From: Planctomycetota bacterium
GTDB taxonomy: Bacteria > Planctomycetota > UBA8108 > SXIK01
Direction: 5' to 3'
Length of the DNA: 64,000 bases
Assembly: GCA_965223265.1 (NCBI GenBank)
Contig: OZ244999.1
Coordinates: forward strand, 3,104,001-3,168,000
Part shown: one piece after another, positions 1-64,000 of the stretch
How positions within the stretch are numbered: position 1 is the stretch's first letter
Layout of the letters: each line of letters opens with the position of its first letter
The notes under the pieces: model-generated
What the model was told of the DNA's origin: nothing
Databases searched by the model: none
The model's input: only the letters and a program-made list of their open reading frames with translations
Program-made: the position numbers and the translations under genes

Positions 1-684
1 GTCAGAGTTCCACAGCGCGGTGGCGACGTGGGGTTCGATGTATCCCTGATGAACGCTCGCTGTTTTGAACTCGCGTTCAATCACGACGTCCGCCTGCGAG
101 AAACCTTGATCGATGTCACCCTGCTCGAAGTGTAGATGCTGCGAAATGTTGCTCGGCTTGTCGGCGCTCTTTCCCATTTCATCGGTAAAGACGTCGTCAT
201 GCAGCAGCGGAGCGTCGTCCTCCATCGCGTCGAGCACCCAAGTCACTGCCGGTAGGACTTCGTATTCCACCTTGATCAGTTCTGCGGCCTCTTCAGCGGC
301 GTGAACGGTTTTCGCCGCCACTGCGGCAACGGCGTGTCCTTTGTAGAGGACCTTGTTGTTGGCGAGGACATTGGCTCCCAGGTGGGCGAGGTTGACGGCA
401 CCTTCACCGAGCTCGGCGATCTTGTCTTTGAGATCAGGGAGATCTTTCCCGGTGGCGACGGCGACGACGTCGGGATGCTTCTCTGCGGCGGACGTGTCGA
501 TCGACGTGATCTTGGCATGTGCGTGTGGGCTACGGACGACCCAGCCGTAGACCATGCCAGGTAGCTGAACGTCATTACCGTAGACCGCACGACCTGTCAT
601 CTTGTCGACGCCATCGTGGCGTACGGGGCGCGTCCCGAGAACCTTGTACTCTTTTTTGCTGGCTGCGTCTTTTGTCGTCGTCAT
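1..684 (-). CDS. Xanthine dehydrogenase/CoxL-family molybdopterin-binding subunit (N-terminal part; runs off the window)
   Basis: Not in the ORF track. Manual translation from ATG 684, which overlaps the upstream TGA as ATGA: MTTTKDAASKKEYKVLGTRPVRHDGVDKMTGRAVYGNDVQLPGMVYGWVVRSPHAHAKI...HQGYIEPH. These are typical large-subunit motifs. Confidence 0.93.
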   Translation of the reverse strand, partial: MTTTKDAASKKEYKVLGTRPVRHDGVDKMTGRAVYGNDVQLPGMVYGWVVRSPHAHAKITSIDTSAAEKHPDVVAVATGKDLPDLKDKIAELGEGAVNLAHLGANVLANNKVLYKGHAVAAVAAKTVHAAEEAAELIKVEYEVLPAVTWVLDAMEDDAPLLHDDVFTDEMGKSADKPSNISQHLHFEQGDIDQGFSQADVVIEREFKTASVHQGYIEPHVATALWNSD

Positions 685-1169
685 TTGGATGATTCCTCCG
701 CCAACACGCTCGCCGCCGCCTGGACGGCGCGAACGATCTTGTCGTAACCAGTGCAGCGACACAGATTCCCGGAGAGCTCGAAGCGGATTTCTTGCTCGCT
801 GGGGTTCGAATTGCGATCGAGCAGAGCTTTAGCCGTCATGAGAAATCCAGGGGTGCAGATACCGCACTGCAGTGCAGCCCCCTCGAGAAAGCACTGCTGC
901 ACGGGATGCAGATGCCCGTCGTGGGCTAATCCCTCCACCGTGACGATCTCAGCTCCCTCAGCCTCGACGGCCAGCACGATGCAGCTGTCGACCGGCTCGT
1001 TGTTCATCAGCACCGTGCAGGCGCCGCAGTTACCGTTGTTACAGCCTTCCTTCGTTCCGGTGAGCTTGAGCTCGTCACGGAGCGCCTCAAGAAGGCTTTG
1101 ATGAGGGGCGCAGAGGAATTCTACCGCTTCGCCGTTGATGGTGGTGGAAACGTGAGTCTTTTTCGACAC
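681..1169 (-). CDS. Xanthine dehydrogenase/CoxS-family (2Fe-2S)-binding subunit
   Basis: GTKEGCNNGNCGACTV and QCGICTPG...GNLCRCTGY motifs. Confidence 0.95.
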   Translation of the reverse strand: MSKKTHVSTTINGEAVEFLCAPHQSLLEALRDELKLTGTKEGCNNGNCGACTVLMNNEPVDSCIVLAVEAEGAEIVTVEGLAHDGHLHPVQQCFLEGAALQCGICTPGFLMTAKALLDRNSNPSEQEIRFELSGNLCRCTGYDKIVRAVQAAASVLAEESSK

Positions 1170-1232
1170 CGGTTTGCTTCCTTGATCGTTCTCAGGTGAA
1201 GAGTTCTTCCGACTCGTGACACAAACGGGGCA

Positions 1233-2108
1233 TTAGGCCTGCTGCGCCCTCTCGCAAGCTTTGGCGAGAGCTCGGAACGTTAGGACTCCGACAAGGTGGA
1301 TTCTGTATTCGCGCGGCCCGCGTAGATCGGTGATGGGGTTGGCGACGCTCTTGGCGCGCTCAGCAGCATCGCGAAAGCTTGCTTCCGTGGCAGGTTTGCC
1401 GGTGAGCCAGCGCACCGCGTCGTCGGGTACAACTGGCGTTGGCGCGACGGCGCCGAGGCCAATTCTGACAGCGTCTACGGATTTGCCATCGTCACTGAGG
1501 CGGAGCCAGGCTCCAACACCAGCGACGGCGATGTCCATTTCGTTACGAGGAATGAACCTCAAGTAGTGCGAGCCGCTTCGCGGGGATGGTGGCGGAAGGT
1601 CGATGCGCGAGAGAAACTCTCCCGGCTCCAAGACATTGCGTCCTGGTCCAGTACAGAACTCCGCGGCGGGAACTGCTCGAGTCCCCGAAGGGCCGACGAT
1701 CGTACATGACGCATTCAGAGCAATGAGCGCCGGGATCGAGTCGGCAGCAGGTGACGAGTTGCACAGGTTGCCGCCTATGCTTGCGCGACTCTGTATCTGC
1801 CAGCCACCGATGATGCGAGCCGCGTCTGCCAGTGCAGGGTAAGCCCTCGAGATCCGTTCGTCGCGGTAGATTCGGATGCAGGGGACGGTCGCCCCGAGCC
1901 TCAACCCGTCCTTCTCGGAAAACTCCAGTTCCGTAAGTTCCGGAATGTGTTTGAGGTCGACGACGAGGTCGGCGCTGCGTTGGCCCTCACGGAGCTGCAC
2001 TAAAAGATCAGTACCACCGGCGAGAAACCGCACACCGGTCGCCTTGGAGCGCAGCAGACCGATGGCCTCGGGGAGCGACGCTGGGGCTGCATAGTCGAAA
2101 GTTTTCAC
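1233..2108 (-). CDS. Xanthine dehydrogenase/CoxM-family FAD-binding subunit
   Basis: FDYAAP, LAGGTDL, RASIGGNLCNSSPAAD and GAVAPTP motifs; first gene of the M-S-L operon. Confidence 0.95.
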   Translation of the reverse strand: MKTFDYAAPASLPEAIGLLRSKATGVRFLAGGTDLLVQLREGQRSADLVVDLKHIPELTELEFSEKDGLRLGATVPCIRIYRDERISRAYPALADAARIIGGWQIQSRASIGGNLCNSSPAADSIPALIALNASCTIVGPSGTRAVPAAEFCTGPGRNVLEPGEFLSRIDLPPPSPRSGSHYLRFIPRNEMDIAVAGVGAWLRLSDDGKSVDAVRIGLGAVAPTPVVPDDAVRWLTGKPATEASFRDAAERAKSVANPITDLRGPREYRIHLVGVLTFRALAKACERAQQA

Positions 2109-2324
2109 CCGTCGTTTCCTTGGTTGGTGGGAAAAAGTTCACGTTCGTTTTGGGGGGGGCGACTTCGGCGGCGACTAGATCTCGCTGCCGGAAAGCCGGA
2201 GTCCAGCGAGCTACTATCCGGCATCCTCGCGTCGTCTGTCAAGCAAGGCTGCCGAATCGTCGACAGCTGAACGTGCCGCAGCATCAAAGCTCGACGGCGA
2301 GTCTGCGCTGCGCCCGCGAGCCGC

Positions 2325-3305
2325 TCATTTGTTGAGTGTCAGCGATTGGATCGCATCAGCCCTGCCGAGCGCAATGAAGGAATCTCCTGGCTCGAGTCGC
2401 GTTGTGCTCGGTGGCGGCATCAGGAGCTCTGAGTCGGGCTTGCGGATTCCGATGACGACGATTCCTTGGTCAGTGAACGTCGTCTCGTTGAGCATTTTTC
2501 CAGCGCAGGTGGAGTCATCGTCGACCTGTATCTCCGCCAAGTCGAACTCGCGCTCTCGAGAGGTGAAGATCTCGATGAAGTTTTCCACGTGTGGATTGGC
2601 GAGCAAGCGAGCGAGTTTCACGGCACCGGCGCTGTATGGGCTGACCGTGCCGTTTGCCCCTGCTTTCGATAACTTCTCGCCTTGTTTTGGATCTGACGCC
2701 CGGGCGAGGATTTGTAGGTTCGGTCGAAGCAACCGCGCCGAGAACACCACAAAGAGGTTGCCTGCATCCGTACCCAAAACTGTCGCGAGACCTCTGGCAT
2801 GTTCGATTCCCGCGGCGGTCAGAGTCTCGTCTTCAGTCGCATCTCCAACGAGGAAGTGCCAACCTCTCGTCTCGCAGCCGGAGAGGAGGTCCGCGTCTCG
2901 ATCGACCACAACAAACGGCAGGTTGTGCTCAGATAGTTGCGAGCAGAGGCTTTGCCCCATGCGCCCGAAGCCGCAGATAATGAAGTGATGCCGAAGAGAT
3001 TTCAGGGCGGCGTCCATCTTACGATTTTCGAACCAGTGGTTGAGTTGGTTGCTAACGATGAGCTCGCCAAGACTGACGAGGCTGTAGAGAAACACGCCGA
3101 GCCCCAAGGCGAGAAACACCATGAGAAAGGCGCGCCCTGCCGTAGAGAGCTCGTAGATTTCGCTGTACCCAACGGTCGTCAAGCTGATGACCGTCATGTA
3201 AAGCGCATCGAACCAGTCGTAGTCGTCCTCGATGAACCATATGCCGAACGTTCCCAGCGAGGTCAGGGCGGCGAGGAGCGCCGAAACCTGCAGAATCTTT
3301 CTCAT
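2325..3305 (-). CDS. Potassium channel protein (2TM pore plus TrkA-N/TrkA-C RCK domains)
   Basis: Pore signature TTVGYSE, IICGFGRMG Rossmann fold, GDAT. Start taken at MRKILQ (3305); the upstream ORF extension lies inside a repeat element. Confidence 0.92.
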   Translation of the reverse strand: MRKILQVSALLAALTSLGTFGIWFIEDDYDWFDALYMTVISLTTVGYSEIYELSTAGRAFLMVFLALGLGVFLYSLVSLGELIVSNQLNHWFENRKMDAALKSLRHHFIICGFGRMGQSLCSQLSEHNLPFVVVDRDADLLSGCETRGWHFLVGDATEDETLTAAGIEHARGLATVLGTDAGNLFVVFSARLLRPNLQILARASDPKQGEKLSKAGANGTVSPYSAGAVKLARLLANPHVENFIEIFTSREREFDLAEIQVDDDSTCAGKMLNETTFTDQGIVVIGIRKPDSELLMPPPSTTRLEPGDSFIALGRADAIQSLTLNK

Positions 3306-3485
3306 AGTAGCGCGCTGAAAAAGTGCTTCGAGCTGAAAACTGGTCGCCTTGCATCCAACTGCTCCGCGGCGAACGTACCTGGTCTCCAAGCTCGCTTGAG
3401 GACAGCATGGCGAGGCGCGTTGCGGCTGAACTGGATGTGAAGAGGCCGGCTTCCCAGTCGAACGACTTTTTCAACGGACGGGTAG
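3304..3485. mobile_element. MITE-like palindromic element, copy A (degenerate)
   Basis: Ends TAGCGCGCTGAAAAAGT ... ACTTTTTCAACGGACGG, flanked by ATAG/GTAG. Shares TGAAAAAGTGCTTCGAGCTGAAAACTGGTCG exactly with the reverse complement of copy B. Confidence 0.75.
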
Positions 3486-3507
3486 CGATCCAATCCATCG
3501 CTGGACT

Positions 3508-4620
3508 CTACCGCGGACGCGGACATGACGACCCTCTTGCGTAGTGTTCGAGTTTTTTCAGGTCGATCTCGACTCCGAGGCCGGGGGCTTCAGGAACTCG
3601 CATGCGGCCGCGGCAGATTTCGAACGGGACCACCGTAATGTCTGACTCGAGCCCATAGTACGTACAGTCGTTCGCCAGCGTGAAAGCCGGCGTTGACACG
3701 ACGATATGGAGCATCGCTGCGGTCTTTAGGCCGAAGTCGTGCGCGCAGTGCATGACACACGGTCGACGGGCGGCTGCCGCAATGGTAGCGACTTTGCGCA
3801 CGCCAAGGATGCCACCGCACTGATAGGTGTCCGGAAGCAGGACTGCGGCGGCGTCGGCGCGCACTATGTCCAGGGCGACCTCAGGGGTGGTCACCGACTC
3901 GTTGAGGGCTATTGGCGTACTCGTCGCGCGGCGCAGTTGCGCTGCTTCCGCGATCAACTCTCTGTCCATCGGTTGCTCGAGATACTCGAGCGCGAAGGGT
4001 TCCAAGTCACGAGCAAGGGACTTGGCGACGTCCGGCGAGTAGCCCTGATTTGGGTCTATCCTCAGTTTTAGTCGGTCGCCCACGGCATCGCGAACGCCGC
4101 GGACCATTTCGAGATCCTCTGCGGCGGAGCGACCTGCCTTCGTCTTCAGGGTCGAGAACCCCATGTCGGTGTAGTGTCTGGCGATCTCGCCGGCGCGATC
4201 GTATGGCTGGATTCCCATGCAAGCGGCAAGCTCGATCTCCTTGGCGCGCACGGCGCCACCGAGGAGTTGGTAGAGTGGTTGACCGCACACCTTGCCGGCA
4301 ATGTCCCAAAGCGCCATCTCGATGCCCGACTGCAGGTGGTCGTCCTGCAATCCGGCGTCGACGTAGAGCCGTTCGATCTCGAATGGGTCCCAGCCCTGCA
4401 GGCGGGAATTCAGTTCATCGCCTTCTGCGCCAGAAAACGGTCCTGCATCTACGTAGAGTCGCTGGGGGGTCTCGCCCCAGCCGACGATCCCGCCGTCTGT
4501 CTCCACGCGTACGATCAAGGCAGCGCTGCTGGTGCCGGCGCGGTAGCGGTTTTCGTAGGGGGCGATCGGCGCGATTTGCGGTACATCGATGAGCCAGGTC
4601 TGGACGCTGTCGATCTTCAT
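3508..4620 (-). CDS. Mandelate racemase/muconate lactonizing (enolase superfamily) enzyme
   Basis: GIVGWGE, ALWDIAGK, KxK (LKTKAG), DPNQ/EQP/NES metal ligands, PGLGVE; start at MKIDSV. Confidence 0.92.
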   Translation of the reverse strand: MKIDSVQTWLIDVPQIAPIAPYENRYRAGTSSAALIVRVETDGGIVGWGETPQRLYVDAGPFSGAEGDELNSRLQGWDPFEIERLYVDAGLQDDHLQSGIEMALWDIAGKVCGQPLYQLLGGAVRAKEIELAACMGIQPYDRAGEIARHYTDMGFSTLKTKAGRSAAEDLEMVRGVRDAVGDRLKLRIDPNQGYSPDVAKSLARDLEPFALEYLEQPMDRELIAEAAQLRRATSTPIALNESVTTPEVALDIVRADAAAVLLPDTYQCGGILGVRKVATIAAAARRPCVMHCAHDFGLKTAAMLHIVVSTPAFTLANDCTYYGLESDITVVPFEICRGRMRVPEAPGLGVEIDLKKLEHYARGSSCPRPR

Positions 4621-4903
4621 AGCTCTTCGTCGCGGTTCGGAGCCTACCACGACTCTTGTCGCGATTTTTGTCGAATCGGATCGGCCGTTGCTTGTCGATC
4701 GAGTAAGTGGCGTGCTATCCGATCACTCAACGACGCCGCAGGATAGCACTTGACGAGCGTAGGTGGCAACGGCGAGTCTGGCGCCGGCGTCGACGCGGTC
4801 CCAACTGGCGGTGGAGGCAACCTTCCACGCGCAGATGTCGGGTACCCACGGCTCAAGTTCCGACGCGTTGAAACCAACTCCTTCTGTTACGCGATCAGCC
4901 GCC

Positions 4904-6448
4904 ATGACGAATCTCGATTGGGGTGTTGTTCTCCTCTACCTTGTCGGTCTTTTCTGTCTGGGAGTGCGTTTCTCGAGACAGCAATCTTCGACCGAAGAGT
5001 ACTTTCTTGCCGGCAGGAGACTCCCTGCGTGGCTGGCTGGGATTAGCGCTCTCGCAACTCTTCTCTCGACGGTGAGCTACTTGGCGATTCCTGGAGAAAC
5101 GATCAGGAACGGGATCGGTCTCTACGTCTCACTGTTGGCGTTCGTCGGCATCATTCCCGTCGTCAACCGTGTCATGATCCCTTTCCTCATGCGTCTCAAG
5201 GTCACGAGCATCTACGACTACTTGCAGCGTCGCTTTGGACGCCCGACGCGGCTTCTGGGTGCGAGTGTGTTCGTCATCACCCGTTTCGTTTGGATGGGGC
5301 TGATTCTCTACACCGCGTCAGTGGCGATCAACGGCGTGACGGGGTGGCGCACCGAGTGGTTGGTCGTCGTTATGGGCGCTGTGACGACGATCTACACCGC
5401 TTTCGGCGGTCTGCGAGCTGTGGTTTGGTCGGATTGCCTTCAGTTCGTGCTGCTGTTCGGCGGCGCGGTGTTTATTCCCATCTATATCGCGCTGCAGTTG
5501 CACGCCGGACCGGCGACTTGGTGGGAGGTCTTCAGCGATGCGGAGCGGAGCGAACTGACGTTTTTCAGCTTCGATTTCTTCGAGCGCATCACCGTCGTCG
5601 GCATCATTCTCGAGGTGTTCGTGTGGAACATCTGCACGCACGGATCCGATCAAGTCGCGGCGCAGCGCTACATCAGCACCCCGTCGCTGCGCGCCGCGCG
5701 TCGTTCTGTGTGGGTGTTCTCGATCGCCAACATAGCGTTGATCCTGTTGCTCGTCGTCTGCGGTCTTGCACTCTTCTACTTCTACTACATACGATCCGGT
5801 GAGACGCTTGCGGTGTTCGAGGTCGGCATCAAAGAGGGTGCGGACAAGATTCTCCCGAGATTCATCGGCGCGGAGTTGCCTGCCGGAGTCTCGGGACTTT
5901 TGATTTCTGCCCTCCTGGCGGCTGCTATGTCGAGTTTGAGCTCGGGTGTCAATTCCGTATGCACCGTTTTTCTCACCGATTTCGTGTCGAAGCGCGATCA
6001 GTCGCGCGGCTTGGCGGCACCGATTTGGCTGTCGCTCGTCGTCGGGGTCGCCTCGGTCGCCGCGTCGATTGCGATCATCAAGCTGAAAGCAAGCGCAGGG
6101 GAAGACTGGAACCTCACCGACTTGATTCATCGGGTCAACCATCTCTTCGTTGCGCCTTTGGGGGCGCTTTTCTTTGCAGGGATTTGGTTTCGGCGTGCCG
6201 GCCAAACGGCCGTGCTATGTGGTTTCGCGTGTGGAGCTGTGACAGGACTGTTGATTTCGTTCAGTCGAGAGTTCTTCGACCTGGAGCGCCACGTGTCGTT
6301 CACTTGGATCATGCCAGCCGGGTTCGCCGTCACTCTGGTCGTTACATTCGCCTGCGCATTTCTTTTCGAGCCACCGAGACCGAGTCAACTGAGCGTTCTC
6401 GAGGACGCACCCACGAACAGTCCGGTTGATCTGCCACGTCGCGGGTGA
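4904..6448 (+). CDS. Sodium:solute symporter (SSS family)
   Basis: EEYFLAGR, GGLRAVVWSD, DQVAAQRY and AAAMSSLSSGVNS motifs; many TM helices; start at MTNLDW. Confidence 0.93.
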   Translation: MTNLDWGVVLLYLVGLFCLGVRFSRQQSSTEEYFLAGRRLPAWLAGISALATLLSTVSYLAIPGETIRNGIGLYVSLLAFVGIIPVVNRVMIPFLMRLKVTSIYDYLQRRFGRPTRLLGASVFVITRFVWMGLILYTASVAINGVTGWRTEWLVVVMGAVTTIYTAFGGLRAVVWSDCLQFVLLFGGAVFIPIYIALQLHAGPATWWEVFSDAERSELTFFSFDFFERITVVGIILEVFVWNICTHGSDQVAAQRYISTPSLRAARRSVWVFSIANIALILLLVVCGLALFYFYYIRSGETLAVFEVGIKEGADKILPRFIGAELPAGVSGLLISALLAAAMSSLSSGVNSVCTVFLTDFVSKRDQSRGLAAPIWLSLVVGVASVAASIAIIKLKASAGEDWNLTDLIHRVNHLFVAPLGALFFAGIWFRRAGQTAVLCGFACGAVTGLLISFSREFFDLERHVSFTWIMPAGFAVTLVVTFACAFLFEPPRPSQLSVLEDAPTNSPVDLPRRG

Positions 6449-6520
6449 GTAGGCTCTTGGCGGATTGGATCGCTGTGCCGTCGATCCGCTGCCGTCCGTC
6501 AGGCATTTCGAGGTTTTTCG

Positions 6521-8176
6521 ATGTCGCCCACTTGGATCACCGTCGGAGTCCTACTCGCAGGGGTTATCACGGTTGTCGGAGGCGTGCTCCTCCTGCGCCT
6601 GCATGCGTTCTTGGCGTTGATTTTTGGTGCGCTCGTGGTGGGCGCGTTGACGCCAACGGACATCCGTGAGCGCGTCGCCTTGGAGCGCGCCGCAGTCGAG
6701 ATCAAAAGCGTCGACGCTCTCAGCGGAGTCGTCGAGCTGCAGGCCGATGCGACCGTGGGGGAGTCTTTCGTCGTCCTGCGGCAGGACTCGGGCGGCAGGT
6801 TTGAGTCCGTTGGATCGGTGGTTGTCGACGCGATTTCGCCTGGTGCGGCCCGCGGTCGCTTTGTTGCGCTCACCGCGGGCGCTGCGCCATCTTCCTCGGA
6901 TCTCATCCTCAGAGCTGGGTCGGAGCCGCAAGCCAGGCGCACGGCACGCCAGAGTGTCGGCGAACGGGTGGCCCGTGGATTCGGTGACACTTGTGCCAAG
7001 ATCGGCATCTTGATTGCGATGGCCGCCATCATCGGCAAGTGCCTGCTCGAGAGCGGTGCCGCCGATCGCATCGTCCGTGCCGGATTGTCGATTTGCGGCG
7101 AGCGAGGCGCGCCCTTGGCTTTTCTCTTCAGCGGATTCTTACTCGGGATTCCAGTCTTTTTCGATACGGTCTTCTACCTCATGGTGCCGCTTGGCAAAGC
7201 TCTGTACATGCGCACCAAGAAGCACTACTTGCTGTATGTCTTGACGATCGTTGCTGGCGCCACCATGGCTCATTCACTCGTGCCGCCAACACCGGGACCT
7301 CTCTTCGTCGCCGAACAGCTCGGGGTCGACCTTGGTGCGATGATTCTCGGCGGCTGCATCGTCGGCCTGTGTGCCGCCGGCGCGGGGTGTGTTTTTTGCT
7401 TCTTCATGGATCGTCGTCATGAACTACCTCTGCGAGAGACGGGGGACGCGTCGCTCGAACAACTCGAAGCGTTAACCCAGCGCGACACACGTGATTTGCC
7501 GGGGTTCGCGATCTCGGTCACCCCGATCGTTCTCCCGGTGGTGCTCATCACGGCGGCGACGCTACTGAAAAATGTTGGCGACGGGGTACCCGCGAGTCTC
7601 AAGGCGTTCGTCACGACAATGGGGAATAAGAACATGGCTCTCACTGCCGCCGCGGTGATCGCCATGATCACTTTGGTCGTTCAGACTCGTTCGAAACTGC
7701 AGCAACTTGCGGCTTCGGTGCAGTCGGCGCTGGCGAGCGGAGGCACGATCATCCTCATCACTGCCGGTGGTGGGGCGTTTGGTGGCATGCTCCGCGACAC
7801 GGGCATCACAACCCTCATCAACGACCTGCCGCAGGTGTCACCGCAGGTGACTCTCATTCTCGCCTTTCTCGTCACCACGGCGATTCGAACCGCGCAGGGA
7901 TCCGCGACCGTGGCGATGATCACGTCTGTCGCGATCCTCTCCGGTTTGGCGACAGATGGTGAACTCGGCTTCCATCCCGTATACCTTGCGCTGGCAATTG
8001 GCTGCGGTTCGAAACCGATCGCGTGGATGAACGACAGCGGTTTCTGGGTGATCGGAAAAATGAGCGGCATGACCGAGATCGAGACACTCAAGTACGTCAC
8101 ACCTCTCAGCGTCATCATGGGGATCTCTGGGCTGGCGGTCGTGCTCGTTGCTGTGACGATCCTGCCACTCGCTTGA
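6521..8176 (+). CDS. GntP-family gluconate/sugar-acid:H+ permease with an inserted soluble domain
   Basis: LRLHAFLAL, GIPVFFD, HSLVPPTPGP, AQGSATVAM, NDSGFW. Confidence 0.92.
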   Translation: MSPTWITVGVLLAGVITVVGGVLLLRLHAFLALIFGALVVGALTPTDIRERVALERAAVEIKSVDALSGVVELQADATVGESFVVLRQDSGGRFESVGSVVVDAISPGAARGRFVALTAGAAPSSSDLILRAGSEPQARRTARQSVGERVARGFGDTCAKIGILIAMAAIIGKCLLESGAADRIVRAGLSICGERGAPLAFLFSGFLLGIPVFFDTVFYLMVPLGKALYMRTKKHYLLYVLTIVAGATMAHSLVPPTPGPLFVAEQLGVDLGAMILGGCIVGLCAAGAGCVFCFFMDRRHELPLRETGDASLEQLEALTQRDTRDLPGFAISVTPIVLPVVLITAATLLKNVGDGVPASLKAFVTTMGNKNMALTAAAVIAMITLVVQTRSKLQQLAASVQSALASGGTIILITAGGGAFGGMLRDTGITTLINDLPQVSPQVTLILAFLVTTAIRTAQGSATVAMITSVAILSGLATDGELGFHPVYLALAIGCGSKPIAWMNDSGFWVIGKMSGMTEIETLKYVTPLSVIMGISGLAVVLVAVTILPLA

Positions 8177-8320
8177 GTCCGACTTGTCCGGATGTGGATG
8201 TGAGTTTTGGGAACATGATGATCTGCGCTGAGTGGTGTGGACGCACAGTTCAGCCGGGACGGTGTCTATATATCCACTTGTCGTCGGGTCATCGGACATA
8301 TACAACGGTGGGAATGAAGT

Positions 8321-9400
8321 TTGCGAGGATTCAATGCCATGGCTAACGACACTGTCCGACTCGGCTTCATTGGTGCGGGGGCGATCTGTCGGGATCGACA
8401 CCTCCCGAACCTGCAAGGCATGTCCGGTGTCGAGTTTGCGTGCGTTTGCAATCGGTCGGAGGGTAGCGGACGCCGTGTCGCCGAAAAGTGGGGCTTCGCT
8501 GAAGTCGAAACCGACTGGCGCCGACTCGTCTCGCGGGAAGACATCGACGCGGTGTTCATCGGCACGTGGCCATACATGCACCAGGAGATGTCGCGCGCGA
8601 TTCTTGAGGCCGGAAAGCACGTTTTTTGTCAGGCTCGCATGTGCATGAACTGGCATGAGACGCTCGACATGTGCGCTGCGGCAAAGGAACACTCCGGGCT
8701 CGTTCACATGATCTGTCCACCGCCGCAGCGACTGCCATGGGAGAGGCTCATTCGTCGGCTTGTCGGCTCGGACGAGTTCGGCGAGCTCGTCGACGTCCGC
8801 CTCGAGTGCATCAATGGATCGAACCTCAAGCGCGACGCCGTCACCTGGCGCGAGCGCCTCGACTTGAGCGGTATCCAAGTTATGCAGGTCGGAATTTACG
8901 CTGAGACGCTCAACGCTTGGGTAGGAGACTACGCGCACCTCGCGGCGGTCACCTCGACACCGATCGCTTCGAAGAAGGGTGACGATGGCAAGCCGTACGC
9001 CATTGGGATCCCGCAGATCGTGACGGTGCAAGGTGTGCTGCAAAACGGTGCGACAGTCACTGAACACCACTCAGGTGTCGCGGTCGGATTCTCTCGCGCT
9101 GAAGTGACACTTTTTGGGTCGAAGGGGACGCTTCACCTTGATGTTGACACCGGGGCGCTGTCGCTTGCGACCTCGGGGAAAGAGTTGAAACCGTTTCAGC
9201 CTGCGGCCGATCAACTCGATGGCTGGCGCGTTGAAGAGGACTTCATTGCAGCGGTGCGTGCGGCACGCCAAGGCAGTAGTTGGCAGGTGTCACCTGATTA
9301 CTTCGAGGGCGCCCGGTACATGCGGAAGATGCAGGCGATCCACGACTCCGCGACAAGTGGCCAAACGATCGATCTTGACGCAGTCTTCCCGCTGCCATGA
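8321..9400 (+). CDS. Gfo/Idh/MocA-family oxidoreductase
   Basis: RLGFIGAG, DAVFIGTWPYMH, GKHVFCQARM; start may be ATG 8339. Confidence 0.9.
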   Translation: MRGFNAMANDTVRLGFIGAGAICRDRHLPNLQGMSGVEFACVCNRSEGSGRRVAEKWGFAEVETDWRRLVSREDIDAVFIGTWPYMHQEMSRAILEAGKHVFCQARMCMNWHETLDMCAAAKEHSGLVHMICPPPQRLPWERLIRRLVGSDEFGELVDVRLECINGSNLKRDAVTWRERLDLSGIQVMQVGIYAETLNAWVGDYAHLAAVTSTPIASKKGDDGKPYAIGIPQIVTVQGVLQNGATVTEHHSGVAVGFSRAEVTLFGSKGTLHLDVDTGALSLATSGKELKPFQPAADQLDGWRVEEDFIAAVRAARQGSSWQVSPDYFEGARYMRKMQAIHDSATSGQTIDLDAVFPLP

Positions 9401-9437
9401 CGATTTGATTGTCGGTTGCGAGGCGCCGGCGGGACAC

Positions 9438-10157
9438 TCACGCCTCGCTGGGAAACGGATTGGTTCCCCAGATGTCCATGTCACGAAAGAGCGTGCGGCC
9501 CGGCAGGCGACATAAGTGGACAATGGTGTCGGCGACGTCGCACGCGTGAAGGTGGAGCCCAGGACCATGTTCTGGCCCCGAGTCATCACCGGTGTTGATA
9601 CTGCTCGGATTGAGGATCATGACTCGGATGTTGCTGCGGCGAACTTCCTTCAACAGCGATTGCGAAAATCCTTGTAGGCCAAACTTGCTTGCCGAGTAGG
9701 CGGCCGATCCAGGGTCGCCGCTCTTGCCGCTCATCGAGCTGATCATGAAAATGTCGCCGCGGCCACGACGGCGCATTCCCGGCAGAAACGCGCGCGTCGT
9801 CAAGTAAACGCCAGTCAAGTTCGTGCCGATGACCTCGTTCCACAGATCGAGCTCGAGGTCGTCGACCGGGGCGAAGCGCATCGCCGCGGCATTGTTGACT
9901 AGGATATCGAGCTCGCCGAGCTCGTCCGTCACCCGCTTTGCCATCGATTCAATCGCAGCCGGATCGTTTTGATCGCAAACGAACGCATAGCATCGCGGGC
10001 CGACGCTCGCAGCTGCCGCTGACAACGCGGCGCTGCTTCGAGAGGTGATCGCGACAATCGCACCCGCTTCGTGCAGAGCGCGGGCTGTGTGGAGGCCTAG
10101 CCCGCGGCCCCCTCCGGTGACGAGGGCGACTTTGTTGTCGATCGTTTCAAGTGTCAT
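9438..10157 (-). CDS. SDR-family oxidoreductase
   Basis: TGGGRGLG, NNAA, YSASK. Confidence 0.93.
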   Translation of the reverse strand: MTLETIDNKVALVTGGGRGLGLHTARALHEAGAIVAITSRSSAALSAAAASVGPRCYAFVCDQNDPAAIESMAKRVTDELGELDILVNNAAAMRFAPVDDLELDLWNEVIGTNLTGVYLTTRAFLPGMRRRGRGDIFMISSMSGKSGDPGSAAYSASKFGLQGFSQSLLKEVRRSNIRVMILNPSSINTGDDSGPEHGPGLHLHACDVADTIVHLCRLPGRTLFRDMDIWGTNPFPSEA

Positions 10158-10198
10158 TGTCGAGTCAGCTGGGTGTGTTCAGGGTTGGTGTGCCACGG

Positions 10199-11539
10199 TC
10201 ACGCGACAGGTTGATACTGCACCGTTCGCAGGTGCGGGGTTTGGATACGTTCGCCGCCGCGATGGTGCGACTCCAGAAGCGCATCCAGCATACCGGTGAC
10301 CAGTAGCGTCCGCTCGACCGGATAGCTTGGTTTGCCGGTCAGGTACATTTTTTCGATGTGGTTGCTCAAGAAGCTGAAGTGGTCGCGTTGAGGCTTGGGC
10401 AGATAGAACCAGGTGGCGGCGGGACTCTGCACCCCCCTGACCTGAGCCGCTAGGGCGAATTCCGAAACAAAGCCGCGCGATAGGTACGCCGTCGCTTTGA
10501 GTCCGTCGACATACTCGATCAAAAACAGGGTGGCGCGCGGATCGCCGCGGACGGCAGGGACGGGACGCTTTCCGGGAATCGTGGCCATAGCAGGCTCGAC
10601 CAGGTGGCCGTTCCAAGCGCCACTTCGAAGAACTTCCCACGCCTTTTCGCCTTCGAGACAGCGTACCGCGCTCACGCCTGTCTCGCCGCCGCGCCGCTTT
10701 TCCGCGAACGTCTGCAGACATTCCAAAGTGTGAAAACCGTAACTTTCAATGCCCGCGTATCCCACCGCGAGTAGGCCCTCGATCGGAGTTCCAGGGCGCA
10801 GCTCGAGAGCGGGGCGACGCCATGTGACTGGGACACTCGATCCGGCCATAAGCGCGAAATCGAGCTCGCGGGATTGACCGTACATCCAAGCGGCGTTCTC
10901 CCACGAGTACGACAGATGTTTGTCGTTGAAGACCGGAACGCTGCGACCGCTGGCCCGATAGACGTCAACGATCTCTTCGTACAAACGACGACGCGGGTAG
11001 AGGTGTTGACCCTTGTCATTGTGTGGATAGTTTCCGTGTTCGCCGATCAGGAGCACGCCGTCGACCGCGAGTTCCTTCTCGCCCAGCGTCAGAGCTTCGT
11101 GGGGCGTCTTCACAAGCGGAATTCCATAGCGTGCCGCCATGCCGCGCCCGATGTCGCTCGGCGGAAACTGTTCCACGTAAAGGCTGACGACATCGCAATG
11201 CGGATTGTGAATGCGACCGACGACGCCGTAGCCCTCGATGAACTTCGTGATGATGTCGTCGGCGTGCGAGTACTTGAAATAAGCCGTGGTGATCGCGGCG
11301 ATACGCTTCTTCGGGCCGTGTGCCGGGACGGCGTCAGTGGGCAGGTAGACGTCGGGTTCGGGGAGCGGCTGGCTCTGGGTGATCCACTGCTGTTCCCGGG
11401 CCGCCGCGTCGAGCGAGGGGCGCTGTCGAAGGAACGAGCCACCCAGGTGTGTGGTCCAGATTCCGGTGGCGGCCAGAGAAAGGAAGCGGCGACGTCGAAT
11501 GAGGCGTTGGGTCATGGCGTGTCTCTCCTTGACCTTCAA
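10199..11539 (-). CDS. Tat-exported conserved hypothetical protein, remote Gfo/Idh/MocA-like
   Basis: RRRFL twin-arginine signal; LAVDGVLLIGEHGNYP, PVFNDKHLS, MAGSSVP, ESYGFH, YPVERTLL. Confidence 0.8.
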   Translation of the reverse strand: MKVKERHAMTQRLIRRRRFLSLAATGIWTTHLGGSFLRQRPSLDAAAREQQWITQSQPLPEPDVYLPTDAVPAHGPKKRIAAITTAYFKYSHADDIITKFIEGYGVVGRIHNPHCDVVSLYVEQFPPSDIGRGMAARYGIPLVKTPHEALTLGEKELAVDGVLLIGEHGNYPHNDKGQHLYPRRRLYEEIVDVYRASGRSVPVFNDKHLSYSWENAAWMYGQSRELDFALMAGSSVPVTWRRPALELRPGTPIEGLLAVGYAGIESYGFHTLECLQTFAEKRRGGETGVSAVRCLEGEKAWEVLRSGAWNGHLVEPAMATIPGKRPVPAVRGDPRATLFLIEYVDGLKATAYLSRGFVSEFALAAQVRGVQSPAATWFYLPKPQRDHFSFLSNHIEKMYLTGKPSYPVERTLLVTGMLDALLESHHRGGERIQTPHLRTVQYQPVA

Positions 11540-11572
11540 CCTACTCGCCGCTGCGCGCGATGTCTGCCTCGA

Positions 11573-12040
11573 TTATCTGGTCGGCACGATCTGTGCCGGT
11601 TCGCTGGGTGAGGCCTCGACCGTTTCGACGTTGGTCCCGAGCCCCGCGTAGAGGATGCCTCTCTCCGCGACCGCACTACGGTAGATGTCGTAAACGTCTG
11701 GAAACCGATCTTCGAGTTCCACGAGCGACAGTTCTGCAGCCATCACCTTGCCGTCAACGTCTCTGACGCTGAAGAGAGGTCCGACTGGCGACGTCGTCAC
11801 GGTCACCGTCGCATTTTTTGATCGTAAACTGACGATCGTCTTGCCGACAATGACAGCCTCACCGGCCGCAGTCTCGCTGTGCGCTTTCGTCGCCACGCCA
11901 GCGCTGGAGTCTCGACGGAGCGTGTTCGAACTCTCGGTACTTTCGGCTGCCGTTGACTCATCTGAGGAAGTCGTCGCGCAGCCGTAAGCAAACCAAACGC
12001 AGCTGAGAAAGATCCATCGTTGCATGGCGAAACCTCTCAT
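11573..12040 (-). CDS. Hypothetical lipoprotein
   Basis: Hydrophobic N-terminus with lipobox-like FAYGC, S/T-rich linker, small beta domain. Confidence 0.65.
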   Translation of the reverse strand: MRGFAMQRWIFLSCVWFAYGCATTSSDESTAAESTESSNTLRRDSSAGVATKAHSETAAGEAVIVGKTIVSLRSKNATVTVTTSPVGPLFSVRDVDGKVMAAELSLVELEDRFPDVYDIYRSAVAERGILYAGLGTNVETVEASPSEPAQIVPTR

Positions 12041-12228
12041 CGACGATTCGGTTCATCGAAGATTCCGGCCGTGGTTTGCCCTCCCTCCTGCCCGGTCAGG
12101 CGACCCGGAGCCGACTTCCCGGATATGATGGAGACGGATTCCTGGGTTGCCACTTTTTTTCGTGTGAACGACTCGACCTACGTTGTCGCTGCGCGACTGG
12201 GGGAGGTGCGTGTTCGACCGCGCTTGGA

Positions 12229-13227
12229 TCAAGCTGGCGTTGGCGCAGTATCCCGCGTTGGCAGAGCGACTTCAGCGGCGGGACGGGCCCAGGTCGTAGT
12301 TGGCGGATAGCGTTCGAGAACCTCCCCCATGGGAGCGAACGCGAAGCGCTCCAGCAGCGTCTCGAGGCGTCGCTCCATGCCCTTGAGCCCGGTGTAGTGC
12401 CGCAAGCGTGATTTGAGGTGAGCAGCTAACCGAGGTTGTTCTGGATCGATTTCCCACGGGTGGATGTAGACGGTGCCAGGTCGACGATCCTTGACTTCGA
12501 GCTGTCGTAGAGCCCAGAGCGAGTACCACTGCGGGAAGATGCGCAAGTATCCGCCACCAGGACCCGGAAAATTCATTCCGAATGCCGTTGCCGTGCACGG
12601 CGGGAACTCGATGATCGAGGCGGGGGGAGTCACGTCACCCGAGTCGGCAGCAGACGATTCGGTCTGCTCGCGCCCACGTCCACCGAGGTCGACGCGGACG
12701 GGAAAGCGGGGAAAGTCGACGTATCCATAGACGTCATGCCGAATCGGGAAGATGCTTGAGTCGTACGCATAGCCTTCCGACGCGAGAACCTCGAGCGCCC
12801 ACAGAGATCGTTTCGTGATCGAGTAGCTTGGCGCGCGGTAGCCGCGCACCTTAACGCCGGCTGCGTCTTCGAGTCTGTTTGTCGCTTCGCGCGTGTCCCG
12901 ACGAAATTCATCGGGGTCGAGTTCGTACACAAGTCGGTGGAGCTGACTGTGGCAGCCGAGCTCATGTCCGCGTTTGACGATTTCCGCAACCACGAGCGGG
13001 CACTTTTTCGCCACCCAGCCGAGTGTAAAGAACGTCGCTCGCACACCGAAACGGTCGAAGAGATCGAGTAATCGATAGGTGTTGTCGGCAACGCGGATCG
13101 GAAATCGGTGCCAACGTTCGTGTCCGACGTAACGACGGAACGCCTCGACTTGGAAGTAGTCTTCGACGTCGACCGTTAGGGCATGAGTGATGCGGCTGTT
13201 TTGAGGTGTCTCACGTGGCGGGTTCAC
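12229..13227 (-). CDS. Polysaccharide deacetylase, XrtA/PEP-CTERM-associated type (DUF3473)
   Basis: TVDVEDYFQV, ATFFTLGWVA, HELGCHS, GYRAPSYS, GGGYLR, YIHPWEIDPEQP. Confidence 0.9.
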   Translation of the reverse strand: MNPPRETPQNSRITHALTVDVEDYFQVEAFRRYVGHERWHRFPIRVADNTYRLLDLFDRFGVRATFFTLGWVAKKCPLVVAEIVKRGHELGCHSQLHRLVYELDPDEFRRDTREATNRLEDAAGVKVRGYRAPSYSITKRSLWALEVLASEGYAYDSSIFPIRHDVYGYVDFPRFPVRVDLGGRGREQTESSAADSGDVTPPASIIEFPPCTATAFGMNFPGPGGGYLRIFPQWYSLWALRQLEVKDRRPGTVYIHPWEIDPEQPRLAAHLKSRLRHYTGLKGMERRLETLLERFAFAPMGEVLERYPPTTTWARPAAEVALPTRDTAPTPA

Positions 13228-13274
13228 TCACGCGTCTTCGGCGTTCGGGCGTGCTGACCTGCAGTCACGGCCGC

Positions 13275-13344
13275 GCCTGCGACTATCGGCCTGCGACTAT
13301 CGGCCCGTGGCTGTCGGCCTGTGACTATCGGCCTGTGACTATCG
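13275..13344. repeat. Tandem repeat, 5 x 14 bp (GCCTGYGACTATCG)
   Basis: Units start at 13275, 13289, 13303 (degenerate), 13317 and 13331; the last unit contains the batE-like TAG stop. Confidence 0.85.
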
Positions 13345-14259
13345 GAGCCTGCGGGGAATCACCCAGTCGACCGCTCGCGCCGGGATCCAAGACGTCGTGC
13401 CATCGAGGAGTCGCACGTGAACCCAGTCTGCGCTACCCTGCTCCGTCCCCCCAGCCACCGAGCTCACTTCCGTACCGGGAGGGAACGGACGCGAGTGCGA
13501 TGCCGAATAGGTCTCACCGTCACCACGTTTCCCCTCGATCTCGACTTGGATGACGCCGTCTTCTGCGAGCGGCGGTTTTGCGGCATCGACACCGATCGAT
13601 CCGGCGAGAACGAGGGCCACAACGAGCAGCGCGATGCCGGCGGCGAAAAAAAATCGCCGTCGCCACTGAGCGACCGCAAGGAGGGCGAACGCCAGAGGGA
13701 AGATCACGGTGAAGATGGAGAGGCGTAGAGAGAACGTCAGACCGTAGTGCCAAAAGAAAAGCGTTTCTACCAGCGAGTCGGACGCTGAGACCTGTCGGGT
13801 GATCGGCATGGTCAGCCGAAGGTGATCGAGGCTGCCTCGGGCGCGCTCGTTGCTTGGGTCGACCGCGAGGGCGCGACGGTAGAAGAGCACCGCCTTGCCG
13901 GCCTCATCAGCGAAGGCATAGCTGTTGGCGGCGTTCGTGGCGACTTGAGTCGACGTCACACCCTGGTCCCAGCAAGCTGCGAAGAGGTCGCCGGCGGCGC
14001 GGTACTTCGAGCGGGTCTCACCGCCTTGCGATGGATGATTCTCTTGAAACTCCCGTGCGGCGCTGAATGCCTCGTGAGCACGCTTGAAAGTGTCGCCAGC
14101 GCTGGGGGGCGTCGCAGCGACATCTGCCGGAATCGATGCGGAGTCGGCGAGAGCTAGGTCTGCACTCGTCATGATGGCGGTGCTCGCGACGGTCACGGCG
14201 CATACAACGCTGCGGGCTGCAGACCACACCCAAGTTGAAAGAGGTTGTCGGACGTCCAA
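13339..14259 (-). CDS. BatE-like protein (TPR, TM segments, SH3-like C-terminus)
   Basis: TPR (GKAVLFYRRALAVDP), hydrophobic helices, WVHVRLLDGTTSWIP; last gene of the bat operon. Confidence 0.8.
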   Translation of the reverse strand: MDVRQPLSTWVWSAARSVVCAVTVASTAIMTSADLALADSASIPADVAATPPSAGDTFKRAHEAFSAAREFQENHPSQGGETRSKYRAAGDLFAACWDQGVTSTQVATNAANSYAFADEAGKAVLFYRRALAVDPSNERARGSLDHLRLTMPITRQVSASDSLVETLFFWHYGLTFSLRLSIFTVIFPLAFALLAVAQWRRRFFFAAGIALLVVALVLAGSIGVDAAKPPLAEDGVIQVEIEGKRGDGETYSASHSRPFPPGTEVSSVAGGTEQGSADWVHVRLLDGTTSWIPARAVDWVIPRRLR

Positions 14260-14278
14260 GTGAAGGATCTCGGCTCCT

Positions 14279-16216
14279 CTATTTGAGCAGTGGGTTCAGT
14301 CGCTTGAGGACGTCTCGAGCCCGGTCGACAGGAACATCTCGCGAGCCGCCGCCGAACCTTCCGGATAGAAATGACTCCAGCACCTGGAGCGCTTCGTCGG
14401 CGAGCTCGGAGGAGACGCCGTGCTCTTCGAGAGTCGACTTCAGCTCGCCCGGGGTTAGCTCGCCGCGCGCAACGCCGGCACGCTCCGAGAAGTAATCCCG
14501 GAATGCCGTCGCGGCGTCGTCGAGCTCGGCATCGTCGCTGAGTCGTCCGAGCGCGCGCGACAGGGCTCTGTCCTTCAGTGTCGTCTCCGGTGCGCGCTGT
14601 TGGCGTCGTCGGATGATTACAGCAGCAGCGAAAAGCAGCGGCGGGACCACTAACACCGCGGAGATCCGTCGGCTCAAAACGGCTCGCGTCGGTTCAAACG
14701 AGGATTGCGCTTGGCCAATGGTGGCGAAGTTGGCGGCGATGCCAGTGCGCGTTCCGATCGACTCGACATCGTTCGGCCGCCGGATCGAAGTCGCTGTCGA
14801 GGCGTTTTGCCGTTCGCTGACGATGGCGTCATTCGCACTGACCGTCTTCACTTCCCGGACGGTGATAGGGATCGGTTGCGACCGAAAAATTTCGTAGCGC
14901 CTCGACTTCGAATCGTACGACGGAAAGGCGATCGGCGGAATCGCTTTGACGTGTTTACCTTGTGGCCGCAGTCGGAGGCGAAACGTTTTTGTCTTGCCAC
15001 CGACGACGCCCGGATCCATGTCACCGGAGACGTCGAAGTCTTTCGTCAATGTGTCGTCTCTTGCCCAGAGAGGCTGCGAGAGGTTCTCCAGAAGCGCCTG
15101 TGTTGCTTCTGTGCCCCAGCCGTTTTGGCTTGTGACGCGTACCTGCAGCGTCAGAGGCGCGAAGGCGTCCACCTCGGTCGTTGGCGTCTCTACCTCGACG
15201 CTATACTTACCTACGGCGCCGTTGTAGGTCGGTGGTTGGCCGTGGCGCGGCGGTTCTTCGACCCGATAGATGACGGAGCCGATCTGGGCGCGGAAGTCTT
15301 TGAAAACAGGCACTTCGACGACGCGGCCCTGGAGACCGAAGGCGCGGTTTCGGCGTCTCTTTTCAACCCCCGTCGCCAGCGCAAGGCCGGCCGTCGCCTG
15401 CCCGCATTCAATCGAGCCGACCTGAAGAGGGACGACATCGAACGCGAACGAGAGAGTCCTGAAGCCTTCGCCTTGGTCGTTGGTCTCAAAGTCCTCGACG
15501 ATATGGAGCGCGGTCTTCTCGAGTTTCACCTGTGTCGAGTCTCGGCGGAGTGCGGCGGGAAAGAGCAGCACACCGCTCTGCTGGATCAGCGGTATCTCCA
15601 GTGCTGTGAGTCCGAAGGCGGAGCGGCGATCGAAGAAGCTGTCAGAGCCGAATTCATCGTTGCGGGCGCCGCTGTAAGAAATCGTGTACTTGACGCGAAA
15701 CGGTTCTGCGACACCGCCGCTTGGATTCTGCAGGTCGACGCGAAACCGCACATTGAGAGGCGGTCGTCGGTAGACCTCCAGTGTCAACGCGTCTTGGGAT
15801 TTGATCGTCCTGGTGCCGACCGTGCCTGTGATCGGTCCGACCTGGAAGGTCTGCCGCTGAGCGGCCAGCGGCTTGAGGAGGTACGTCATCGAGATCGAGA
15901 AACGTCCGTTGGTCCAGCGCTGCGTTGGTCGAAACGGGCCGTTGACCGCCAGCCCCCGGATCTCCGGAACGTCGGGCGTGACCTGCGCTGCGTTCTGTCC
16001 GGAGATGTATACCTCGAGCTGGATTTCTTCGTCCGCATACGCCTGCGTCTTCGACAGTGCCGCACGGAGCGTTTGCGCCTCGACGACTTCAATGTTGCTG
16101 AGCAGCACCAGGCACCCGACCAGGCTGAAAGCGAAGAGGCGGGTAGCATGCGGTTGATGCAGGAGACGATCGATGGACGTTTGTCGACGCCGCAGACCCT
16201 CGTGCTCTGGTTGCAT
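14279..16216 (-). CDS. batD: BatD-family protein
   Basis: Signal peptide, GAVGKYSV and PPIAFPSYD motifs, C-terminal TM; operon context. Confidence 0.85.
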   Translation of the reverse strand: MQPEHEGLRRRQTSIDRLLHQPHATRLFAFSLVGCLVLLSNIEVVEAQTLRAALSKTQAYADEEIQLEVYISGQNAAQVTPDVPEIRGLAVNGPFRPTQRWTNGRFSISMTYLLKPLAAQRQTFQVGPITGTVGTRTIKSQDALTLEVYRRPPLNVRFRVDLQNPSGGVAEPFRVKYTISYSGARNDEFGSDSFFDRRSAFGLTALEIPLIQQSGVLLFPAALRRDSTQVKLEKTALHIVEDFETNDQGEGFRTLSFAFDVVPLQVGSIECGQATAGLALATGVEKRRRNRAFGLQGRVVEVPVFKDFRAQIGSVIYRVEEPPRHGQPPTYNGAVGKYSVEVETPTTEVDAFAPLTLQVRVTSQNGWGTEATQALLENLSQPLWARDDTLTKDFDVSGDMDPGVVGGKTKTFRLRLRPQGKHVKAIPPIAFPSYDSKSRRYEIFRSQPIPITVREVKTVSANDAIVSERQNASTATSIRRPNDVESIGTRTGIAANFATIGQAQSSFEPTRAVLSRRISAVLVVPPLLFAAAVIIRRRQQRAPETTLKDRALSRALGRLSDDAELDDAATAFRDYFSERAGVARGELTPGELKSTLEEHGVSSELADEALQVLESFLSGRFGGGSRDVPVDRARDVLKRLNPLLK

Positions 16217-16230
16217 GTTCTCTTCCTCTC

Positions 16231-18528
16231 CTACCAATCTTTGACTGCTGTACGCCCGGAGGAGCCAGAGAAGATCTTCGCCTCTTGCTCGCGGCGCTCT
16301 TGGTCCATCCGCTCCCGCTCTTCGCGCGCCTGGCTGACGTTCACTTGCTGGAGATTTTGCTGCTCCTGCCGCTGGTCTTGAGGCTCTTGACTTCGCTGGT
16401 CTTGATTCTGCTGTTGCTCGTTTGGGTCTTGACCGTCTTGATTCTGGTCTTGCCCGCTCAAGATCGCCAGGGCTTCGTGAAATGCCGCGATGTCGCGTTC
16501 GATCGCTTCACCGGCTTCTTGGGTAAGGCCGCGGTCGAGGGCCTCAGCGGACGCAAAGACGGCCTGCTCGCCTTCTGTCATCTTCGGCAGCGCCTTCTGA
16601 GCTCTTTCGTCCTGGCGTTCCTTCAGCTCGGCTGCGATCTTGCCCGCCTCAGCTCCATCGCTTCGCTGGGAAGCGCCGAGGGCCGCGCTCGCCGCTTCCT
16701 TGGGCTCGCCGGCGAGGTCTTGAATCCCGGCCGCAGACGTCTCCGCTTCGGTTTGCCGAACGAGGAGGTCGCGCAGGCGTTCCTCCAGGCTCTTGGGTGG
16801 TTTGGGGAGGAGATCTTCGGCCTGGCGGAGTGCCTCGAGCGCTCGCTCTTCTGCTACCCGCGCAGCGTCGAGTCGTGCCGAACGCAGAGCGTCGAGTGCC
16901 TCCGTCGCTGCCGTGAGCGCTTCAGCGCCTGCGGCCCGCAGTTTTTCACTCAGTTCCTTTGCTGCCGCTTCATCGAGCCCGGCGGTCGGCGCGCCGTGAG
17001 GATCTGGATGGTTGCCACCGGGGTGTCCGAGAGGTGCGCCACCGCTGGTGGCCGCCGCCGGCGTCGGCGGCACCTCGGCGCGTGAGATCAAGGCTGCGGC
17101 CCAAATGACCTCTTCCTGATCGTCCGCGAGAGTGCGCGCGAGTGTCTTGGTGTGCGGGTTGAGGTGGCGAGCGATCGGCTGCAGCACCTTGTCTTTGAGT
17201 GCGCCGAGAAGGGCCTTGCCTGCCCCGAGCGCTTGGTCGGCGAGACTCGTCGACGAGTCGATAGCAGCGTCGCCAGATTTCTCGTCGCCGTCGCCCTTCG
17301 GCGGCGCGGAACCGTCGCCTGAGGCGCTTCCGGCGGTCTCTTCATTCTCCCCAAGAATCTGCCGTGTTGACTCGAGAATCGCTTCCTCGAACGCAATGCC
17401 CTCGGCGATGATCTCTGGGAGGTGGACGGGGAACGCGAGCAGCGTTTGCCGCAGGGAGCGGATCGCCTCGGTGTGGCGGCCCACGGCTTTCTCGATCGCC
17501 AGCTCGGCATAGTCCGCCTCAGCGTTCTTCATGGCTTCGATCGCCTCCGCCAGCGTCTTCGCGGCGGCTTGGAGCTGCTCGGGGGCGGGGGACTCCGGGG
17601 GGGGCGGCGGCGGCGTCGTGCCGCCTGCTGGAGCCGGAGTCGAGGCGGAGTTTGCCGCCTTGGAGGCCTCTTCGAGTTCTACCTTGAGGCGGTGAGCGAG
17701 CTTTTCGGCGAGGGCGCGGTTTGCCTCCTCCGCTTTGCGAAGCTGTCGCGATGGAATGCGTCGCCGCCGCGGCGGTGCGTCCTCGAGTCCGCGGCCGAGA
17801 GCGCGATGCTGTCGCTCCGCGGCGATCAGGCGTCGAATCAGCTGCGGCGGTGACTTGAGTGCTTCGTCCTCTTCGCGCTCGCGCTTTTCCTCTTCAAGTT
17901 TGGCGATGCGGTCGAGTACTGATTTCAGCGCGGTCTTTGCTACGCCGAGATTGAAGTCCGATGCCTCCGTCGACGGCTCCACCTTGCGAAAGAACGAGAT
18001 CGAGCTGCGGAGGCTTTTCGCCGCCTCTGCGAGCTTTTTCACGGTCGCATCGAAATCTGCGGTGGAATCCATTTCCGACGCTTCTTCGAAAGCGGCTTTA
18101 CCGTCCCCAAAGTGCGTCCAGCCGAGGTTGTAGTGGGCGGCCTGCTGCAGCTCGCCTCGGGCCCGCGTGGCGACGTCTTCGAAGCGCTCCGTCGCTTTGG
18201 ATCGATCTCCCTGCCGAAGCCAACTGACCCCGGCGTTGAAGCGACGTGTGAGGAGATCGTTGGAAGGCGTTGCGGCCTCGTAGCTCTCAATGGCTGCAGC
18301 AAACTCTCCCGCTTCGAATGCATCGTTTCCTTGGCGGAGGAAATCGCTGGCGTCGACGGCGGTACACAGAAAGCCGATACCGCACGTCAGAGCGACTACG
18401 GGCAGCGCCGCCAACGGATTCGCCAGCGTCGCGGTGCAGCGCTGATCGAGCCGTTCGGGCTGCATCAGCGCACTTCGTTTGCTGGTGGCGCGAAAGTTTC
18501 TGCGGTCGAGAGAACTCGTCGGTGTCAT
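16231..18528 (-). CDS. Long TPR/coiled-coil protein (BatC-like N-terminus, Q-rich tail ending KDW)
   Basis: QGNDAFEAGEFAAAIESY and AHYNLG TPRs; Q/D-rich linker; KDW C-terminus as seen in BatC-like proteins. Confidence 0.8.
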   Translation of the reverse strand: MTPTSSLDRRNFRATSKRSALMQPERLDQRCTATLANPLAALPVVALTCGIGFLCTAVDASDFLRQGNDAFEAGEFAAAIESYEAATPSNDLLTRRFNAGVSWLRQGDRSKATERFEDVATRARGELQQAAHYNLGWTHFGDGKAAFEEASEMDSTADFDATVKKLAEAAKSLRSSISFFRKVEPSTEASDFNLGVAKTALKSVLDRIAKLEEEKREREEDEALKSPPQLIRRLIAAERQHRALGRGLEDAPPRRRRIPSRQLRKAEEANRALAEKLAHRLKVELEEASKAANSASTPAPAGGTTPPPPPPESPAPEQLQAAAKTLAEAIEAMKNAEADYAELAIEKAVGRHTEAIRSLRQTLLAFPVHLPEIIAEGIAFEEAILESTRQILGENEETAGSASGDGSAPPKGDGDEKSGDAAIDSSTSLADQALGAGKALLGALKDKVLQPIARHLNPHTKTLARTLADDQEEVIWAAALISRAEVPPTPAAATSGGAPLGHPGGNHPDPHGAPTAGLDEAAAKELSEKLRAAGAEALTAATEALDALRSARLDAARVAEERALEALRQAEDLLPKPPKSLEERLRDLLVRQTEAETSAAGIQDLAGEPKEAASAALGASQRSDGAEAGKIAAELKERQDERAQKALPKMTEGEQAVFASAEALDRGLTQEAGEAIERDIAAFHEALAILSGQDQNQDGQDPNEQQQNQDQRSQEPQDQRQEQQNLQQVNVSQAREERERMDQERREQEAKIFSGSSGRTAVKDW

Positions 18529-19652
18529 GGCGTCGACTCCACTGACTCGAGTGCGAGTTGTCCTTTCTTCGGACGTTCAGGCAGCGTCACGGCGAGAACG
18601 TACAGCACTAGACCGGCCAAAAGAAAAGGCTGAAAAATCTCGGTCCAGAACACTCTCTTCTCGGTCACTTCGTCCCGGGTGTTGGGCGCAATCCGTTGAT
18701 CATAGAATTCTACCAGGCTGAAGTGCTGCGTGCCGACGGGCAGGAAGACACCGCGGGGTGCTGCGTTCGTCATCTCGATGAGTGTCTTTGCATCGAGTTT
18801 CGACTGGACGACGTTCCCGTCGCGATCCTTGACGTATTCGACGTTGCCATCCGGCGTCTGAATGGCGATCGGGGAGCCTGTCTCACTGCCTAGTCCAATC
18901 GTGTAGAGGCCGACGTTGAGAGCGGCGGCGTGCTCTGCTGCACGCACTGGATAGGAACCGTGGTCTTCGCCATCGGTGATCAAAAGCAGGTCGGCGAATG
19001 ACTCCTTGCGGCCTCTCAGCTCTTCCTCCATCACACGGTCACCGACGCCCGGCTCAGCGTCGGCGGGAGACTCGTCGGCTTCGAGCCCCAAGAGATCGTC
19101 AGTCGCCTTGCGGATGGCGTCACCGATGTTGGTCCCTCCTGCGGAAGCACTCGTCGTGTCGATGGTTCTCAGTACACTCTTGAAGTAGGTGAAGTTTCGC
19201 GTCAGAGGGCACTTGATGACCGCGTCACCAGCGAAGACCACGAGGCCGACGCGATCGCCCTGAAGGTGATCGACAAGGCGAGAGATCTCGTCCTTGGCAC
19301 GCTCGAGGCGACTTGGCTGTAGATCGGTCGCGAGCATCGACCGGGACACGTCGAGGAGAATCGCGACGTCTCGCGAGCTCGTCCTATACTGCTGCTCTTC
19401 CGGGTTGCACCGCGGCTGGACCGCCGCGGCAGTCAGCAACACGATCGCGAACGCGAAGGCGATCGCCCGTCGCCAGCGTCGACGCCCCAGCGATTTGAGC
19501 CAGAGCTCTGTACGCACTCGGTCGTATCCGAAGATCGTCAGAACGTGCCGACGCCGCGCGATGCCCCAACCGCAAAGCACGAGAACCAGCGGCGCGGCCC
19601 ACACCAGGTGGACCCACGGAACGAGTGCTGGAAGGTCAAACTGCTCAAACAT
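18525..19652 (-). CDS. batB: VWA-domain protein, BatB-like
   Basis: MIDAS DVSRS, PSRLERAK, DRVGLVVFAG, TDGEDH. Confidence 0.88.
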   Translation of the reverse strand: MFEQFDLPALVPWVHLVWAAPLVLVLCGWGIARRRHVLTIFGYDRVRTELWLKSLGRRRWRRAIAFAFAIVLLTAAAVQPRCNPEEQQYRTSSRDVAILLDVSRSMLATDLQPSRLERAKDEISRLVDHLQGDRVGLVVFAGDAVIKCPLTRNFTYFKSVLRTIDTTSASAGGTNIGDAIRKATDDLLGLEADESPADAEPGVGDRVMEEELRGRKESFADLLLITDGEDHGSYPVRAAEHAAALNVGLYTIGLGSETGSPIAIQTPDGNVEYVKDRDGNVVQSKLDAKTLIEMTNAAPRGVFLPVGTQHFSLVEFYDQRIAPNTRDEVTEKRVFWTEIFQPFLLAGLVLYVLAVTLPERPKKGQLALESVESTP

Positions 19653-19691
19653 GTCGAAAGGTCTACGTCTAGAGTCGAGGTCAACAAGCGA

Positions 19692-20846
19692 CTATGGGAT
19701 CTGGCGCAAAAATGTCTCCCCGAGAAAGATGGCGACGAGCGCACAGACGAAACCAGGGATCAGAAACCAGCGGTACTTCTCGTGGTAGCTGCGAAACTGA
19801 ATGGTGCCAACATCCGATTTCTCGATCGCATCAATCTCGGCGTAAATCTCTTCAAGTTCCGCGCCGCTGCGCGCGAGAAATGCACGACCGCCAGATGGCT
19901 CGACCACCTGGCGCGGCACTGCTAAAAGCTCGTCCTCGGTGTACTCCCGCACGACGCGACGACCGAAGAACCCTTCGGCCTCGTCGTAGGGATCGCGAAA
20001 GACCACGTAGTAGATCCGGATGTCACTTTCGGCCGCGAATTTCCCCGCTTCGATTGGGTCGCGCCCGGCGTTGTTTTCTCCGTCGGTCAGAACGATGAGC
20101 ACCTTGCCGGTGATGCGATAGCTGCTTTGGTCCGAGATCTCCGTGTCGAGCGAGGTCTCCTGGGCAAGATCATCCTCAGCCGAGATGAGCGCCAACGCCG
20201 CGCGATACAGGCCATCACCGATGGCGGTCGCGTTGAGCGGGTTCTCGCGCAGGCGCGCACCACGACTGCGGGCTTTCTGGATGTCGCGAACGGGGGCGCT
20301 GTACTCGTCGAGCGCTGGTGCCACTGTACGCAGGTTTTCTACGGCAGTGAGCAGGGGCTCGTGCTCGGAGACGAGGGGACAGTTTTCTTCGGTGTAGCGG
20401 GCGAACGTCGTCAAACCGATGAGGTCTGTAGTGCGACCTTTGAGGCGATCGCTGCCGCCGACGAATTGCGAGAAAACATCCTTAACGATGTCGATGCGCT
20501 TTGGCCTGCGGTTGTCATGCTGCATCGTTTCTTCCATCGAACCGGAGCGATCGAGCACCATTTGAATGGCGATGCCCTGATTGCGGACGACCGTGTAGGC
20601 GTCGCCTTGCCGCGGCCGAGCGATCGCTAAAACAAACGCGACGATCGCAGCGGTTTGGAGCAGCGGCAAGAGAATCCGGAGCCGCTGTCGAAGGGTCGGC
20701 CTCACGCCCTTGAATCGTGCCACACTTGGAAAGACGATCGCCGCCTGTCCGCGGTGACGGCGGTATCGGAGAAAGAGCATGAGCAGTGCGGGCACTGCCA
20801 GCAAGAGGAGCCACGGGTTTTCGAACTCAAACCGATTGAACTGCAT
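19692..20846 (-). CDS. batA: VWA-domain protein, BatA-like
   Basis: FENPWLLLL, ARPR, MIDAS DRSGS, TAIGDGL, TDGENN. Confidence 0.88.
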   Translation of the reverse strand: MQFNRFEFENPWLLLLAVPALLMLFLRYRRHRGQAAIVFPSVARFKGVRPTLRQRLRILLPLLQTAAIVAFVLAIARPRQGDAYTVVRNQGIAIQMVLDRSGSMEETMQHDNRRPKRIDIVKDVFSQFVGGSDRLKGRTTDLIGLTTFARYTEENCPLVSEHEPLLTAVENLRTVAPALDEYSAPVRDIQKARSRGARLRENPLNATAIGDGLYRAALALISAEDDLAQETSLDTEISDQSSYRITGKVLIVLTDGENNAGRDPIEAGKFAAESDIRIYYVVFRDPYDEAEGFFGRRVVREYTEDELLAVPRQVVEPSGGRAFLARSGAELEEIYAEIDAIEKSDVGTIQFRSYHEKYRWFLIPGFVCALVAIFLGETFLRQIP

Positions 20847-21927
20847 CCCGACTGGTCTCACTCAAGAATTGTTTCACGACATCGAATGCTTGTTGTATGG
20901 ACGCCGCGTCAGGTTCGTAGCGGGCAAACTTGACCCGATCGGAGACGCGCAGAAAATCCTCGAGGCGGGCGCGATGTTGCCCTAAAGAAGGATGGAGCGA
21001 AGCCTCACGCATGAACTCTTCCGTCGTCCGCTCAGGCGCCCGCACCGCGAAGCGGTTTTCGATGTACTCCCGCAAGATGCTCGAAAGGTAGACGAAGAAG
21101 CGTTCGATCTCACCTTTCTCTATGAGCCCGAGAGCAACGAGACGGCGGAGCGCATCAAAGGCGATCTCTTGCGGAGGTGTCGGCGGAAGCGCCTTCGGCC
21201 CGCCGCGACCACGCAACTTGAGCCAAATCGCTGCGCCCGCCGTCGCAGCGAGCAGCCCGGCCAGGATCCAGGCGGCTGTGTTGTCTGCGCTCTCTTCGGC
21301 GGGTGCCGTGAAGATCGACAGCGCGTCCTTGAGCGTCAAGTCGCCGACGTCAGGTGGGGCCGAGACCACGAATTTCACTTCGTCCGTCATGAACGACGAC
21401 TCGGCGTCCTCACCCGAGCGGCGGAAGTAGACGGCGAGCGGCGCGAGGTAGAGCTCTCCGCTCCAGTCAGGTTCGAGGATGAGAGTCTTTCTACGTTCGA
21501 GCGGCACGGCGTCGGACGCGGTCGAGACAGACGCTACGCTTTTCGCATCCGCCGGCGTGGGCGGTTTTTCATGTTCGATGTGGACAACGGCGAAGCCCTC
21601 GAAGTCCTCCCGCAGATACTCCGGAAAGTCGGCTTCGAATCCGGGTTCGAGCCGTAGTTCCTGCTGACAGACGATCTGGTCCGCAAGTCCGGCTTGGAGT
21701 CGATCGAAGCGCAGAATCAGAGAGACTGGGCCACCCGAAAACTCCTTCTCATAAGCCCAGCTCTGCTGAGCAGTCTTCTCAGGCACGTCGTCGCGGCTAG
21801 CGCCGCAGGCAGACGATAGCAGTGCGATGAGCAAGAGCCAACGTTGTGCCGCGGTACTGCTAGCGTCGAGGCGGACGGCGCTTCTTAGTGGGTTCTCAGA
21901 CGAAGTGAGGATCGATCGACGGCTCAT
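20827..21927 (-). CDS. Bat-operon membrane protein (DUF4381-like)
   Basis: Single TM followed by LREYIENRF..APERTTEEF and DRVKFARY. Confidence 0.8.
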   Translation of the reverse strand: MSRRSILTSSENPLRSAVRLDASSTAAQRWLLLIALLSSACGASRDDVPEKTAQQSWAYEKEFSGGPVSLILRFDRLQAGLADQIVCQQELRLEPGFEADFPEYLREDFEGFAVVHIEHEKPPTPADAKSVASVSTASDAVPLERRKTLILEPDWSGELYLAPLAVYFRRSGEDAESSFMTDEVKFVVSAPPDVGDLTLKDALSIFTAPAEESADNTAAWILAGLLAATAGAAIWLKLRGRGGPKALPPTPPQEIAFDALRRLVALGLIEKGEIERFFVYLSSILREYIENRFAVRAPERTTEEFMREASLHPSLGQHRARLEDFLRVSDRVKFARYEPDAASIQQAFDVVKQFLSETSRDAVQSV

Positions 21928-21946
21928 ACCTCTCCTGCGCGTCAGC

Positions 21947-23353
21947 CTATTTCGTTCCTGAGGCGTCCGTCGGTGCTGCAGGCGCCTGGGCGGCTGGGCT
22001 TTCTGCCGTGCCTGCGGCCTCGGCTGAAAGCGCCTCTTCGTTGACCTGCACGAGGAACTTTTGCCGCAAATGAGCCTCTAAAGTACCGAGGACTTCCGTC
22101 TGCTTAGCGGCGGCGAGATCGTGTAGCACGCGTTCTTTGGCCGCTTCGAAGTCGAGCTGCGCCGCGGCGGTTTTGCTTGTCACTTTGAAGATGACGAAGT
22201 TGCCGCCGTGCTCGAGTGGGCGGTCACTGACGCTCCCTTCGTTCAGCGCCAGCAGGTGTGCTGAGATCTCCGGTGCGACGCCGAAACCAGGGACCGCTCC
22301 GCCGTCACGAAGCGGCGCCGGCGCGGGTTGCCACGGGAGGGTCTCAGGGGCGGCGCTGAGAGCTGCGGTGGCGGCGGCCTCATCCGCAAACGTGGTCGAC
22401 TCGAACGTCACGCTCGCGGGCTCGACGTACGTCTCCATGTTCGCCTGGTACTGATTCTGCATGTCCGTCTCGCCGATGCTGGCCATCGCGGTGACGACTT
22501 CACGTTCAATGACCTCGCTGGCGATCGTCTCTTTGCGAAAGCGAATGACGGCCTCGCCGACCACACGATCCTGCTCGAGGCCCCGTGCGAGCCCCTCACG
22601 GTAGAGGATCTGCCTAAGAATCACCTGCTGTAGCGCTTGCCGCGCCAGGTCCGGATTCGCCAACTGCTGCTCCGCCAGATCTTCTGCTTGCTGTCGCAGC
22701 TGCGCCGGTGGTATTGGGGTACGCCGCAGCTTCAGTTGAGCTTCGATGCCGTCGGCCAACGCGGCAACGACGTCGGTGCGCGTGATCGGATCACCGCCGA
22801 CGGTTGCAACAGCCTGTGTGACCTTTGCTTGGTCGTCGTCCATGGCGTACGCGCGGGCCGTCCGCTCGCGTGCGTCCTCTTTGCCGAGAGCAGAGAGACA
22901 CTCGAGAAGGCTCTGTCGGGCGCGACGCTTGAGATCTCGATCGAGAGGGAGCGACTGAACCTCGCTGAAGCGACGTGCCGCTTCGTCGTAGTCGCCGCCG
23001 GCCTGAAGACACTTTCCGCGTCGATAGAGGACTCTGGCACGCTCTTCCTCGTTCAGATCGGTGGCCTCGTCAAGGTACTCGCCCCAAACGCGATCGGCGG
23101 CGAGATAGAGGGTCTGCCCATAGAGATCCTCAGCAAGTTTTTCCAGGCGCGCAGCGGACTCGACCTGCGGTTTCGCGTCAGTCTCGGAAGACGAAGGCTC
23201 TGACGGGCGCAGAAGCAGAACGATCACCCCGACAAGGAGAATGACCGTCAACCAGGACAGTGCGCCGGCAAGACGCTGCGGTCGTTTGGGTGCTTCGGGC
23301 AAGGAAAAGTCGAGCGAACTCGAAGTGCCTGAAGCGTTCGGCGGGCTTGGCAT
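21947..23353 (-). CDS. Membrane-anchored TPR plus SurA/PpiC-like (rotamase-fold) chaperone
   Basis: N-terminal TM, TPR (LYRRGKCLQAGGDYDEA), VATVGGDPIT, LYREGLARGL, YVEPASV, LDFEAAKERV. Confidence 0.75.
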   Translation of the reverse strand: MPSPPNASGTSSSLDFSLPEAPKRPQRLAGALSWLTVILLVGVIVLLLRPSEPSSSETDAKPQVESAARLEKLAEDLYGQTLYLAADRVWGEYLDEATDLNEEERARVLYRRGKCLQAGGDYDEAARRFSEVQSLPLDRDLKRRARQSLLECLSALGKEDARERTARAYAMDDDQAKVTQAVATVGGDPITRTDVVAALADGIEAQLKLRRTPIPPAQLRQQAEDLAEQQLANPDLARQALQQVILRQILYREGLARGLEQDRVVGEAVIRFRKETIASEVIEREVVTAMASIGETDMQNQYQANMETYVEPASVTFESTTFADEAAATAALSAAPETLPWQPAPAPLRDGGAVPGFGVAPEISAHLLALNEGSVSDRPLEHGGNFVIFKVTSKTAAAQLDFEAAKERVLHDLAAAKQTEVLGTLEAHLRQKFLVQVNEEALSAEAAGTAESPAAQAPAAPTDASGTK

Positions 23354-23359
23354 GGCAGG

Positions 23360-24241
23360 TCACCTGAACATCTTCTTTTCGCGCATTTTGAAGAAGTGAG
23401 ACAACTCCTTGATGTAGGACTTCCCGGTCGTGATCTCCAGCTCGTCGATCTTGAGGGAGCGGAGAAGCTCATCTTGAGCACCCCGCTCCTTCTCGCTGCG
23501 ATTCTGAAACGTGTCGCGCACGCGCGCGCTTCGTGAATCGACAACCACGACTTCCCCCGTCTCCGCATCTTCCAGAGTGATGAGGCCGACGTTCGGCAAC
23601 TCGGACTCGCGACGGTCGGTCGTGCGCACGGCGATGACGTCGTGCTTGCTGCGCACCGCAGCGAGCGCTCTTTCGAAGTCCGTCGCGATGAAATCGGAGA
23701 TCAGAAAGATCGTCGCTCGTCGTCGCAACACGCGCGCCAGAAAGCCGAGCGCCTCCTCGACGTTTGTGCCGCGAGACTTCGGTCGAAACGTCAGGAGCTC
23801 ACGGATGACGCGGAGCACGTGTTTCTTTCCCTTTTTGGGGGGCACGTACTTCTCTACCTGATCGGTGAAAAACACCGTTCCGACCTTGTCGCCGTTACGA
23901 ATCGCGGAGAACGAGATGACGGCGCTGAATTCGGCCGCCAGCTCAACTTTCTGCTGGGCTCCACTCCCAAAGCGCTCGGAGGGACTCACGTCCACCATGG
24001 TCATCACCGTGAGCTCGCGTTCTTCGCGGTAGGACTTGACGAATGGTGTCCCGGCGCGAGCCGTCACGTTCCAGTCGATCGTTCGCACCTCGTCGCCGGG
24101 TTGGTACTCGCGGACCTCTTCGAACTCCATGCCGCGGCCGCGAAAGGCGGAGTTGTACTCGCCGCCGAGAGCGCTATCCACCAGGCGATTCGTTCGGATC
24201 TCGATCTGCCGGACCTTGCGCAAGATCTCCTTCGGGATCAT
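23360..24241 (-). CDS. DUF58-domain protein
   Basis: GRGMEFEEVREYQPGDEVRTIDWNVTAR, FLISDF. Confidence 0.95.
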   Translation of the reverse strand: MIPKEILRKVRQIEIRTNRLVDSALGGEYNSAFRGRGMEFEEVREYQPGDEVRTIDWNVTARAGTPFVKSYREERELTVMTMVDVSPSERFGSGAQQKVELAAEFSAVISFSAIRNGDKVGTVFFTDQVEKYVPPKKGKKHVLRVIRELLTFRPKSRGTNVEEALGFLARVLRRRATIFLISDFIATDFERALAAVRSKHDVIAVRTTDRRESELPNVGLITLEDAETGEVVVVDSRSARVRDTFQNRSEKERGAQDELLRSLKIDELEITTGKSYIKELSHFFKMREKKMFR

Positions 24242-25230
24242 GGCACCCGGACCCCGTCCAGCACCTTCTGCACGACGTCTTCTGGAGTCATCTCTTCGGC
24301 CTCGGCCTCGTAAGTGAGAAGAACGCGGTGGCGGAGGACGTCCAGCGCGATGTCCTTGACGTCCTGAGGTGTGACGTAGGGCCGGCCTTCCATGAAAGCG
24401 TTGCCTCGTGCCGCAACCGCCAATGACAACGTCGCGCGCGGCGACGAGCCGTATTCGATCAGATTCGCCAGATCCTGCAGCCCGAACTCCGCGGGATTTC
24501 GCGTCGCCGAGACGATGTCGACGATGTAGTCCTTGATCTTGTCGTCCATGTAGATCTCGCCAACCGTCGCGCGGACACGCACGAGGTCGTCGGGAGTGAC
24601 GACGGCTTCGACCTCAGGTGCCTTGCCGCCACCTCCCATCAGATCAAGGATCTTGCGTTCGTCTTCTTTCGCGGGGTAGTCGACCTTGACTTTGAAGAGG
24701 AAGCGATCGACCTGCGCTTCCGGAAGGGGGTAGGTGCCCTCTTGCTCGATCGGGTTTTGCGTCGCCAAAACCAAAAACAGGTCGGGAAGCGGAAACGTCT
24801 CGTCACCGATGGTCACCTGGCGCTCCTGCATGGCCTCCAGGAGGGCGCTCTGCACTTTAGCCGGGGAGCGGTTGATCTCGTCTGCCAGAACGAGGTTGGT
24901 AAAGATCGGACCCTTGCGCGTGTTGAATTCGCCGGAGTTTGGGTTGTAGATGAGCGTCCCCAAGAGGTCCGCGGGGAGCAGATCCGGAGTGAACTGGACG
25001 CGTTTGAAATCTGCGTCGATCGTCTGCGCGAGCGTGCTCACCGATAGGGTCTTGGCAAGCCCCGGGACGCCTTCGAGGAGGACGTGCCCGTTTGACAGCA
25101 TGCCGTTGACTAACGAGCGAACCAGGTGCTGTTGACCGACGACGCGTCGGCCGATTTGGGCGAAGAGGTTCTCGACGAAGGCACTCTCTTCTTCAACCCG
25201 CGCACCGATCTGCTTGACGTCTACTGACAT
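24238..25230 (-). CDS. moxR: MoxR-family AAA+ ATPase
   Basis: LEGVPGLAKT, FTPDLLPAD, DEINR, ATQNPIEQEGTYPLPEAQVDRF; RBS AGGAG before MSVDVK. Confidence 0.95.
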   Translation of the reverse strand: MSVDVKQIGARVEEESAFVENLFAQIGRRVVGQQHLVRSLVNGMLSNGHVLLEGVPGLAKTLSVSTLAQTIDADFKRVQFTPDLLPADLLGTLIYNPNSGEFNTRKGPIFTNLVLADEINRSPAKVQSALLEAMQERQVTIGDETFPLPDLFLVLATQNPIEQEGTYPLPEAQVDRFLFKVKVDYPAKEDERKILDLMGGGGKAPEVEAVVTPDDLVRVRATVGEIYMDDKIKDYIVDIVSATRNPAEFGLQDLANLIEYGSSPRATLSLAVAARGNAFMEGRPYVTPQDVKDIALDVLRHRVLLTYEAEAEEMTPEDVVQKVLDGVRVP

Positions 25231-25620
25231 GGGGTCTCCTTCTCTGGCGGAAGTCTTCACAGGCCTGCCCCGCAAGATCGCGCGAACCAGCGACGGATGC
25301 GATGACCTGCAAAAAACCGTTTCAGATGAGATGCCGGCGGCGATGCAGATTCGCGAGATTTTGCCGCCATGCACCCAGCGGCCCCCCGGAACTGTCGAAC
25401 CGTCCCAGACGGCTCGGCGGCGTGCAAGCCGGTGCTCACGGCGTCAGTTGACCGGCGCGACGCCCTAACCTCCCACAATGACCCTCTAAGCTTTTTGTCA
25501 ACAGGGGCTTGCGACGTCCGCCCTGGCTGCCGCATAGAGAGCGCCGCGACGTCCGAACCGTGGGTGCCGCCGCCTGCGTGTGGAAGCGGTCGCTGCAGCC
25601 CAGCCGCCAGCCGTGACGGC

Positions 25621-26064
25621 TCAGTAATCGAGCGTCAGGTCGTAAATGCGTTCCGCCGAGTCGAGCGTGAGGAGGTGCTCGCGGTTGTCTTTGAGGAATG
25701 CGGTGACGCGCGACAGCACTTTGAGGTATTCCTCCTGCCGCGAGTCCGGTCCCAGAATCATGACGAGCACGTGCACCGACTTTTCGTCGAGCGAATCGAA
25801 ATCGACGCCACTTTTATGGATGCCGAGCGCGACAACGAACTCGCCGATGCTCGAGAGCTTGGCGTGCGGAATCGCCAGTCCGAGGCCGAAGCCAGTCGAA
25901 AGAAGCCGCTCGCGCTCGAGGATGGCTTGAAAGACATTTTCCGTCTCGCCGATTTCTGCCGTCACGGCGATGTTTTCGACCATTGCGCGCAGGCAAGCCT
26001 GCTTGTCACTGTCCTCGAGCCAAAGAATGCGCTGGGGTGAGAGAAGTCGGGAGAGGGATCTCAT
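25621..26064 (-). CDS. PTS IIA (fructose/mannitol/Ntr-type) component
   Basis: ERERLLSTGFGLGLAIPHAK with the phospho-His, GVDFDSLD. Confidence 0.9.
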   Translation of the reverse strand: MRSLSRLLSPQRILWLEDSDKQACLRAMVENIAVTAEIGETENVFQAILERERLLSTGFGLGLAIPHAKLSSIGEFVVALGIHKSGVDFDSLDEKSVHVLVMILGPDSRQEEYLKVLSRVTAFLKDNREHLLTLDSAERIYDLTLDY

Positions 26065-26334
26065 GCGTGCCCGTGGAGTGAAGGGGTGCTCGGTAGGTAC
26101 CGAAAAGGTTGTGAAGTAACGACGTCAGGCGCCGACCCGACGCCTTCCGTGTGAACACTGGCCGCCGGACGCGCGTTATTCGTCGGCGCCGCCGCCGGAC
26201 ACGCGACGAACGACCCCGCGCTGGTGCCGGTTTGCACAACGGAAAGCGCGTGCGCCATGCTTCCCAGGCCGAGCGAGACGAACGCTGGTGCCGTCTTCAA
26301 TGCGCGGGTATCAAGGGAGACTCTGAATCGACGA

Positions 26335-27366
26335 TTACGCGCCAACAAAGCGTGCGTACAGACTACGTGCCGCGTCGTGATCCGTCAACCCGTCGAACAC
26401 TGCGCGGCCGTCCGCGAAGAGCGTGAGCTCGAAGCCTTCGCCCTGCACACGGAGGAAGCGGGGGAATCGTGCGATGCTTCCCAGCGATTGCAGACGATCG
26501 GCCGCGGCGCCCAGGTCGAATCTCGTCGCGCCGGCCGCCGGCAGAACCTGCACCGAGTTGCGCCCGCAGAAGTTCGTCACCCGCTCCGACAGCTCGCCTG
26601 CTAAGCTGTCGAACGAGCCGTGGAAGCAAACCTGGCAGTCTGGGTCGGCGCGGACACCGACGACCCGCGCTGTCAGATTCCATGGAGAAAACATTGCTTT
26701 TCGTCCAGCCAGTGGTTCAGAGCGGCGCTCGACAAGGTAGCGCAGCGCCATCGCAGACTGCCACGCCGCCGCGAGAGTCGCCGCCGGACCGATGACGCCG
26801 TTGGTGTCGCACGTGGCGATCGTACCAGGCGGAGGCAGCTCAGGCAGTTGGCAGCGCAGACAGGGGCCGTCGGTTCCGGAGAAGAACTGTGCGTGCGCCG
26901 TGTCACCCACGGCCCCACAGTAGATCCAGGGAACACCGAGCTTGTAGCTGACATCGTTGATGAGAAATCGCGTCGGCAGATTGTCGGTGCCGTCGAGCAC
27001 CAGATCAACGCCGCGCGCGAGCTCCAGGGCATTGGTGTAGTTGAAATCGCTGGTGAGGGGTTCGGTGTCCACGGTTGCATTAATCTCACCCAGCCGCGAG
27101 GCGAGAGCCTCCGCTTTCGCGCGCCGATGGCGTGCGTCCGACTCGTCGAAACCGGACTGACGCTGCAAGTTCGACCACTCGACGAAGTCGCGGTCGACCA
27201 GCAGCAGGCGGCCCACGCCTGCACGACCCAGGAGCAGAGCTGTGGTGGTTCCGAGCGCCCCACAGCCGACGAGGAGAACCGACGAGCCGGTGAGCCGCTC
27301 CTGATCCTTTGCACCACCGGGCAGAAAAAGCTGTTGCCTGACGTATCGATCTTCGGGGGCGTCCAT
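26335..27366 (-). CDS. ThiF/MoeB-family adenylyltransferase
   Basis: RYVRQ, VGCGALG, SNLQRQ, DGTDN, CLRC...TCD...CQVC, CGRNSVQ tail. Confidence 0.92.
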   Translation of the reverse strand: MDAPEDRYVRQQLFLPGGAKDQERLTGSSVLLVGCGALGTTTALLLGRAGVGRLLLVDRDFVEWSNLQRQSGFDESDARHRRAKAEALASRLGEINATVDTEPLTSDFNYTNALELARGVDLVLDGTDNLPTRFLINDVSYKLGVPWIYCGAVGDTAHAQFFSGTDGPCLRCQLPELPPPGTIATCDTNGVIGPAATLAAAWQSAMALRYLVERRSEPLAGRKAMFSPWNLTARVVGVRADPDCQVCFHGSFDSLAGELSERVTNFCGRNSVQVLPAAGATRFDLGAAADRLQSLGSIARFPRFLRVQGEGFELTLFADGRAVFDGLTDHDAARSLYARFVGA

Positions 27367-27545
27367 CGTCGTTTCCGGAGCTGTGCCTGTCTCGCGTTTT
27401 TGATCGGGGTGGAGTATTTTAGCTCCTGCGTAGCGTCGGCTCCACTGAACCGTCAGCAGCGGGGCTAGAAAGTCGACCGACTGCAGGCCGGTCGGTGCCG
27501 CACATCACCGAAGCTCTTTTTCGGACGCCATTGAAGGAGCATGTT

Positions 27546-28292
27546 TTGCTGCAAGACCGCGTTGCGATTGTCACTGGAGCAGCCCGCGGCATTGGTCGCG
27601 CCTGCGTGGAGGAGTTTTTGCGTCAAGGCGCGCGAGGTGTCGTACTCGCCGATCTCGACGAGGAAGAAGCGCAGCGCGTCGCGGCCGACGTCTCCCCAGC
27701 TGGAGACAGGGCCGTGGCGTTCGGCATGGACGTGACCGTGCGAGCTGACCACGATCACACCGTCGAGGCTGCGCTCGAGCGCTTCGGCCGCCTCGACGCC
27801 CTGGTGAACAATGCTGGAATCGCGGGGGCCCAAGGCGGGCTTGAGGAGCACGACGAGGCGGCTCTGGATCGCATCATCGCGATCAACCTTAAGGGCGTCT
27901 ACTTCGGCTGTGCGAGCGTCCACGGGCACTTTACCTCGACTGGCTACGGCCGCATCGTCAACATCGCCTCCATTGCTGGAAAGGAAGGCAATCCCGGGCT
28001 CGTGCCGTATTCGATGACGAAGGCCGCAGTGATCGGACTCACGAAGGCGTACGCAAAAGAGGTCGCGACCAAGAACGTCCTTGTTAACAGTGTATCGCCA
28101 GCAGTGATCGACACGGAGATTCTCAAGCAGGTGACGGACGAGGTGCGCGCCTACATGATCTCAAAGATTCCCATGGGCCGCGTCGGACAGCCGGAGGAAG
28201 TCGCGGCTTTAGCCGCTTTTCTCGCTTCCGATCGGCTCACATTCACGACGGGATTCTGCTTCGACATTTCCGGCGGGCGCGCTACCTACTAA
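27546..28292 (+). CDS. SDR-family oxidoreductase
   Basis: TGAARGIG, NNAGI, YSMTK, DISGGRATY; TTG start after a GAAGGAG RBS (ORF track starts at 27495). Confidence 0.92.
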   Translation: MLQDRVAIVTGAARGIGRACVEEFLRQGARGVVLADLDEEEAQRVAADVSPAGDRAVAFGMDVTVRADHDHTVEAALERFGRLDALVNNAGIAGAQGGLEEHDEAALDRIIAINLKGVYFGCASVHGHFTSTGYGRIVNIASIAGKEGNPGLVPYSMTKAAVIGLTKAYAKEVATKNVLVNSVSPAVIDTEILKQVTDEVRAYMISKIPMGRVGQPEEVAALAAFLASDRLTFTTGFCFDISGGRATY

Positions 28293-28389
28293 AGGCGACG
28301 GTGAAGTCTCCCCAGACAAGCACGTCGCGCTCGAGCGCCGCCCAGCGGACGCGTTGCCGCGTGGATTTGACGCCGGTGTAAGCTACGCG

Positions 28390-29703
28390 TCAGAACGGGC
28401 GGCCACTATAGAGCGTTTCCTCGCTGCCAGCGATTGGGTCAACGATCTGCACTCCGTCGGCGGAGAAGCGCGCGGTGACGGGTGTGCCGCGATCGCCCTG
28501 CAAGTGGAGCAGGTTGCGCTGCGCGACTTCTTCTGCAGCCTCAACGATCGCGACGGACGCTCGGGATGACTCGATGTCAGGGTAGGTTCCCGCCAAACTC
28601 TCGCGGCTCTCGTAGCCAAGAAGGATTTCTGCAGCGCGCTCGACGATCACGACGATCGAATCCTTGCCGTAGCCGTTGTACGCGGCGCCGCTTGTCTCCT
28701 CTGACGCTGGTAGTCGTGGGATGTCGCGCGTGAAGTGCGGATTGAACGTTCTCGACCCCACGCCTGTGATCGTGGCGCGAAGCCCTCGATATTGCTGGTC
28801 AAATTCAACTTTTCCCCGTGTGCCGACGAGCTCCATCTCTTGATTGACAGCGCCTTCGAACTCTTTCGGATTGATCCAGTTATTGACGTAGTCCACTCGG
28901 AGTCCGCTGCGGTAATCGATGGCGACTTGCATGGCGTCAAAAGTATCGATGGGTGCCGATCCGCCTTCTCGGTCCCAATGAGCCAGTAGACGCTTCTGGC
29001 CGACGGCGTGGAGCGATGCAGGTTCTAGCTGCAGATAGTGTTGAAAGAGGTCGAGCCAGTGGACTCCGACGTAGCTGAACGGGTTCGACGTCGCGGCCCA
29101 CTTGAAAATCTCTGTTGAAACTTCGAGGGGCTCTTCCAGAACTGCGCGACCATAGAGCGGAGTACCAAGCCCCTCGAGCAGCTCTTCGAAGATGAAGCGA
29201 TGGCACGGATCGTAGCGTTTGTGCATGTCAACGCCGACGATCAGGTTATTCGCGGCGGCGACGCGCAGCAGCTCGTCAGCTTCGTCCAGGTGGAGTGTCA
29301 GCGGCTTCTCGACCATGACGTGGGCGCCGGCCTCAAGGGCACGCAGGGTCGGCTCGAAATGGAGCGAGTCAGGAGTCGCTACAAACGCTATGTCGATCTC
29401 TTCGCGCTGATAGATTGTCTCCCACGGCTTCTCGCCGTGATAGGGCGTGGGGGACGATCCGGGGATTTTTTCTCGATAGAGTTGGCAGAGGTTCGCCGCG
29501 GTTTGCGGCGTCCGAGTTCCCACCGCCACGAGGCGAAACTCCACATCGGCAACCGACTTGGCACGGCGGTCGAGTCCGACGCGGCCTAGGTAGGGAGACA
29601 GGCCACAGCGTTCAAGGTCCTCGATGGAACGCAGGACGACGTCGCCGCCGAACATTCCTCCTCCTATCAGCGCCATGCGAACAATGCGGGGGCTTGGCGA
29701 CAT
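28390..29703 (-). CDS. Gfo/Idh/MocA-family oxidoreductase
   Basis: ALIGGG, VATPDSLH, HVMVEKP, HKRYDP, YVGVHW. Confidence 0.88.
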   Translation of the reverse strand: MSPSPRIVRMALIGGGMFGGDVVLRSIEDLERCGLSPYLGRVGLDRRAKSVADVEFRLVAVGTRTPQTAANLCQLYREKIPGSSPTPYHGEKPWETIYQREEIDIAFVATPDSLHFEPTLRALEAGAHVMVEKPLTLHLDEADELLRVAAANNLIVGVDMHKRYDPCHRFIFEELLEGLGTPLYGRAVLEEPLEVSTEIFKWAATSNPFSYVGVHWLDLFQHYLQLEPASLHAVGQKRLLAHWDREGGSAPIDTFDAMQVAIDYRSGLRVDYVNNWINPKEFEGAVNQEMELVGTRGKVEFDQQYRGLRATITGVGSRTFNPHFTRDIPRLPASEETSGAAYNGYGKDSIVVIVERAAEILLGYESRESLAGTYPDIESSRASVAIVEAAEEVAQRNLLHLQGDRGTPVTARFSADGVQIVDPIAGSEETLYSGRPF

Positions 29704-30128
29704 CGTCTCACTCCAGGTCTGCGGGAAGCCTTCGTGCGAATGGCTCGTGCGGATGCACGCTGCGTGTCACTAGGAATTCAAGGCGACTCGAAGAGCCGGC
29801 GGCCACGCGCGCCCGCAGCGACTCAAACAGAATCGAATAGATAGATCACTTCAAGCGTCGCACAGTCTACCCAAGAAGGCGCGCTTCGGCACGAACCGAG
29901 TCATGGTAGGGGCGGCATCCGCGCGCGCGGCGTTGAGCGCCGGAAGGGGCTTGACGCGGATCGCTCGCGCTCAAATAATCCTTGGAAGTCGAATCGCTCG
30001 TGCAAGGATTGACGATGAGGCCCGGGTGGCACGATCCTGATCCTTGACTTGATTCTGTAGCCACGCTCACATGTTCTCAGTACTGCATCGTTCCGCATGC
30101 CGACCCGGATAGCCCAGAAGGAGATTCT

Positions 30129-30563
30129 ATGAACGCTTTGAAGAAGCTTGCCGTTGTCCTTTTTGTCACCGCCGTGTTTGTAGGTGCAAGCGCCCTCTTG
30201 CCTCTCGACGAGCGCTCTCCAGCGCGCGCCGCGGGTGACGGGTATGAAATGGTCGCAGAGCTGGGCGTGGTCATGGGGTATGTCGACGAAGTCTTTACGA
30301 CGATCAGCGACAAGATTGAGGCTGACAAGCTGCGTTCGGTTCGGGACGACGCAATGTTTCTTGCCGAGCTTCTGAACGTCTCGCTGTACAGCGAGGAGTG
30401 GCGCGACAAGGAAGGTTGGAAGAAATACTGCGATTCTGGCAAAAAGGATCTTGTCGCGCTGTCGGCCGCCGCGAAGGCGAAGGACAAAGCCAAAGTGGCC
30501 TCTCTCTTGAAAAAGGTGGAAGCGAGCTGCGAAGGTTGCCACGACGAAATTCGAGATGCCTAG
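30129..30563 (+). CDS. Class II (cytochrome c'-like) monoheme cytochrome c
   Basis: Signal peptide, helical body, C-terminal CEGCH; AGGAG RBS. Confidence 0.85.
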   Translation: MNALKKLAVVLFVTAVFVGASALLPLDERSPARAAGDGYEMVAELGVVMGYVDEVFTTISDKIEADKLRSVRDDAMFLAELLNVSLYSEEWRDKEGWKKYCDSGKKDLVALSAAAKAKDKAKVASLLKKVEASCEGCHDEIRDA

Positions 30564-30594
30564 CGGCCCGATCTCCACGGCAGGAGCGAGGTCG

Positions 30595-30627
30595 GATCGA
30601 GTTCCGCGGCTTTCGCGGAGCTCGGTC
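30595..30627 (+). terminator. GC-rich hairpin downstream of the cytochrome c gene
   Basis: GATCGAGTTCCGCG-GCTTT-CGCGGAGCTCGGTC; no clear U-tract. Confidence 0.45.
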
Positions 30628-30769
30628 GGTCAGTAGCAACGTACGCCGGACGCATGTCGTGTTCGCACAGCGCCGACTCGGGTTGGTAAGTGAAGCTTTC
30701 GTCACATCGCGTCTTCGGGGAGAGCGCTGAAGATGTGGTTTGGCGGACGGTAGCACAAGGAACGGGAAG

Positions 30770-31606
30770 ATGGCGATTCCTGAACTCGGTGTTTGTAGCT
30801 GGTCGCTTCAAGCGAAGAGTGTCCCGGAGCTGAAAGAGCTCATGGACAGCGTTGGTGCCGCTGTCGCGCAAGTCGCACTCGGCGATCCGAACCATGCCTC
30901 CTGGGACGAGGGTGACGGGTTCATCTCTAAGCTCCGAGCTTCGCGGATTCCAGTGAGCGCCACGATGATCGGATATCCGGGCGAGGATTATACGTCCCCC
31001 GCGACGATCAAAGCGACCGGTGGCTTTGGTAACGCCGAGACTCGAGAGGCGTGCCTGAAGATTTTTCGCGATGCGGTGGACCGAACGGCCGAGCTCGAGG
31101 TTTCCAATCTGATGAGTCACGCCGGATTCATTCCGGACACCGACGATCCAGCGCGCGGCGAGTTTCTCGACTGTTTGTACGATGCCGCCGAGTACGCCGG
31201 AGAGAAGGGCGTGACTTTCTCCATGGAGACGGGACAGGAGAGCGCAGAGCTCTTGCGACGTACACTCGACGAACTTTCTCTCGACAATCTGAGAGTCAAC
31301 TTTGACCCCGCGAATATGCTGCTCTACAACATGGGCGATCCGCTTCACGCCATCGAAGTCCTAGGCCCCGATATCGAGTCCGTCCATGTCAAGGATGCCG
31401 TACCACCGACAGTTGACGGGGAGTGGGGAGAAGAGGTGCCGCTTGGAAAGGGCCAAGTCGGAATGCGCGAGTTCTTGGCGGCACTTTCAAACGTCGGCTA
31501 CGACGGCCCGCTTGTCGTCGAGCGCGAAGTGGGTACGCAGGAGCAGCGGATTCAAGACATTCGCGCCGGCATTGACCTGCTGCGAAAACTGATCAGCGTT
31601 CGGTGA
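30770..31606 (+). CDS. Sugar phosphate isomerase/epimerase (AP endonuclease 2 TIM barrel)
   Basis: GVCSWSL, HAGFIP, METGQE, NFDPANM, HVKD, GPLVVERE. Confidence 0.9.
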   Translation: MAIPELGVCSWSLQAKSVPELKELMDSVGAAVAQVALGDPNHASWDEGDGFISKLRASRIPVSATMIGYPGEDYTSPATIKATGGFGNAETREACLKIFRDAVDRTAELEVSNLMSHAGFIPDTDDPARGEFLDCLYDAAEYAGEKGVTFSMETGQESAELLRRTLDELSLDNLRVNFDPANMLLYNMGDPLHAIEVLGPDIESVHVKDAVPPTVDGEWGEEVPLGKGQVGMREFLAALSNVGYDGPLVVEREVGTQEQRIQDIRAGIDLLRKLISVR

Positions 31607-31667
31607 ACAGAAGACGCGCCAGTCAGGAAGCGCCGGTAGTTTGGGACCAGCTTCAGGGCGGCAGTTC

Positions 31668-32432
31668 ATGACTGGTGATAGACTCTTCGAGTACATCGAA
31701 AAGCTTCAAGCCGGTAAACCATGGGGGCGGTTCCTGGACGCTGGGACTGGACGCCATTCGCTGGCGTGGGTCGCGACCCTCGAGACGAGCAGCTGGACAG
31801 CCGTCACCGGCGACTCCGAGCGGGCCGCCCGTACCGAACGCGAGTTTCGGGACCGGATTCGGACTGCGGACCGTGTCGTCGCAGGCAACTGGCTTGACGA
31901 AACGTTCCTCCACGGCCAGAAGTACGACGTCGTTCTGGCGGACTACCTGCTCGGCGCGCTCGAAGGATTTGCACCTTACTATCAAGACCGTCTCTTTGGC
32001 CGCTTGCGTCGTCATGTTCTGGATCGACTCTACGTCGTCGGTCTGGAACCCTACGAGACGTTGTCGCCGACGGACGGCGGGCGTGTGATCTGTGATATCG
32101 CGCGGTTACGCGACGCGTGCATCTTGCTAGCCGGTGATCGCTGCTACCGCGAGTATCCGATGGAATGGGTCGTGAGGAATCTTGAGAACGTCGGCTTTAC
32201 CGTCGACGAGGCTGAACGCTTCCCGATTTGCTATGGTGAGCAATTCATCGGGAAACAGCTGGACGTCTGTGAGCGCAAGCTGCCACGTATCGAGAATCGA
32301 GCATTAGCGGCCGGTCTGAAGCGACGGATCGTGGATCTGCGGCGCCAGGCGACAGCGTACTGTCGAGCGCATGGCGGCATCCGATTCGGGATCGACTACG
32401 TGATCGCGGCGAGGCCGGGCGAGAAGGATTGA
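31668..32432 (+). CDS. Class I SAM-dependent methyltransferase-like protein
   Basis: FLDAGTG motif I, YDVVLADYLLGA. Confidence 0.8.
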   Translation: MTGDRLFEYIEKLQAGKPWGRFLDAGTGRHSLAWVATLETSSWTAVTGDSERAARTEREFRDRIRTADRVVAGNWLDETFLHGQKYDVVLADYLLGALEGFAPYYQDRLFGRLRRHVLDRLYVVGLEPYETLSPTDGGRVICDIARLRDACILLAGDRCYREYPMEWVVRNLENVGFTVDEAERFPICYGEQFIGKQLDVCERKLPRIENRALAAGLKRRIVDLRRQATAYCRAHGGIRFGIDYVIAARPGEKD

Positions 32433-32519
32433 CTGCAGAACCGTGTATTGGATAGGCTCCGGCGTGAAGAAGCTACGACGACGTGTGAATTCAAGAGGAA
32501 GTGAACTCAAGGGGACGAA

Positions 32520-33059
32520 ATGACCGTCACTCCGGTGCGAATACAGTGTTCACGTTTCTTTTGCCGCTCCGCTTCCCTGCGCCGGTGTCGTCGTTCCGTC
32601 TTCGGCGCGGCACGACGCAGTGTTTTATTCCGGCGTCTCTTGGTCGTCATCGCTTTTGGAGGCATGCTCGGCTGTTCCACGCTTCGAACGACTGCGCGCC
32701 GTGGCGTCGGCTACGCGGAAAACACCGAGCGCTCGTATTGGACACGCGTGCCAGCGACGCTCGGCGCCGCCCTGGGCGAGGCTGTGGCATTTCCTTTCAC
32801 TGTCGCCCTATTGCCGTCGTATCCCTGGGCGGAGAGCTACGGCTGGGGAATCGCGGAGCCGGTGCCGGCGGCTTCAGAGGAGGCGCCAGGTGACTACGCG
32901 GTGCCGCTCGCCGGATTGCCGAGTGAGTATGCGGCTGGACTCGGCGCCGCGATCTTTGGGGCGCCGTTCGCCGTCCTTGCCGACGAGCCCATCGACGACG
33001 AGGCGTGGAGTCAAGAGTCGCCGCAAGCGCCCGACGTAGAGCTGGTTCGAGGCGAGTGA
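32520..33059 (+). CDS. Hypothetical membrane/lipoprotein
   Basis: Lipobox-like MLGC and Gly/Ala-rich helices; start uncertain. Confidence 0.55.
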   Translation: MTVTPVRIQCSRFFCRSASLRRCRRSVFGAARRSVLFRRLLVVIAFGGMLGCSTLRTTARRGVGYAENTERSYWTRVPATLGAALGEAVAFPFTVALLPSYPWAESYGWGIAEPVPAASEEAPGDYAVPLAGLPSEYAAGLGAAIFGAPFAVLADEPIDDEAWSQESPQAPDVELVRGE

Positions 33060-33202
33060 AAGAGTCGTGGTCGGCAGCCTCGTGTCGCTGAGGAAACCGG
33101 GACAATCAGGCGCGGTGGCGACGAGAACGTTCTTCCGCGTTCTCGATGCTGTCGGTTTTTCTGCGACAATTGAGATTCAAACAGCCCGCGGCGAAGACGC
33201 CG

Positions 33203-34423
33203 TCACTCTGTGGGGGACCGAGTCACCTTAGGGTGGCCGGTGGCTGGATCAATCGCCAGTGCAGTCTCGCCGCGCAGCCAACCGACGAGCGTGTCACCTA
33301 TGAGTCGGCGACGCCATCCCTTGAGAAGTGGGATGTCGCAGGAGTCTAACTGATTCCGAAACGCCGCCTCAGCGAGCCGGTAGAGCTGGCTGCGCGTCGC
33401 AATGTATCCCGGGCTGATCTCGACGTCAGCGGCATGCAGCTTGAGGAGCGATTCCAGCAAGTCGACATGGATCGCGAGCTCCGGATCTTTTGTGTTTTGT
33501 GGTATCGGTGCGGGATGGTCTTTCTTGGGCGCGGAGCGTGCTCTTTCGATGCAGGCGAGCATCTCGGCGCCGCCGCGTTTGATCAGACGAGGATGCAGCC
33601 CACGCATGGTTCGCAGGCCGTCGAGGTGGCGCGGTTTGCGACGCGCGAGCTCGACGAGGACTTCGTCTGACACGATGCGAGCTCGCGGTTTATCGCGGCT
33701 CTCGGCCTCCCGTTCTCTCCAGAGAACGAGTTCCTGCAGGAATATGAGGTCCTTTGAACCAAGGCGCCCTACGCCTTTGACGCGCTGGTAGAGTTTGTCG
33801 AGCGGACGGCGATAGAAGTCTGGGTCGTCGTAGATTTCGAACTCTTCGACGAGCCAGTCGCGGCGCCCGCGAGCGTCCAGCTGCTGAATCAGGTGCTCAT
33901 GTAGTGGCGGGAGATAGTGGACGTCGTCAAGGGCGTATTCCACTTGTCGCTCCGAGAGCGGACGCTTCGACCAGTCTGTGAAGGTTTCGTCTTTTCGCAA
34001 CTTGACGTTGAGAACCGTTTCGACGAGCCGAGCGTAGCCGATACTGTCGCCGTAACCGAGGAACGCCGCCGCGATCTGGGTGTCAAAGATGTTCTTTGGC
34101 GTCGCTCCCAGCAGGTCGTAAAAGATCATCATGTCTTGCTGCCCGGAGTGCAGAACCTTCTCGATTGCGGGATCGAGGAGCAGTGAAAGAAAAGTCGATA
34201 GATCTTGAACTTCGAAAGGATCGACCGCGAATTCTTGCTCCGGGTTGACAATCTGCAGGAGACAGAGGCGGGGGCGAAAAGATCTCTCGCTGATGAACTC
34301 CGTGTCCATGCCGAACCACGAGTAGCGTTTCAGCGACTCGACTTGAGCATCGAATTCCTTCTGGCGCGTCACGAGTCTTGGAGGGCTTACGCGCCGGTCG
34401 TTGCCAGGGTCTTTCTGTCCCAT
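33203..34423 (-). CDS. rnd: Ribonuclease D
   Basis: DTEF, LCLLQI, FDTQIAA, TDWSKRPL, YALDDV; HRDC domain; GWRR tail. Confidence 0.92.
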   Translation of the reverse strand: MGQKDPGNDRRVSPPRLVTRQKEFDAQVESLKRYSWFGMDTEFISERSFRPRLCLLQIVNPEQEFAVDPFEVQDLSTFLSLLLDPAIEKVLHSGQQDMMIFYDLLGATPKNIFDTQIAAAFLGYGDSIGYARLVETVLNVKLRKDETFTDWSKRPLSERQVEYALDDVHYLPPLHEHLIQQLDARGRRDWLVEEFEIYDDPDFYRRPLDKLYQRVKGVGRLGSKDLIFLQELVLWREREAESRDKPRARIVSDEVLVELARRKPRHLDGLRTMRGLHPRLIKRGGAEMLACIERARSAPKKDHPAPIPQNTKDPELAIHVDLLESLLKLHAADVEISPGYIATRSQLYRLAEAAFRNQLDSCDIPLLKGWRRRLIGDTLVGWLRGETALAIDPATGHPKVTRSPTE

Positions 34424-34743
34424 GTGTGTGCTCTCGTGCCTTCGGCTGAGCGATTGCGACAGTGGAGGACGAAGTTTGTCCAGCGAGAGGTACCAGAGTC
34501 TCGTCCGTCAGCTCTTGAGGAGCGAAGCGACGAAGTTGCCCACCGTATCAGAACCAGCGCGGAATGAAAGGGATCAACAAAGTCGTGCCTACTTTCGTCG
34601 GCACGACAAACAGATCCTGATCGTGAAGAGTCTGGAAAGTCTCTCCGTCAAAGGTATTCTGTCTTGCAGAGTCCGAAAACGCTGCACCGACTGTGTCACC
34701 GCCAATTGCGGCGCGGCGTCCGCGCAGATCCACGGAGAGATTC

Positions 34744-37700
34744 ATGAATCGGTTCGTTTCGAGTTGCTGGTTGATCGTGGTCGCTTGTCTTCAGCTTTCG
34801 TGGCTGACGAGCGCTGCGGGGGCGCCCACTGGGCCGCTCTCGCCGCACGAATCCATGGCGCATCTTGACGTCGCTCCAGGTCTCGAGCTGACGCTGTTCG
34901 CGCACGAGCCCATGGTGGTGAACCCGACCAACATCGACATCGATCGACGTGGGCGGGTGTGGGTTACCGAGGGGGCAAATTACCGACGCTACAAGAATCT
35001 TCGACCGCAAGGTGATCGGATCGTCATTCTCGAGGACACGACCGGCGACGGCCGAGCGGACACGAGCAAGGTGTTCTATCAGGACCCGAGCATCGATTCC
35101 GCGCTCGGGATCTGCGTCTTGGGAAAACGCGTGATCGTCTCGCGCTCGCCGAACGTGTTCGTTTTCACCGACGAAGATGGTGACGACGTCCCCGATCGAC
35201 GAGAGCTGCTATTCACCGGAATCTCGGGTGAACAACACGATCACGGTGTCCACGCGGCCGTCTTTGGACCAGACGGTCGACTTTATTTCAATTTTGGCAA
35301 CAACGGCAAGCAGCTGCTCGATCGGAGAGGTCAGCCTGTCATCGATCTCGCGGGCCACCGCGTCGAGGCGGGCGGTCATCCCTACAGACAAGGCATGGTG
35401 TTTCGCTGCGAGCTCGACGGTAGCCGCCTCGAGACTCTCGGCCACAACTTCCGCAACAACTACGAGTTGGCCGTCGATTCATTTGGCACGTTGTGGCAGT
35501 CGGACAACGACGATGATGGCAACCGAGCAACGCGCATCAACTTTGTTATGGAGTTTGGGAACTACGGCTATCGAGACGAGATGAGCGGCGCTGGTTGGCG
35601 GACCAAACGGGACGGTATGCACACAGAAGTTCCGCTGCAGCATTGGCATCTGAACGACCCTGGCGTGGTGCCGAATCTGCTGCAGACAGGAGCAGGGTCG
35701 CCGACGGGGATCTGCATCTACGAGGGTGATCTGCTCCCCGCCGAATTGCATGGACAGATGATTCACTGCGACGCTGGGCCCAACGTCGTGCGAGCGTACC
35801 CGACAACGAATGACGGAGCCGGGTACAGCGCCACCGTCCTCAACCTCATCAAGGGACGAGATCAGTGGTTCCGCCCGGCGGACGTGTGCGTTGCGGCAGA
35901 TGGCTCCGTGTTCGTCGCTGACTGGTATGACGCGGGGGTTGGCGGGCACGACATGGCGGACCACGATCTGAAGACTTTGCGCGGACGGATCTACCGTCTA
36001 GCGCCGCCCGGGCACCGGCGGACCGTACCGGAGTTCGACGTCTCCACCGCCGCTGGAGCGGTGCACGGTTTGAAGTCGCCGAACCATGCCCGGCGTTTTT
36101 TGGCCTGGCAGGCGCTTTCTCGCATGGGAGAGGCCGCGGAGCAGGAGCTGGTGGGGCTGTGGCGGGAGACGAGCTCAAGGCTGCGAGCGCGAGCTCTACC
36201 GCTCCTCGCGCGCGTCGAGAGAGGGGAACGTTACCTGAGCGCCGCGCTCGACGACCCCGATCCAAACCTCCGCGTGGCGGCCCTGAGGACAGTACGGTCG
36301 GTCGGGGAGGATCGAGTTCTCGCCGTCGGGCGCTTGCTGCGCGATCCTTCGCCTCAGGTGCGGCGCGAATGTGCCATCGCGCTGCGGCATCTTGATCGCA
36401 TTGAAGCGCCGAATCTTTGGGCCGACCTGGCTCTGCAGCACGACGGCACGGATCGGTGGTATCTCGAGGCGCTCGGGATCGGGGCCGATCGTCAAGAAGA
36501 CCAATTCTTCGCGGCGTGGCTACAGAAGGTCGGCAAGAAGTGGAACAGCACCGCTGGACGCGATATCGTTTGGCGCTCCCGAGCCTCTGGCGCGGCCCCG
36601 CTTTTGGCGCGACTGGTGCGTGCGACTAGCCCGGAAGACCCATGGCGCTCGCGACTGATTCGCGCCTTGGATTTTCACTCTGGGCCGCAACTCGAGGCGG
36701 CACTGGCGACGCTTCTTGAGAGCGACGAGGTGGACCTGCGTGCCGCAGCGCTCGTTCGGAGCGACCGCGTGAATCCAAAACGGTATTCGAAGCATCGCGA
36801 GCTCGTCGACGCGGTTCTTGGAGCCGTCAGGGGCCAGGAAGTCTACCTCGACATCGTCGAAAAGTTGAAACTGGGAAGCGAGCAGGAGGGCGTGATCGAA
36901 GGCGTTTTGGAGGTTCTGGTCGCGCATGCTGACGCCTCTGCGGGGGCGCGCGCTGCGCGGTGGCTTCTCGATCACGAAGGTGGTTCCGACGCGCTGCGCG
37001 CGGCGGTGTCTCAAGACGACGACGGTGCCGCGAGTCGTGTCGCTCACGCGCTCGGCGGCACACGTGATCGACGCGTCGTCGGGATTCTCGTTCCGTTGGT
37101 GACGGACGAGGACCGCAGTCCCACGGTGACGGGTCAAGCGGCCCGGGCGATGGTACGAACAAAGGACGGTGCCGCAGAGCTCCTCATGCAGGTGCGGAGT
37201 GGCCGCCTGCCGGAGGAGATCAAACCCCTCGCCGGAATGTTGCTGCACAACGTGCGTTGGGACGACCTCCGTCGTGCTGCCGCATCGCACTTACCCCCGC
37301 CGCTCAGCAAGAACAAGGAACCGCTGCCTTCGATTCGAGAGTTGACGCGAGCGACTGCAGTCCCCGCAAATGGGCGAGCTGTCTACGAAAAGAACTGCGC
37401 TGAGTGCCATCAGGTGAACGGTTTCGGCAAGGATTTTGGCCCCAATCTCTCAGAGATCGGCGACAAACTCAGCCGCTCGGCGCTGTTTCGCAGTGTGCTT
37501 GATCCGAACGCTGGGATTTCGTTCAACTACGAAGGTACGATAGTGTCGCTGCGCTCGGGAGACTCCGTTGTCGGCATCGTTCAAAGCGAGACCAGCGACG
37601 ACATCGAAGTGAAACTCCCCGGAGGCATCGTCAACCGCTACGCGAAAACCGATGTCACCGGCCGCGAGCCGCTCAAAACGTCGATCATGCCGGCTGGACT

Positions 37701-37782
37701 GCAGGCCGCGATGACGAAGCAGGAGTTGATCGACCTCGTCGCTTACCTCACAGAGCTCCGCAAGGACACCGTGGGCGATTGA
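34744..37782 (+). CDS. PVC-type heme-binding CxxCH protein (membrane-bound dehydrogenase-like propeller, HEAT repeats, cytochrome c)
   Basis: LFAHEP..NP, NFRNNYE, SDNDDDG, WFRPAD, ADWYD, CAECH..GPNLS, SIMPAGL. Confidence 0.92.
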   Translation: MNRFVSSCWLIVVACLQLSWLTSAAGAPTGPLSPHESMAHLDVAPGLELTLFAHEPMVVNPTNIDIDRRGRVWVTEGANYRRYKNLRPQGDRIVILEDTTGDGRADTSKVFYQDPSIDSALGICVLGKRVIVSRSPNVFVFTDEDGDDVPDRRELLFTGISGEQHDHGVHAAVFGPDGRLYFNFGNNGKQLLDRRGQPVIDLAGHRVEAGGHPYRQGMVFRCELDGSRLETLGHNFRNNYELAVDSFGTLWQSDNDDDGNRATRINFVMEFGNYGYRDEMSGAGWRTKRDGMHTEVPLQHWHLNDPGVVPNLLQTGAGSPTGICIYEGDLLPAELHGQMIHCDAGPNVVRAYPTTNDGAGYSATVLNLIKGRDQWFRPADVCVAADGSVFVADWYDAGVGGHDMADHDLKTLRGRIYRLAPPGHRRTVPEFDVSTAAGAVHGLKSPNHARRFLAWQALSRMGEAAEQELVGLWRETSSRLRARALPLLARVERGERYLSAALDDPDPNLRVAALRTVRSVGEDRVLAVGRLLRDPSPQVRRECAIALRHLDRIEAPNLWADLALQHDGTDRWYLEALGIGADRQEDQFFAAWLQKVGKKWNSTAGRDIVWRSRASGAAPLLARLVRATSPEDPWRSRLIRALDFHSGPQLEAALATLLESDEVDLRAAALVRSDRVNPKRYSKHRELVDAVLGAVRGQEVYLDIVEKLKLGSEQEGVIEGVLEVLVAHADASAGARAARWLLDHEGGSDALRAAVSQDDDGAASRVAHALGGTRDRRVVGILVPLVTDEDRSPTVTGQAARAMVRTKDGAAELLMQVRSGRLPEEIKPLAGMLLHNVRWDDLRRAAASHLPPPLSKNKEPLPSIRELTRATAVPANGRAVYEKNCAECHQVNGFGKDFGPNLSEIGDKLSRSALFRSVLDPNAGISFNYEGTIVSLRSGDSVVGIVQSETSDDIEVKLPGGIVNRYAKTDVTGREPLKTSIMPAGLQAAMTKQELIDLVAYLTELRKDTVGD

Positions 37783-37826
37783 GTCGTGTCCGCGAGTTCT
37801 GCCAAGATCGACACGGGACTCTTTTT
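37781..37826 (+). terminator. Probable rho-independent terminator
   Basis: GAGTCGTGTC...GACACGGGACTC followed by TTTTT, starting at the stop codon. Confidence 0.5.
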
Positions 37827-37904
37827 CGGTGGCCTTCGAACGTGTGACGACCGCGCCCTCTTCTGACGCGCTACGCGACCTCGTAAATGCTCTGACGAGG
37901 CAGT

Positions 37905-40541
37905 TTAGTCTTCCGTCTTCTGCGGCGGCTCGAGAGTCGCGAGCAGGCGCCCATCGGCGACGGCCCAAACGCGGACCACGCCATCGTGATCGCCAGCCGC
38001 GACGAGAAGACCGTCCGGTGTTGCTTCGGTGCAGTGCAGGAAGGCTTTGACGCCTTCGAATCGGCGCTGCTCTTTGCCGTCGCTTGCCTTCAGTGCACGG
38101 ACCATGGGATCACCTGAGCAGGCTACAGTGGTGTCGCCGATGCCGGCGAACACGATGCCTGTGACCTGTTTCTGGAACCCGTCGATCGTTCGCTGCTGCT
38201 CACCTGTCTCGACGTTCCAGAGTTTGACAACGTTGTCCGCTCCCGAAGTGGCAATCGACTTGCCGTTTGCTTGCCACGCGACCCCGAGGACGTGTCCCGT
38301 GTGTCCCTCAAAGGAGCGGATGAGTTTCCCGTCGTCGGCGTTGAAGATGCGCGCGAACTTGTCGGTGCCGCCGGTGGCGATGATGCGATTGTCATACGAA
38401 AAGTCGATGTCGCAGATCGTGTCACTGTGCGCGTCACTCGTCGCCCAGACGAGGCTGCCGTCTTCGAGGTTCCAGAGTTTCAGATGGCCGGAACGGGATG
38501 GCTCACCGCCACCGGTTGCCAGGAATCGTCCGTCGCGGCTGAACCGAAGTGCCGTGACGCGGTCGACGAACTCCTTGCCGCTGTCCGGTGATCCGATCGT
38601 GCGCTCGAGTTTCCACTCGCGGTCGAGCGGCAAGGCCCAAACGCGGTCGCCAACGCGGACGCCAGCGTCGACAAAAGCGACTGAGTGGGAGTTGTCGGCG
38701 TCAATCTCTAGCGACGCAATTCGACCACCGTCGCGCCCAGCGTAAAGGTGCAGTCGATCGCCAGCGATGGCGGCCAAGTAACTTCCGTCGGCTGAGTACT
38801 TGAGCTTGGTGACAGGGTTTCGACTCGGCTGCGCCTCGGAACTCGCCTTCTCGAGACGTTCATCTGCAGCCGCCTTGGCCGCGGTCGTCGCCTCGAGTTC
38901 CTCTCCTGCCTTCTTGAGAGTCGCGCGTGCCTGCTTGAGCGTCAGCTGCGCATCCTCGAGCGCCTTCTGGTTCTTGTCGACGTCCGCCTTGGCTGCGGTG
39001 ACTGCCTTCTTAGCTTCCTCTGCCTTCTTTTTCTCGTCGTCAGAATCGCCCGTAGCGGCGGCAGCGGCCGCTTCCTTCTCCTTCAGGCTCTTTCTGGATG
39101 CGGCAAGGGTTTCGGTTGCTTTCTTCTCGGCCTCGACCGCTTCTTTTTCTTTCTTTTCCGCTTCGGTACGCTGAGCCGTCGCCGCTTTCTCCATGTTGGC
39201 GGCGAGATCGGCGCCTTGCCGTGCCATGAGGGTTCGATGTTCGGCGTCGACTGTTCCCCAACGCGTGGCGGTGAGCTTGCCATCCGCAGCGTTCCAGAAA
39301 GTCACATCGCCGTTCGCTGCTGCCGCGACAAACTGGGAGCCGTCGGGATGCGCTGCGAGAGATGTGATGGCTGCCTCTTGCTTCAGCTCACGGACTAGTT
39401 TTTTCGCGGCCAGATCCCACTGCCGGATTCCACCGTCGGCACTCCCGGTAAGGGCATGGGGCTGCCGCTTCTCCCCGTCGGCAAAATCGAATGTCGCGAC
39501 GGCCGTCACCGGCGCGGCGTGACCCTCAAGAGTTTCGGGAGCTCCCGGTTCGGCGTTCGTGAGACTCCAAACATAGACCTTGCCGTCGTCACCGGCACCA
39601 ACGACGGCGTTTGACCCGGCGGCGGCCGCATTGAGCTTCGTGGGCGACGTAATGCTCACTGAACCGGCGTCACGACGAACGGAGATTTCCTTGCCGTCGG
39701 CCGAGACCTCAACGGCTGGGCCCGCCGGTGCTGCGGCCGCGTCGGAACTGGCCTGGGGCGTCGCGTCGCGTCGCCAGACCTTCACGCAGCGAAAGCCGCC
39801 GGAGGCGATGACGTCGCCCTGCGGCGAGAAAGCGAGCGACTGGACGTGATCGAGATGAGCTACGCCAGGCTGCGAGTAGAGTCCAGACTCGAGCAGCGCC
39901 GGATCGGTCAATCGTGTCAGAAACTTCCCGGTTGGGGCTTCGTAGACGAAGATCTGATTCGCACGGGAAGCCGCCAGATACCGGCCATCGGCAGCGAGGC
40001 TAATCGCGAACACCGGCTGCACTCCCGGAGGCAACGGAAACCATTCGATCTCCGCGCCCTCTCCCGTCACGTCTCCGGTGGCGCCTTCGTCGATCCACAG
40101 TTTGAGAAGAGCCAGCTCCTCTGGCGTCAGATTCTTCGCGCCGACGTCGTTGTCCTCCGGCGGCATGACCGGCTCTTCCTTGTGAGCCGCAACTTGAAAG
40201 AGGAGGCTTTCGGCACCCTTGCCGGCTTCCAGGATTGGATCGTTGAATCCACTGGCAAGAATGGCTTTCGGTGTCTCCAGTACCACGTCGGCTTCGGCGT
40301 CGGTGGCGTTGTGGCAGGCAAGGCAGTTCTTGCGCAGAATCGGCAGGAGCTCTTTCTCGAAGTTCACCGGCTCAGTTCGCTCGAGTTGGGCGACCTTCAG
40401 CTCGTCGGCGTGGAGCCTTTCGCAGGGCACAATTGACGCGATGAGCGTCGCGCAGGCGAAAGCGGCTATGAACAAGAGATGCAAGCGGTAGAAACGGCTT
40501 GCGTCGCGACGGCGACGGGTCGGAGATACGAATGAGCTCAT
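37905..40541 (-). CDS. Planctomycete cytochrome c plus WD40-repeat protein with coiled-coil insert
   Basis: PILRKNCLACH, MPP, WIDEGA, GGEPSRSG, GHTGHVLGVAW. Confidence 0.92.
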   Translation of the reverse strand: MSSFVSPTRRRRDASRFYRLHLLFIAAFACATLIASIVPCERLHADELKVAQLERTEPVNFEKELLPILRKNCLACHNATDAEADVVLETPKAILASGFNDPILEAGKGAESLLFQVAAHKEEPVMPPEDNDVGAKNLTPEELALLKLWIDEGATGDVTGEGAEIEWFPLPPGVQPVFAISLAADGRYLAASRANQIFVYEAPTGKFLTRLTDPALLESGLYSQPGVAHLDHVQSLAFSPQGDVIASGGFRCVKVWRRDATPQASSDAAAAPAGPAVEVSADGKEISVRRDAGSVSITSPTKLNAAAAGSNAVVGAGDDGKVYVWSLTNAEPGAPETLEGHAAPVTAVATFDFADGEKRQPHALTGSADGGIRQWDLAAKKLVRELKQEAAITSLAAHPDGSQFVAAAANGDVTFWNAADGKLTATRWGTVDAEHRTLMARQGADLAANMEKAATAQRTEAEKKEKEAVEAEKKATETLAASRKSLKEKEAAAAAATGDSDDEKKKAEEAKKAVTAAKADVDKNQKALEDAQLTLKQARATLKKAGEELEATTAAKAAADERLEKASSEAQPSRNPVTKLKYSADGSYLAAIAGDRLHLYAGRDGGRIASLEIDADNSHSVAFVDAGVRVGDRVWALPLDREWKLERTIGSPDSGKEFVDRVTALRFSRDGRFLATGGGEPSRSGHLKLWNLEDGSLVWATSDAHSDTICDIDFSYDNRIIATGGTDKFARIFNADDGKLIRSFEGHTGHVLGVAWQANGKSIATSGADNVVKLWNVETGEQQRTIDGFQKQVTGIVFAGIGDTTVACSGDPMVRALKASDGKEQRRFEGVKAFLHCTEATPDGLLVAAGDHDGVVRVWAVADGRLLATLEPPQKTED

Positions 40542-40542
40542 T

Positions 40543-43500
40543 TCAGAATTCCTCTTCGGGTGCATCGTATGCTTGGACGTTGACTTGAATTGTTCGAGTG
40601 CTGGTCAGGTCTCGGCCATTCCATTTGAAGCTGGCCTTCAGGGTAGCGTTATGCGTGCCGGGAGGTGTGTTCGGTGCGACCGAGATCGACAGAGTGCCGT
40701 GCGCGCCTTGTTTTGCAATCGTGACTGCGGCGGCGGCGATTCCCTTGGCTTTCTCCGGTGCTTCTAAGGCGACGGTGACGTCCTCTTGGAGACCGTAGAG
40801 CCGAATAATTTCGAAAGATAGCGGCACATTGGTGTCGCCCTGGTGCACGGTGATCGCGTTGGCGCGTGCGACGAGACCGAGCGGCGACGCCGTAATCGAC
40901 AGCTGCGTCGGCATGGCTGCCAGTTCGACTTTTCGCTGCTGCGGTTCATTGGCCTTCGTCGCGGTTTCGGCGCGTTTCACGGCAATGTCTTTTGCTTTTT
41001 GTGCCACCTCAAGTTGACTGGCGAGTTCGACTGAGAGCTTTTCAAGTTGAGCTTTTTCGGCGGCCAGCCCTTCCGCTTGCGCCTTGGCCTCCTTTGCAGC
41101 AGTTTCAACGGCAGCAAATTTGCCTGCAAGATTCTTTGCCTTTTCGTCGATGCCGGCGCTCGACTCCTTGTTCGCCGCGACGTTTTCTTTCGCAGCGGCT
41201 AGCTCTTTTTCCAGCCGATCGGCCAGCTGCTGGCTAACGTCGGCGAAGGTGCTCATGATGACCTCGAGCCGCTTCTTGGAAGTTTCGATCTTCGTCGTCA
41301 GCTCTTGAACCATCTTCTCAAGCTCTTGTTTTCGTGCGTCCGCTTTCGCTGCTGCCTGTGGGTTGCGCCGGTAGGCAACCTCAGACCGAGTCTCAACATT
41401 CAGACGGTAGGAGCCGACGGGTGCGTTCTCTTTGAGGACGATTTCCATCGGCTTGCTGCTCACGTTGCCTTCGATGGTGAGAGGCTTTGCCTCCACATTG
41501 CCTGGCAAGCCTGTCAGGGTGACCGTGACGTTTCCTGCGAACCCGTCGCGCCGGGTGACGTAAACTGGAACGGACAGTTTGCCCCCGCGCGCCATCTCAA
41601 GCGGCAGACCCGAGCCGACGCGTACCGAGAATGGAGCGGCTTCCACGGCGCTGACCGCCAGCGACAGTTCTCGCGTCACCCGTGCTTGAAGCGTCGCCTG
41701 CGAGGCGATCGCCGCCCAGACGACTGTCCCAGCGCGAGCGGCTCGCACAAGATCTCCGCGTGGGTGCTTGCCGTATCCGATCACGCGGATAGTTCCATTC
41801 CACTGCGGAGCATCTTCCGCTGCGGCGAGGATCAGGTCTGCTGAGTTCTTGCCCGCTTCAATCGTGGTCGGGACGCACTGGACGCCCGCCGGCAGGTTCT
41901 CGACAGCAAGTCGGATCGCTCCGCCGAACCCATCCCGGCGCAGTGCCACGACGCGTAAGCGTTCCGTGCCACCTCGACGCAGAAGTGGGCTCCAGACGTC
42001 CGGCAGGAATGCGGCGCCCTTTGCCTCAGCGTCTGGCATGACGGGAAACGCCACCAGAGAAAAGTCGGGCTGCTCCGGCCTGACGATGAGTCGATAGATT
42101 CGCCACGGATCCTTACTCAAGCCGTTGAAGTGGTCTATGACCAAAACTCGGTACGTCCCGCTCTCCGGGGCCGTGAAGCGGATCGCGGGATCGTCGCTCC
42201 TGGTGTCCCAGAGCAGACCGCCGACGTTGGTCGTGCCATCGTCCTGAGCGCTCACCTCCTGCACCGTTTCCTTTCCATCTTCGGAGCGGGTGATGCGCTG
42301 AAGCACAAGCTGCGGGTCGGTGGCTAAGCCGAGTCGGTGCGAGATGACCTCGATGCGATAGACCGATCCCTTGGTGGCTTCGAACTCGTAAAAGTCCTCG
42401 TCAAGCTCCGGATAGAACTGCCCCATGACTTCGCACGGCGGAGTGATCGTCTGAGATTCGGCCGCGGTGTTGTTCGGCTCCGCCTCGACGGTGACAGGCG
42501 CGGTCGCGTATCCTATACGCACGCTGTTGGAGGAGCCGCTGTCGCTTCGCAACCGATAGTTGAACGAGCCGACACTAGACTCAGCAGGGCCGATGGGGGC
42601 GCCGACGCGAGGTGGTGGGAGTGACTCGACTTGCACGGGAATCGTGACCTCGAGGCGTTCCAACTGACGTTCTCCCAACAACACGTCGGTTGGTTCTCCG
42701 CCGGGCAAGTTACGGCCGTAAACGGCGAATTTCTCTGTGGCGCCGGGCGTGCCCGCAGGAGGGAAGACGAAATCAATCTGCGGCCCGGTGCGGACGAGAA
42801 GTTGGTAGAAATAGTCATTACCGCCCCGAAACAGGAAGTCGTGTAGCTTGATAAAATAAGCGCCCGAAGCTGGCGCGGTCACGTCGAGCAGCGCGTCGCC
42901 GCCCGCGTTGTGGTGCGCACTCGCCAACTCGCGCCCGGCCGCGTCGAGGAACTTGATGACCGCCTCGAGGCGCGAGTCAATGCGCTGCGCGCGACACTCG
43001 ATGAAGACTCGTTGCCCTTGGATCAGATCGATCCGAATGACATCGACGTCCGCGGCCCCGTTGACGCGCCCTGAAAGAACCGACCGCAGGGGGATTGGGT
43101 TCGCTTCTTCGGTAGTGGCATTCGGTTCTTTTTCGATCGCGTGGACGCGATCGTCGACAGCAAAGACGCGCGGATTGGAGACACCGAAGCGGCCGCGAGC
43201 TCGCATTTCGTAGAGGCCAGGTTCAACGTCCGGGGCGATCGTCAGACGAAAGCGATTCGGCACCGGTTGCGGGTCTTTCTCCAGCGGACCGGGCGGTTCC
43301 GCGACTTGCTCCGCCGTGATGCCAGCAGTCGAGAAAAGGAGCGCTGACGTCTCGTCGAGGTCTGAACCTTCTAAAGTGACTTCGACGGTGGTTCCGACCT
43401 GTCCCCCGGGGGGGAAACATGAAAGCACACGAGCTGCTGGGAACTGTGCGCTCACCTGGCTACAGGCAAAGACGACGGCGCACAGGGGGAGTCCACCAAA

Positions 43501-43569
43501 CATGCGCCGAGGTTTGGCTGAACGAGTAAGACGCTCGCGCGAAGATTGCGCACGCCCGCGACGTAGCAT
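40543..43569 (-). CDS. Planctomycete PPC (pre-peptidase C-terminal) domain protein
   Basis: FPPGGQVGTTVEV, GVSNPR, EKEPN/EAEPNN, PDFSL; strong GAGGAGG RBS before ATG 43569. Confidence 0.9.
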   Translation of the reverse strand: MLRRGRAQSSRERLTRSAKPRRMFGGLPLCAVVFACSQVSAQFPAARVLSCFPPGGQVGTTVEVTLEGSDLDETSALLFSTAGITAEQVAEPPGPLEKDPQPVPNRFRLTIAPDVEPGLYEMRARGRFGVSNPRVFAVDDRVHAIEKEPNATTEEANPIPLRSVLSGRVNGAADVDVIRIDLIQGQRVFIECRAQRIDSRLEAVIKFLDAAGRELASAHHNAGGDALLDVTAPASGAYFIKLHDFLFRGGNDYFYQLLVRTGPQIDFVFPPAGTPGATEKFAVYGRNLPGGEPTDVLLGERQLERLEVTIPVQVESLPPPRVGAPIGPAESSVGSFNYRLRSDSGSSNSVRIGYATAPVTVEAEPNNTAAESQTITPPCEVMGQFYPELDEDFYEFEATKGSVYRIEVISHRLGLATDPQLVLQRITRSEDGKETVQEVSAQDDGTTNVGGLLWDTRSDDPAIRFTAPESGTYRVLVIDHFNGLSKDPWRIYRLIVRPEQPDFSLVAFPVMPDAEAKGAAFLPDVWSPLLRRGGTERLRVVALRRDGFGGAIRLAVENLPAGVQCVPTTIEAGKNSADLILAAAEDAPQWNGTIRVIGYGKHPRGDLVRAARAGTVVWAAIASQATLQARVTRELSLAVSAVEAAPFSVRVGSGLPLEMARGGKLSVPVYVTRRDGFAGNVTVTLTGLPGNVEAKPLTIEGNVSSKPMEIVLKENAPVGSYRLNVETRSEVAYRRNPQAAAKADARKQELEKMVQELTTKIETSKKRLEVIMSTFADVSQQLADRLEKELAAAKENVAANKESSAGIDEKAKNLAGKFAAVETAAKEAKAQAEGLAAEKAQLEKLSVELASQLEVAQKAKDIAVKRAETATKANEPQQRKVELAAMPTQLSITASPLGLVARANAITVHQGDTNVPLSFEIIRLYGLQEDVTVALEAPEKAKGIAAAAVTIAKQGAHGTLSISVAPNTPPGTHNATLKASFKWNGRDLTSTRTIQVNVQAYDAPEEEF

Positions 43570-43901
43570 CCCCAACCTCCTCTTACAGTGGTTTAAAGGA
43601 ACGCACGCAGACGCCACCAATCGCCGCGCACGTCAAAGTGTTGTTTCGAATGCCTCTCACTTTAACTGCAGGCGAGATTGGACGGTACACAAAAAGAGGG
43701 GCGTCGCCCGCGGGCCTGACTCGTTCACCGCGCTTTGCGTGAACAAATGCCAGTCGAAGCCCCGCTCTTTCATGAACTGCGTCGCCGGTCGGATCGTTTT
43801 GGGTGGAAATCTCGCTCGAAGCTCGTCCGCGGTGGCGCGCCCTTCTGAGTGCGCGTAGCCGCCGCTGCGAGGAAGGGGCACACGCGTCGCTATGGAGCCG
43901 G

Positions 43902-45023
43902 TTAGCGGCTGTCGTCCGCGTCGTTGGCTCTTGCGTCCGCGGCCAAATCGGCGCGGATGCGAAGGGCGACACTTGGATCGACCATCGCCTGCGTCGCAAT
44001 GTGAGTGGCGTGGGCGCCCCGGGCCAAGTAGGCCTGGACGTCGGCGGCAGATCGTACGCCGCCGACTCCGATGAGCTGGAGGGCGCAGCGCTGTTCTGCA
44101 ATGATCGCCGCGAAGATTTCGGTCTGCACAAGCGAGGCGTCCAGCGTGGCAGCGCCGCAGATGCCTCGTCTCTCGCCGCCGAAGAGACGCCTGCCGCCGT
44201 GGTCCACAACCGTGGTGGCAACGCTGTTGGTCATCGCTAGCGCCGTGGCGTGAGGCGCGAGCGACTCGACGAGCTGAGCAGCTGCGGTATGGTCCGTGAC
44301 GTGGCCAATCTTGACGACCAAAGGCGTTGAGTCGATGGCCGCGCGAACCATCGCTGCCACCGTGGCCGCGTCTTGGGAATCCTGATAGAGCTGACCGTCG
44401 CAGGTAGCAACGTTAGGGCACGAGAAGTTGATCTCGACCGCGTCGGCGCCGCTTTGCACGGCCCATTGTGCACATTGAGCGTAGTCGGCTCCCAGTTCCT
44501 CTATCGACCAGCCATCCTGCATCGTGCCGACGACCGACACCGACAGAATCTTACGCTTCTCAAGGGCGTCGCGAGTGGCGGCGACATCGCGTCGCCACAC
44601 GTCGGGTGGCTGCGACGGCATACCAAACGCCACTGCCCAGCTGCCCCGCATTTCATCGATAGCAGGAACGTCGGTTTCATTTCCCTGCAGCGCGCCGCAG
44701 GCGACCGGCTGCAGGTTGGGAAGCTCGTAGCATGCGCGCTCGCGACTGCGAACCGTCTTGTAGGTCACCACGTCGAACCCGAGACTGGCGTAGTAGAGAC
44801 ACCAGCGGCCGTTCAGCAGTGGACCTGCCGGGACACCTAGCGGCGACGCGACGGGCAGGCCGCAGAATCGCCATTCGCCTGGAACTTCCGCCACCTCGCA
44901 GTCAAACGGCTCGGGGGCATGGTGGTAGTTCCATTTGTATGAGCGCGACCGATCGTACCTCGGGGCGCTTCGAAGAGCGTCGTTCGTCGGAGAAGCGTTC
45001 CTCCTCACGTCCGGATCGACCAC
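43902..45023 (-). CDS. Dihydroorotate dehydrogenase-like FMN protein
   Basis: PLGVPAGPLLN, YKTV, EINFSCPN, TNS, IGVGGV. Confidence 0.85.
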   Translation of the reverse strand: MVDPDVRRNASPTNDALRSAPRYDRSRSYKWNYHHAPEPFDCEVAEVPGEWRFCGLPVASPLGVPAGPLLNGRWCLYYASLGFDVVTYKTVRSRERACYELPNLQPVACGALQGNETDVPAIDEMRGSWAVAFGMPSQPPDVWRRDVAATRDALEKRKILSVSVVGTMQDGWSIEELGADYAQCAQWAVQSGADAVEINFSCPNVATCDGQLYQDSQDAATVAAMVRAAIDSTPLVVKIGHVTDHTAAAQLVESLAPHATALAMTNSVATTVVDHGGRRLFGGERRGICGAATLDASLVQTEIFAAIIAEQRCALQLIGVGGVRSAADVQAYLARGAHATHIATQAMVDPSVALRIRADLAADARANDADDSR

Positions 45024-45185
45024 GTTAACAGCCCTCGCTGTACGCTGTTTCGAAGAGGAGGCTGAAACTCCAAGCGTGGGCTACCGTCATTGAGCAGAAT
45101 CGACTCACTTGATGCGAGCGCGTAAGGGGACTGCGGCCCCGCTGATGGCGGTTGCCCGGCCGGCATGAAGTCACCAGACGCGAGC

Positions 45186-47750
45186 TTAGTGATTGAAGAG
45201 AAACTCCTTGGTGTTCACGAGCGCCCAGATGATGTCCTCGAAAGCCTCTCGCGGTTTCTCAGTCTTTTCGAGGTGGGTCAAGGCAACTTTCGTCTCATCG
45301 CCTGTCGGAGCACGAGAGTAGACCCAATAGTAGAGATCCTCGACACGCTTCTCGACAGGCCTCTCGGTCTCCTTCGCGAAGGAGGCTGCACGGCCTGCGT
45401 CGGCCGTCAACATATCGTGGATTTCCTTCGAGTTGAGGAGATGGAGGCTCTGCGCCAGACTTGCGTCCTGTGAACGTTCGCACTCACACGAACTGTCGCC
45501 CTTCGGCTTGCCGAACACTTTCAGAAAGTAGTTGTCGACGCCGGCGTCCGGCAACTGAAGTGCTCGCGTCCCCGCCGGCAGGCCGGCAAACGTTCTCTTG
45601 TTGTCCGTTACCTGGTGCAGGGCGTCGTAGAGGACTTCCGCTTTCAGGCGCTGTGGGTAGTACCGCGAGTAGTTCTGTTTGTCCTTTTGGTTGTGCTCGT
45701 TCGGGAGCGCGCTCAACTGATAGGTACGTGACCGAGTGATGGTCCGCACCAGTTCCTTGAGGTCGAAGCCACTTTCGATGAATTGGCTCGCGAGAGCATC
45801 CAGCAGCTTTGGGTGAGATGCTGGATTGGTGAGCCGCAGATCGTCTTCTGGCTCGACAAGGCCACGGCCGAAGAAGTGCTTCCAGTAGCGATTGACGAGG
45901 GCGCGAGCAAAGAATGGATTGTCCTCGGAACCCATCCAACTCGCGAGTTCTTGGCGCGGGTCACGATCGGCTGCGATCTGGAGAGCCGTTCCTCCCAGTC
46001 CCGCCGGTCGCAGCTTCTCGCCCGAACGTGGATTGGTTGCGGTTGCAATACCACGCTTATGATAGATCCGCGGCTCATGGCGCGCCGAGACGCCGCGCCG
46101 CCCGTCTTTCTGGCCGACTTGGGAGAAGAACGCCGCGAAGCTGTAGTAATCCTTCTGGCTCCAGATCTCGAACGGATGGTGGTGACAGCGGGCGCATTGA
46201 ATGCGAAGCCCGAGAAAGAGCTGGGCCGTGTCCTCGACGCGCTGCTCTTGAGTCCGCACCGACTTGAACCAGGTGACGGGCGGATGGCGGACGACGTCAC
46301 CGCTGGCAGCAACGATCTCGCGCACGAACTGGTCGTATGGCTTGTTTGCCAAGAGGGCTGCGCGGATCCAGCCGTAGAACGCATAGGTGGCGCGGAGTTC
46401 TTGGTCGTTGAACTTTTTGTTGCGTAGCACTGCGCTCCACTTGTTGGCGAAGTTGTCCGCGTAGTCGGTGCTGGCGACGAGTCGTTCGATGAGCGCCTTC
46501 CGCTTGTCGGAGGACGTGTCAGCCAAGAATTCGCGCGCTTCGGGAGCCGTCGGCAACCGGCCGGCGATATCGACGGAAACGCGACGCAGAAATGCCTCGT
46601 CAGTCGCCAAGTCGGACGGTGGGATTCCGAGCGTCTCAAGCTTGGCGAAAATGTGTTCGTCGATGAAATTGTTCGCGGGCGGTAGTTCGACCGGCGCGCC
46701 GAGTGGGACGCTGGCACGGAAGACGCCGACGTTGCCTTGATAGCGCACCATGACAGCAACGACACCCGGCAACGTTCTCGTCTCGACGAGACCATTGGCA
46801 TCCACTTCAGCCATCTCGGTGTCGTTCGATTCGTACTGCGCCATGCGCGTGACATCTTCCATCGTGCCGTCGCTGTAGTGCGCCAAGACACTCAGCTGTT
46901 GCGGCTGATTCTTTTCCATCGTCCGCTCGGTGGGAAAGACTTCGATGCCGACCACCGTCGGGTCGTCGGCTGAGCCGTAGGGCATGCCCTGGCGCATCCA
47001 GCGACGCAGGAGTCGATACTCGTGCGACTCGCGTGTGATCCGCTCGCCGCCGCCGTGCGGCGCTTCGTTGGTCGCTTTGCGCAGAAGCAGGCTGTGCTCG
47101 GGAGAGAGCGGCGACACACGTCGCCCGCGAGACTCGTGGACGAGAAACTCGTAGTCCTCGTCGGGATAGAAGCCGAGCAGCGACAGACGAAAACCGTTCT
47201 GTCCGCCGGATTTGCCGTGGCAGCCGCCACCGTTGCAGCCGTACTTCGTAAAGATCGGGACGATCTGATTTGGAAAGTTCGTTGGCACCTCGGTGTCAAA
47301 CGCGACGACCTCAACTTCCAGCTCGGAGCGAAGGGCGTCCGTCTTTTCCTGCTCAAGAAGAGCGATGACGCTGGTCTTACCGTTGGCGAGAGGCGTGACG
47401 TAGCCGCTGTCGCTCACCTCGACGATGGCTTCCGGCGAGGTCGCGTAGGTGACGAGGTGCGAGATATCAGTCTTGGCTCCGTCTGCACCGATGCCAGTGG
47501 CGACCAGCTGGCGACGAGCGTCCCGTCCGCGCAGAAGGTGGCCATTCCTTGGCGCCAGTTCGATCGAAATCAAGTCGCTTGGAAGGGAGAGTCGGACGGC
47601 TTCGCTGGTCTCAGATTCCGGCTTGGCGTTCACAGCCGTGAACGCCAAAACGGCCACGAACAGGGTCGCCATCGGGACCGCGTTGACGACTGGGCGCCTA
47701 GTTTTGGGCTCAACACGAACGGAGTTTATAGACCGTGCCTCGGGCATCAT
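45186..47750 (-). CDS. DUF1549/DUF1553 (PSD1) protein with Ig-like domains
   Basis: GCNGGGCHGKSGGQNGFRLSL, FLRR, CARCHHHPF, VNRYW, CECER, KEFLFNH. Confidence 0.93.
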   Translation of the reverse strand: MMPEARSINSVRVEPKTRRPVVNAVPMATLFVAVLAFTAVNAKPESETSEAVRLSLPSDLISIELAPRNGHLLRGRDARRQLVATGIGADGAKTDISHLVTYATSPEAIVEVSDSGYVTPLANGKTSVIALLEQEKTDALRSELEVEVVAFDTEVPTNFPNQIVPIFTKYGCNGGGCHGKSGGQNGFRLSLLGFYPDEDYEFLVHESRGRRVSPLSPEHSLLLRKATNEAPHGGGERITRESHEYRLLRRWMRQGMPYGSADDPTVVGIEVFPTERTMEKNQPQQLSVLAHYSDGTMEDVTRMAQYESNDTEMAEVDANGLVETRTLPGVVAVMVRYQGNVGVFRASVPLGAPVELPPANNFIDEHIFAKLETLGIPPSDLATDEAFLRRVSVDIAGRLPTAPEAREFLADTSSDKRKALIERLVASTDYADNFANKWSAVLRNKKFNDQELRATYAFYGWIRAALLANKPYDQFVREIVAASGDVVRHPPVTWFKSVRTQEQRVEDTAQLFLGLRIQCARCHHHPFEIWSQKDYYSFAAFFSQVGQKDGRRGVSARHEPRIYHKRGIATATNPRSGEKLRPAGLGGTALQIAADRDPRQELASWMGSEDNPFFARALVNRYWKHFFGRGLVEPEDDLRLTNPASHPKLLDALASQFIESGFDLKELVRTITRSRTYQLSALPNEHNQKDKQNYSRYYPQRLKAEVLYDALHQVTDNKRTFAGLPAGTRALQLPDAGVDNYFLKVFGKPKGDSSCECERSQDASLAQSLHLLNSKEIHDMLTADAGRAASFAKETERPVEKRVEDLYYWVYSRAPTGDETKVALTHLEKTEKPREAFEDIIWALVNTKEFLFNH

Positions 47751-48109
47751 GCACTTTCTCCCGCGTCGGACGTCGTAACGTATCGAACAATCACAGTTTA
47801 GCGTATCGCGACGTGACGATAACACGGATCCGGCTGGACGCGCAAGAACTTTGGGCGGGCGTAAGCGTCTCTCGGGCGTGCATCGCCGGTCGCTGGCGCT
47901 GCGCTGGGACCGCTGCCAGCCGCCGTCCGCATCGGTTGTCGATGTGGGCCGCGTGTGGTCTGTCGATTCAGCGCTTGGCTTGAGGTTCCCGACAGAGTGC
48001 GCGTTTGGGATACGAACGCAAGGACCGCTTTACATTCTTGAGCCTCCTCAACCTGTTGTGTCGCTTTGTAAATGTTTTTGTTTTAATGGTTTGAAGATCT
48101 TGTGCGGGA

Positions 48110-48125
48110 TGGAGCGACGTTTGCT
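48110..48125 (+). promoter_or_regulatory. Putative sigma54 (-24/-12) promoter
   Basis: TGGAGCG-ACGT-TTGCT with correct GG/GC spacing, preceded by an AT-rich tract (48066-48093), about 70 bp upstream of ATG 48198. Confidence 0.6.
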
Positions 48126-48197
48126 TCTTGTTTTGTCTCTGCACGAGTCCTTTCGTGGGTAAATCGCTGACCAGAGTCTCCATAAGGGGGGAGAGCT

Positions 48198-50672
48198 ATG
48201 AGTCCCGACCGCACACGGTTCGGTATGCGAGCTTGTTCCTCAGCGCCGCGTCTGTTGGCGCTGGATCCGTTGGTCCTGGCCCTTTCGGTTCTTGGGACCA
48301 TGACTTGGGTGTTGTTTCACGGCCCGTCGCTCGCTGCCGGCGAGGCTGTTGACGCCCGGGCGGCGCCGCTGCCGGCGATCGTTTTCGCTGAGCGCGATAC
48401 GATCGCCGCCGACCCCAGCGGCGTCATCACACGGTCGCGCCGAGGGCGTCTGGCCATTCGGGAGCCGGCCCGCGGCGACGTCCGCTATCTTGTCAGTAAC
48501 AGTGCCGGGGTCGGCTCGACTCCGGTCGACGTTACCGATCCCGACGTTTCATACGATGCCGAGCGCGTACTGTTTTCCGGCTATTCGCCCCGTGAACGCG
48601 CGTGGCGCATTTACGAGGTCCGCGTTGATGGCTCCGAGTTGCGTCAGATCACGACATCGGACGGCGACGAATTCAACGTCACGCTCCTCGGTGTCGGCAA
48701 CGCAGCGCTGCAGAGCTTTGACGATCTGGACCCTTGTTACTTGCCCGACGGACGAATCTGCTTTGTGTCGACGCGCTACCCGGCCTTGATTCCGAGTCAG
48801 CGCCAACGCGCAACGAACTTATTCGTCGTCAACCCCGATGGCTCGGATCTTCACCGCATCACCACCGAGCGTTTTGGAGCTGACACTCCGGCGGTCGATC
48901 CGATCAGCGGCAAGATTGTCTACTCGCGTTGGTGGCATTCGTTGCCACTCTCGTCAGTTGCGACCGGCACGACGACGACGGTCACCGACTCGATCCCTCC
49001 CGGCGGCTACTACAACACCGGGCCGCCACCACCACCGCCGCCAAGCGCTCTCTCGGGGGTTACCGAGTCGGCCTTCAGCGGGGTCAACAACTGGTTCCTC
49101 TCCGAGATCAACCCTGACGGTGAGGGATTGCGCATGTTCAGTGGCTTTCGGCTCGACCGACAGGCCTCACAAGCGTGGAAGCCTAGCTTTTTTGAGGACG
49201 GTACGGCCCTCTCGCTCTTTTTGCCCGAGCTTCCGAAGTTCGGCACTCCCGGGCGCAAGGGACTGCGGAAGGTCGAACCCGGCGCCACCGCGCCCGAAGA
49301 GCTTGCCGGCGTGCAGACGTTTCAGGGCGACGCAATTTCCGATTTCGAATACGCGAGCGCGGTGCCACTCGCCGACGGCCGAATCCTGGTAACAGGACGC
49401 TTCTCCAATGACCAGAGCGCGAATCTCTACATTCAGAGCGATCGACGTGCGCTGCCGTCCTTCCTGACAGGACAGCGCAGTTTCGCTGAGATCGATGCCG
49501 TGCCGGTCGTAACGCGCGATACGCCACCCGTGATTGTCGATGAGCTCGAGGATCGTCTAGCCGTGACTTCCGCGCTCGACGTCGAATCCGCCTACGAGCG
49601 TGGCACGTTCAAGTTCGTCGTCGAGAATCTGCATTTCAACGCTCCGGTCGACGTCGACATGCCGCATGCGCCGCCTGTCGGCTTTGGGCTGGCCATCGAG
49701 TTTTACATGGCTCCCCCGCAGGGCGACAGCGCCTCACCGAAGCCGATTCTGATCGAGCGCCGCGACGTCCCGGCCTCCGGCAGAGTTGAGGTGGAGCTCC
49801 CAGCCGGCGTGCCTCTCTTTGAGGTGCTGCGGCGGCCCAACGGCGAGATCGCCAGGGGGCGCGACGGTCAGGTCTATCATGTCGGTGGCATGAATTACGG
49901 TCGTGTGGGGACGCGATCCACGTGCGTCGGTTGCCATATGGGACATTCCATGATGGAGATGCCCGCGGATCCGGAGTGGACCAACTTAGCGACGAGCGCA
50001 GAGCTTGGGCTCCGCTCTCAGGAGAAACTTGTCGACCGCTCCACCGCGGAGGGTAGCACGGCGAGCGCCGGGACTGCATCGCTTGAGTGGCAGGAGCCAA
50101 TCTACGCTCGCGAAGTGGTTCTCTACGCGCCGCGGCCCGGGCCGCTCAACGAGCAGCGCATTTCCGCGGTGATTCTGCGCGCCTGGGATGGAACGCGGCG
50201 CACGGCGATGCTCGATCTGGAGCAAACCATCTCGCCCGAGGGGAGCAGGTTCGAGCTTGCGGCGAGTGACGGCGAACGCGTCCGTCTCGATCGTTTGGAA
50301 GTGATCGTTCCTGACGGCGGTGTTGAAGGAACATACCATGGGCGGGAGAGTCCGGTACTCGCTGAGATCGAGGTGATCGCGCGGGCAACAGGAACGGCGC
50401 GCTTTCGCCGCAGCGATACCAATTGCGATTCGGTCACGGACCTCTCGGATGCGGTGGCGACGCTCACGATGCTATTCGCTGGAAGCGACGACGTTTGTTG
50501 CCTTGAGGCGGCGGACTTCGACGCTGATGAGCGCGTCGATCTCGGCGACGCCGTGGCGCTGCTCAACCATCTCGTCAAAGGTGGACGAGAACCCGCCGAT
50601 CCGTTCGAATCCTGTGGCACCGTCACGAACACCGGTCGCCTCGGCTGCGAGGAGTCCAGGTGCCGTTCATGA
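48198..50672 (+). CDS. Hydrazine synthase alpha-like protein (TolB-like propeller, HzsA middle domain with CxxCH, discoidin-like domain, dockerin-like tail)
   Basis: DPDVSYDAERVLFS, DLDPCYLPDGRICFVSTR, PAGVPLF, CVGCH, FRRSDTNCDSVTDLSD...AADFDADERVDLGD. Confidence 0.82.
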   Translation: MSPDRTRFGMRACSSAPRLLALDPLVLALSVLGTMTWVLFHGPSLAAGEAVDARAAPLPAIVFAERDTIAADPSGVITRSRRGRLAIREPARGDVRYLVSNSAGVGSTPVDVTDPDVSYDAERVLFSGYSPRERAWRIYEVRVDGSELRQITTSDGDEFNVTLLGVGNAALQSFDDLDPCYLPDGRICFVSTRYPALIPSQRQRATNLFVVNPDGSDLHRITTERFGADTPAVDPISGKIVYSRWWHSLPLSSVATGTTTTVTDSIPPGGYYNTGPPPPPPPSALSGVTESAFSGVNNWFLSEINPDGEGLRMFSGFRLDRQASQAWKPSFFEDGTALSLFLPELPKFGTPGRKGLRKVEPGATAPEELAGVQTFQGDAISDFEYASAVPLADGRILVTGRFSNDQSANLYIQSDRRALPSFLTGQRSFAEIDAVPVVTRDTPPVIVDELEDRLAVTSALDVESAYERGTFKFVVENLHFNAPVDVDMPHAPPVGFGLAIEFYMAPPQGDSASPKPILIERRDVPASGRVEVELPAGVPLFEVLRRPNGEIARGRDGQVYHVGGMNYGRVGTRSTCVGCHMGHSMMEMPADPEWTNLATSAELGLRSQEKLVDRSTAEGSTASAGTASLEWQEPIYAREVVLYAPRPGPLNEQRISAVILRAWDGTRRTAMLDLEQTISPEGSRFELAASDGERVRLDRLEVIVPDGGVEGTYHGRESPVLAEIEVIARATGTARFRRSDTNCDSVTDLSDAVATLTMLFAGSDDVCCLEAADFDADERVDLGDAVALLNHLVKGGREPADPFESCGTVTNTGRLGCEESRCRS

Positions 50673-50717
50673 CGCACAGGGCCGATGTGAGACGCATGTG
50701 ATAGCGACGCATGTGAT

Positions 50718-50904
50718 AGGCCTTGGCCGCCCGTCGAAGCGGAGCGGAGGGACTGTCAAGAGCGCGAGGCGCCGAGCGAGCGACGCACTCTTGACAGTCG
50801 CAGTGCGGCTCCGCTCGACGCAGGGGCGCCGAGGCCTGCCTCGCTCCTCCGCTACGACCCGAGCGGGATCGCGCCCGAGTCGCTCCTTGGCCTCGGCGCT
50901 CCTG
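50718..50904. repeat. Long intergenic inverted-repeat element
   Basis: Nested arms AGGCCTTGGC/GCCGAGGCCT, GTCGAAGCGGAGC/GCTCCGCTCGAC and GACTGTCAAGAG/CTCTTGACAGTC; third arm at 50889-50904. Confidence 0.65.
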
Positions 50905-50942
50905 GCGCTGGCAGGCTCGACGCGAAATGGCCAAACTCGAGG

Positions 50943-51082
50943 CTAGCAGCCCCGGCCTCTTCACGCCCAGCTCAGCCGCGGCGAGCCTCGATCATCCCGA
51001 AGATTACCTACGTTCGCCGCGGCCGATCTGGACGCGAAACGACCAGTTTTCAGCTCGAAGCACTTTTTCAACGGGCTGCTAG
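50943..51082. mobile_element. MITE-like palindromic element, copy B (one arm internally deleted)
   Basis: CTAG-CAGCCC ... ACTTTTTCAACGGGCTG-CTAG; the right CTAG supplies the DUF1501 stop codon. Confidence 0.78.
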
Positions 51083-52560
51083 GCAAGGATTTTGTTGACC
51101 ACGTTACCGCCTACATCCGTGAGGCGAAAGTCGCGGCCTTGGAAGCGATACGTCAAGCGTCGGTGGTCGAAACCAAAGAGGTGCAGCAGCGTTGCGTGGA
51201 AGTCATTTACGTGGATTGGATCGTCGACGACGTTCCAGCCGATCGGGTCCGTGCGGCCGATCACTTGGCCGCCTTTGACGCCGCCACCAGCCATCCACAT
51301 CGAGTAGGCGAACGGGTGGTGGTCACGTCCCGTGTTGTACTTCCGTGAGCCTCGGTTCTCCCCAAGGGGCGTGCGGCCGAACTCCGAACCCCACACGACC
51401 AGAGTGTCATCCAAGAGTCCGCGTGTCTTGAGGTCGCGCAGAAGGGCGGCGATCGGTTGGTCCGCCATCGTCGCGTTGTAGCGCAGCTCAGGGTCCAGAT
51501 TGCTGTGATGATCCCACGACGCATGATAGACGTTGACGAAACGGACACCGCGCTCGACGAGACGTCTCGCCAGCAGGCAGTTGGTGGCGAACGAGCTGAA
51601 CACCCCCTGGCCGCTGCCGCGACCGCGGAGTTTCGGCTCCGGTCGACCGACGCCGTAATCCTCCAGCGTCCTTTGGCTCTCGTTCGACACGTCTATGAGC
51701 TCTGGTGCCGACGACTGCATGCGGAAAGCCAGTTCGTACGAGGCGATGCGGCTCGAGATTTCTGGATCCTGGACGGTCGAGAATCGCTGCCCGTTGAGTG
51801 CCCTAAGTGTGTCGAGACTCCGCCGCTGCACGTCGCGATCAACGCCCTTGGGATTGCCGAGGTTGAGAACCGGATCGCCTTGATTCCGAAACAGTACACC
51901 TGCGTAGGTCGAGGGCATAAAGCCGCTCGTCCAATTGGATGCGCCGCCACTAGTACCGCGACCGGCAGTGAGGACGACGTATCCCGGGAGATTCTCAGAC
52001 TCAGAGCCTAGCCCGTAATTGAGCCACGAGCCGATGCTCGGAAGGCCGAAGCGCGGCACCCCGGTGTTCATCATCAACTGCCCGGGATGATGATTGAACG
52101 CGTCGGTGTGCATGGAGCGGATCAAACAGATGTCGTCGGCGCACGAACCGAGATGGGGCAGCAGATCGGAAAGCTCCATGCCACAGCGACCGTGACGCTG
52201 GAATGTCCGCTTCGTCCCCAAGAGGGTCGCAGTCTCTTTCTGGATGAACGCGAAGCGCACATCTTTCGTCATCGACTCCGGTAGCTGTTTTCCGTGCAGT
52301 CGGTTCAGCTCGGGCTTTGGATCGAAGAGATCTAACTGGCTTGGCGCGCCCGCCATGAAAATGAAGATGCAATTCTTCGCGGTGCCAGCGAAATGGCCGG
52401 CTCGCGGTGCCAGGGGGTCTGTTCGTCCGGCGGGGTCGTTTGCTGCAAGGAGCCCGTCACGCGCTAGGAGTGAGGCCATCGCGACGGTGCCGATGCCGCT
52501 AGCCGACGTGGCGAGAAAACTTCTTCGAGTTGTGTCTACGACGCGTTCGCACGATTCCAT
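51079..52560 (-). CDS. DUF1501-domain protein (Tat signal)
   Basis: TRRSFL, FMAGAPSQLDLFDPKP, LLARRLVERGVRFV, WDHH, EFGRTP, GRDHHP. Confidence 0.95.
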   Translation of the reverse strand: MESCERVVDTTRRSFLATSASGIGTVAMASLLARDGLLAANDPAGRTDPLAPRAGHFAGTAKNCIFIFMAGAPSQLDLFDPKPELNRLHGKQLPESMTKDVRFAFIQKETATLLGTKRTFQRHGRCGMELSDLLPHLGSCADDICLIRSMHTDAFNHHPGQLMMNTGVPRFGLPSIGSWLNYGLGSESENLPGYVVLTAGRGTSGGASNWTSGFMPSTYAGVLFRNQGDPVLNLGNPKGVDRDVQRRSLDTLRALNGQRFSTVQDPEISSRIASYELAFRMQSSAPELIDVSNESQRTLEDYGVGRPEPKLRGRGSGQGVFSSFATNCLLARRLVERGVRFVNVYHASWDHHSNLDPELRYNATMADQPIAALLRDLKTRGLLDDTLVVWGSEFGRTPLGENRGSRKYNTGRDHHPFAYSMWMAGGGVKGGQVIGRTDPIGWNVVDDPIHVNDFHATLLHLFGFDHRRLTYRFQGRDFRLTDVGGNVVNKILA

Positions 52561-52618
52561 TCAGTGCTCCCTGCGACACAGGTTTTCTAACAAACTGCCG
52601 GCCGTCATCGAATCACAC

Positions 52619-54892
52619 TCACTCGCCCGAGTCCAGGTGGAATTGCGGCGCTCCGGCGAAGCCGGGCGTCTCGCCTTCGACGACATCTAAGATCTGGTCG
52701 GCGGGAAGGTCACGTAGGAGTTGAGTGTGTCCCGACGGCCAGTGGATCTCCACTTCGTCCACTTGCGCGGCCGTGCCCAACCCATAGTGCAAAGTTCGGC
52801 TTTGACACGAAAGATAGGCGCCGCCGCAGAGTACACTGCGCCACTGATTTGTCCCGGCTGCTTGAACTCGAACTCGCGCGCCGATGGCGTCGCCATGACT
52901 GCGAGTGCCCCGCAGCCGAAGCTGAAGCCAGTGACCTGTGGCGCCACGGCTGATGAGAATCGACGCAGGTTGTGCGTAGTTTTGGATCACGAAATCGAGG
53001 TCGCCGTCGTTGTCGAGGTCGGCGATAGCCAAACCGCGTGCGTCCTCGATGCGGTCAGCAGCGTTGACCCCAGCGACGTCAACGAGTTGGCCACCGTCGT
53101 TACGAAAGAGAGCATTGTTTTCGTAACCGTTGAAGGATTTGTCGCCGACGTGAATGAACGAGCTGACATCGCCGTCAACTATAGAACGCCGACCGACGTT
53201 CTCCAGAAAAGTCGGTCACAAATCATGACGGTCTTTCCCCGAAATGAAGCCGTTAGTTGCGTAGAGATCGAGGTCGCCGTCGTTGTCGTAGTCTAGAAAG
53301 CCAGCGCTCCAGCTCCAGCCGGTATTGTCCGTCCCAGCCGCACTCGCCACGAACGTCCCGTCGCCTTGGTTGCGGTAGAAAACGTTGCCGGACATCATCT
53401 CGTAGACGATGTCGAGGACGTCATTCCGAAACAGCATCGAGACTGGCCAAGGTGCCGGCGCCGGGTATGCGCGCTGGCGAATCATCCAGCGTGAGTTAGA
53501 GGTCATGGCCGCGACGAAGAGGTCTGGATAGCCGTCGTTGTCGAAGTCACCCCACGAAGCGCTCATGCTAGCGCGTCGGGCGGTCAACCCAGCCTCTCGA
53601 GTCACGTCGTCGAACGTGCCGTCGCCGCGATTTCGATAAAGCACATCGAAGCCGAAATCGTTGGCGACGAAGAGATCCACGTCACCGTCGACGTCGAAGT
53701 CCGCCGCCGAGCATGCGAGGCCGAAGCCGGAGTGATCAACGGAGGCCGCAGCTGCAGTCTCGCGAAATGTTCCGTCCGCGTTGCCCATAAAGAGCGCGTT
53801 GGGTGCGGCGTTGAGCGCCTGGTGAGGCGGATCGGGCGAGCACAGAGTCAGATTACAGCCGTTGACGATGAAAATGTCGAGGAATCCGTCGGCGTCGAAG
53901 TCTGCGCTGCAGACGCTCGTTGTGTGGCGTGTTGGGGTTAAGCCGACGTCGGCGGCGACGTCGGTAAAAGTACCGGTTTCGTTTTGGAGATAAAGAATGT
54001 TGGCCCCGTCGAGGCGGCCGACGAAGATGTCTTGGCGGCCATCGTTGTCGAAGTCTGCGATGAGTGCCGATCGCGACTTGCCCGGCAGCAGTGCGTCAAC
54101 GCCGGCCGATTCCGTCGTGTCACGGAACGTGCCGTCTTGCTGATTGAGAAAGAGGCTACAGTGGTCTCCGTTGACGAAGTAAAGGTCGACCCAGCCGTCG
54201 CCGTCGACGTCGCCGACAGCTAGTCCAGACCCCGCGGGGTAACGTTGGAGGCGACCCTGTCGGTCGGCGACGCCGTCGATGGCGGAAAGATTGGAAACGC
54301 CACGTTCGACGGCTTCCTCGGAAAATCGCACCTGGTCTTGAGCCACGATCACTGGCGTCGAGGCGTGCTCGGAGACGATTTTCCATTCGCCCGTCGTGTC
54401 GCGTCTGCAGACGACCGCCAGCGAACTCTCCTGGCACACGTCCCTTCGATCCTTACCCGTCCCACAAAGGCTGAACGAAAGTGTGGCGTGGGCTTCGCCA
54501 TGCCGAATCAGAAGTTCGTCGATCGTCGCTGCCACGCGGCGGACCACTTGAAACTTCTCCAGCAAGGCGCGTTTGCTCTCCTGCCACTCCTGCGTGTCAG
54601 CGAGCTCTTTCGTGTAGAGGCTGCTAATGCCCTCGAGGTCCCGCCGGGCGTGTTCTTGGGGGTAACGACGGTGCAGTAGCTCGTTTAAGGGGTTTACGTA
54701 GTCTCGTTTCGTTCTTTCCCACGAACCACACCCCGCCATGAGAAGAGCGAGGGTGGCGCCGAGCAAAAGTGTTGGCAGTCCGTGCTGCGGCTGAGGTCGA
54801 GCACACCGCGAGGGACTTGAAGCGAAGGGAAGCGAATCGATCACGAAACGAATCGGATGCGGCCTCAACAACGAAGAGCGTTCATCTCCCAT
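52619..54892 (-). CDS. CRTAC1-family FG-GAP/ASPIC-UnbV lipoprotein with one in-frame UGA (probable selenocysteine)
   Basis: ORFs 53216-54910 and 52619-53032 are in the same frame, and the 61 codons between them are open. Lipobox MAGC, NTF2-like domain, DxDxDG repeats, AIGARV..GGAYLS..LHYGLG..WPSG. Start uncertain. Confidence 0.85.
53179..53206 (-). promoter_or_regulatory. Bacterial SECIS-like stem-loop
   Basis: CUG-G-AGAACGUC-[GGUC]-GGCGUUCU-A-UAG; 21 nt separate the UGA (53216-53218) from the G-leading apical loop. Confidence 0.7.
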
Positions 54893-55149
54893 CACGAGAT
54901 GGGGGTTCAAGACGATCCGATTCTAACGCGCAATCTTCGTGAGTCCACTCATTGGAGCGCGAGACGTGAACTCTGCTGTCGACTGCGTCGGGACGCGCAT
55001 GAACTTTTTCGGATGATCTTCAGCTCGGTCTTTCGGAACATGGACGCAGTGAAGGGACATCCGGACAGTCACTGACGCCAGTGCCTCCCGTTGGGGAGCC
55101 GAGATGCCGTCGCTCGTTCCGTTGCCTTTCGAGGGGGGACACCACGCAG

Positions 55150-55641
55150 TCAATGATTCTGAGCGAGGATTTTGAGCGAGGCGTGCCAGTTGTCGGACGA
55201 ACCTGGTGATCGGAGACCCAGAGGAATTGAGCCCATGGTCGCACGAGTCGATGCGATCTGGCCAAGCGGCTCACCGCAACCTGCCGCCGGAACCGACTGT
55301 TCGGTCGCGGGCGTCGCCCACGCGTGCACCTCGGCGCCGCCGAGACGCCAACCGCGGAAGGTCGCTCCAAGTTTTTCGCCGACCGGAGTGAACCAGACGA
55401 GCGCCAGGATCGGGAGGACGAGCGCCGCCTGCGCTTTGCACCAAGGGTTGCCTAAGATGCGCGTCGGCGTCATAAGCGTCTCAGCGAAGATCTTGGCGCC
55501 AAGAAACATCAGAAGTGCATCGAGGGCAATGGTTGCGACTTCGAGCTCAGCTTGAATCTCGAACCAGAAGAGGCAGCGAAGAGCGATGATCCCAATCCAC
55601 ACAAAGGCCGGCGCGTGGAGTCTTGACTGTTTCTTTGACAA
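55150..55641 (-). CDS. Hypothetical membrane protein
   Basis: About three hydrophobic segments; TTG start after a GAGG RBS; no family recognised. Confidence 0.5.
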   Translation of the reverse strand: MSKKQSRLHAPAFVWIGIIALRCLFWFEIQAELEVATIALDALLMFLGAKIFAETLMTPTRILGNPWCKAQAALVLPILALVWFTPVGEKLGATFRGWRLGGAEVHAWATPATEQSVPAAGCGEPLGQIASTRATMGSIPLGLRSPGSSDNWHASLKILAQNH

Positions 55642-55784
55642 CTGTTCCTCTTGACCGCATCGGTCGGCTGGTTTGGCGTTGACTTCGCTGAATCAGGCGG
55701 CTGGCGAGAGTCTTTGTGCAAATTCCATACCGAGGCCGACGGTGGTCGGCCGCCTTGGTGGCTGGGGGTGATAGAAGGAAGGAA

Positions 55785-56483
55785 ATGTCAAAAGCAGAGA
55801 AAGCGATCGTCGTCACCGGGGTCAGTCGGGGCCTGGGTCACGCCATGACTGAGGCGTTCATCGAACGCGGCCACACTGTGCTAGGGTGTGCCCGTTCGTC
55901 CGACGCCGTTGCGACACTGGCGCGTAGGTGGCCGGCACCGCATCGATTCCGCCAGGTCGACGTCGCTGACGACGCTGGCGTTGCGGCGTGGGCGCAGGAG
56001 TGTTTCGACTGCGGCGTGATACCCGACCTCCTTGTCAACAACGCAGCGCTGATCAATGCTAGCCAACCGCTGTGGGAGGTCGGCGTGGAAGAGTTCTCGA
56101 GAGTTGTCGACGTCAACATCAAAGGGGTCGCTAATGTCATTCGTCACTTCCTCCCGAGTATGATCGCCCGCGGCGCGGGAGTTGTCGTCAACTTCAGCTC
56201 CGGTTGGGGACGCTCGACCTCGGCAGACGTGGCGCCATACTGTGCAACGAAGTGGGCCATCGAAGGGCTCACTCAGGCCCTGGCGCAGGAGTTGCCGCGC
56301 GGCATCGCAGCCGTGCCACTCAATCCCGGCGTGATCTGCACCGAGATGCTCGAAAGTTGTTTCGGCGAGACGGCGCGCAGCTACCCCGGTCCCGCGGAGT
56401 GGGCGACGAGCGCGGTGCCCTTCATCCTACAGCTCGGCGCGGCGGACAACGGCAAGTCCCTCACGGTGCCTGGCGCCTTTTGA
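55785..56483 (+). CDS. SDR-family oxidoreductase
   Basis: TGVSRGLG, NNAA, SSGWG, YCATK; start at MSKAEK after a GAAGGAAGG RBS. Confidence 0.92.
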   Translation: MSKAEKAIVVTGVSRGLGHAMTEAFIERGHTVLGCARSSDAVATLARRWPAPHRFRQVDVADDAGVAAWAQECFDCGVIPDLLVNNAALINASQPLWEVGVEEFSRVVDVNIKGVANVIRHFLPSMIARGAGVVVNFSSGWGRSTSADVAPYCATKWAIEGLTQALAQELPRGIAAVPLNPGVICTEMLESCFGETARSYPGPAEWATSAVPFILQLGAADNGKSLTVPGAF

Positions 56484-56517
56484 AGTGCGTTCGAGCTGCA
56501 GATCGAGCCCTGTCGAT

Positions 56518-57993
56518 CTACGGTTCCCTGCGCTTCAGCTCGAAGTCCTTCTCGCTCTCGAGATCGACTCCGAATGCGTGCCGGAAGCTTGCGGCGACAG
56601 CTGCTGTCGTCTTCTGCGGTCCGGTCAACTTGAGGAAGTAGTTCCCCATGTTCGTCTGCACGATCGCCGCGAGCATTTTGGAGCCTGGCGTGCGCCGTGT
56701 CTGACGTCGAATCGGTGGCCCGATCGGTTTGTTGTAAGTACCCGTCACGTCGGCGAGGAAGAACGAACCTTGACGGCACTTGCCGGTCGTTAGACGAGAC
56801 TGACGTCCGTTCGCCTCAAACTGACGTACCCATCGATCGAGGTTTGCTTCGACGGTACCACCGCCACCCTTAAAAAAGAAGACCACCAGTTCTGCCGATT
56901 CGTCCTCCTTGACGCCGGGAATCGCGAACTGTGCGACCCGAAAAGGCGAAGTGGGCTGTGAGTAGACCCAGGTCGTCGGGACTTCAAGGCTCAGCGCGCC
57001 CGCCTTGACCACATGAGTCGACAGATCGTCGTGGCGCGGAAGTTCGGCGCCCGGAACTTTCATGTTGAGCGCATAGACACTGGTGCGGGCCGTGACGTAG
57101 AGAGTCTTGCGTCCCTCGCCGCCGAATGCACAATTGGAGGGCTTCTCCGGAAGCTCCACCCTACCGACGATTTCACCAGTGTGACTGATCACGACAAGTT
57201 TTCGGAAGGCAGTGTACAGGTTGCCTTTGGCATCGAGCGCCATGCCGTCAGGGCCGCGCCCGTCGACCGCTGGATCCGCTTTGAAGAAAACTTGGTGTTC
57301 GCCGAGTTTTCCCGGACCGGCGATCCGGTAGCGGTGGATTTCTGAGTCGGCCATATTCGCGACAAAGAGGTGGCGTCCGTCGGGCGACGTCACGATCCCA
57401 TTGGGCTGACGCAAGCTATTGATGACGCGACTGACGACTCCGTCGCGGGACACGTAGTAGACACCCATCACCGGCTGCGTGCGCTCTTCCTGACGACCGT
57501 AGTGTGGGTCGGTGAAATAGACACCACCGCTACCGTCGAGCGTTAGATCATTGGGGCTGTTGAACGGCTTGCCGTCGTACTTGTCCGCGATCACCGTAAC
57601 GCTCATGTCCGCTGGATCGATGCGGACGACCCGGCGAGATCCCCCTTGGCAGGCGAAGAGGTTGCCGCGGTGGTCAAACAGAAGACCGTTGGCACGACCA
57701 GAGGGTCGAAGGAAATCGCGCTCGGTTCCGTCGGGCAGTAACTCGACGATACGACTCGCTGGGATGTCGCTGAACAACAGTTGGCCGCGCGAGCTGAACG
57801 CCGGACCTTCCGTGAATTCAAAGCCGCTGGCGATCCGTCTTGGCTCGGCGGACTCGATCAGGCTCTCGAGTCCAGCTGCTCGAACCGCCGTGCCATCGGC
57901 AACGAGGACTCCGAAAAGGAGGATGAGTGCACCCAGGTGTGCCGGGCTGACCACGGTCGGTGCCGTGAGTCCGAGGACGAGCTTCGCGTTCAT
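56518..57993 (-). CDS. SMP-30/gluconolactonase fused to an extra C-terminal domain
   Basis: FEFTEGP, FSDIP, NSPNDL, PNGI, PDGMALD, SNCAFGG, then LEVPTTW...NLDRWVRQF...FLKLTGP. Confidence 0.9.
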   Translation of the reverse strand: MNAKLVLGLTAPTVVSPAHLGALILLFGVLVADGTAVRAAGLESLIESAEPRRIASGFEFTEGPAFSSRGQLLFSDIPASRIVELLPDGTERDFLRPSGRANGLLFDHRGNLFACQGGSRRVVRIDPADMSVTVIADKYDGKPFNSPNDLTLDGSGGVYFTDPHYGRQEERTQPVMGVYYVSRDGVVSRVINSLRQPNGIVTSPDGRHLFVANMADSEIHRYRIAGPGKLGEHQVFFKADPAVDGRGPDGMALDAKGNLYTAFRKLVVISHTGEIVGRVELPEKPSNCAFGGEGRKTLYVTARTSVYALNMKVPGAELPRHDDLSTHVVKAGALSLEVPTTWVYSQPTSPFRVAQFAIPGVKEDESAELVVFFFKGGGGTVEANLDRWVRQFEANGRQSRLTTGKCRQGSFFLADVTGTYNKPIGPPIRRQTRRTPGSKMLAAIVQTNMGNYFLKLTGPQKTTAAVAASFRHAFGVDLESEKDFELKRREP

Positions 57994-58066
57994 GTCTCTT
58001 CTCCCCACGCAGGTGGTGATTCACTTGGAGAGCTGGTGACCGAATTCACAAGATGGAACCCGCGAG

Positions 58067-58915
58067 TCACGCTGCTTCTTCCCATTGTGACCGGATAAAC
58101 TTGATGCCCTCCTCGTACACTTCTTCCCGCGACGGGAAGAAGTCACGCCAAACGCGCGTCGCGGCAGCTAGGTCCGGCAACGCGCGACCGAACGCTTCGA
58201 TCGTAAGCCACGAGTCGTACCCGCTGCTTCGAATCGCGCGAAACGTCTCGCGCCAAGGCACGTGACCCTTCCCGGGAGTGCCGCGGTCGTTCTCCGAGAT
58301 ATGGATATGCGAGATCACATCAACATGAGCAGTGTAGGCCGCGACGGGGTCCTTCTCTTCGATGTTGGCGTGGAACGTGTCGTACATCGTCCGCACGTTC
58401 GGGTGGTCTACTCGCTGAACGTAGTCTGCGGCGTCAGCCATCGTGTTGAGGAAATAACACTCGAATCGGTTGAGGTACTCGACACAGAGAGTGATGTTGG
58501 CGCCTTTCGCGGACTCTGCAACTTGGCGGTGAACGTCGGCGGCGTAAGACTTTTCGTCGTTTGTCGGCGCGCTGCCTGAAAACTCACCGAGGGGCTGGTA
58601 AAACGGGCCGCAGACGCGAGATCCGCCGAGAATGGCAGTGTGCTCAACGACCTGACTCAGGCTTTCTACCGCTCGCTGGCGTATCGTCTGGTCTGGGCTG
58701 ATCGGATTGGCGTCTGGACCGGAGACGGTCACCGTCGTGCACTCGAGTCCCAGGTCGTCGAGGACGCGGCGAACCTTCTGAAAGTGAGCGGCGTCACCTT
58801 CGAACAGCGGAATCTCGACGCCGTCGAAGCCGCACGCTTTGATCCGTTCCAGCAACGGGAAGTGTTCCTCGGTGACGTGGGTCGTCCACAGAAGCATGTT
58901 CATGCCGATCTTCAT
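58067..58915 (-). CDS. D-psicose/D-tagatose 3-epimerase-family protein
   Basis: GFDGVEIP, EYLNRFE, DTFHANIEE, HISENDRGTPG, IEAF. Confidence 0.9.
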   Translation of the reverse strand: MKIGMNMLLWTTHVTEEHFPLLERIKACGFDGVEIPLFEGDAAHFQKVRRVLDDLGLECTTVTVSGPDANPISPDQTIRQRAVESLSQVVEHTAILGGSRVCGPFYQPLGEFSGSAPTNDEKSYAADVHRQVAESAKGANITLCVEYLNRFECYFLNTMADAADYVQRVDHPNVRTMYDTFHANIEEKDPVAAYTAHVDVISHIHISENDRGTPGKGHVPWRETFRAIRSSGYDSWLTIEAFGRALPDLAAATRVWRDFFPSREEVYEEGIKFIRSQWEEAA

Positions 58916-59026
58916 TGCCTGGATCGCCTTTCATGTCGACAAGGACTTCGGAAGAAAGCGCAAGCTTGTTTCGGGCCGGCGCGCCAGCTGGTCTCGGTCG
59001 TGCATAGCGGTCTGCTTGACGCGCGC

Positions 59027-59196
59027 GTAACAGCCTGCCTGAAAAAGTGCTTCGAGCCGAAAACTGGCCTCTTCACGCCCAGCTCGACCGCGTCAATAAT
59101 CGAAAATCCCGAAGATTGCCTGCGTTTGCCGCGGCCGATCTGGACGCGAAGAGACCAGTTTCTTCGACCGAATGACTTTTTCAGGCGGGCTGGTAA
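59027..59196. mobile_element. MITE-like palindromic element, copy C (best preserved)
   Basis: GTAA-CAGCCTGCCTGAAAAAGT ... ACTTTTTCAGGCGGGCTG-GTAA: 18-bp terminal IR with one mismatch and a 4-bp direct repeat. Confidence 0.85.
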
Positions 59197-59314
59197 GGTA
59201 CCAACACAGAATACCCTTGAACCGGAAAGTTTGGTGTAATTCAAGAGTTTCCCGTGGGGCACCGCGCCGTGCGATCATCGAGGGTCGTTCCTTCCGCGAG
59301 TAAGGAGTCAAAGC

Positions 59315-59665
59315 ATGCCTGAGACGAGTGAGAGAATCCCGCGGACCGTGTCGCGGAACCTGCGGTTCGCCAACGGCGAGGCGATCGGAATCAGCAACCG
59401 ATGGCGTCGGGGGCAGTACTGTACGATTTTGACGCCCGCCGGAATGGTCGGTTGCGGCATCTACGACGTCGCCACCGCGGCTGCGTTCGGTCAGGCAGTC
59501 GCGATCGCTCGCGGCACACCTGAGCGGCCGCTGGTCGAACCCGAAGATCTGCTCAACGCGAAGATCGTCGACGCCACGGCGCAGGCCAAGGCGCACGGAA
59601 TCAAGATCGGGATGCTGGGCAGGGACGCTGTCGAACTCCTTCTCGGCGTCACCGATGGTGATTGA
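59315..59665 (+). CDS. YunC (DUF1805) family protein
   Basis: GMVGCGIYDV, AIARG, DLLNAKI..AT..A...GI..GM.G. Confidence 0.85.
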   Translation: MPETSERIPRTVSRNLRFANGEAIGISNRWRRGQYCTILTPAGMVGCGIYDVATAAAFGQAVAIARGTPERPLVEPEDLLNAKIVDATAQAKAHGIKIGMLGRDAVELLLGVTDGD

Positions 59666-59933
59666 GAGTTGCGTCGGGGCGAGTGTGAGGGTTTGTGCAG
59701 TGTAGGTGAACGTCGGCGTTCAGACTGTAAGCGACTGTCTCAATTGGGGTTGCGCTTGCAACGCGAATTGGTCAGTCGGCGCTGCGGAGAGGCTTTGCGC
59801 AAGTCTGCTAAACCTACCCGGGAGTGCTTGAGTTTGTCCGACTCATCGTTTTCAATAAGGTAGATCGAACGTTGGGAAATCAACTGGCCAATGTCATTTC
59901 GATTGGTCGCCTGTAAGGGTTGGGGTCCAATCT

Positions 59934-62900
59934 ATGAGATACGGGGCACCAGTACGCTTGCGTTTAGCGGTTGCCGCGTGTTTGCTTTGCGCGGTCTTGC
60001 CGATCTCGGTGAGGTCGCAGCTTGCAGCAGGGGAGGTGTATTTCGTCAGCGATGACGCTTACTACCTGATTTGGGCGGTGGACGCAGAGACGGGCGCGGC
60101 GGTGCAGGGACTGAGCGCCCCCGACGATGCGATCCTCGGAGTTTCTCCGCCGCCGAGCTCTGGCCTCGCCTTCGCTGCAGGAGAACTCTACTACACCCAT
60201 GACGCCACCCCGCTTCTATGGGTCTTGGACGCTGAGTCCGGTGATGTGGTGCGCTCGTTTGAGAAACCTGCGACAGACATTTCCGGTCTGACGTTTGCTC
60301 ATGGCGTTCTCTACGCTGCAGCGGAGATCGATTCACAAGGAACTCTCTATGGGCTGGACCCAATCACTGGCGTCGTTCAGTCGACGCTTGCGGTGCCACG
60401 GGCCAGCGGTGCACTTGCGGCGTCGGAGGCGCGTGGGTCGGTCTTTGTGCGCGTCGGTGCACTCGAGGTGCGTGAGATCTCGGCGGCGAACGGCGACGTG
60501 CTCGGTTCGATCGTACCGCCTGTCCCAACGACAGGACTTGCAGTTTCTGAAGACGAAGCGCGGCAGTCGCTCTTGTTTCTCAATGCGTCCGGCGAACTGA
60601 CGACTTACGACCTGTTGGCGGGCACAACGACAGATCCGATGGAGCTCGTCGAGACGGCCGGCAACCGCCTCGTGCGCACCGGAGGGTTGGCGACTGGCAC
60701 GTTGCCGCCACCGACCGAAGGTGGCGAAGGTGGTGGTGTTCCAGTCTCTGGCGCAGCGATTGAGGTTCAAGACACGAACGTTCGCGCCGACCGCACTGCA
60801 TCCGTTCCCATATTGATGACCAATGATCAGGCGCTTCAGGGCTACGTTATTGCTGCCGTGCACGACCCTGCTGTCTTGACGTTGGAGGATGTTTCCTTTG
60901 CGGGCACAGAGACTGAAGCGAATTTTGCCGAGTTCGTTGCAGCTGAGTTGCTCCCCAATGGAGCGACGATCGGCGTGATTTTCGACGTTGACGCTCCCTT
61001 CGAGAACAACGTGCTTCCGCCCGGTGTGGATCAGGTGGTCGCGCGGCTCGCTTACAGCTGCGTCAACCGCGACCCGACGGAGGAAACAAGCACCGAAGTG
61101 CGTCTGGTCGATGGGGTGATTGGTCAACCGGCTAAGGACAATCTGATTGTCGTCGATGGTGTCACTTCGACGCCGGAGTTGTTTCCGGGAACGATTCTGT
61201 GCGTTCTACCTCCGCCACCGTCCACCGAACCGCAGTTCCTTTGCGGCGGACCTCCGGCAGCGGATGGCCTCCCGACGCCGTTGACGGCTGGGCGAGGAGA
61301 AACTGACACGCTCTGCTTTTTCTACGCTTTTCCCAGTGACCGTCCGGCTGGCATTCAGGGACTCTCGATGGCGCTTGCCTACGACTGCCGCCTCGACTGC
61401 TTGGAAGAGACGTTTGGACTTGTGCCTGGCGGAATTGCGGACGTGATCGGTACCGAGTTCGTTGAGTTTCAATGCGATGAAGATCCGACCGATGGAGACG
61501 GCTGCGAAATGATTCTCGCGATGCTCCTCGACTCATCGCCGCCGTTCGACGGACAGACTCTGCCTCCGACATCTATGCCGTTTCCACTCGCCTGTGTGGA
61601 CTTGCGCGTGACGCCTGAAGCCACTGTGGGTGAGTGCCTCGACGTGCGTTTTCAGGACGGAGTGAACGGCGAAAACAAGGTGCCAACGAAAAACCTCGTC
61701 TCCGTCAAGAATGAGGCGATCGCAGCGCTGACGAGCTCCTGTGAAGTGTGCGTTGTGCCGAGCGGCCCGACGCTCTTTTGCGGCTCTGGGGCGCTGGACG
61801 TTCATGGCTTGCCTGGTCCTCTCGTGGGTGAGAACGGCGACGAGGTCGAACTCTTTTTCTGGTACCGTTCTCCGGTGGAGGAAGTGTTTAGTTTGACGCA
61901 AGCGGTGCGGATCGATTGTCGTGCTGCGTGTATCGCTGACACGTTTCTGGCCGACCCAGGCCTGCAGGGGGTCGTGAACCGAGGTGACCTCTCACTCGAG
62001 TGCGATTCGGATCCAGCGGATGGCGACGGATGCGAAATCGTCTTGCGTTTCGAGCGAACCGCAGGCAACCCGTCTCTTCCTGCCACTGACCTTCCAGTTC
62101 GATTAGGACGCGTGCGACTGCGCATCGGAGAGAACATCGCGCGCGGCAAGTGCTTGCCGATTGAGCATCACGACCAGATCGACGGAGAGGGTACGGAGAT
62201 CGTCGACAATCAAGTGATTACACCGTCCGGGATTCTGTCACCGGAGACGGTCGATTGTGAGATCTGCGTGCGCCCTGCACCGCTACCGCGGTTCTTTTGC
62301 GGCGGACCAAACCTCGATCCAGAAACCGGGCTCCCCGAGATTCCATCCGAGGTGCGACTCGGGGAGAGTGTTGAGTTTTCTCTTTGGTATTCGAGTCCCG
62401 ACGACGAGCTTGACATCACAGACCAGATTCAAGGGCTCTCGATGGCAATTCAGTACGATTGCAACCTGATTTGCCAAGAAGATACGTTCACTATCCCTCC
62501 CGACAGCGCGCTCGAGCTTGTCGATGCGGAGTTCGTCTCGTTCGAGTGCGAAAATGATCCGACCGATGGCGACGGGTGCGAAATGCTCTTTGCCGTCTTA
62601 GTCGATCTGAACCCGCCGTTCGATGGTCGCACGCTGCCGCAGAGCGACACACCGCTCAAGCTGGCGTCCGTGACGATGCAGGTAGGGCCCGGCGCGGTAC
62701 TTGGCACGTGCCTTCCGGTGCGCTTTCTCGATGGCGTCGACGGCAAAGGGATTGTTCCCAACAAGAACATTGTTTCGCTGAACAATGAAGGCGTCAGCCC
62801 CGAGACCTTCGATTGCGAAGTTTGCGTCCGGCCCCTCGGACCAACGTTTTTCTGTGGCCCGGAGGATTTCGCCCCGGACGGAATCATCGACCCAGCGCCA

Positions 62901-63737
62901 GGCGACGCCGTGCCTCTCTGTTTCTTCTATTCGTCGCCGACCGACGAGCTGTTTACCGCAATTCAGGGCTTTTCCATGGGCCTTACGTTTGATTGCCGAC
63001 TCACATGTCTTCCAGACACGTTCCGGCTCCCCGAAGACTCGATCCTTTTGGCCCTCGGCGCTGATTTCGTCGACTTTCAGTGCGACAACGATCCAGACGA
63101 TGGTGACGGCTGTGAGATGATCTTTGGCGTGTTGATGGACGCTACGCCACCGTTCGATGGTCAAACCTTGCCGCCAACGGATATCCCGCTCAAACTCGCC
63201 TGCGTCGACATGGTCATCCCGACCGATGCGGTCTGTTTCGAGTGCTTCGACGTCAATTTCGAGGACGGAGTCAACGGCAACAACAAGGTGCCGATCAAGA
63301 ATCAGATCGCCGTGGACAATATGGCATTCTTTGCCCGCACCCAAGACTGCGAGATTTGTGTCGACATGATCGTCGAAGAGAAGACCTTTGTCCGTGGCGA
63401 TTGCAACGGCTCGGCTGGATCCGAGGAAGAACCGGTCAACATTGCCGATGCTGCCAGCGTCGTGTCGCTTCTCTTTGGACTCGACGAATTGAAGCCAGAG
63501 CCAGTTTGCCTCGACGCCTGTGATGCCAACGACGATGGCCGTCTCGAGCTCACCGACACGCTTGCGATTCTTCTCTTTCTTTTCAACGACGGAACGCCAC
63601 CGCCGCCGCCGGGTCCCCACACAGCCGGCTTTGACCCGACGAAGGATGTCATCCCGTGCGGGGACCGGCTGTGTCCGACCGATGGAGACGATGAAACCGC
63701 GGACGGAGCTTCAGGCGAAGGCTCGCCTACTGGTTAG
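59934..63737 (+). CDS. Secreted scaffoldin-like protein: beta-propeller, five cohesin-like domains, dockerin-like domain
   Basis: Signal peptide; propeller repeats; cohesin-like domain ~60756-61205; four ~170-aa Cys-rich repeats; C-terminal FVRGDCNG...CLDACDANDDG. Confidence 0.85.
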   Translation: MRYGAPVRLRLAVAACLLCAVLPISVRSQLAAGEVYFVSDDAYYLIWAVDAETGAAVQGLSAPDDAILGVSPPPSSGLAFAAGELYYTHDATPLLWVLDAESGDVVRSFEKPATDISGLTFAHGVLYAAAEIDSQGTLYGLDPITGVVQSTLAVPRASGALAASEARGSVFVRVGALEVREISAANGDVLGSIVPPVPTTGLAVSEDEARQSLLFLNASGELTTYDLLAGTTTDPMELVETAGNRLVRTGGLATGTLPPPTEGGEGGGVPVSGAAIEVQDTNVRADRTASVPILMTNDQALQGYVIAAVHDPAVLTLEDVSFAGTETEANFAEFVAAELLPNGATIGVIFDVDAPFENNVLPPGVDQVVARLAYSCVNRDPTEETSTEVRLVDGVIGQPAKDNLIVVDGVTSTPELFPGTILCVLPPPPSTEPQFLCGGPPAADGLPTPLTAGRGETDTLCFFYAFPSDRPAGIQGLSMALAYDCRLDCLEETFGLVPGGIADVIGTEFVEFQCDEDPTDGDGCEMILAMLLDSSPPFDGQTLPPTSMPFPLACVDLRVTPEATVGECLDVRFQDGVNGENKVPTKNLVSVKNEAIAALTSSCEVCVVPSGPTLFCGSGALDVHGLPGPLVGENGDEVELFFWYRSPVEEVFSLTQAVRIDCRAACIADTFLADPGLQGVVNRGDLSLECDSDPADGDGCEIVLRFERTAGNPSLPATDLPVRLGRVRLRIGENIARGKCLPIEHHDQIDGEGTEIVDNQVITPSGILSPETVDCEICVRPAPLPRFFCGGPNLDPETGLPEIPSEVRLGESVEFSLWYSSPDDELDITDQIQGLSMAIQYDCNLICQEDTFTIPPDSALELVDAEFVSFECENDPTDGDGCEMLFAVLVDLNPPFDGRTLPQSDTPLKLASVTMQVGPGAVLGTCLPVRFLDGVDGKGIVPNKNIVSLNNEGVSPETFDCEVCVRPLGPTFFCGPEDFAPDGIIDPAPGDAVPLCFFYSSPTDELFTAIQGFSMGLTFDCRLTCLPDTFRLPEDSILLALGADFVDFQCDNDPDDGDGCEMIFGVLMDATPPFDGQTLPPTDIPLKLACVDMVIPTDAVCFECFDVNFEDGVNGNNKVPIKNQIAVDNMAFFARTQDCEICVDMIVEEKTFVRGDCNGSAGSEEEPVNIADAASVVSLLFGLDELKPEPVCLDACDANDDGRLELTDTLAILLFLFNDGTPPPPPGPHTAGFDPTKDVIPCGDRLCPTDGDDETADGASGEGSPTG

Positions 63738-64000
63738 CGTTGTTTCCTGAACCACCCGCCGGATTCATTTGCGGCTGAGCGCCGGCAGCCGGTCGTGCCG
63801 ACTCGCGCTGAACGCCGACAGCGGCGCTGCCGCCGGAGGGGTTGCGTGTTCCAAAGCCGCGCTTGAGCAGCGTCTCGGCGACTGAGATCTCAGGCCGCAG
63901 GGCTGCGAGGCGCTCGACGATACTGCGCGCGCGTTCCGGGTGACTGCCAGCGAGCGCCCATGCTTGCCCGAGACATTCAGCGTAGGCGAGGGTGAAGTCG
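63727..64000 (-). CDS. C-terminal end of a gene entering from the right edge (unknown function)
   Basis: Open frame DFTLAYAECLGQAWALAGSHPERARSIVERLAAL...NANQ ending in TAG at 63727-63729. Confidence 0.5.
   Translation of the reverse strand, partial: DFTLAYAECLGQAWALAGSHPERARSIVERLAALRPEISVAETLLKRGFGTRNPSGGSAAVGVQRESARPAAGAQPQMNPAGGSGNNANQ

Follow-up and report, generated by a model that had tools for sequence, protein, structure and literature searches.

Does a TGA codon within the gene of a predicted propeller lipoprotein of a Planctomycetota bacterium encode selenocysteine (Sec) and, if so, what would selenium do in an exported protein? The question arises from a 64,000-nucleotide stretch of contig OZ244999.1 (hereafter the window), where two consecutive minus-strand reading frames are separated by a single TGA. 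The original prediction had joined them into one selenoprotein gene free of other lesions. Translation bears this out: the two are one frame of 564 codons, the TGA and 198 further codons, with no additional stop or frameshift over its whole length (Table 1), and the protein text that had been quoted for the part beyond the TGA (PTFLENVGRRS...KSFNGYENNALFRN...) is encoded there. The earliest possible start is a TTG at 54910; the first ATG, at 54892, corresponds to the end coordinate initially given.

Pfam assigned to the read-through protein the families FG-GAP_3 (PF13517; E 2.4e-51, 172.6 bits, six stretches) and FG-GAP (PF01839; E 3.3e-20, 72 bits), both above cut-off, as well as an UnbV_ASPIC domain that lies wholly 3' of the TGA and is accessible through read-through alone. 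A scan of the same protein against NCBIfam gave no family. The mature protein presumably starts at a lipidated Cys61; in all eight orthologs with a complete 5' end, a Cys precedes x-[ST N]-W-[ED A]. The adjoining N-terminal domain had no match in the Pfam scan of the read-through protein. It was modelled with a pLDDT above 90 over most of its length, and its topology gave us the impression, though no firmer than that, of an NTF2-like fold.

Table 1 Features of the read-through gene and its RNA hairpin (window coordinates)
Feature	Position	Strand	Details or basis
Read-through frame	52619..54910	-	763 residues + terminal TGA
In-frame TGA, proposed selenocysteine codon (residue 565)	53216..53218	-	Translation and homolog comparison
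True stop codon, likewise TGA	52619..52621	-	Translation
Lipobox-like L-M-A-G-C (residues 57-61), end of hydrophobic stretch	54728..54742	-	Sequence
N-terminal alpha+beta domain (residues ~62-190)	54341..54727	-	AlphaFold model; helices, then curved sheet
FG-GAP beta-propeller (residues ~225-655), DxDxDG calcium-type loops	52946..54238	-	Pfam and model
UnbV_ASPIC domain (PF07593; residues 675-741)	52688..52888	-	Pfam E 1e-19, 70.6 bits, above cut-off
SECIS-like hairpin	53183..53202	-	5' arm AGAACGUC 53202-53195; loop GGUC 53194-53191; 3' arm GGCGUUCU 53190-53183

The AlphaFold model of the complete protein was of high overall confidence (pLDDT 89.3, pTM 0.91), and its top match in the PDB was murine CRTAC1 (9etn_A; E 7.1e-29, TM 0.72, rmsd 3.6 A over 575 columns). 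The UGA falls inside the propeller, in the long loop that follows the DLYATNG strand of the penultimate repeat. From the Sec position onward, the pLDDT falls to 73, 57 and 42 within 30 residues.

If the codon is functional, homologs should share it. Exactly one TGA was present in each of 68 homologous matches (E<=1e-60), which came from 24 of 61 related genomes. We read the alignment column at 66 sites, comprising 61 of these matches and five sites from Acidobacteriota and Planctomycetia records, and found TGA at the same column in all of them, as had been anticipated. At every one of the 66 sites, the codon is preceded by NG[FWY]xS/T...D[L/C/T/F/Q] and the conserved in-frame protein restarts at the very next codon. 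Sites sharing the TGA column are only 36-55% identical. The family reaches up to six copies per genome among the related genomes searched, and two acidobacterial records each carry two neighbouring Sec genes.

The genes around the locus were also compared. Within 1.5-kb flanks, the DUF1501, 163-aa ORF and SDR of the window were not found beside the orthologs. The 824-aa ORF of the window had one weak match near ortholog L012 in flanks of the same size.

Bacterial SECIS elements are hairpins just 3' of the UGA with a G early in the apical loop, and the loop of the Escherichia coli fdhF SECIS contains GGUC. The hairpin proposed for the present gene could be confirmed, with eight pairs including one G-U and a GGUC loop starting 21 nt past the UGA. 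Such an arrangement is rare: over the whole 9.18-Mb genome, a GGTC-loop hairpin with a stem of at least 6 bp located 14-24 nt downstream accompanies 98 of 268,250 TGA triplets, and only three of these 98 are flanked on each side by more than 190 open codons, namely the window gene, its paralog and an FdhA-type gene. This indicates that the placement of the hairpin and the TGA is beyond chance.

Conservation of the hairpin among homologs, likewise predicted, was observed in 65 of the 66 sites, where a GGUC-loop stem occurs 17-24 nt past the UGA in four unrelated sequence contexts. Across subfamilies (19 distinct hairpins), all seven stem pairs showed compensatory change on both sides. Paired cells made up 89.5%, compared with 27-44% when the partner was slid, and the covariation score was 0.751 against 0.220 after shuffling (0/500 shuffles as high); these segments were anchored on GGTC with the best stem taken, a choice that favours pairing. 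In the long-form relatives described below (27 distinct hairpins), 100% of cells were paired and two of six pairs were compensatory. Folding energy was unremarkable for 76 nt (z -0.85, with 39 of 200 shuffles folding equally well) and not significant for 49 nt (z -1.46), and in the minimum-energy fold of the window RNA the GGUC is instead paired with the UGA region in a competing hairpin. An Rfam scan of 52900-53400 at E<=10 yielded no match.

The genome also encodes the machinery that Sec insertion would need. A search for the sel genes recovered selA (474 bits), the SelB wing domain (68 bits), selD (309 bits) and a tRNA-SeC, the only tRNA with anticodon tca that aragorn detected in this genome. 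Each of the 24 genomes holding the family has selA, a co-occurrence that does not discriminate, because 58 of the 61 relatives have it, including families without the gene. The FdhA-type gene (G000:C1:8400141; Molybdopterin, 259 bits) provides an internal control: it has a TGA at CSRA-U-HAPTVAGL and, 18 nt further on, a GGUCU loop that caps a stem of 7 bp. Judging from codon, hairpin and machinery together, the UGA at codon 565 is almost certainly decoded as Sec. The comparative evidence indicates that the GGUC-loop hairpin within the coding sequence recruits SelB with Sec-tRNA(Sec), a mechanism shared with formate dehydrogenase genes. A shortage of selenium or SelB would end translation at the UGA and leave a 564-residue protein without the last propeller blades and UnbV_ASPIC.

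The function of the residue has to be sought in its surroundings. Homologs had been expected to carry either Cys or TGA at this column; the TGA part of this expectation held, whereas no convincing Cys was found among the homologs examined, which included the best 150 of 36,978 database matches. Aligned non-Sec relatives carry A, G, D, E, V, I, L, M, F or W, and the cells with C sat in out-of-register or gapped alignments. The representative search is a weak test for Cys forms, since it is dominated by giant multi-repeat proteins. Ser471 (codon 53498..53500, minus strand), which sits in the matching loop of the adjacent propeller repeat, is invariant in 52/52 Sec forms, compared with a frequency of 19% among 52 non-Sec forms, and is a candidate active-site partner of the Sec.

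Further clues came from relatives with a longer architecture. Long Sec forms contain WSPECSSC or WCGNC in a thioredoxin/AhpC-TSA-like domain, and a CxxC is absent from all five long-form-like non-Sec relatives checked (P0085, P0097, P0263, P0266, P0177), a distribution that points to thiol-selenol chemistry. Thioredoxin-like and TPR Pfam domains are absent from the window protein and its orthologs L009 and L013. Among nine orthologs, no Cys other than that of the lipobox is invariant outside the Sec column, so that no resolving thiol is visible in the short form. The earlier view that the Sec lies outside a classical redox fold needs qualification: the long relatives fuse a thioredoxin-like CxxC domain to the same propeller and, in the model, a helix directly after a strand begins with residue 565.

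Together, these results make it highly probable that the gene product is an exported, Sec-recoded putative lipoprotein of the CRTAC1 / FG-GAP + UnbV_ASPIC family, 763 residues in length, whose propeller would bear a selenium-dependent redox site. Most likely, the selenolate, in a long propeller loop and at the start of a short helix, would attack an extracytoplasmic substrate as a redox nucleophile. A thiol-disulfide oxidoreductase would then recycle the selenolate. This reductant may be fused to the same chain in the long relatives (thioredoxin-like CxxC plus TPR), and in the short form it would need to act in trans.

A genuine Sec could instead hold a metal or another soft electrophile on the face of the propeller, as an anionic ligand with a role in binding, sensing or detoxification. 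This fits a calcium-binding propeller whose short form shows no partner Cys, and the nearest non-Sec relatives are often acidic at the column (P0263, P0266 and P0265 with E, P0177 with D), which would mimic such a ligand. However, Ala, Gly, Val, Leu, Phe or Trp in other non-Sec relatives are incapable of metal ligation, and the fused CxxC of the long forms, missing from the five non-Sec counterparts, speaks against it as well. We consider a ligand role unlikely and retain the redox site as the preferred interpretation.

Quite improbable is that the UGA is a conserved genuine stop, giving a 564-residue truncated propeller with the downstream part untranslated or encoded separately in a split gene. 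Protein conservation that restarts at the next codon at all sites read and continues across a Pfam domain is hard to reconcile with this, as is the distance of 61 codons from the TGA of this gene to the next in-frame ATG, GTG or TTG, at 53032. Between sites, the distance from the TGA to the next start codon varies and decides nothing. Gene callers do split the family here: the proteins predicted in close relatives, 68-74% identical where aligned, all terminate exactly at the TGA (P0011, P0032, P0041, P0113), and two database proteins of 198-201 residues (P0217, P0253) begin just past its column. Partial termination at UGA is also to be expected for any selenoprotein gene. Yet termination would cut a propeller blade in the model and leave the covarying GGUC hairpin, common to FdhA, unexplained.

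Even less probable is decoding of the UGA as a standard amino acid, whether by near-cognate Trp, Cys or Arg or through a reassigned code. The missing Cys homologs, atypical of selenoproteins, would suit this explanation. Against it, TGA is an ordinary stop here, used to terminate two further ORFs of the window with Pfam support as well as this gene, and the sole tRNA to which aragorn assigned a tca anticodon is the tRNA-SeC. The presence of selA in every genome that holds the family, and a hairpin whose loop and spacing match the genome's own FdhA site, likewise favour Sec.

A fresh pseudogene or sequencing error, which one in-frame stop in a single genome would resemble, is refuted by the recurrence of the same codon and column throughout the 66 sites and of exactly one TGA in each of the 68 matches, and contigs from three public runs bridge the TGA with 0 differences. 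These bridging contigs represent two samples of one study, probably the source of the assembly, and the four public contig sets are thus not independent; the fourth (X4) has no depth over the TGA. No RNA run was among the public sequencing runs listed for the locus.

With Sec insertion as the preferred reading, its evolutionary origin can be considered. Nearly all known selenoproteins have Cys homologs, according to a passage in PMC12013277. We propose tentatively, as a possibility rather than an expectation, that the Sec of this family did not replace a catalytic Cys but is new at a site with unrelated residues in all other relatives examined, and that the CRTAC1-type propeller is thus a self-sufficient selenium-dependent catalytic module of the envelope. 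The short lipoprotein keeps the Sec without a fused thioredoxin, which suggests that the propeller itself would be the catalytic module; a Sec site that needs no such fusion narrows the location of the chemistry.

Selenoprotein finders lean on Sec/Cys pairs, as the same source describes (PMC12013277), and a family without Cys forms is consequently a blind spot for them. An origin without a Cys ancestor would explain why such searches miss the family. The main text of Kim et al. 2016 names only fdhA and fmdB as selenoproteins (PMC4807772), and a 2026 review of prokaryotic selenoproteomes contains in its main text no occurrence of FG-GAP, ASPIC, CRTAC, VCBS, Planctomycet or propeller. Our literature search retrieved no relevant report linking selenocysteine or selenoproteins with FG-GAP, UnbV, ASPIC, CRTAC1 or VCBS, and no structure paper for the CRTAC1 propeller; no account of a biochemical or catalytic function for CRTAC1 was found in the literature looked at. 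If Sec is inserted, current annotation splits or truncates a large multi-copy envelope protein family of Planctomycetota and Acidobacteriota, and selenium chemistry would take place outside the cytoplasm on a CRTAC1 fold. Should the propeller be the Sec catalytic module, the function of the ASPIC/UnbV/CRTAC1 family would become biochemically approachable for the first time.

CRTAC1 (cartilage acidic protein 1) is a vertebrate matrix protein. With it (PDB 9etn) and with bacterial UnbV/ASPIC proteins, the window protein shares an FG-GAP calcium-type propeller followed by UnbV_ASPIC (CRTAC1 sequence E 5.8e-28). However, identity to CRTAC1 is only 19%, CRTAC1 has no selenocysteine, and the bacterial protein has an added putative lipoprotein anchor and N-terminal domain.

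Another parallel is the long form, an FG-GAP/UnbV_ASPIC protein with thioredoxin-like and TPR domains, which was not found in this genome in a search with a long-form query. Both forms have the same Sec column, the same GGUC-hairpin logic and a propeller plus UnbV_ASPIC core. In contrast to the long form, the short form comprises 717-763 residues, has an alpha+beta domain at the N terminus behind a lipobox-like motif, and lacks a thioredoxin-like domain, CxxC and TPR. Its hairpin differs in stem sequence and lies 21 nt from the UGA, against 17 nt in the long form, and the clade of the window protein is separate and all-Sec (14/14 rows, support 96, FastTree).

Finally, the locus resembles bacterial SelB/SECIS genes such as those for formate dehydrogenase alpha, including E. 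coli fdhF and the genome's own FdhA-type gene, in combining a UGA with a coding-region hairpin within ~20 nt and a GGUC(U) loop. Unlike formate dehydrogenase-type selenoproteins, the window family has no Cys-form homolog found at the Sec column, and whereas formate dehydrogenase is a molybdopterin enzyme, the window protein is an exported FG-GAP propeller.

Translation of the minus-strand CRTAC1-like gene gave a single frame of 763 sense codons with one interruption, the TGA proposed to encode selenocysteine (Sec). ORF calling with table 11 divides this frame into a 564-residue ORF and a separate downstream frame, whose first start codon lies 61 codons past the TGA. Together with the Pfam domains, the translation bears out the original prediction that one frame, broken by this TGA only, runs through the ASPIC/UnbV domain. 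The predicted hairpin (8 pairs, GGUC loop starting 21 nt 3' of the UGA) is likewise real and as described in the sequence.

Features of the window and of the source genome (G000)
Feature	Position	Strand	Remark
Read-through frame	52619-54910	minus	
In-frame TGA	53216-53218	minus	residue 565, proposed Sec codon
Terminal stop TGA	52619-52621	minus	end of read-through frame
Hairpin 5' arm AGAACGUC	53202-53195	minus	
Hairpin loop GGUC	53194-53191	minus	
Hairpin 3' arm GGCGUUCU	53190-53183	minus	
Competing hairpin	53191-53218	minus	GUCGGUC arm contains GGUC loop
FG-GAP_3, read-through protein			6 stretches, Pfam E 2.4e-51
FG-GAP, read-through protein			Pfam E 3.3e-20
UnbV_ASPIC, read-through protein	residues 675-741		Pfam E 1e-19; wholly 3' of TGA
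Long ORF, 824 aa	48198-50672	plus	no Pfam match at E<=1e-4
Long ORF, 1267 aa	59934-63737	plus	no Pfam match at E<=1e-4
PSCyt2/PSD1	45186-47825		typical planctomycete gene, neighbour of the long ORFs
DUF1501	51079-52560		typical planctomycete gene, neighbour of the long ORFs
selA	source genome (9.18 Mb)		474 bits
SelB wing domain	source genome		in 699-aa frame, 68 bits
selD	G000:C1:3460739-3461653 (L004)		309 bits
tRNA-SeC	source genome		anticodon tca
FdhA-type gene	G000:C1:8398989-8401787 (L148)		Molybdopterin 259 bits, 2Fe-2S and 4Fe-4S domains
Second Sec-type paralog	G000:C1:5752505-5755664 (L027:2506-5665)	plus	open frame of ~1053 codons
Non-Sec paralog match	G000:C1:3916071-3917582		2 TAG stops; may be a pseudogene
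Small frame with TGA	G000:C1:3487037-3487717 (L149)		84 + 142 codons

With the read-through protein as query against 61 related genomes (cut-off E<=1e-60), we obtained 68 matches in 24 genomes at 36-55% identity, each containing exactly one TGA (68/68). The column was read in 66 sites, comprising 61 of these matches and five further sites, which come from two Acidobacteriota records and a single Planctomycetia record. In 66/66 the TGA occupies the identical column, 3' of NG[FWY]x[ST]...D[L/C/T/F/Q], and protein conservation restarts at the codon right after it. Database relatives (68-74% identity over the aligned stretch) all terminate at ...DRxDL, immediately ahead of the window's TGA. That all 66 homologous sites share codon and column rules out a lesion or a miscalled base; the window's TGA is also spanned with zero differences by public contigs from three runs of one study, which is probably where the assembly came from. 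The Acidobacteriota records L029 (4087-7128) and L031 (4638-7485) each hold two neighbouring FG-GAP/ASPIC genes, every one of which has a separate TGA at the Sec column and a GCGC/GUGC-GGUC-GCAC/GCGC hairpin.

The hairpin proved to be retained in homologs, as the original prediction had anticipated, and to covary. A stem with a GGUC loop follows 17-24 nt past the UGA in 65/66 sites; the sole exception, L111 (G048:C297:8050-9666), has an AGUU loop (GGGCAGC-AGU-UGCUCCC) and could represent either a SECIS variant or a copy in decay. The stems belong to four unrelated sequence contexts: AACGUC-GGUC-GRCGUU in the window's subfamily (protein ENVGRRS), GCGRCA-GGUCG-UGYCGC in the long forms (FFWRQVVSR), CCGGUGC-GGUC-GCACCGG in the second paralog of the source genome and acidobacterial forms, and CAGUUUC-GGUC-GAAACUG in site L110. 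Among 19 distinct hairpins with 4-nt loops, compensatory changes on both sides occurred in 7/7 pairs, 89.5% of cells paired vs 27-44% with the partner slid, and the covariation score was 0.751 vs 0.220 when shuffled (reached by 0/500 shuffles), figures biased toward pairing since segments were anchored on GGTC and the best stem taken, and drawn from related sequences. The 27 distinct long-form hairpins pair in 100% of cells, with compensatory change at 2/6 pairs (AU, GU, GC, UA), under the same bias. Taken by itself, the folding energy of the window's hairpin region was unremarkable (z -0.85 and -1.46), and an Rfam scan of the TGA/hairpin region gave no match. The minimum-energy fold of the window's isolated RNA is a competing hairpin in which GUCGGUC pairs with GACCGAC, a segment that takes in the GA of the UGA; this fold is present in L008 and L012 and absent from orthologs L009-L011.

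The sel genes looked for in the source genome were all found. As selA occurs in 58/61 related genomes, including all 24 holders of the Sec FG-GAP/ASPIC family, its co-occurrence is uninformative. The selD match sits in a 790-codon open frame, far beyond plain SelD length, and may be a fusion. In a control scan of all 268,250 TGA triplets of the genome for a GGTC-loop hairpin (stem >=6 bp, 14-24 nt downstream), 98 qualified, and only three of those had >190 open codons on both sides: the window gene, its paralog (G000:C1:5755064) and a formate-dehydrogenase-type gene. In the small frame L149, the TGA is followed 17 nt on by a 9-bp stem with a GGUC-type loop, and the part past the TGA has weak WD40-like Pfam matches below family cut-offs; it may be another Sec candidate or have arisen by chance. 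Reassignment of TGA is rejected, as this codon serves as the terminal stop of the window gene and also of two more ORFs in the window that have Pfam support. At the level of sequence, the comparative evidence (conserved TGA, covarying hairpin, Sec machinery) shows UGA565 to be recoded by a SelB/SECIS-type mechanism and supports the window gene as a real, biochemically unproven selenoprotein.

Homologs were expected to carry Cys or TGA at this column; TGA was found in 66/66 sites, Cys in none of the relatives examined. Well-aligned non-Sec relatives have no Cys there among the best 150 of 36,978 database matches, and the few 'C' cells among the matches listed all lie in gapped or out-of-register alignments. 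This absence fits the family missing from selenoprotein catalogues: in the passages concerned, PMC12013277 describes SECIS-independent methods and deep-Sep's own homology module as depending on Cys homologs. The main text of a 2026 review contains none of the terms FG-GAP, ASPIC, CRTAC, VCBS, Planctomycet or propeller, and our search for literature linking selenoprotein or selenocysteine with FG-GAP, UnbV, ASPIC, CRTAC1 or VCBS found nothing relevant. A passage in Kim et al. 2016 places its selenoprotein candidates in Table S9 (PMC4807772).

Long forms carry a fused thioredoxin-like CxxC domain and TPR (WSPECSSC plus TPR in L017 and L020; an AhpC-TSA/Redoxin/Thioredoxin domain with WCGNC in L022), whereas Pfam detects neither in the window protein and its orthologs, which are 717-763 aa long. 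In nine orthologs compared, no Cys column is invariant other than the lipobox and the Sec position. The N-terminus is a hydrophobic stretch ending L-M-A-G-C, and the Cys followed by x-[STN]-W-[EDA] is kept in 8/8 complete orthologs, a pattern by which we read the protein as a putative lipoprotein. The window contributes a distinct short subfamily of putative lipoproteins without a thioredoxin tail. In an unrooted FastTree of 104 propeller+ASPIC rows (Sec column left out), the window protein groups with Sec rows alone, in a 14-row clade (support 96); the clade of long forms has 31 Sec and 2 non-Sec rows, and a third group has 7 and 3, respectively. At least 4 changes of the Sec label are required, which in an unrooted tree may be gains or losses. 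The source genome also encodes at least 6 non-Sec FG-GAP/ASPIC paralogs and a second Sec-type paralog (L027) with a multi-pass hydrophobic membrane N-terminus, no thioredoxin domain, a TGA at the shared Sec column and CCGGUGC-GGUC-GCACCGG 20 nt downstream; a long-form query found no thioredoxin-fused form there.

An AlphaFold model of residues 58-763 (31-row alignment; pLDDT 89.3, pTM 0.91) comprises an N-terminal alpha+beta domain, a propeller and a tail folded as a beta-sandwich. Residue 565 is placed in a long loop after the DLYATNG strand in the penultimate FG-GAP repeat, opening a short helix (model 508-514) right behind a strand (503-506), with confidence dropping to 73, 57 and 42 across the next 30 residues. 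A strand-Sec-helix arrangement is the usual setting of reactive Cys or Sec, as in thioredoxin-fold and GPx sites. Because of this arrangement, the thioredoxin-like CxxC domain fused to long Sec forms and the lack of any CxxC motif in 5/5 long-form-like non-Sec relatives checked (TSPFS or SSNLS takes the motif's position in P0085 and P0097), we infer that the Sec565 selenolate would act as a redox nucleophile. As to function, the chief alternative is that Sec565 serves as a ligand, a reading prompted by acidic residues in place of Sec in non-Sec relatives: Glu in P0087, P0114, P0263, P0266 and P0265, and Asp in P0177. Other relatives have Ala (P0085), Gly (P0097, P0067) or, in the remainder, Val, Ile, Leu, Met, Phe or Trp. 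The short form, which keeps Sec without a fused reductant, would need a trans-acting partner or different chemistry; it shows that Sec does not imply a fused reductant. Ser471, found in 52/52 Sec rows vs 19% of non-Sec rows, and the further Sec-form-specific columns Gly441, Trp453, Gly508 and Val572 are active-site candidates.

Among solved structures, the best match is murine CRTAC1 (9etn_A), which the window protein resembles both in predicted fold (Foldseek E 7e-29, TM 0.72) and in sequence (E 5.8e-28). The genome's own FdhA-type gene, which served as internal control, has an in-frame TGA at the canonical CSRA-U-HAPTVAGL, followed by a 7-bp stem with a GGUCU loop; both genes pair an in-frame TGA with a GGUC-type-loop hairpin, 21 nt downstream in the window gene and 18 nt in the FdhA-type gene.
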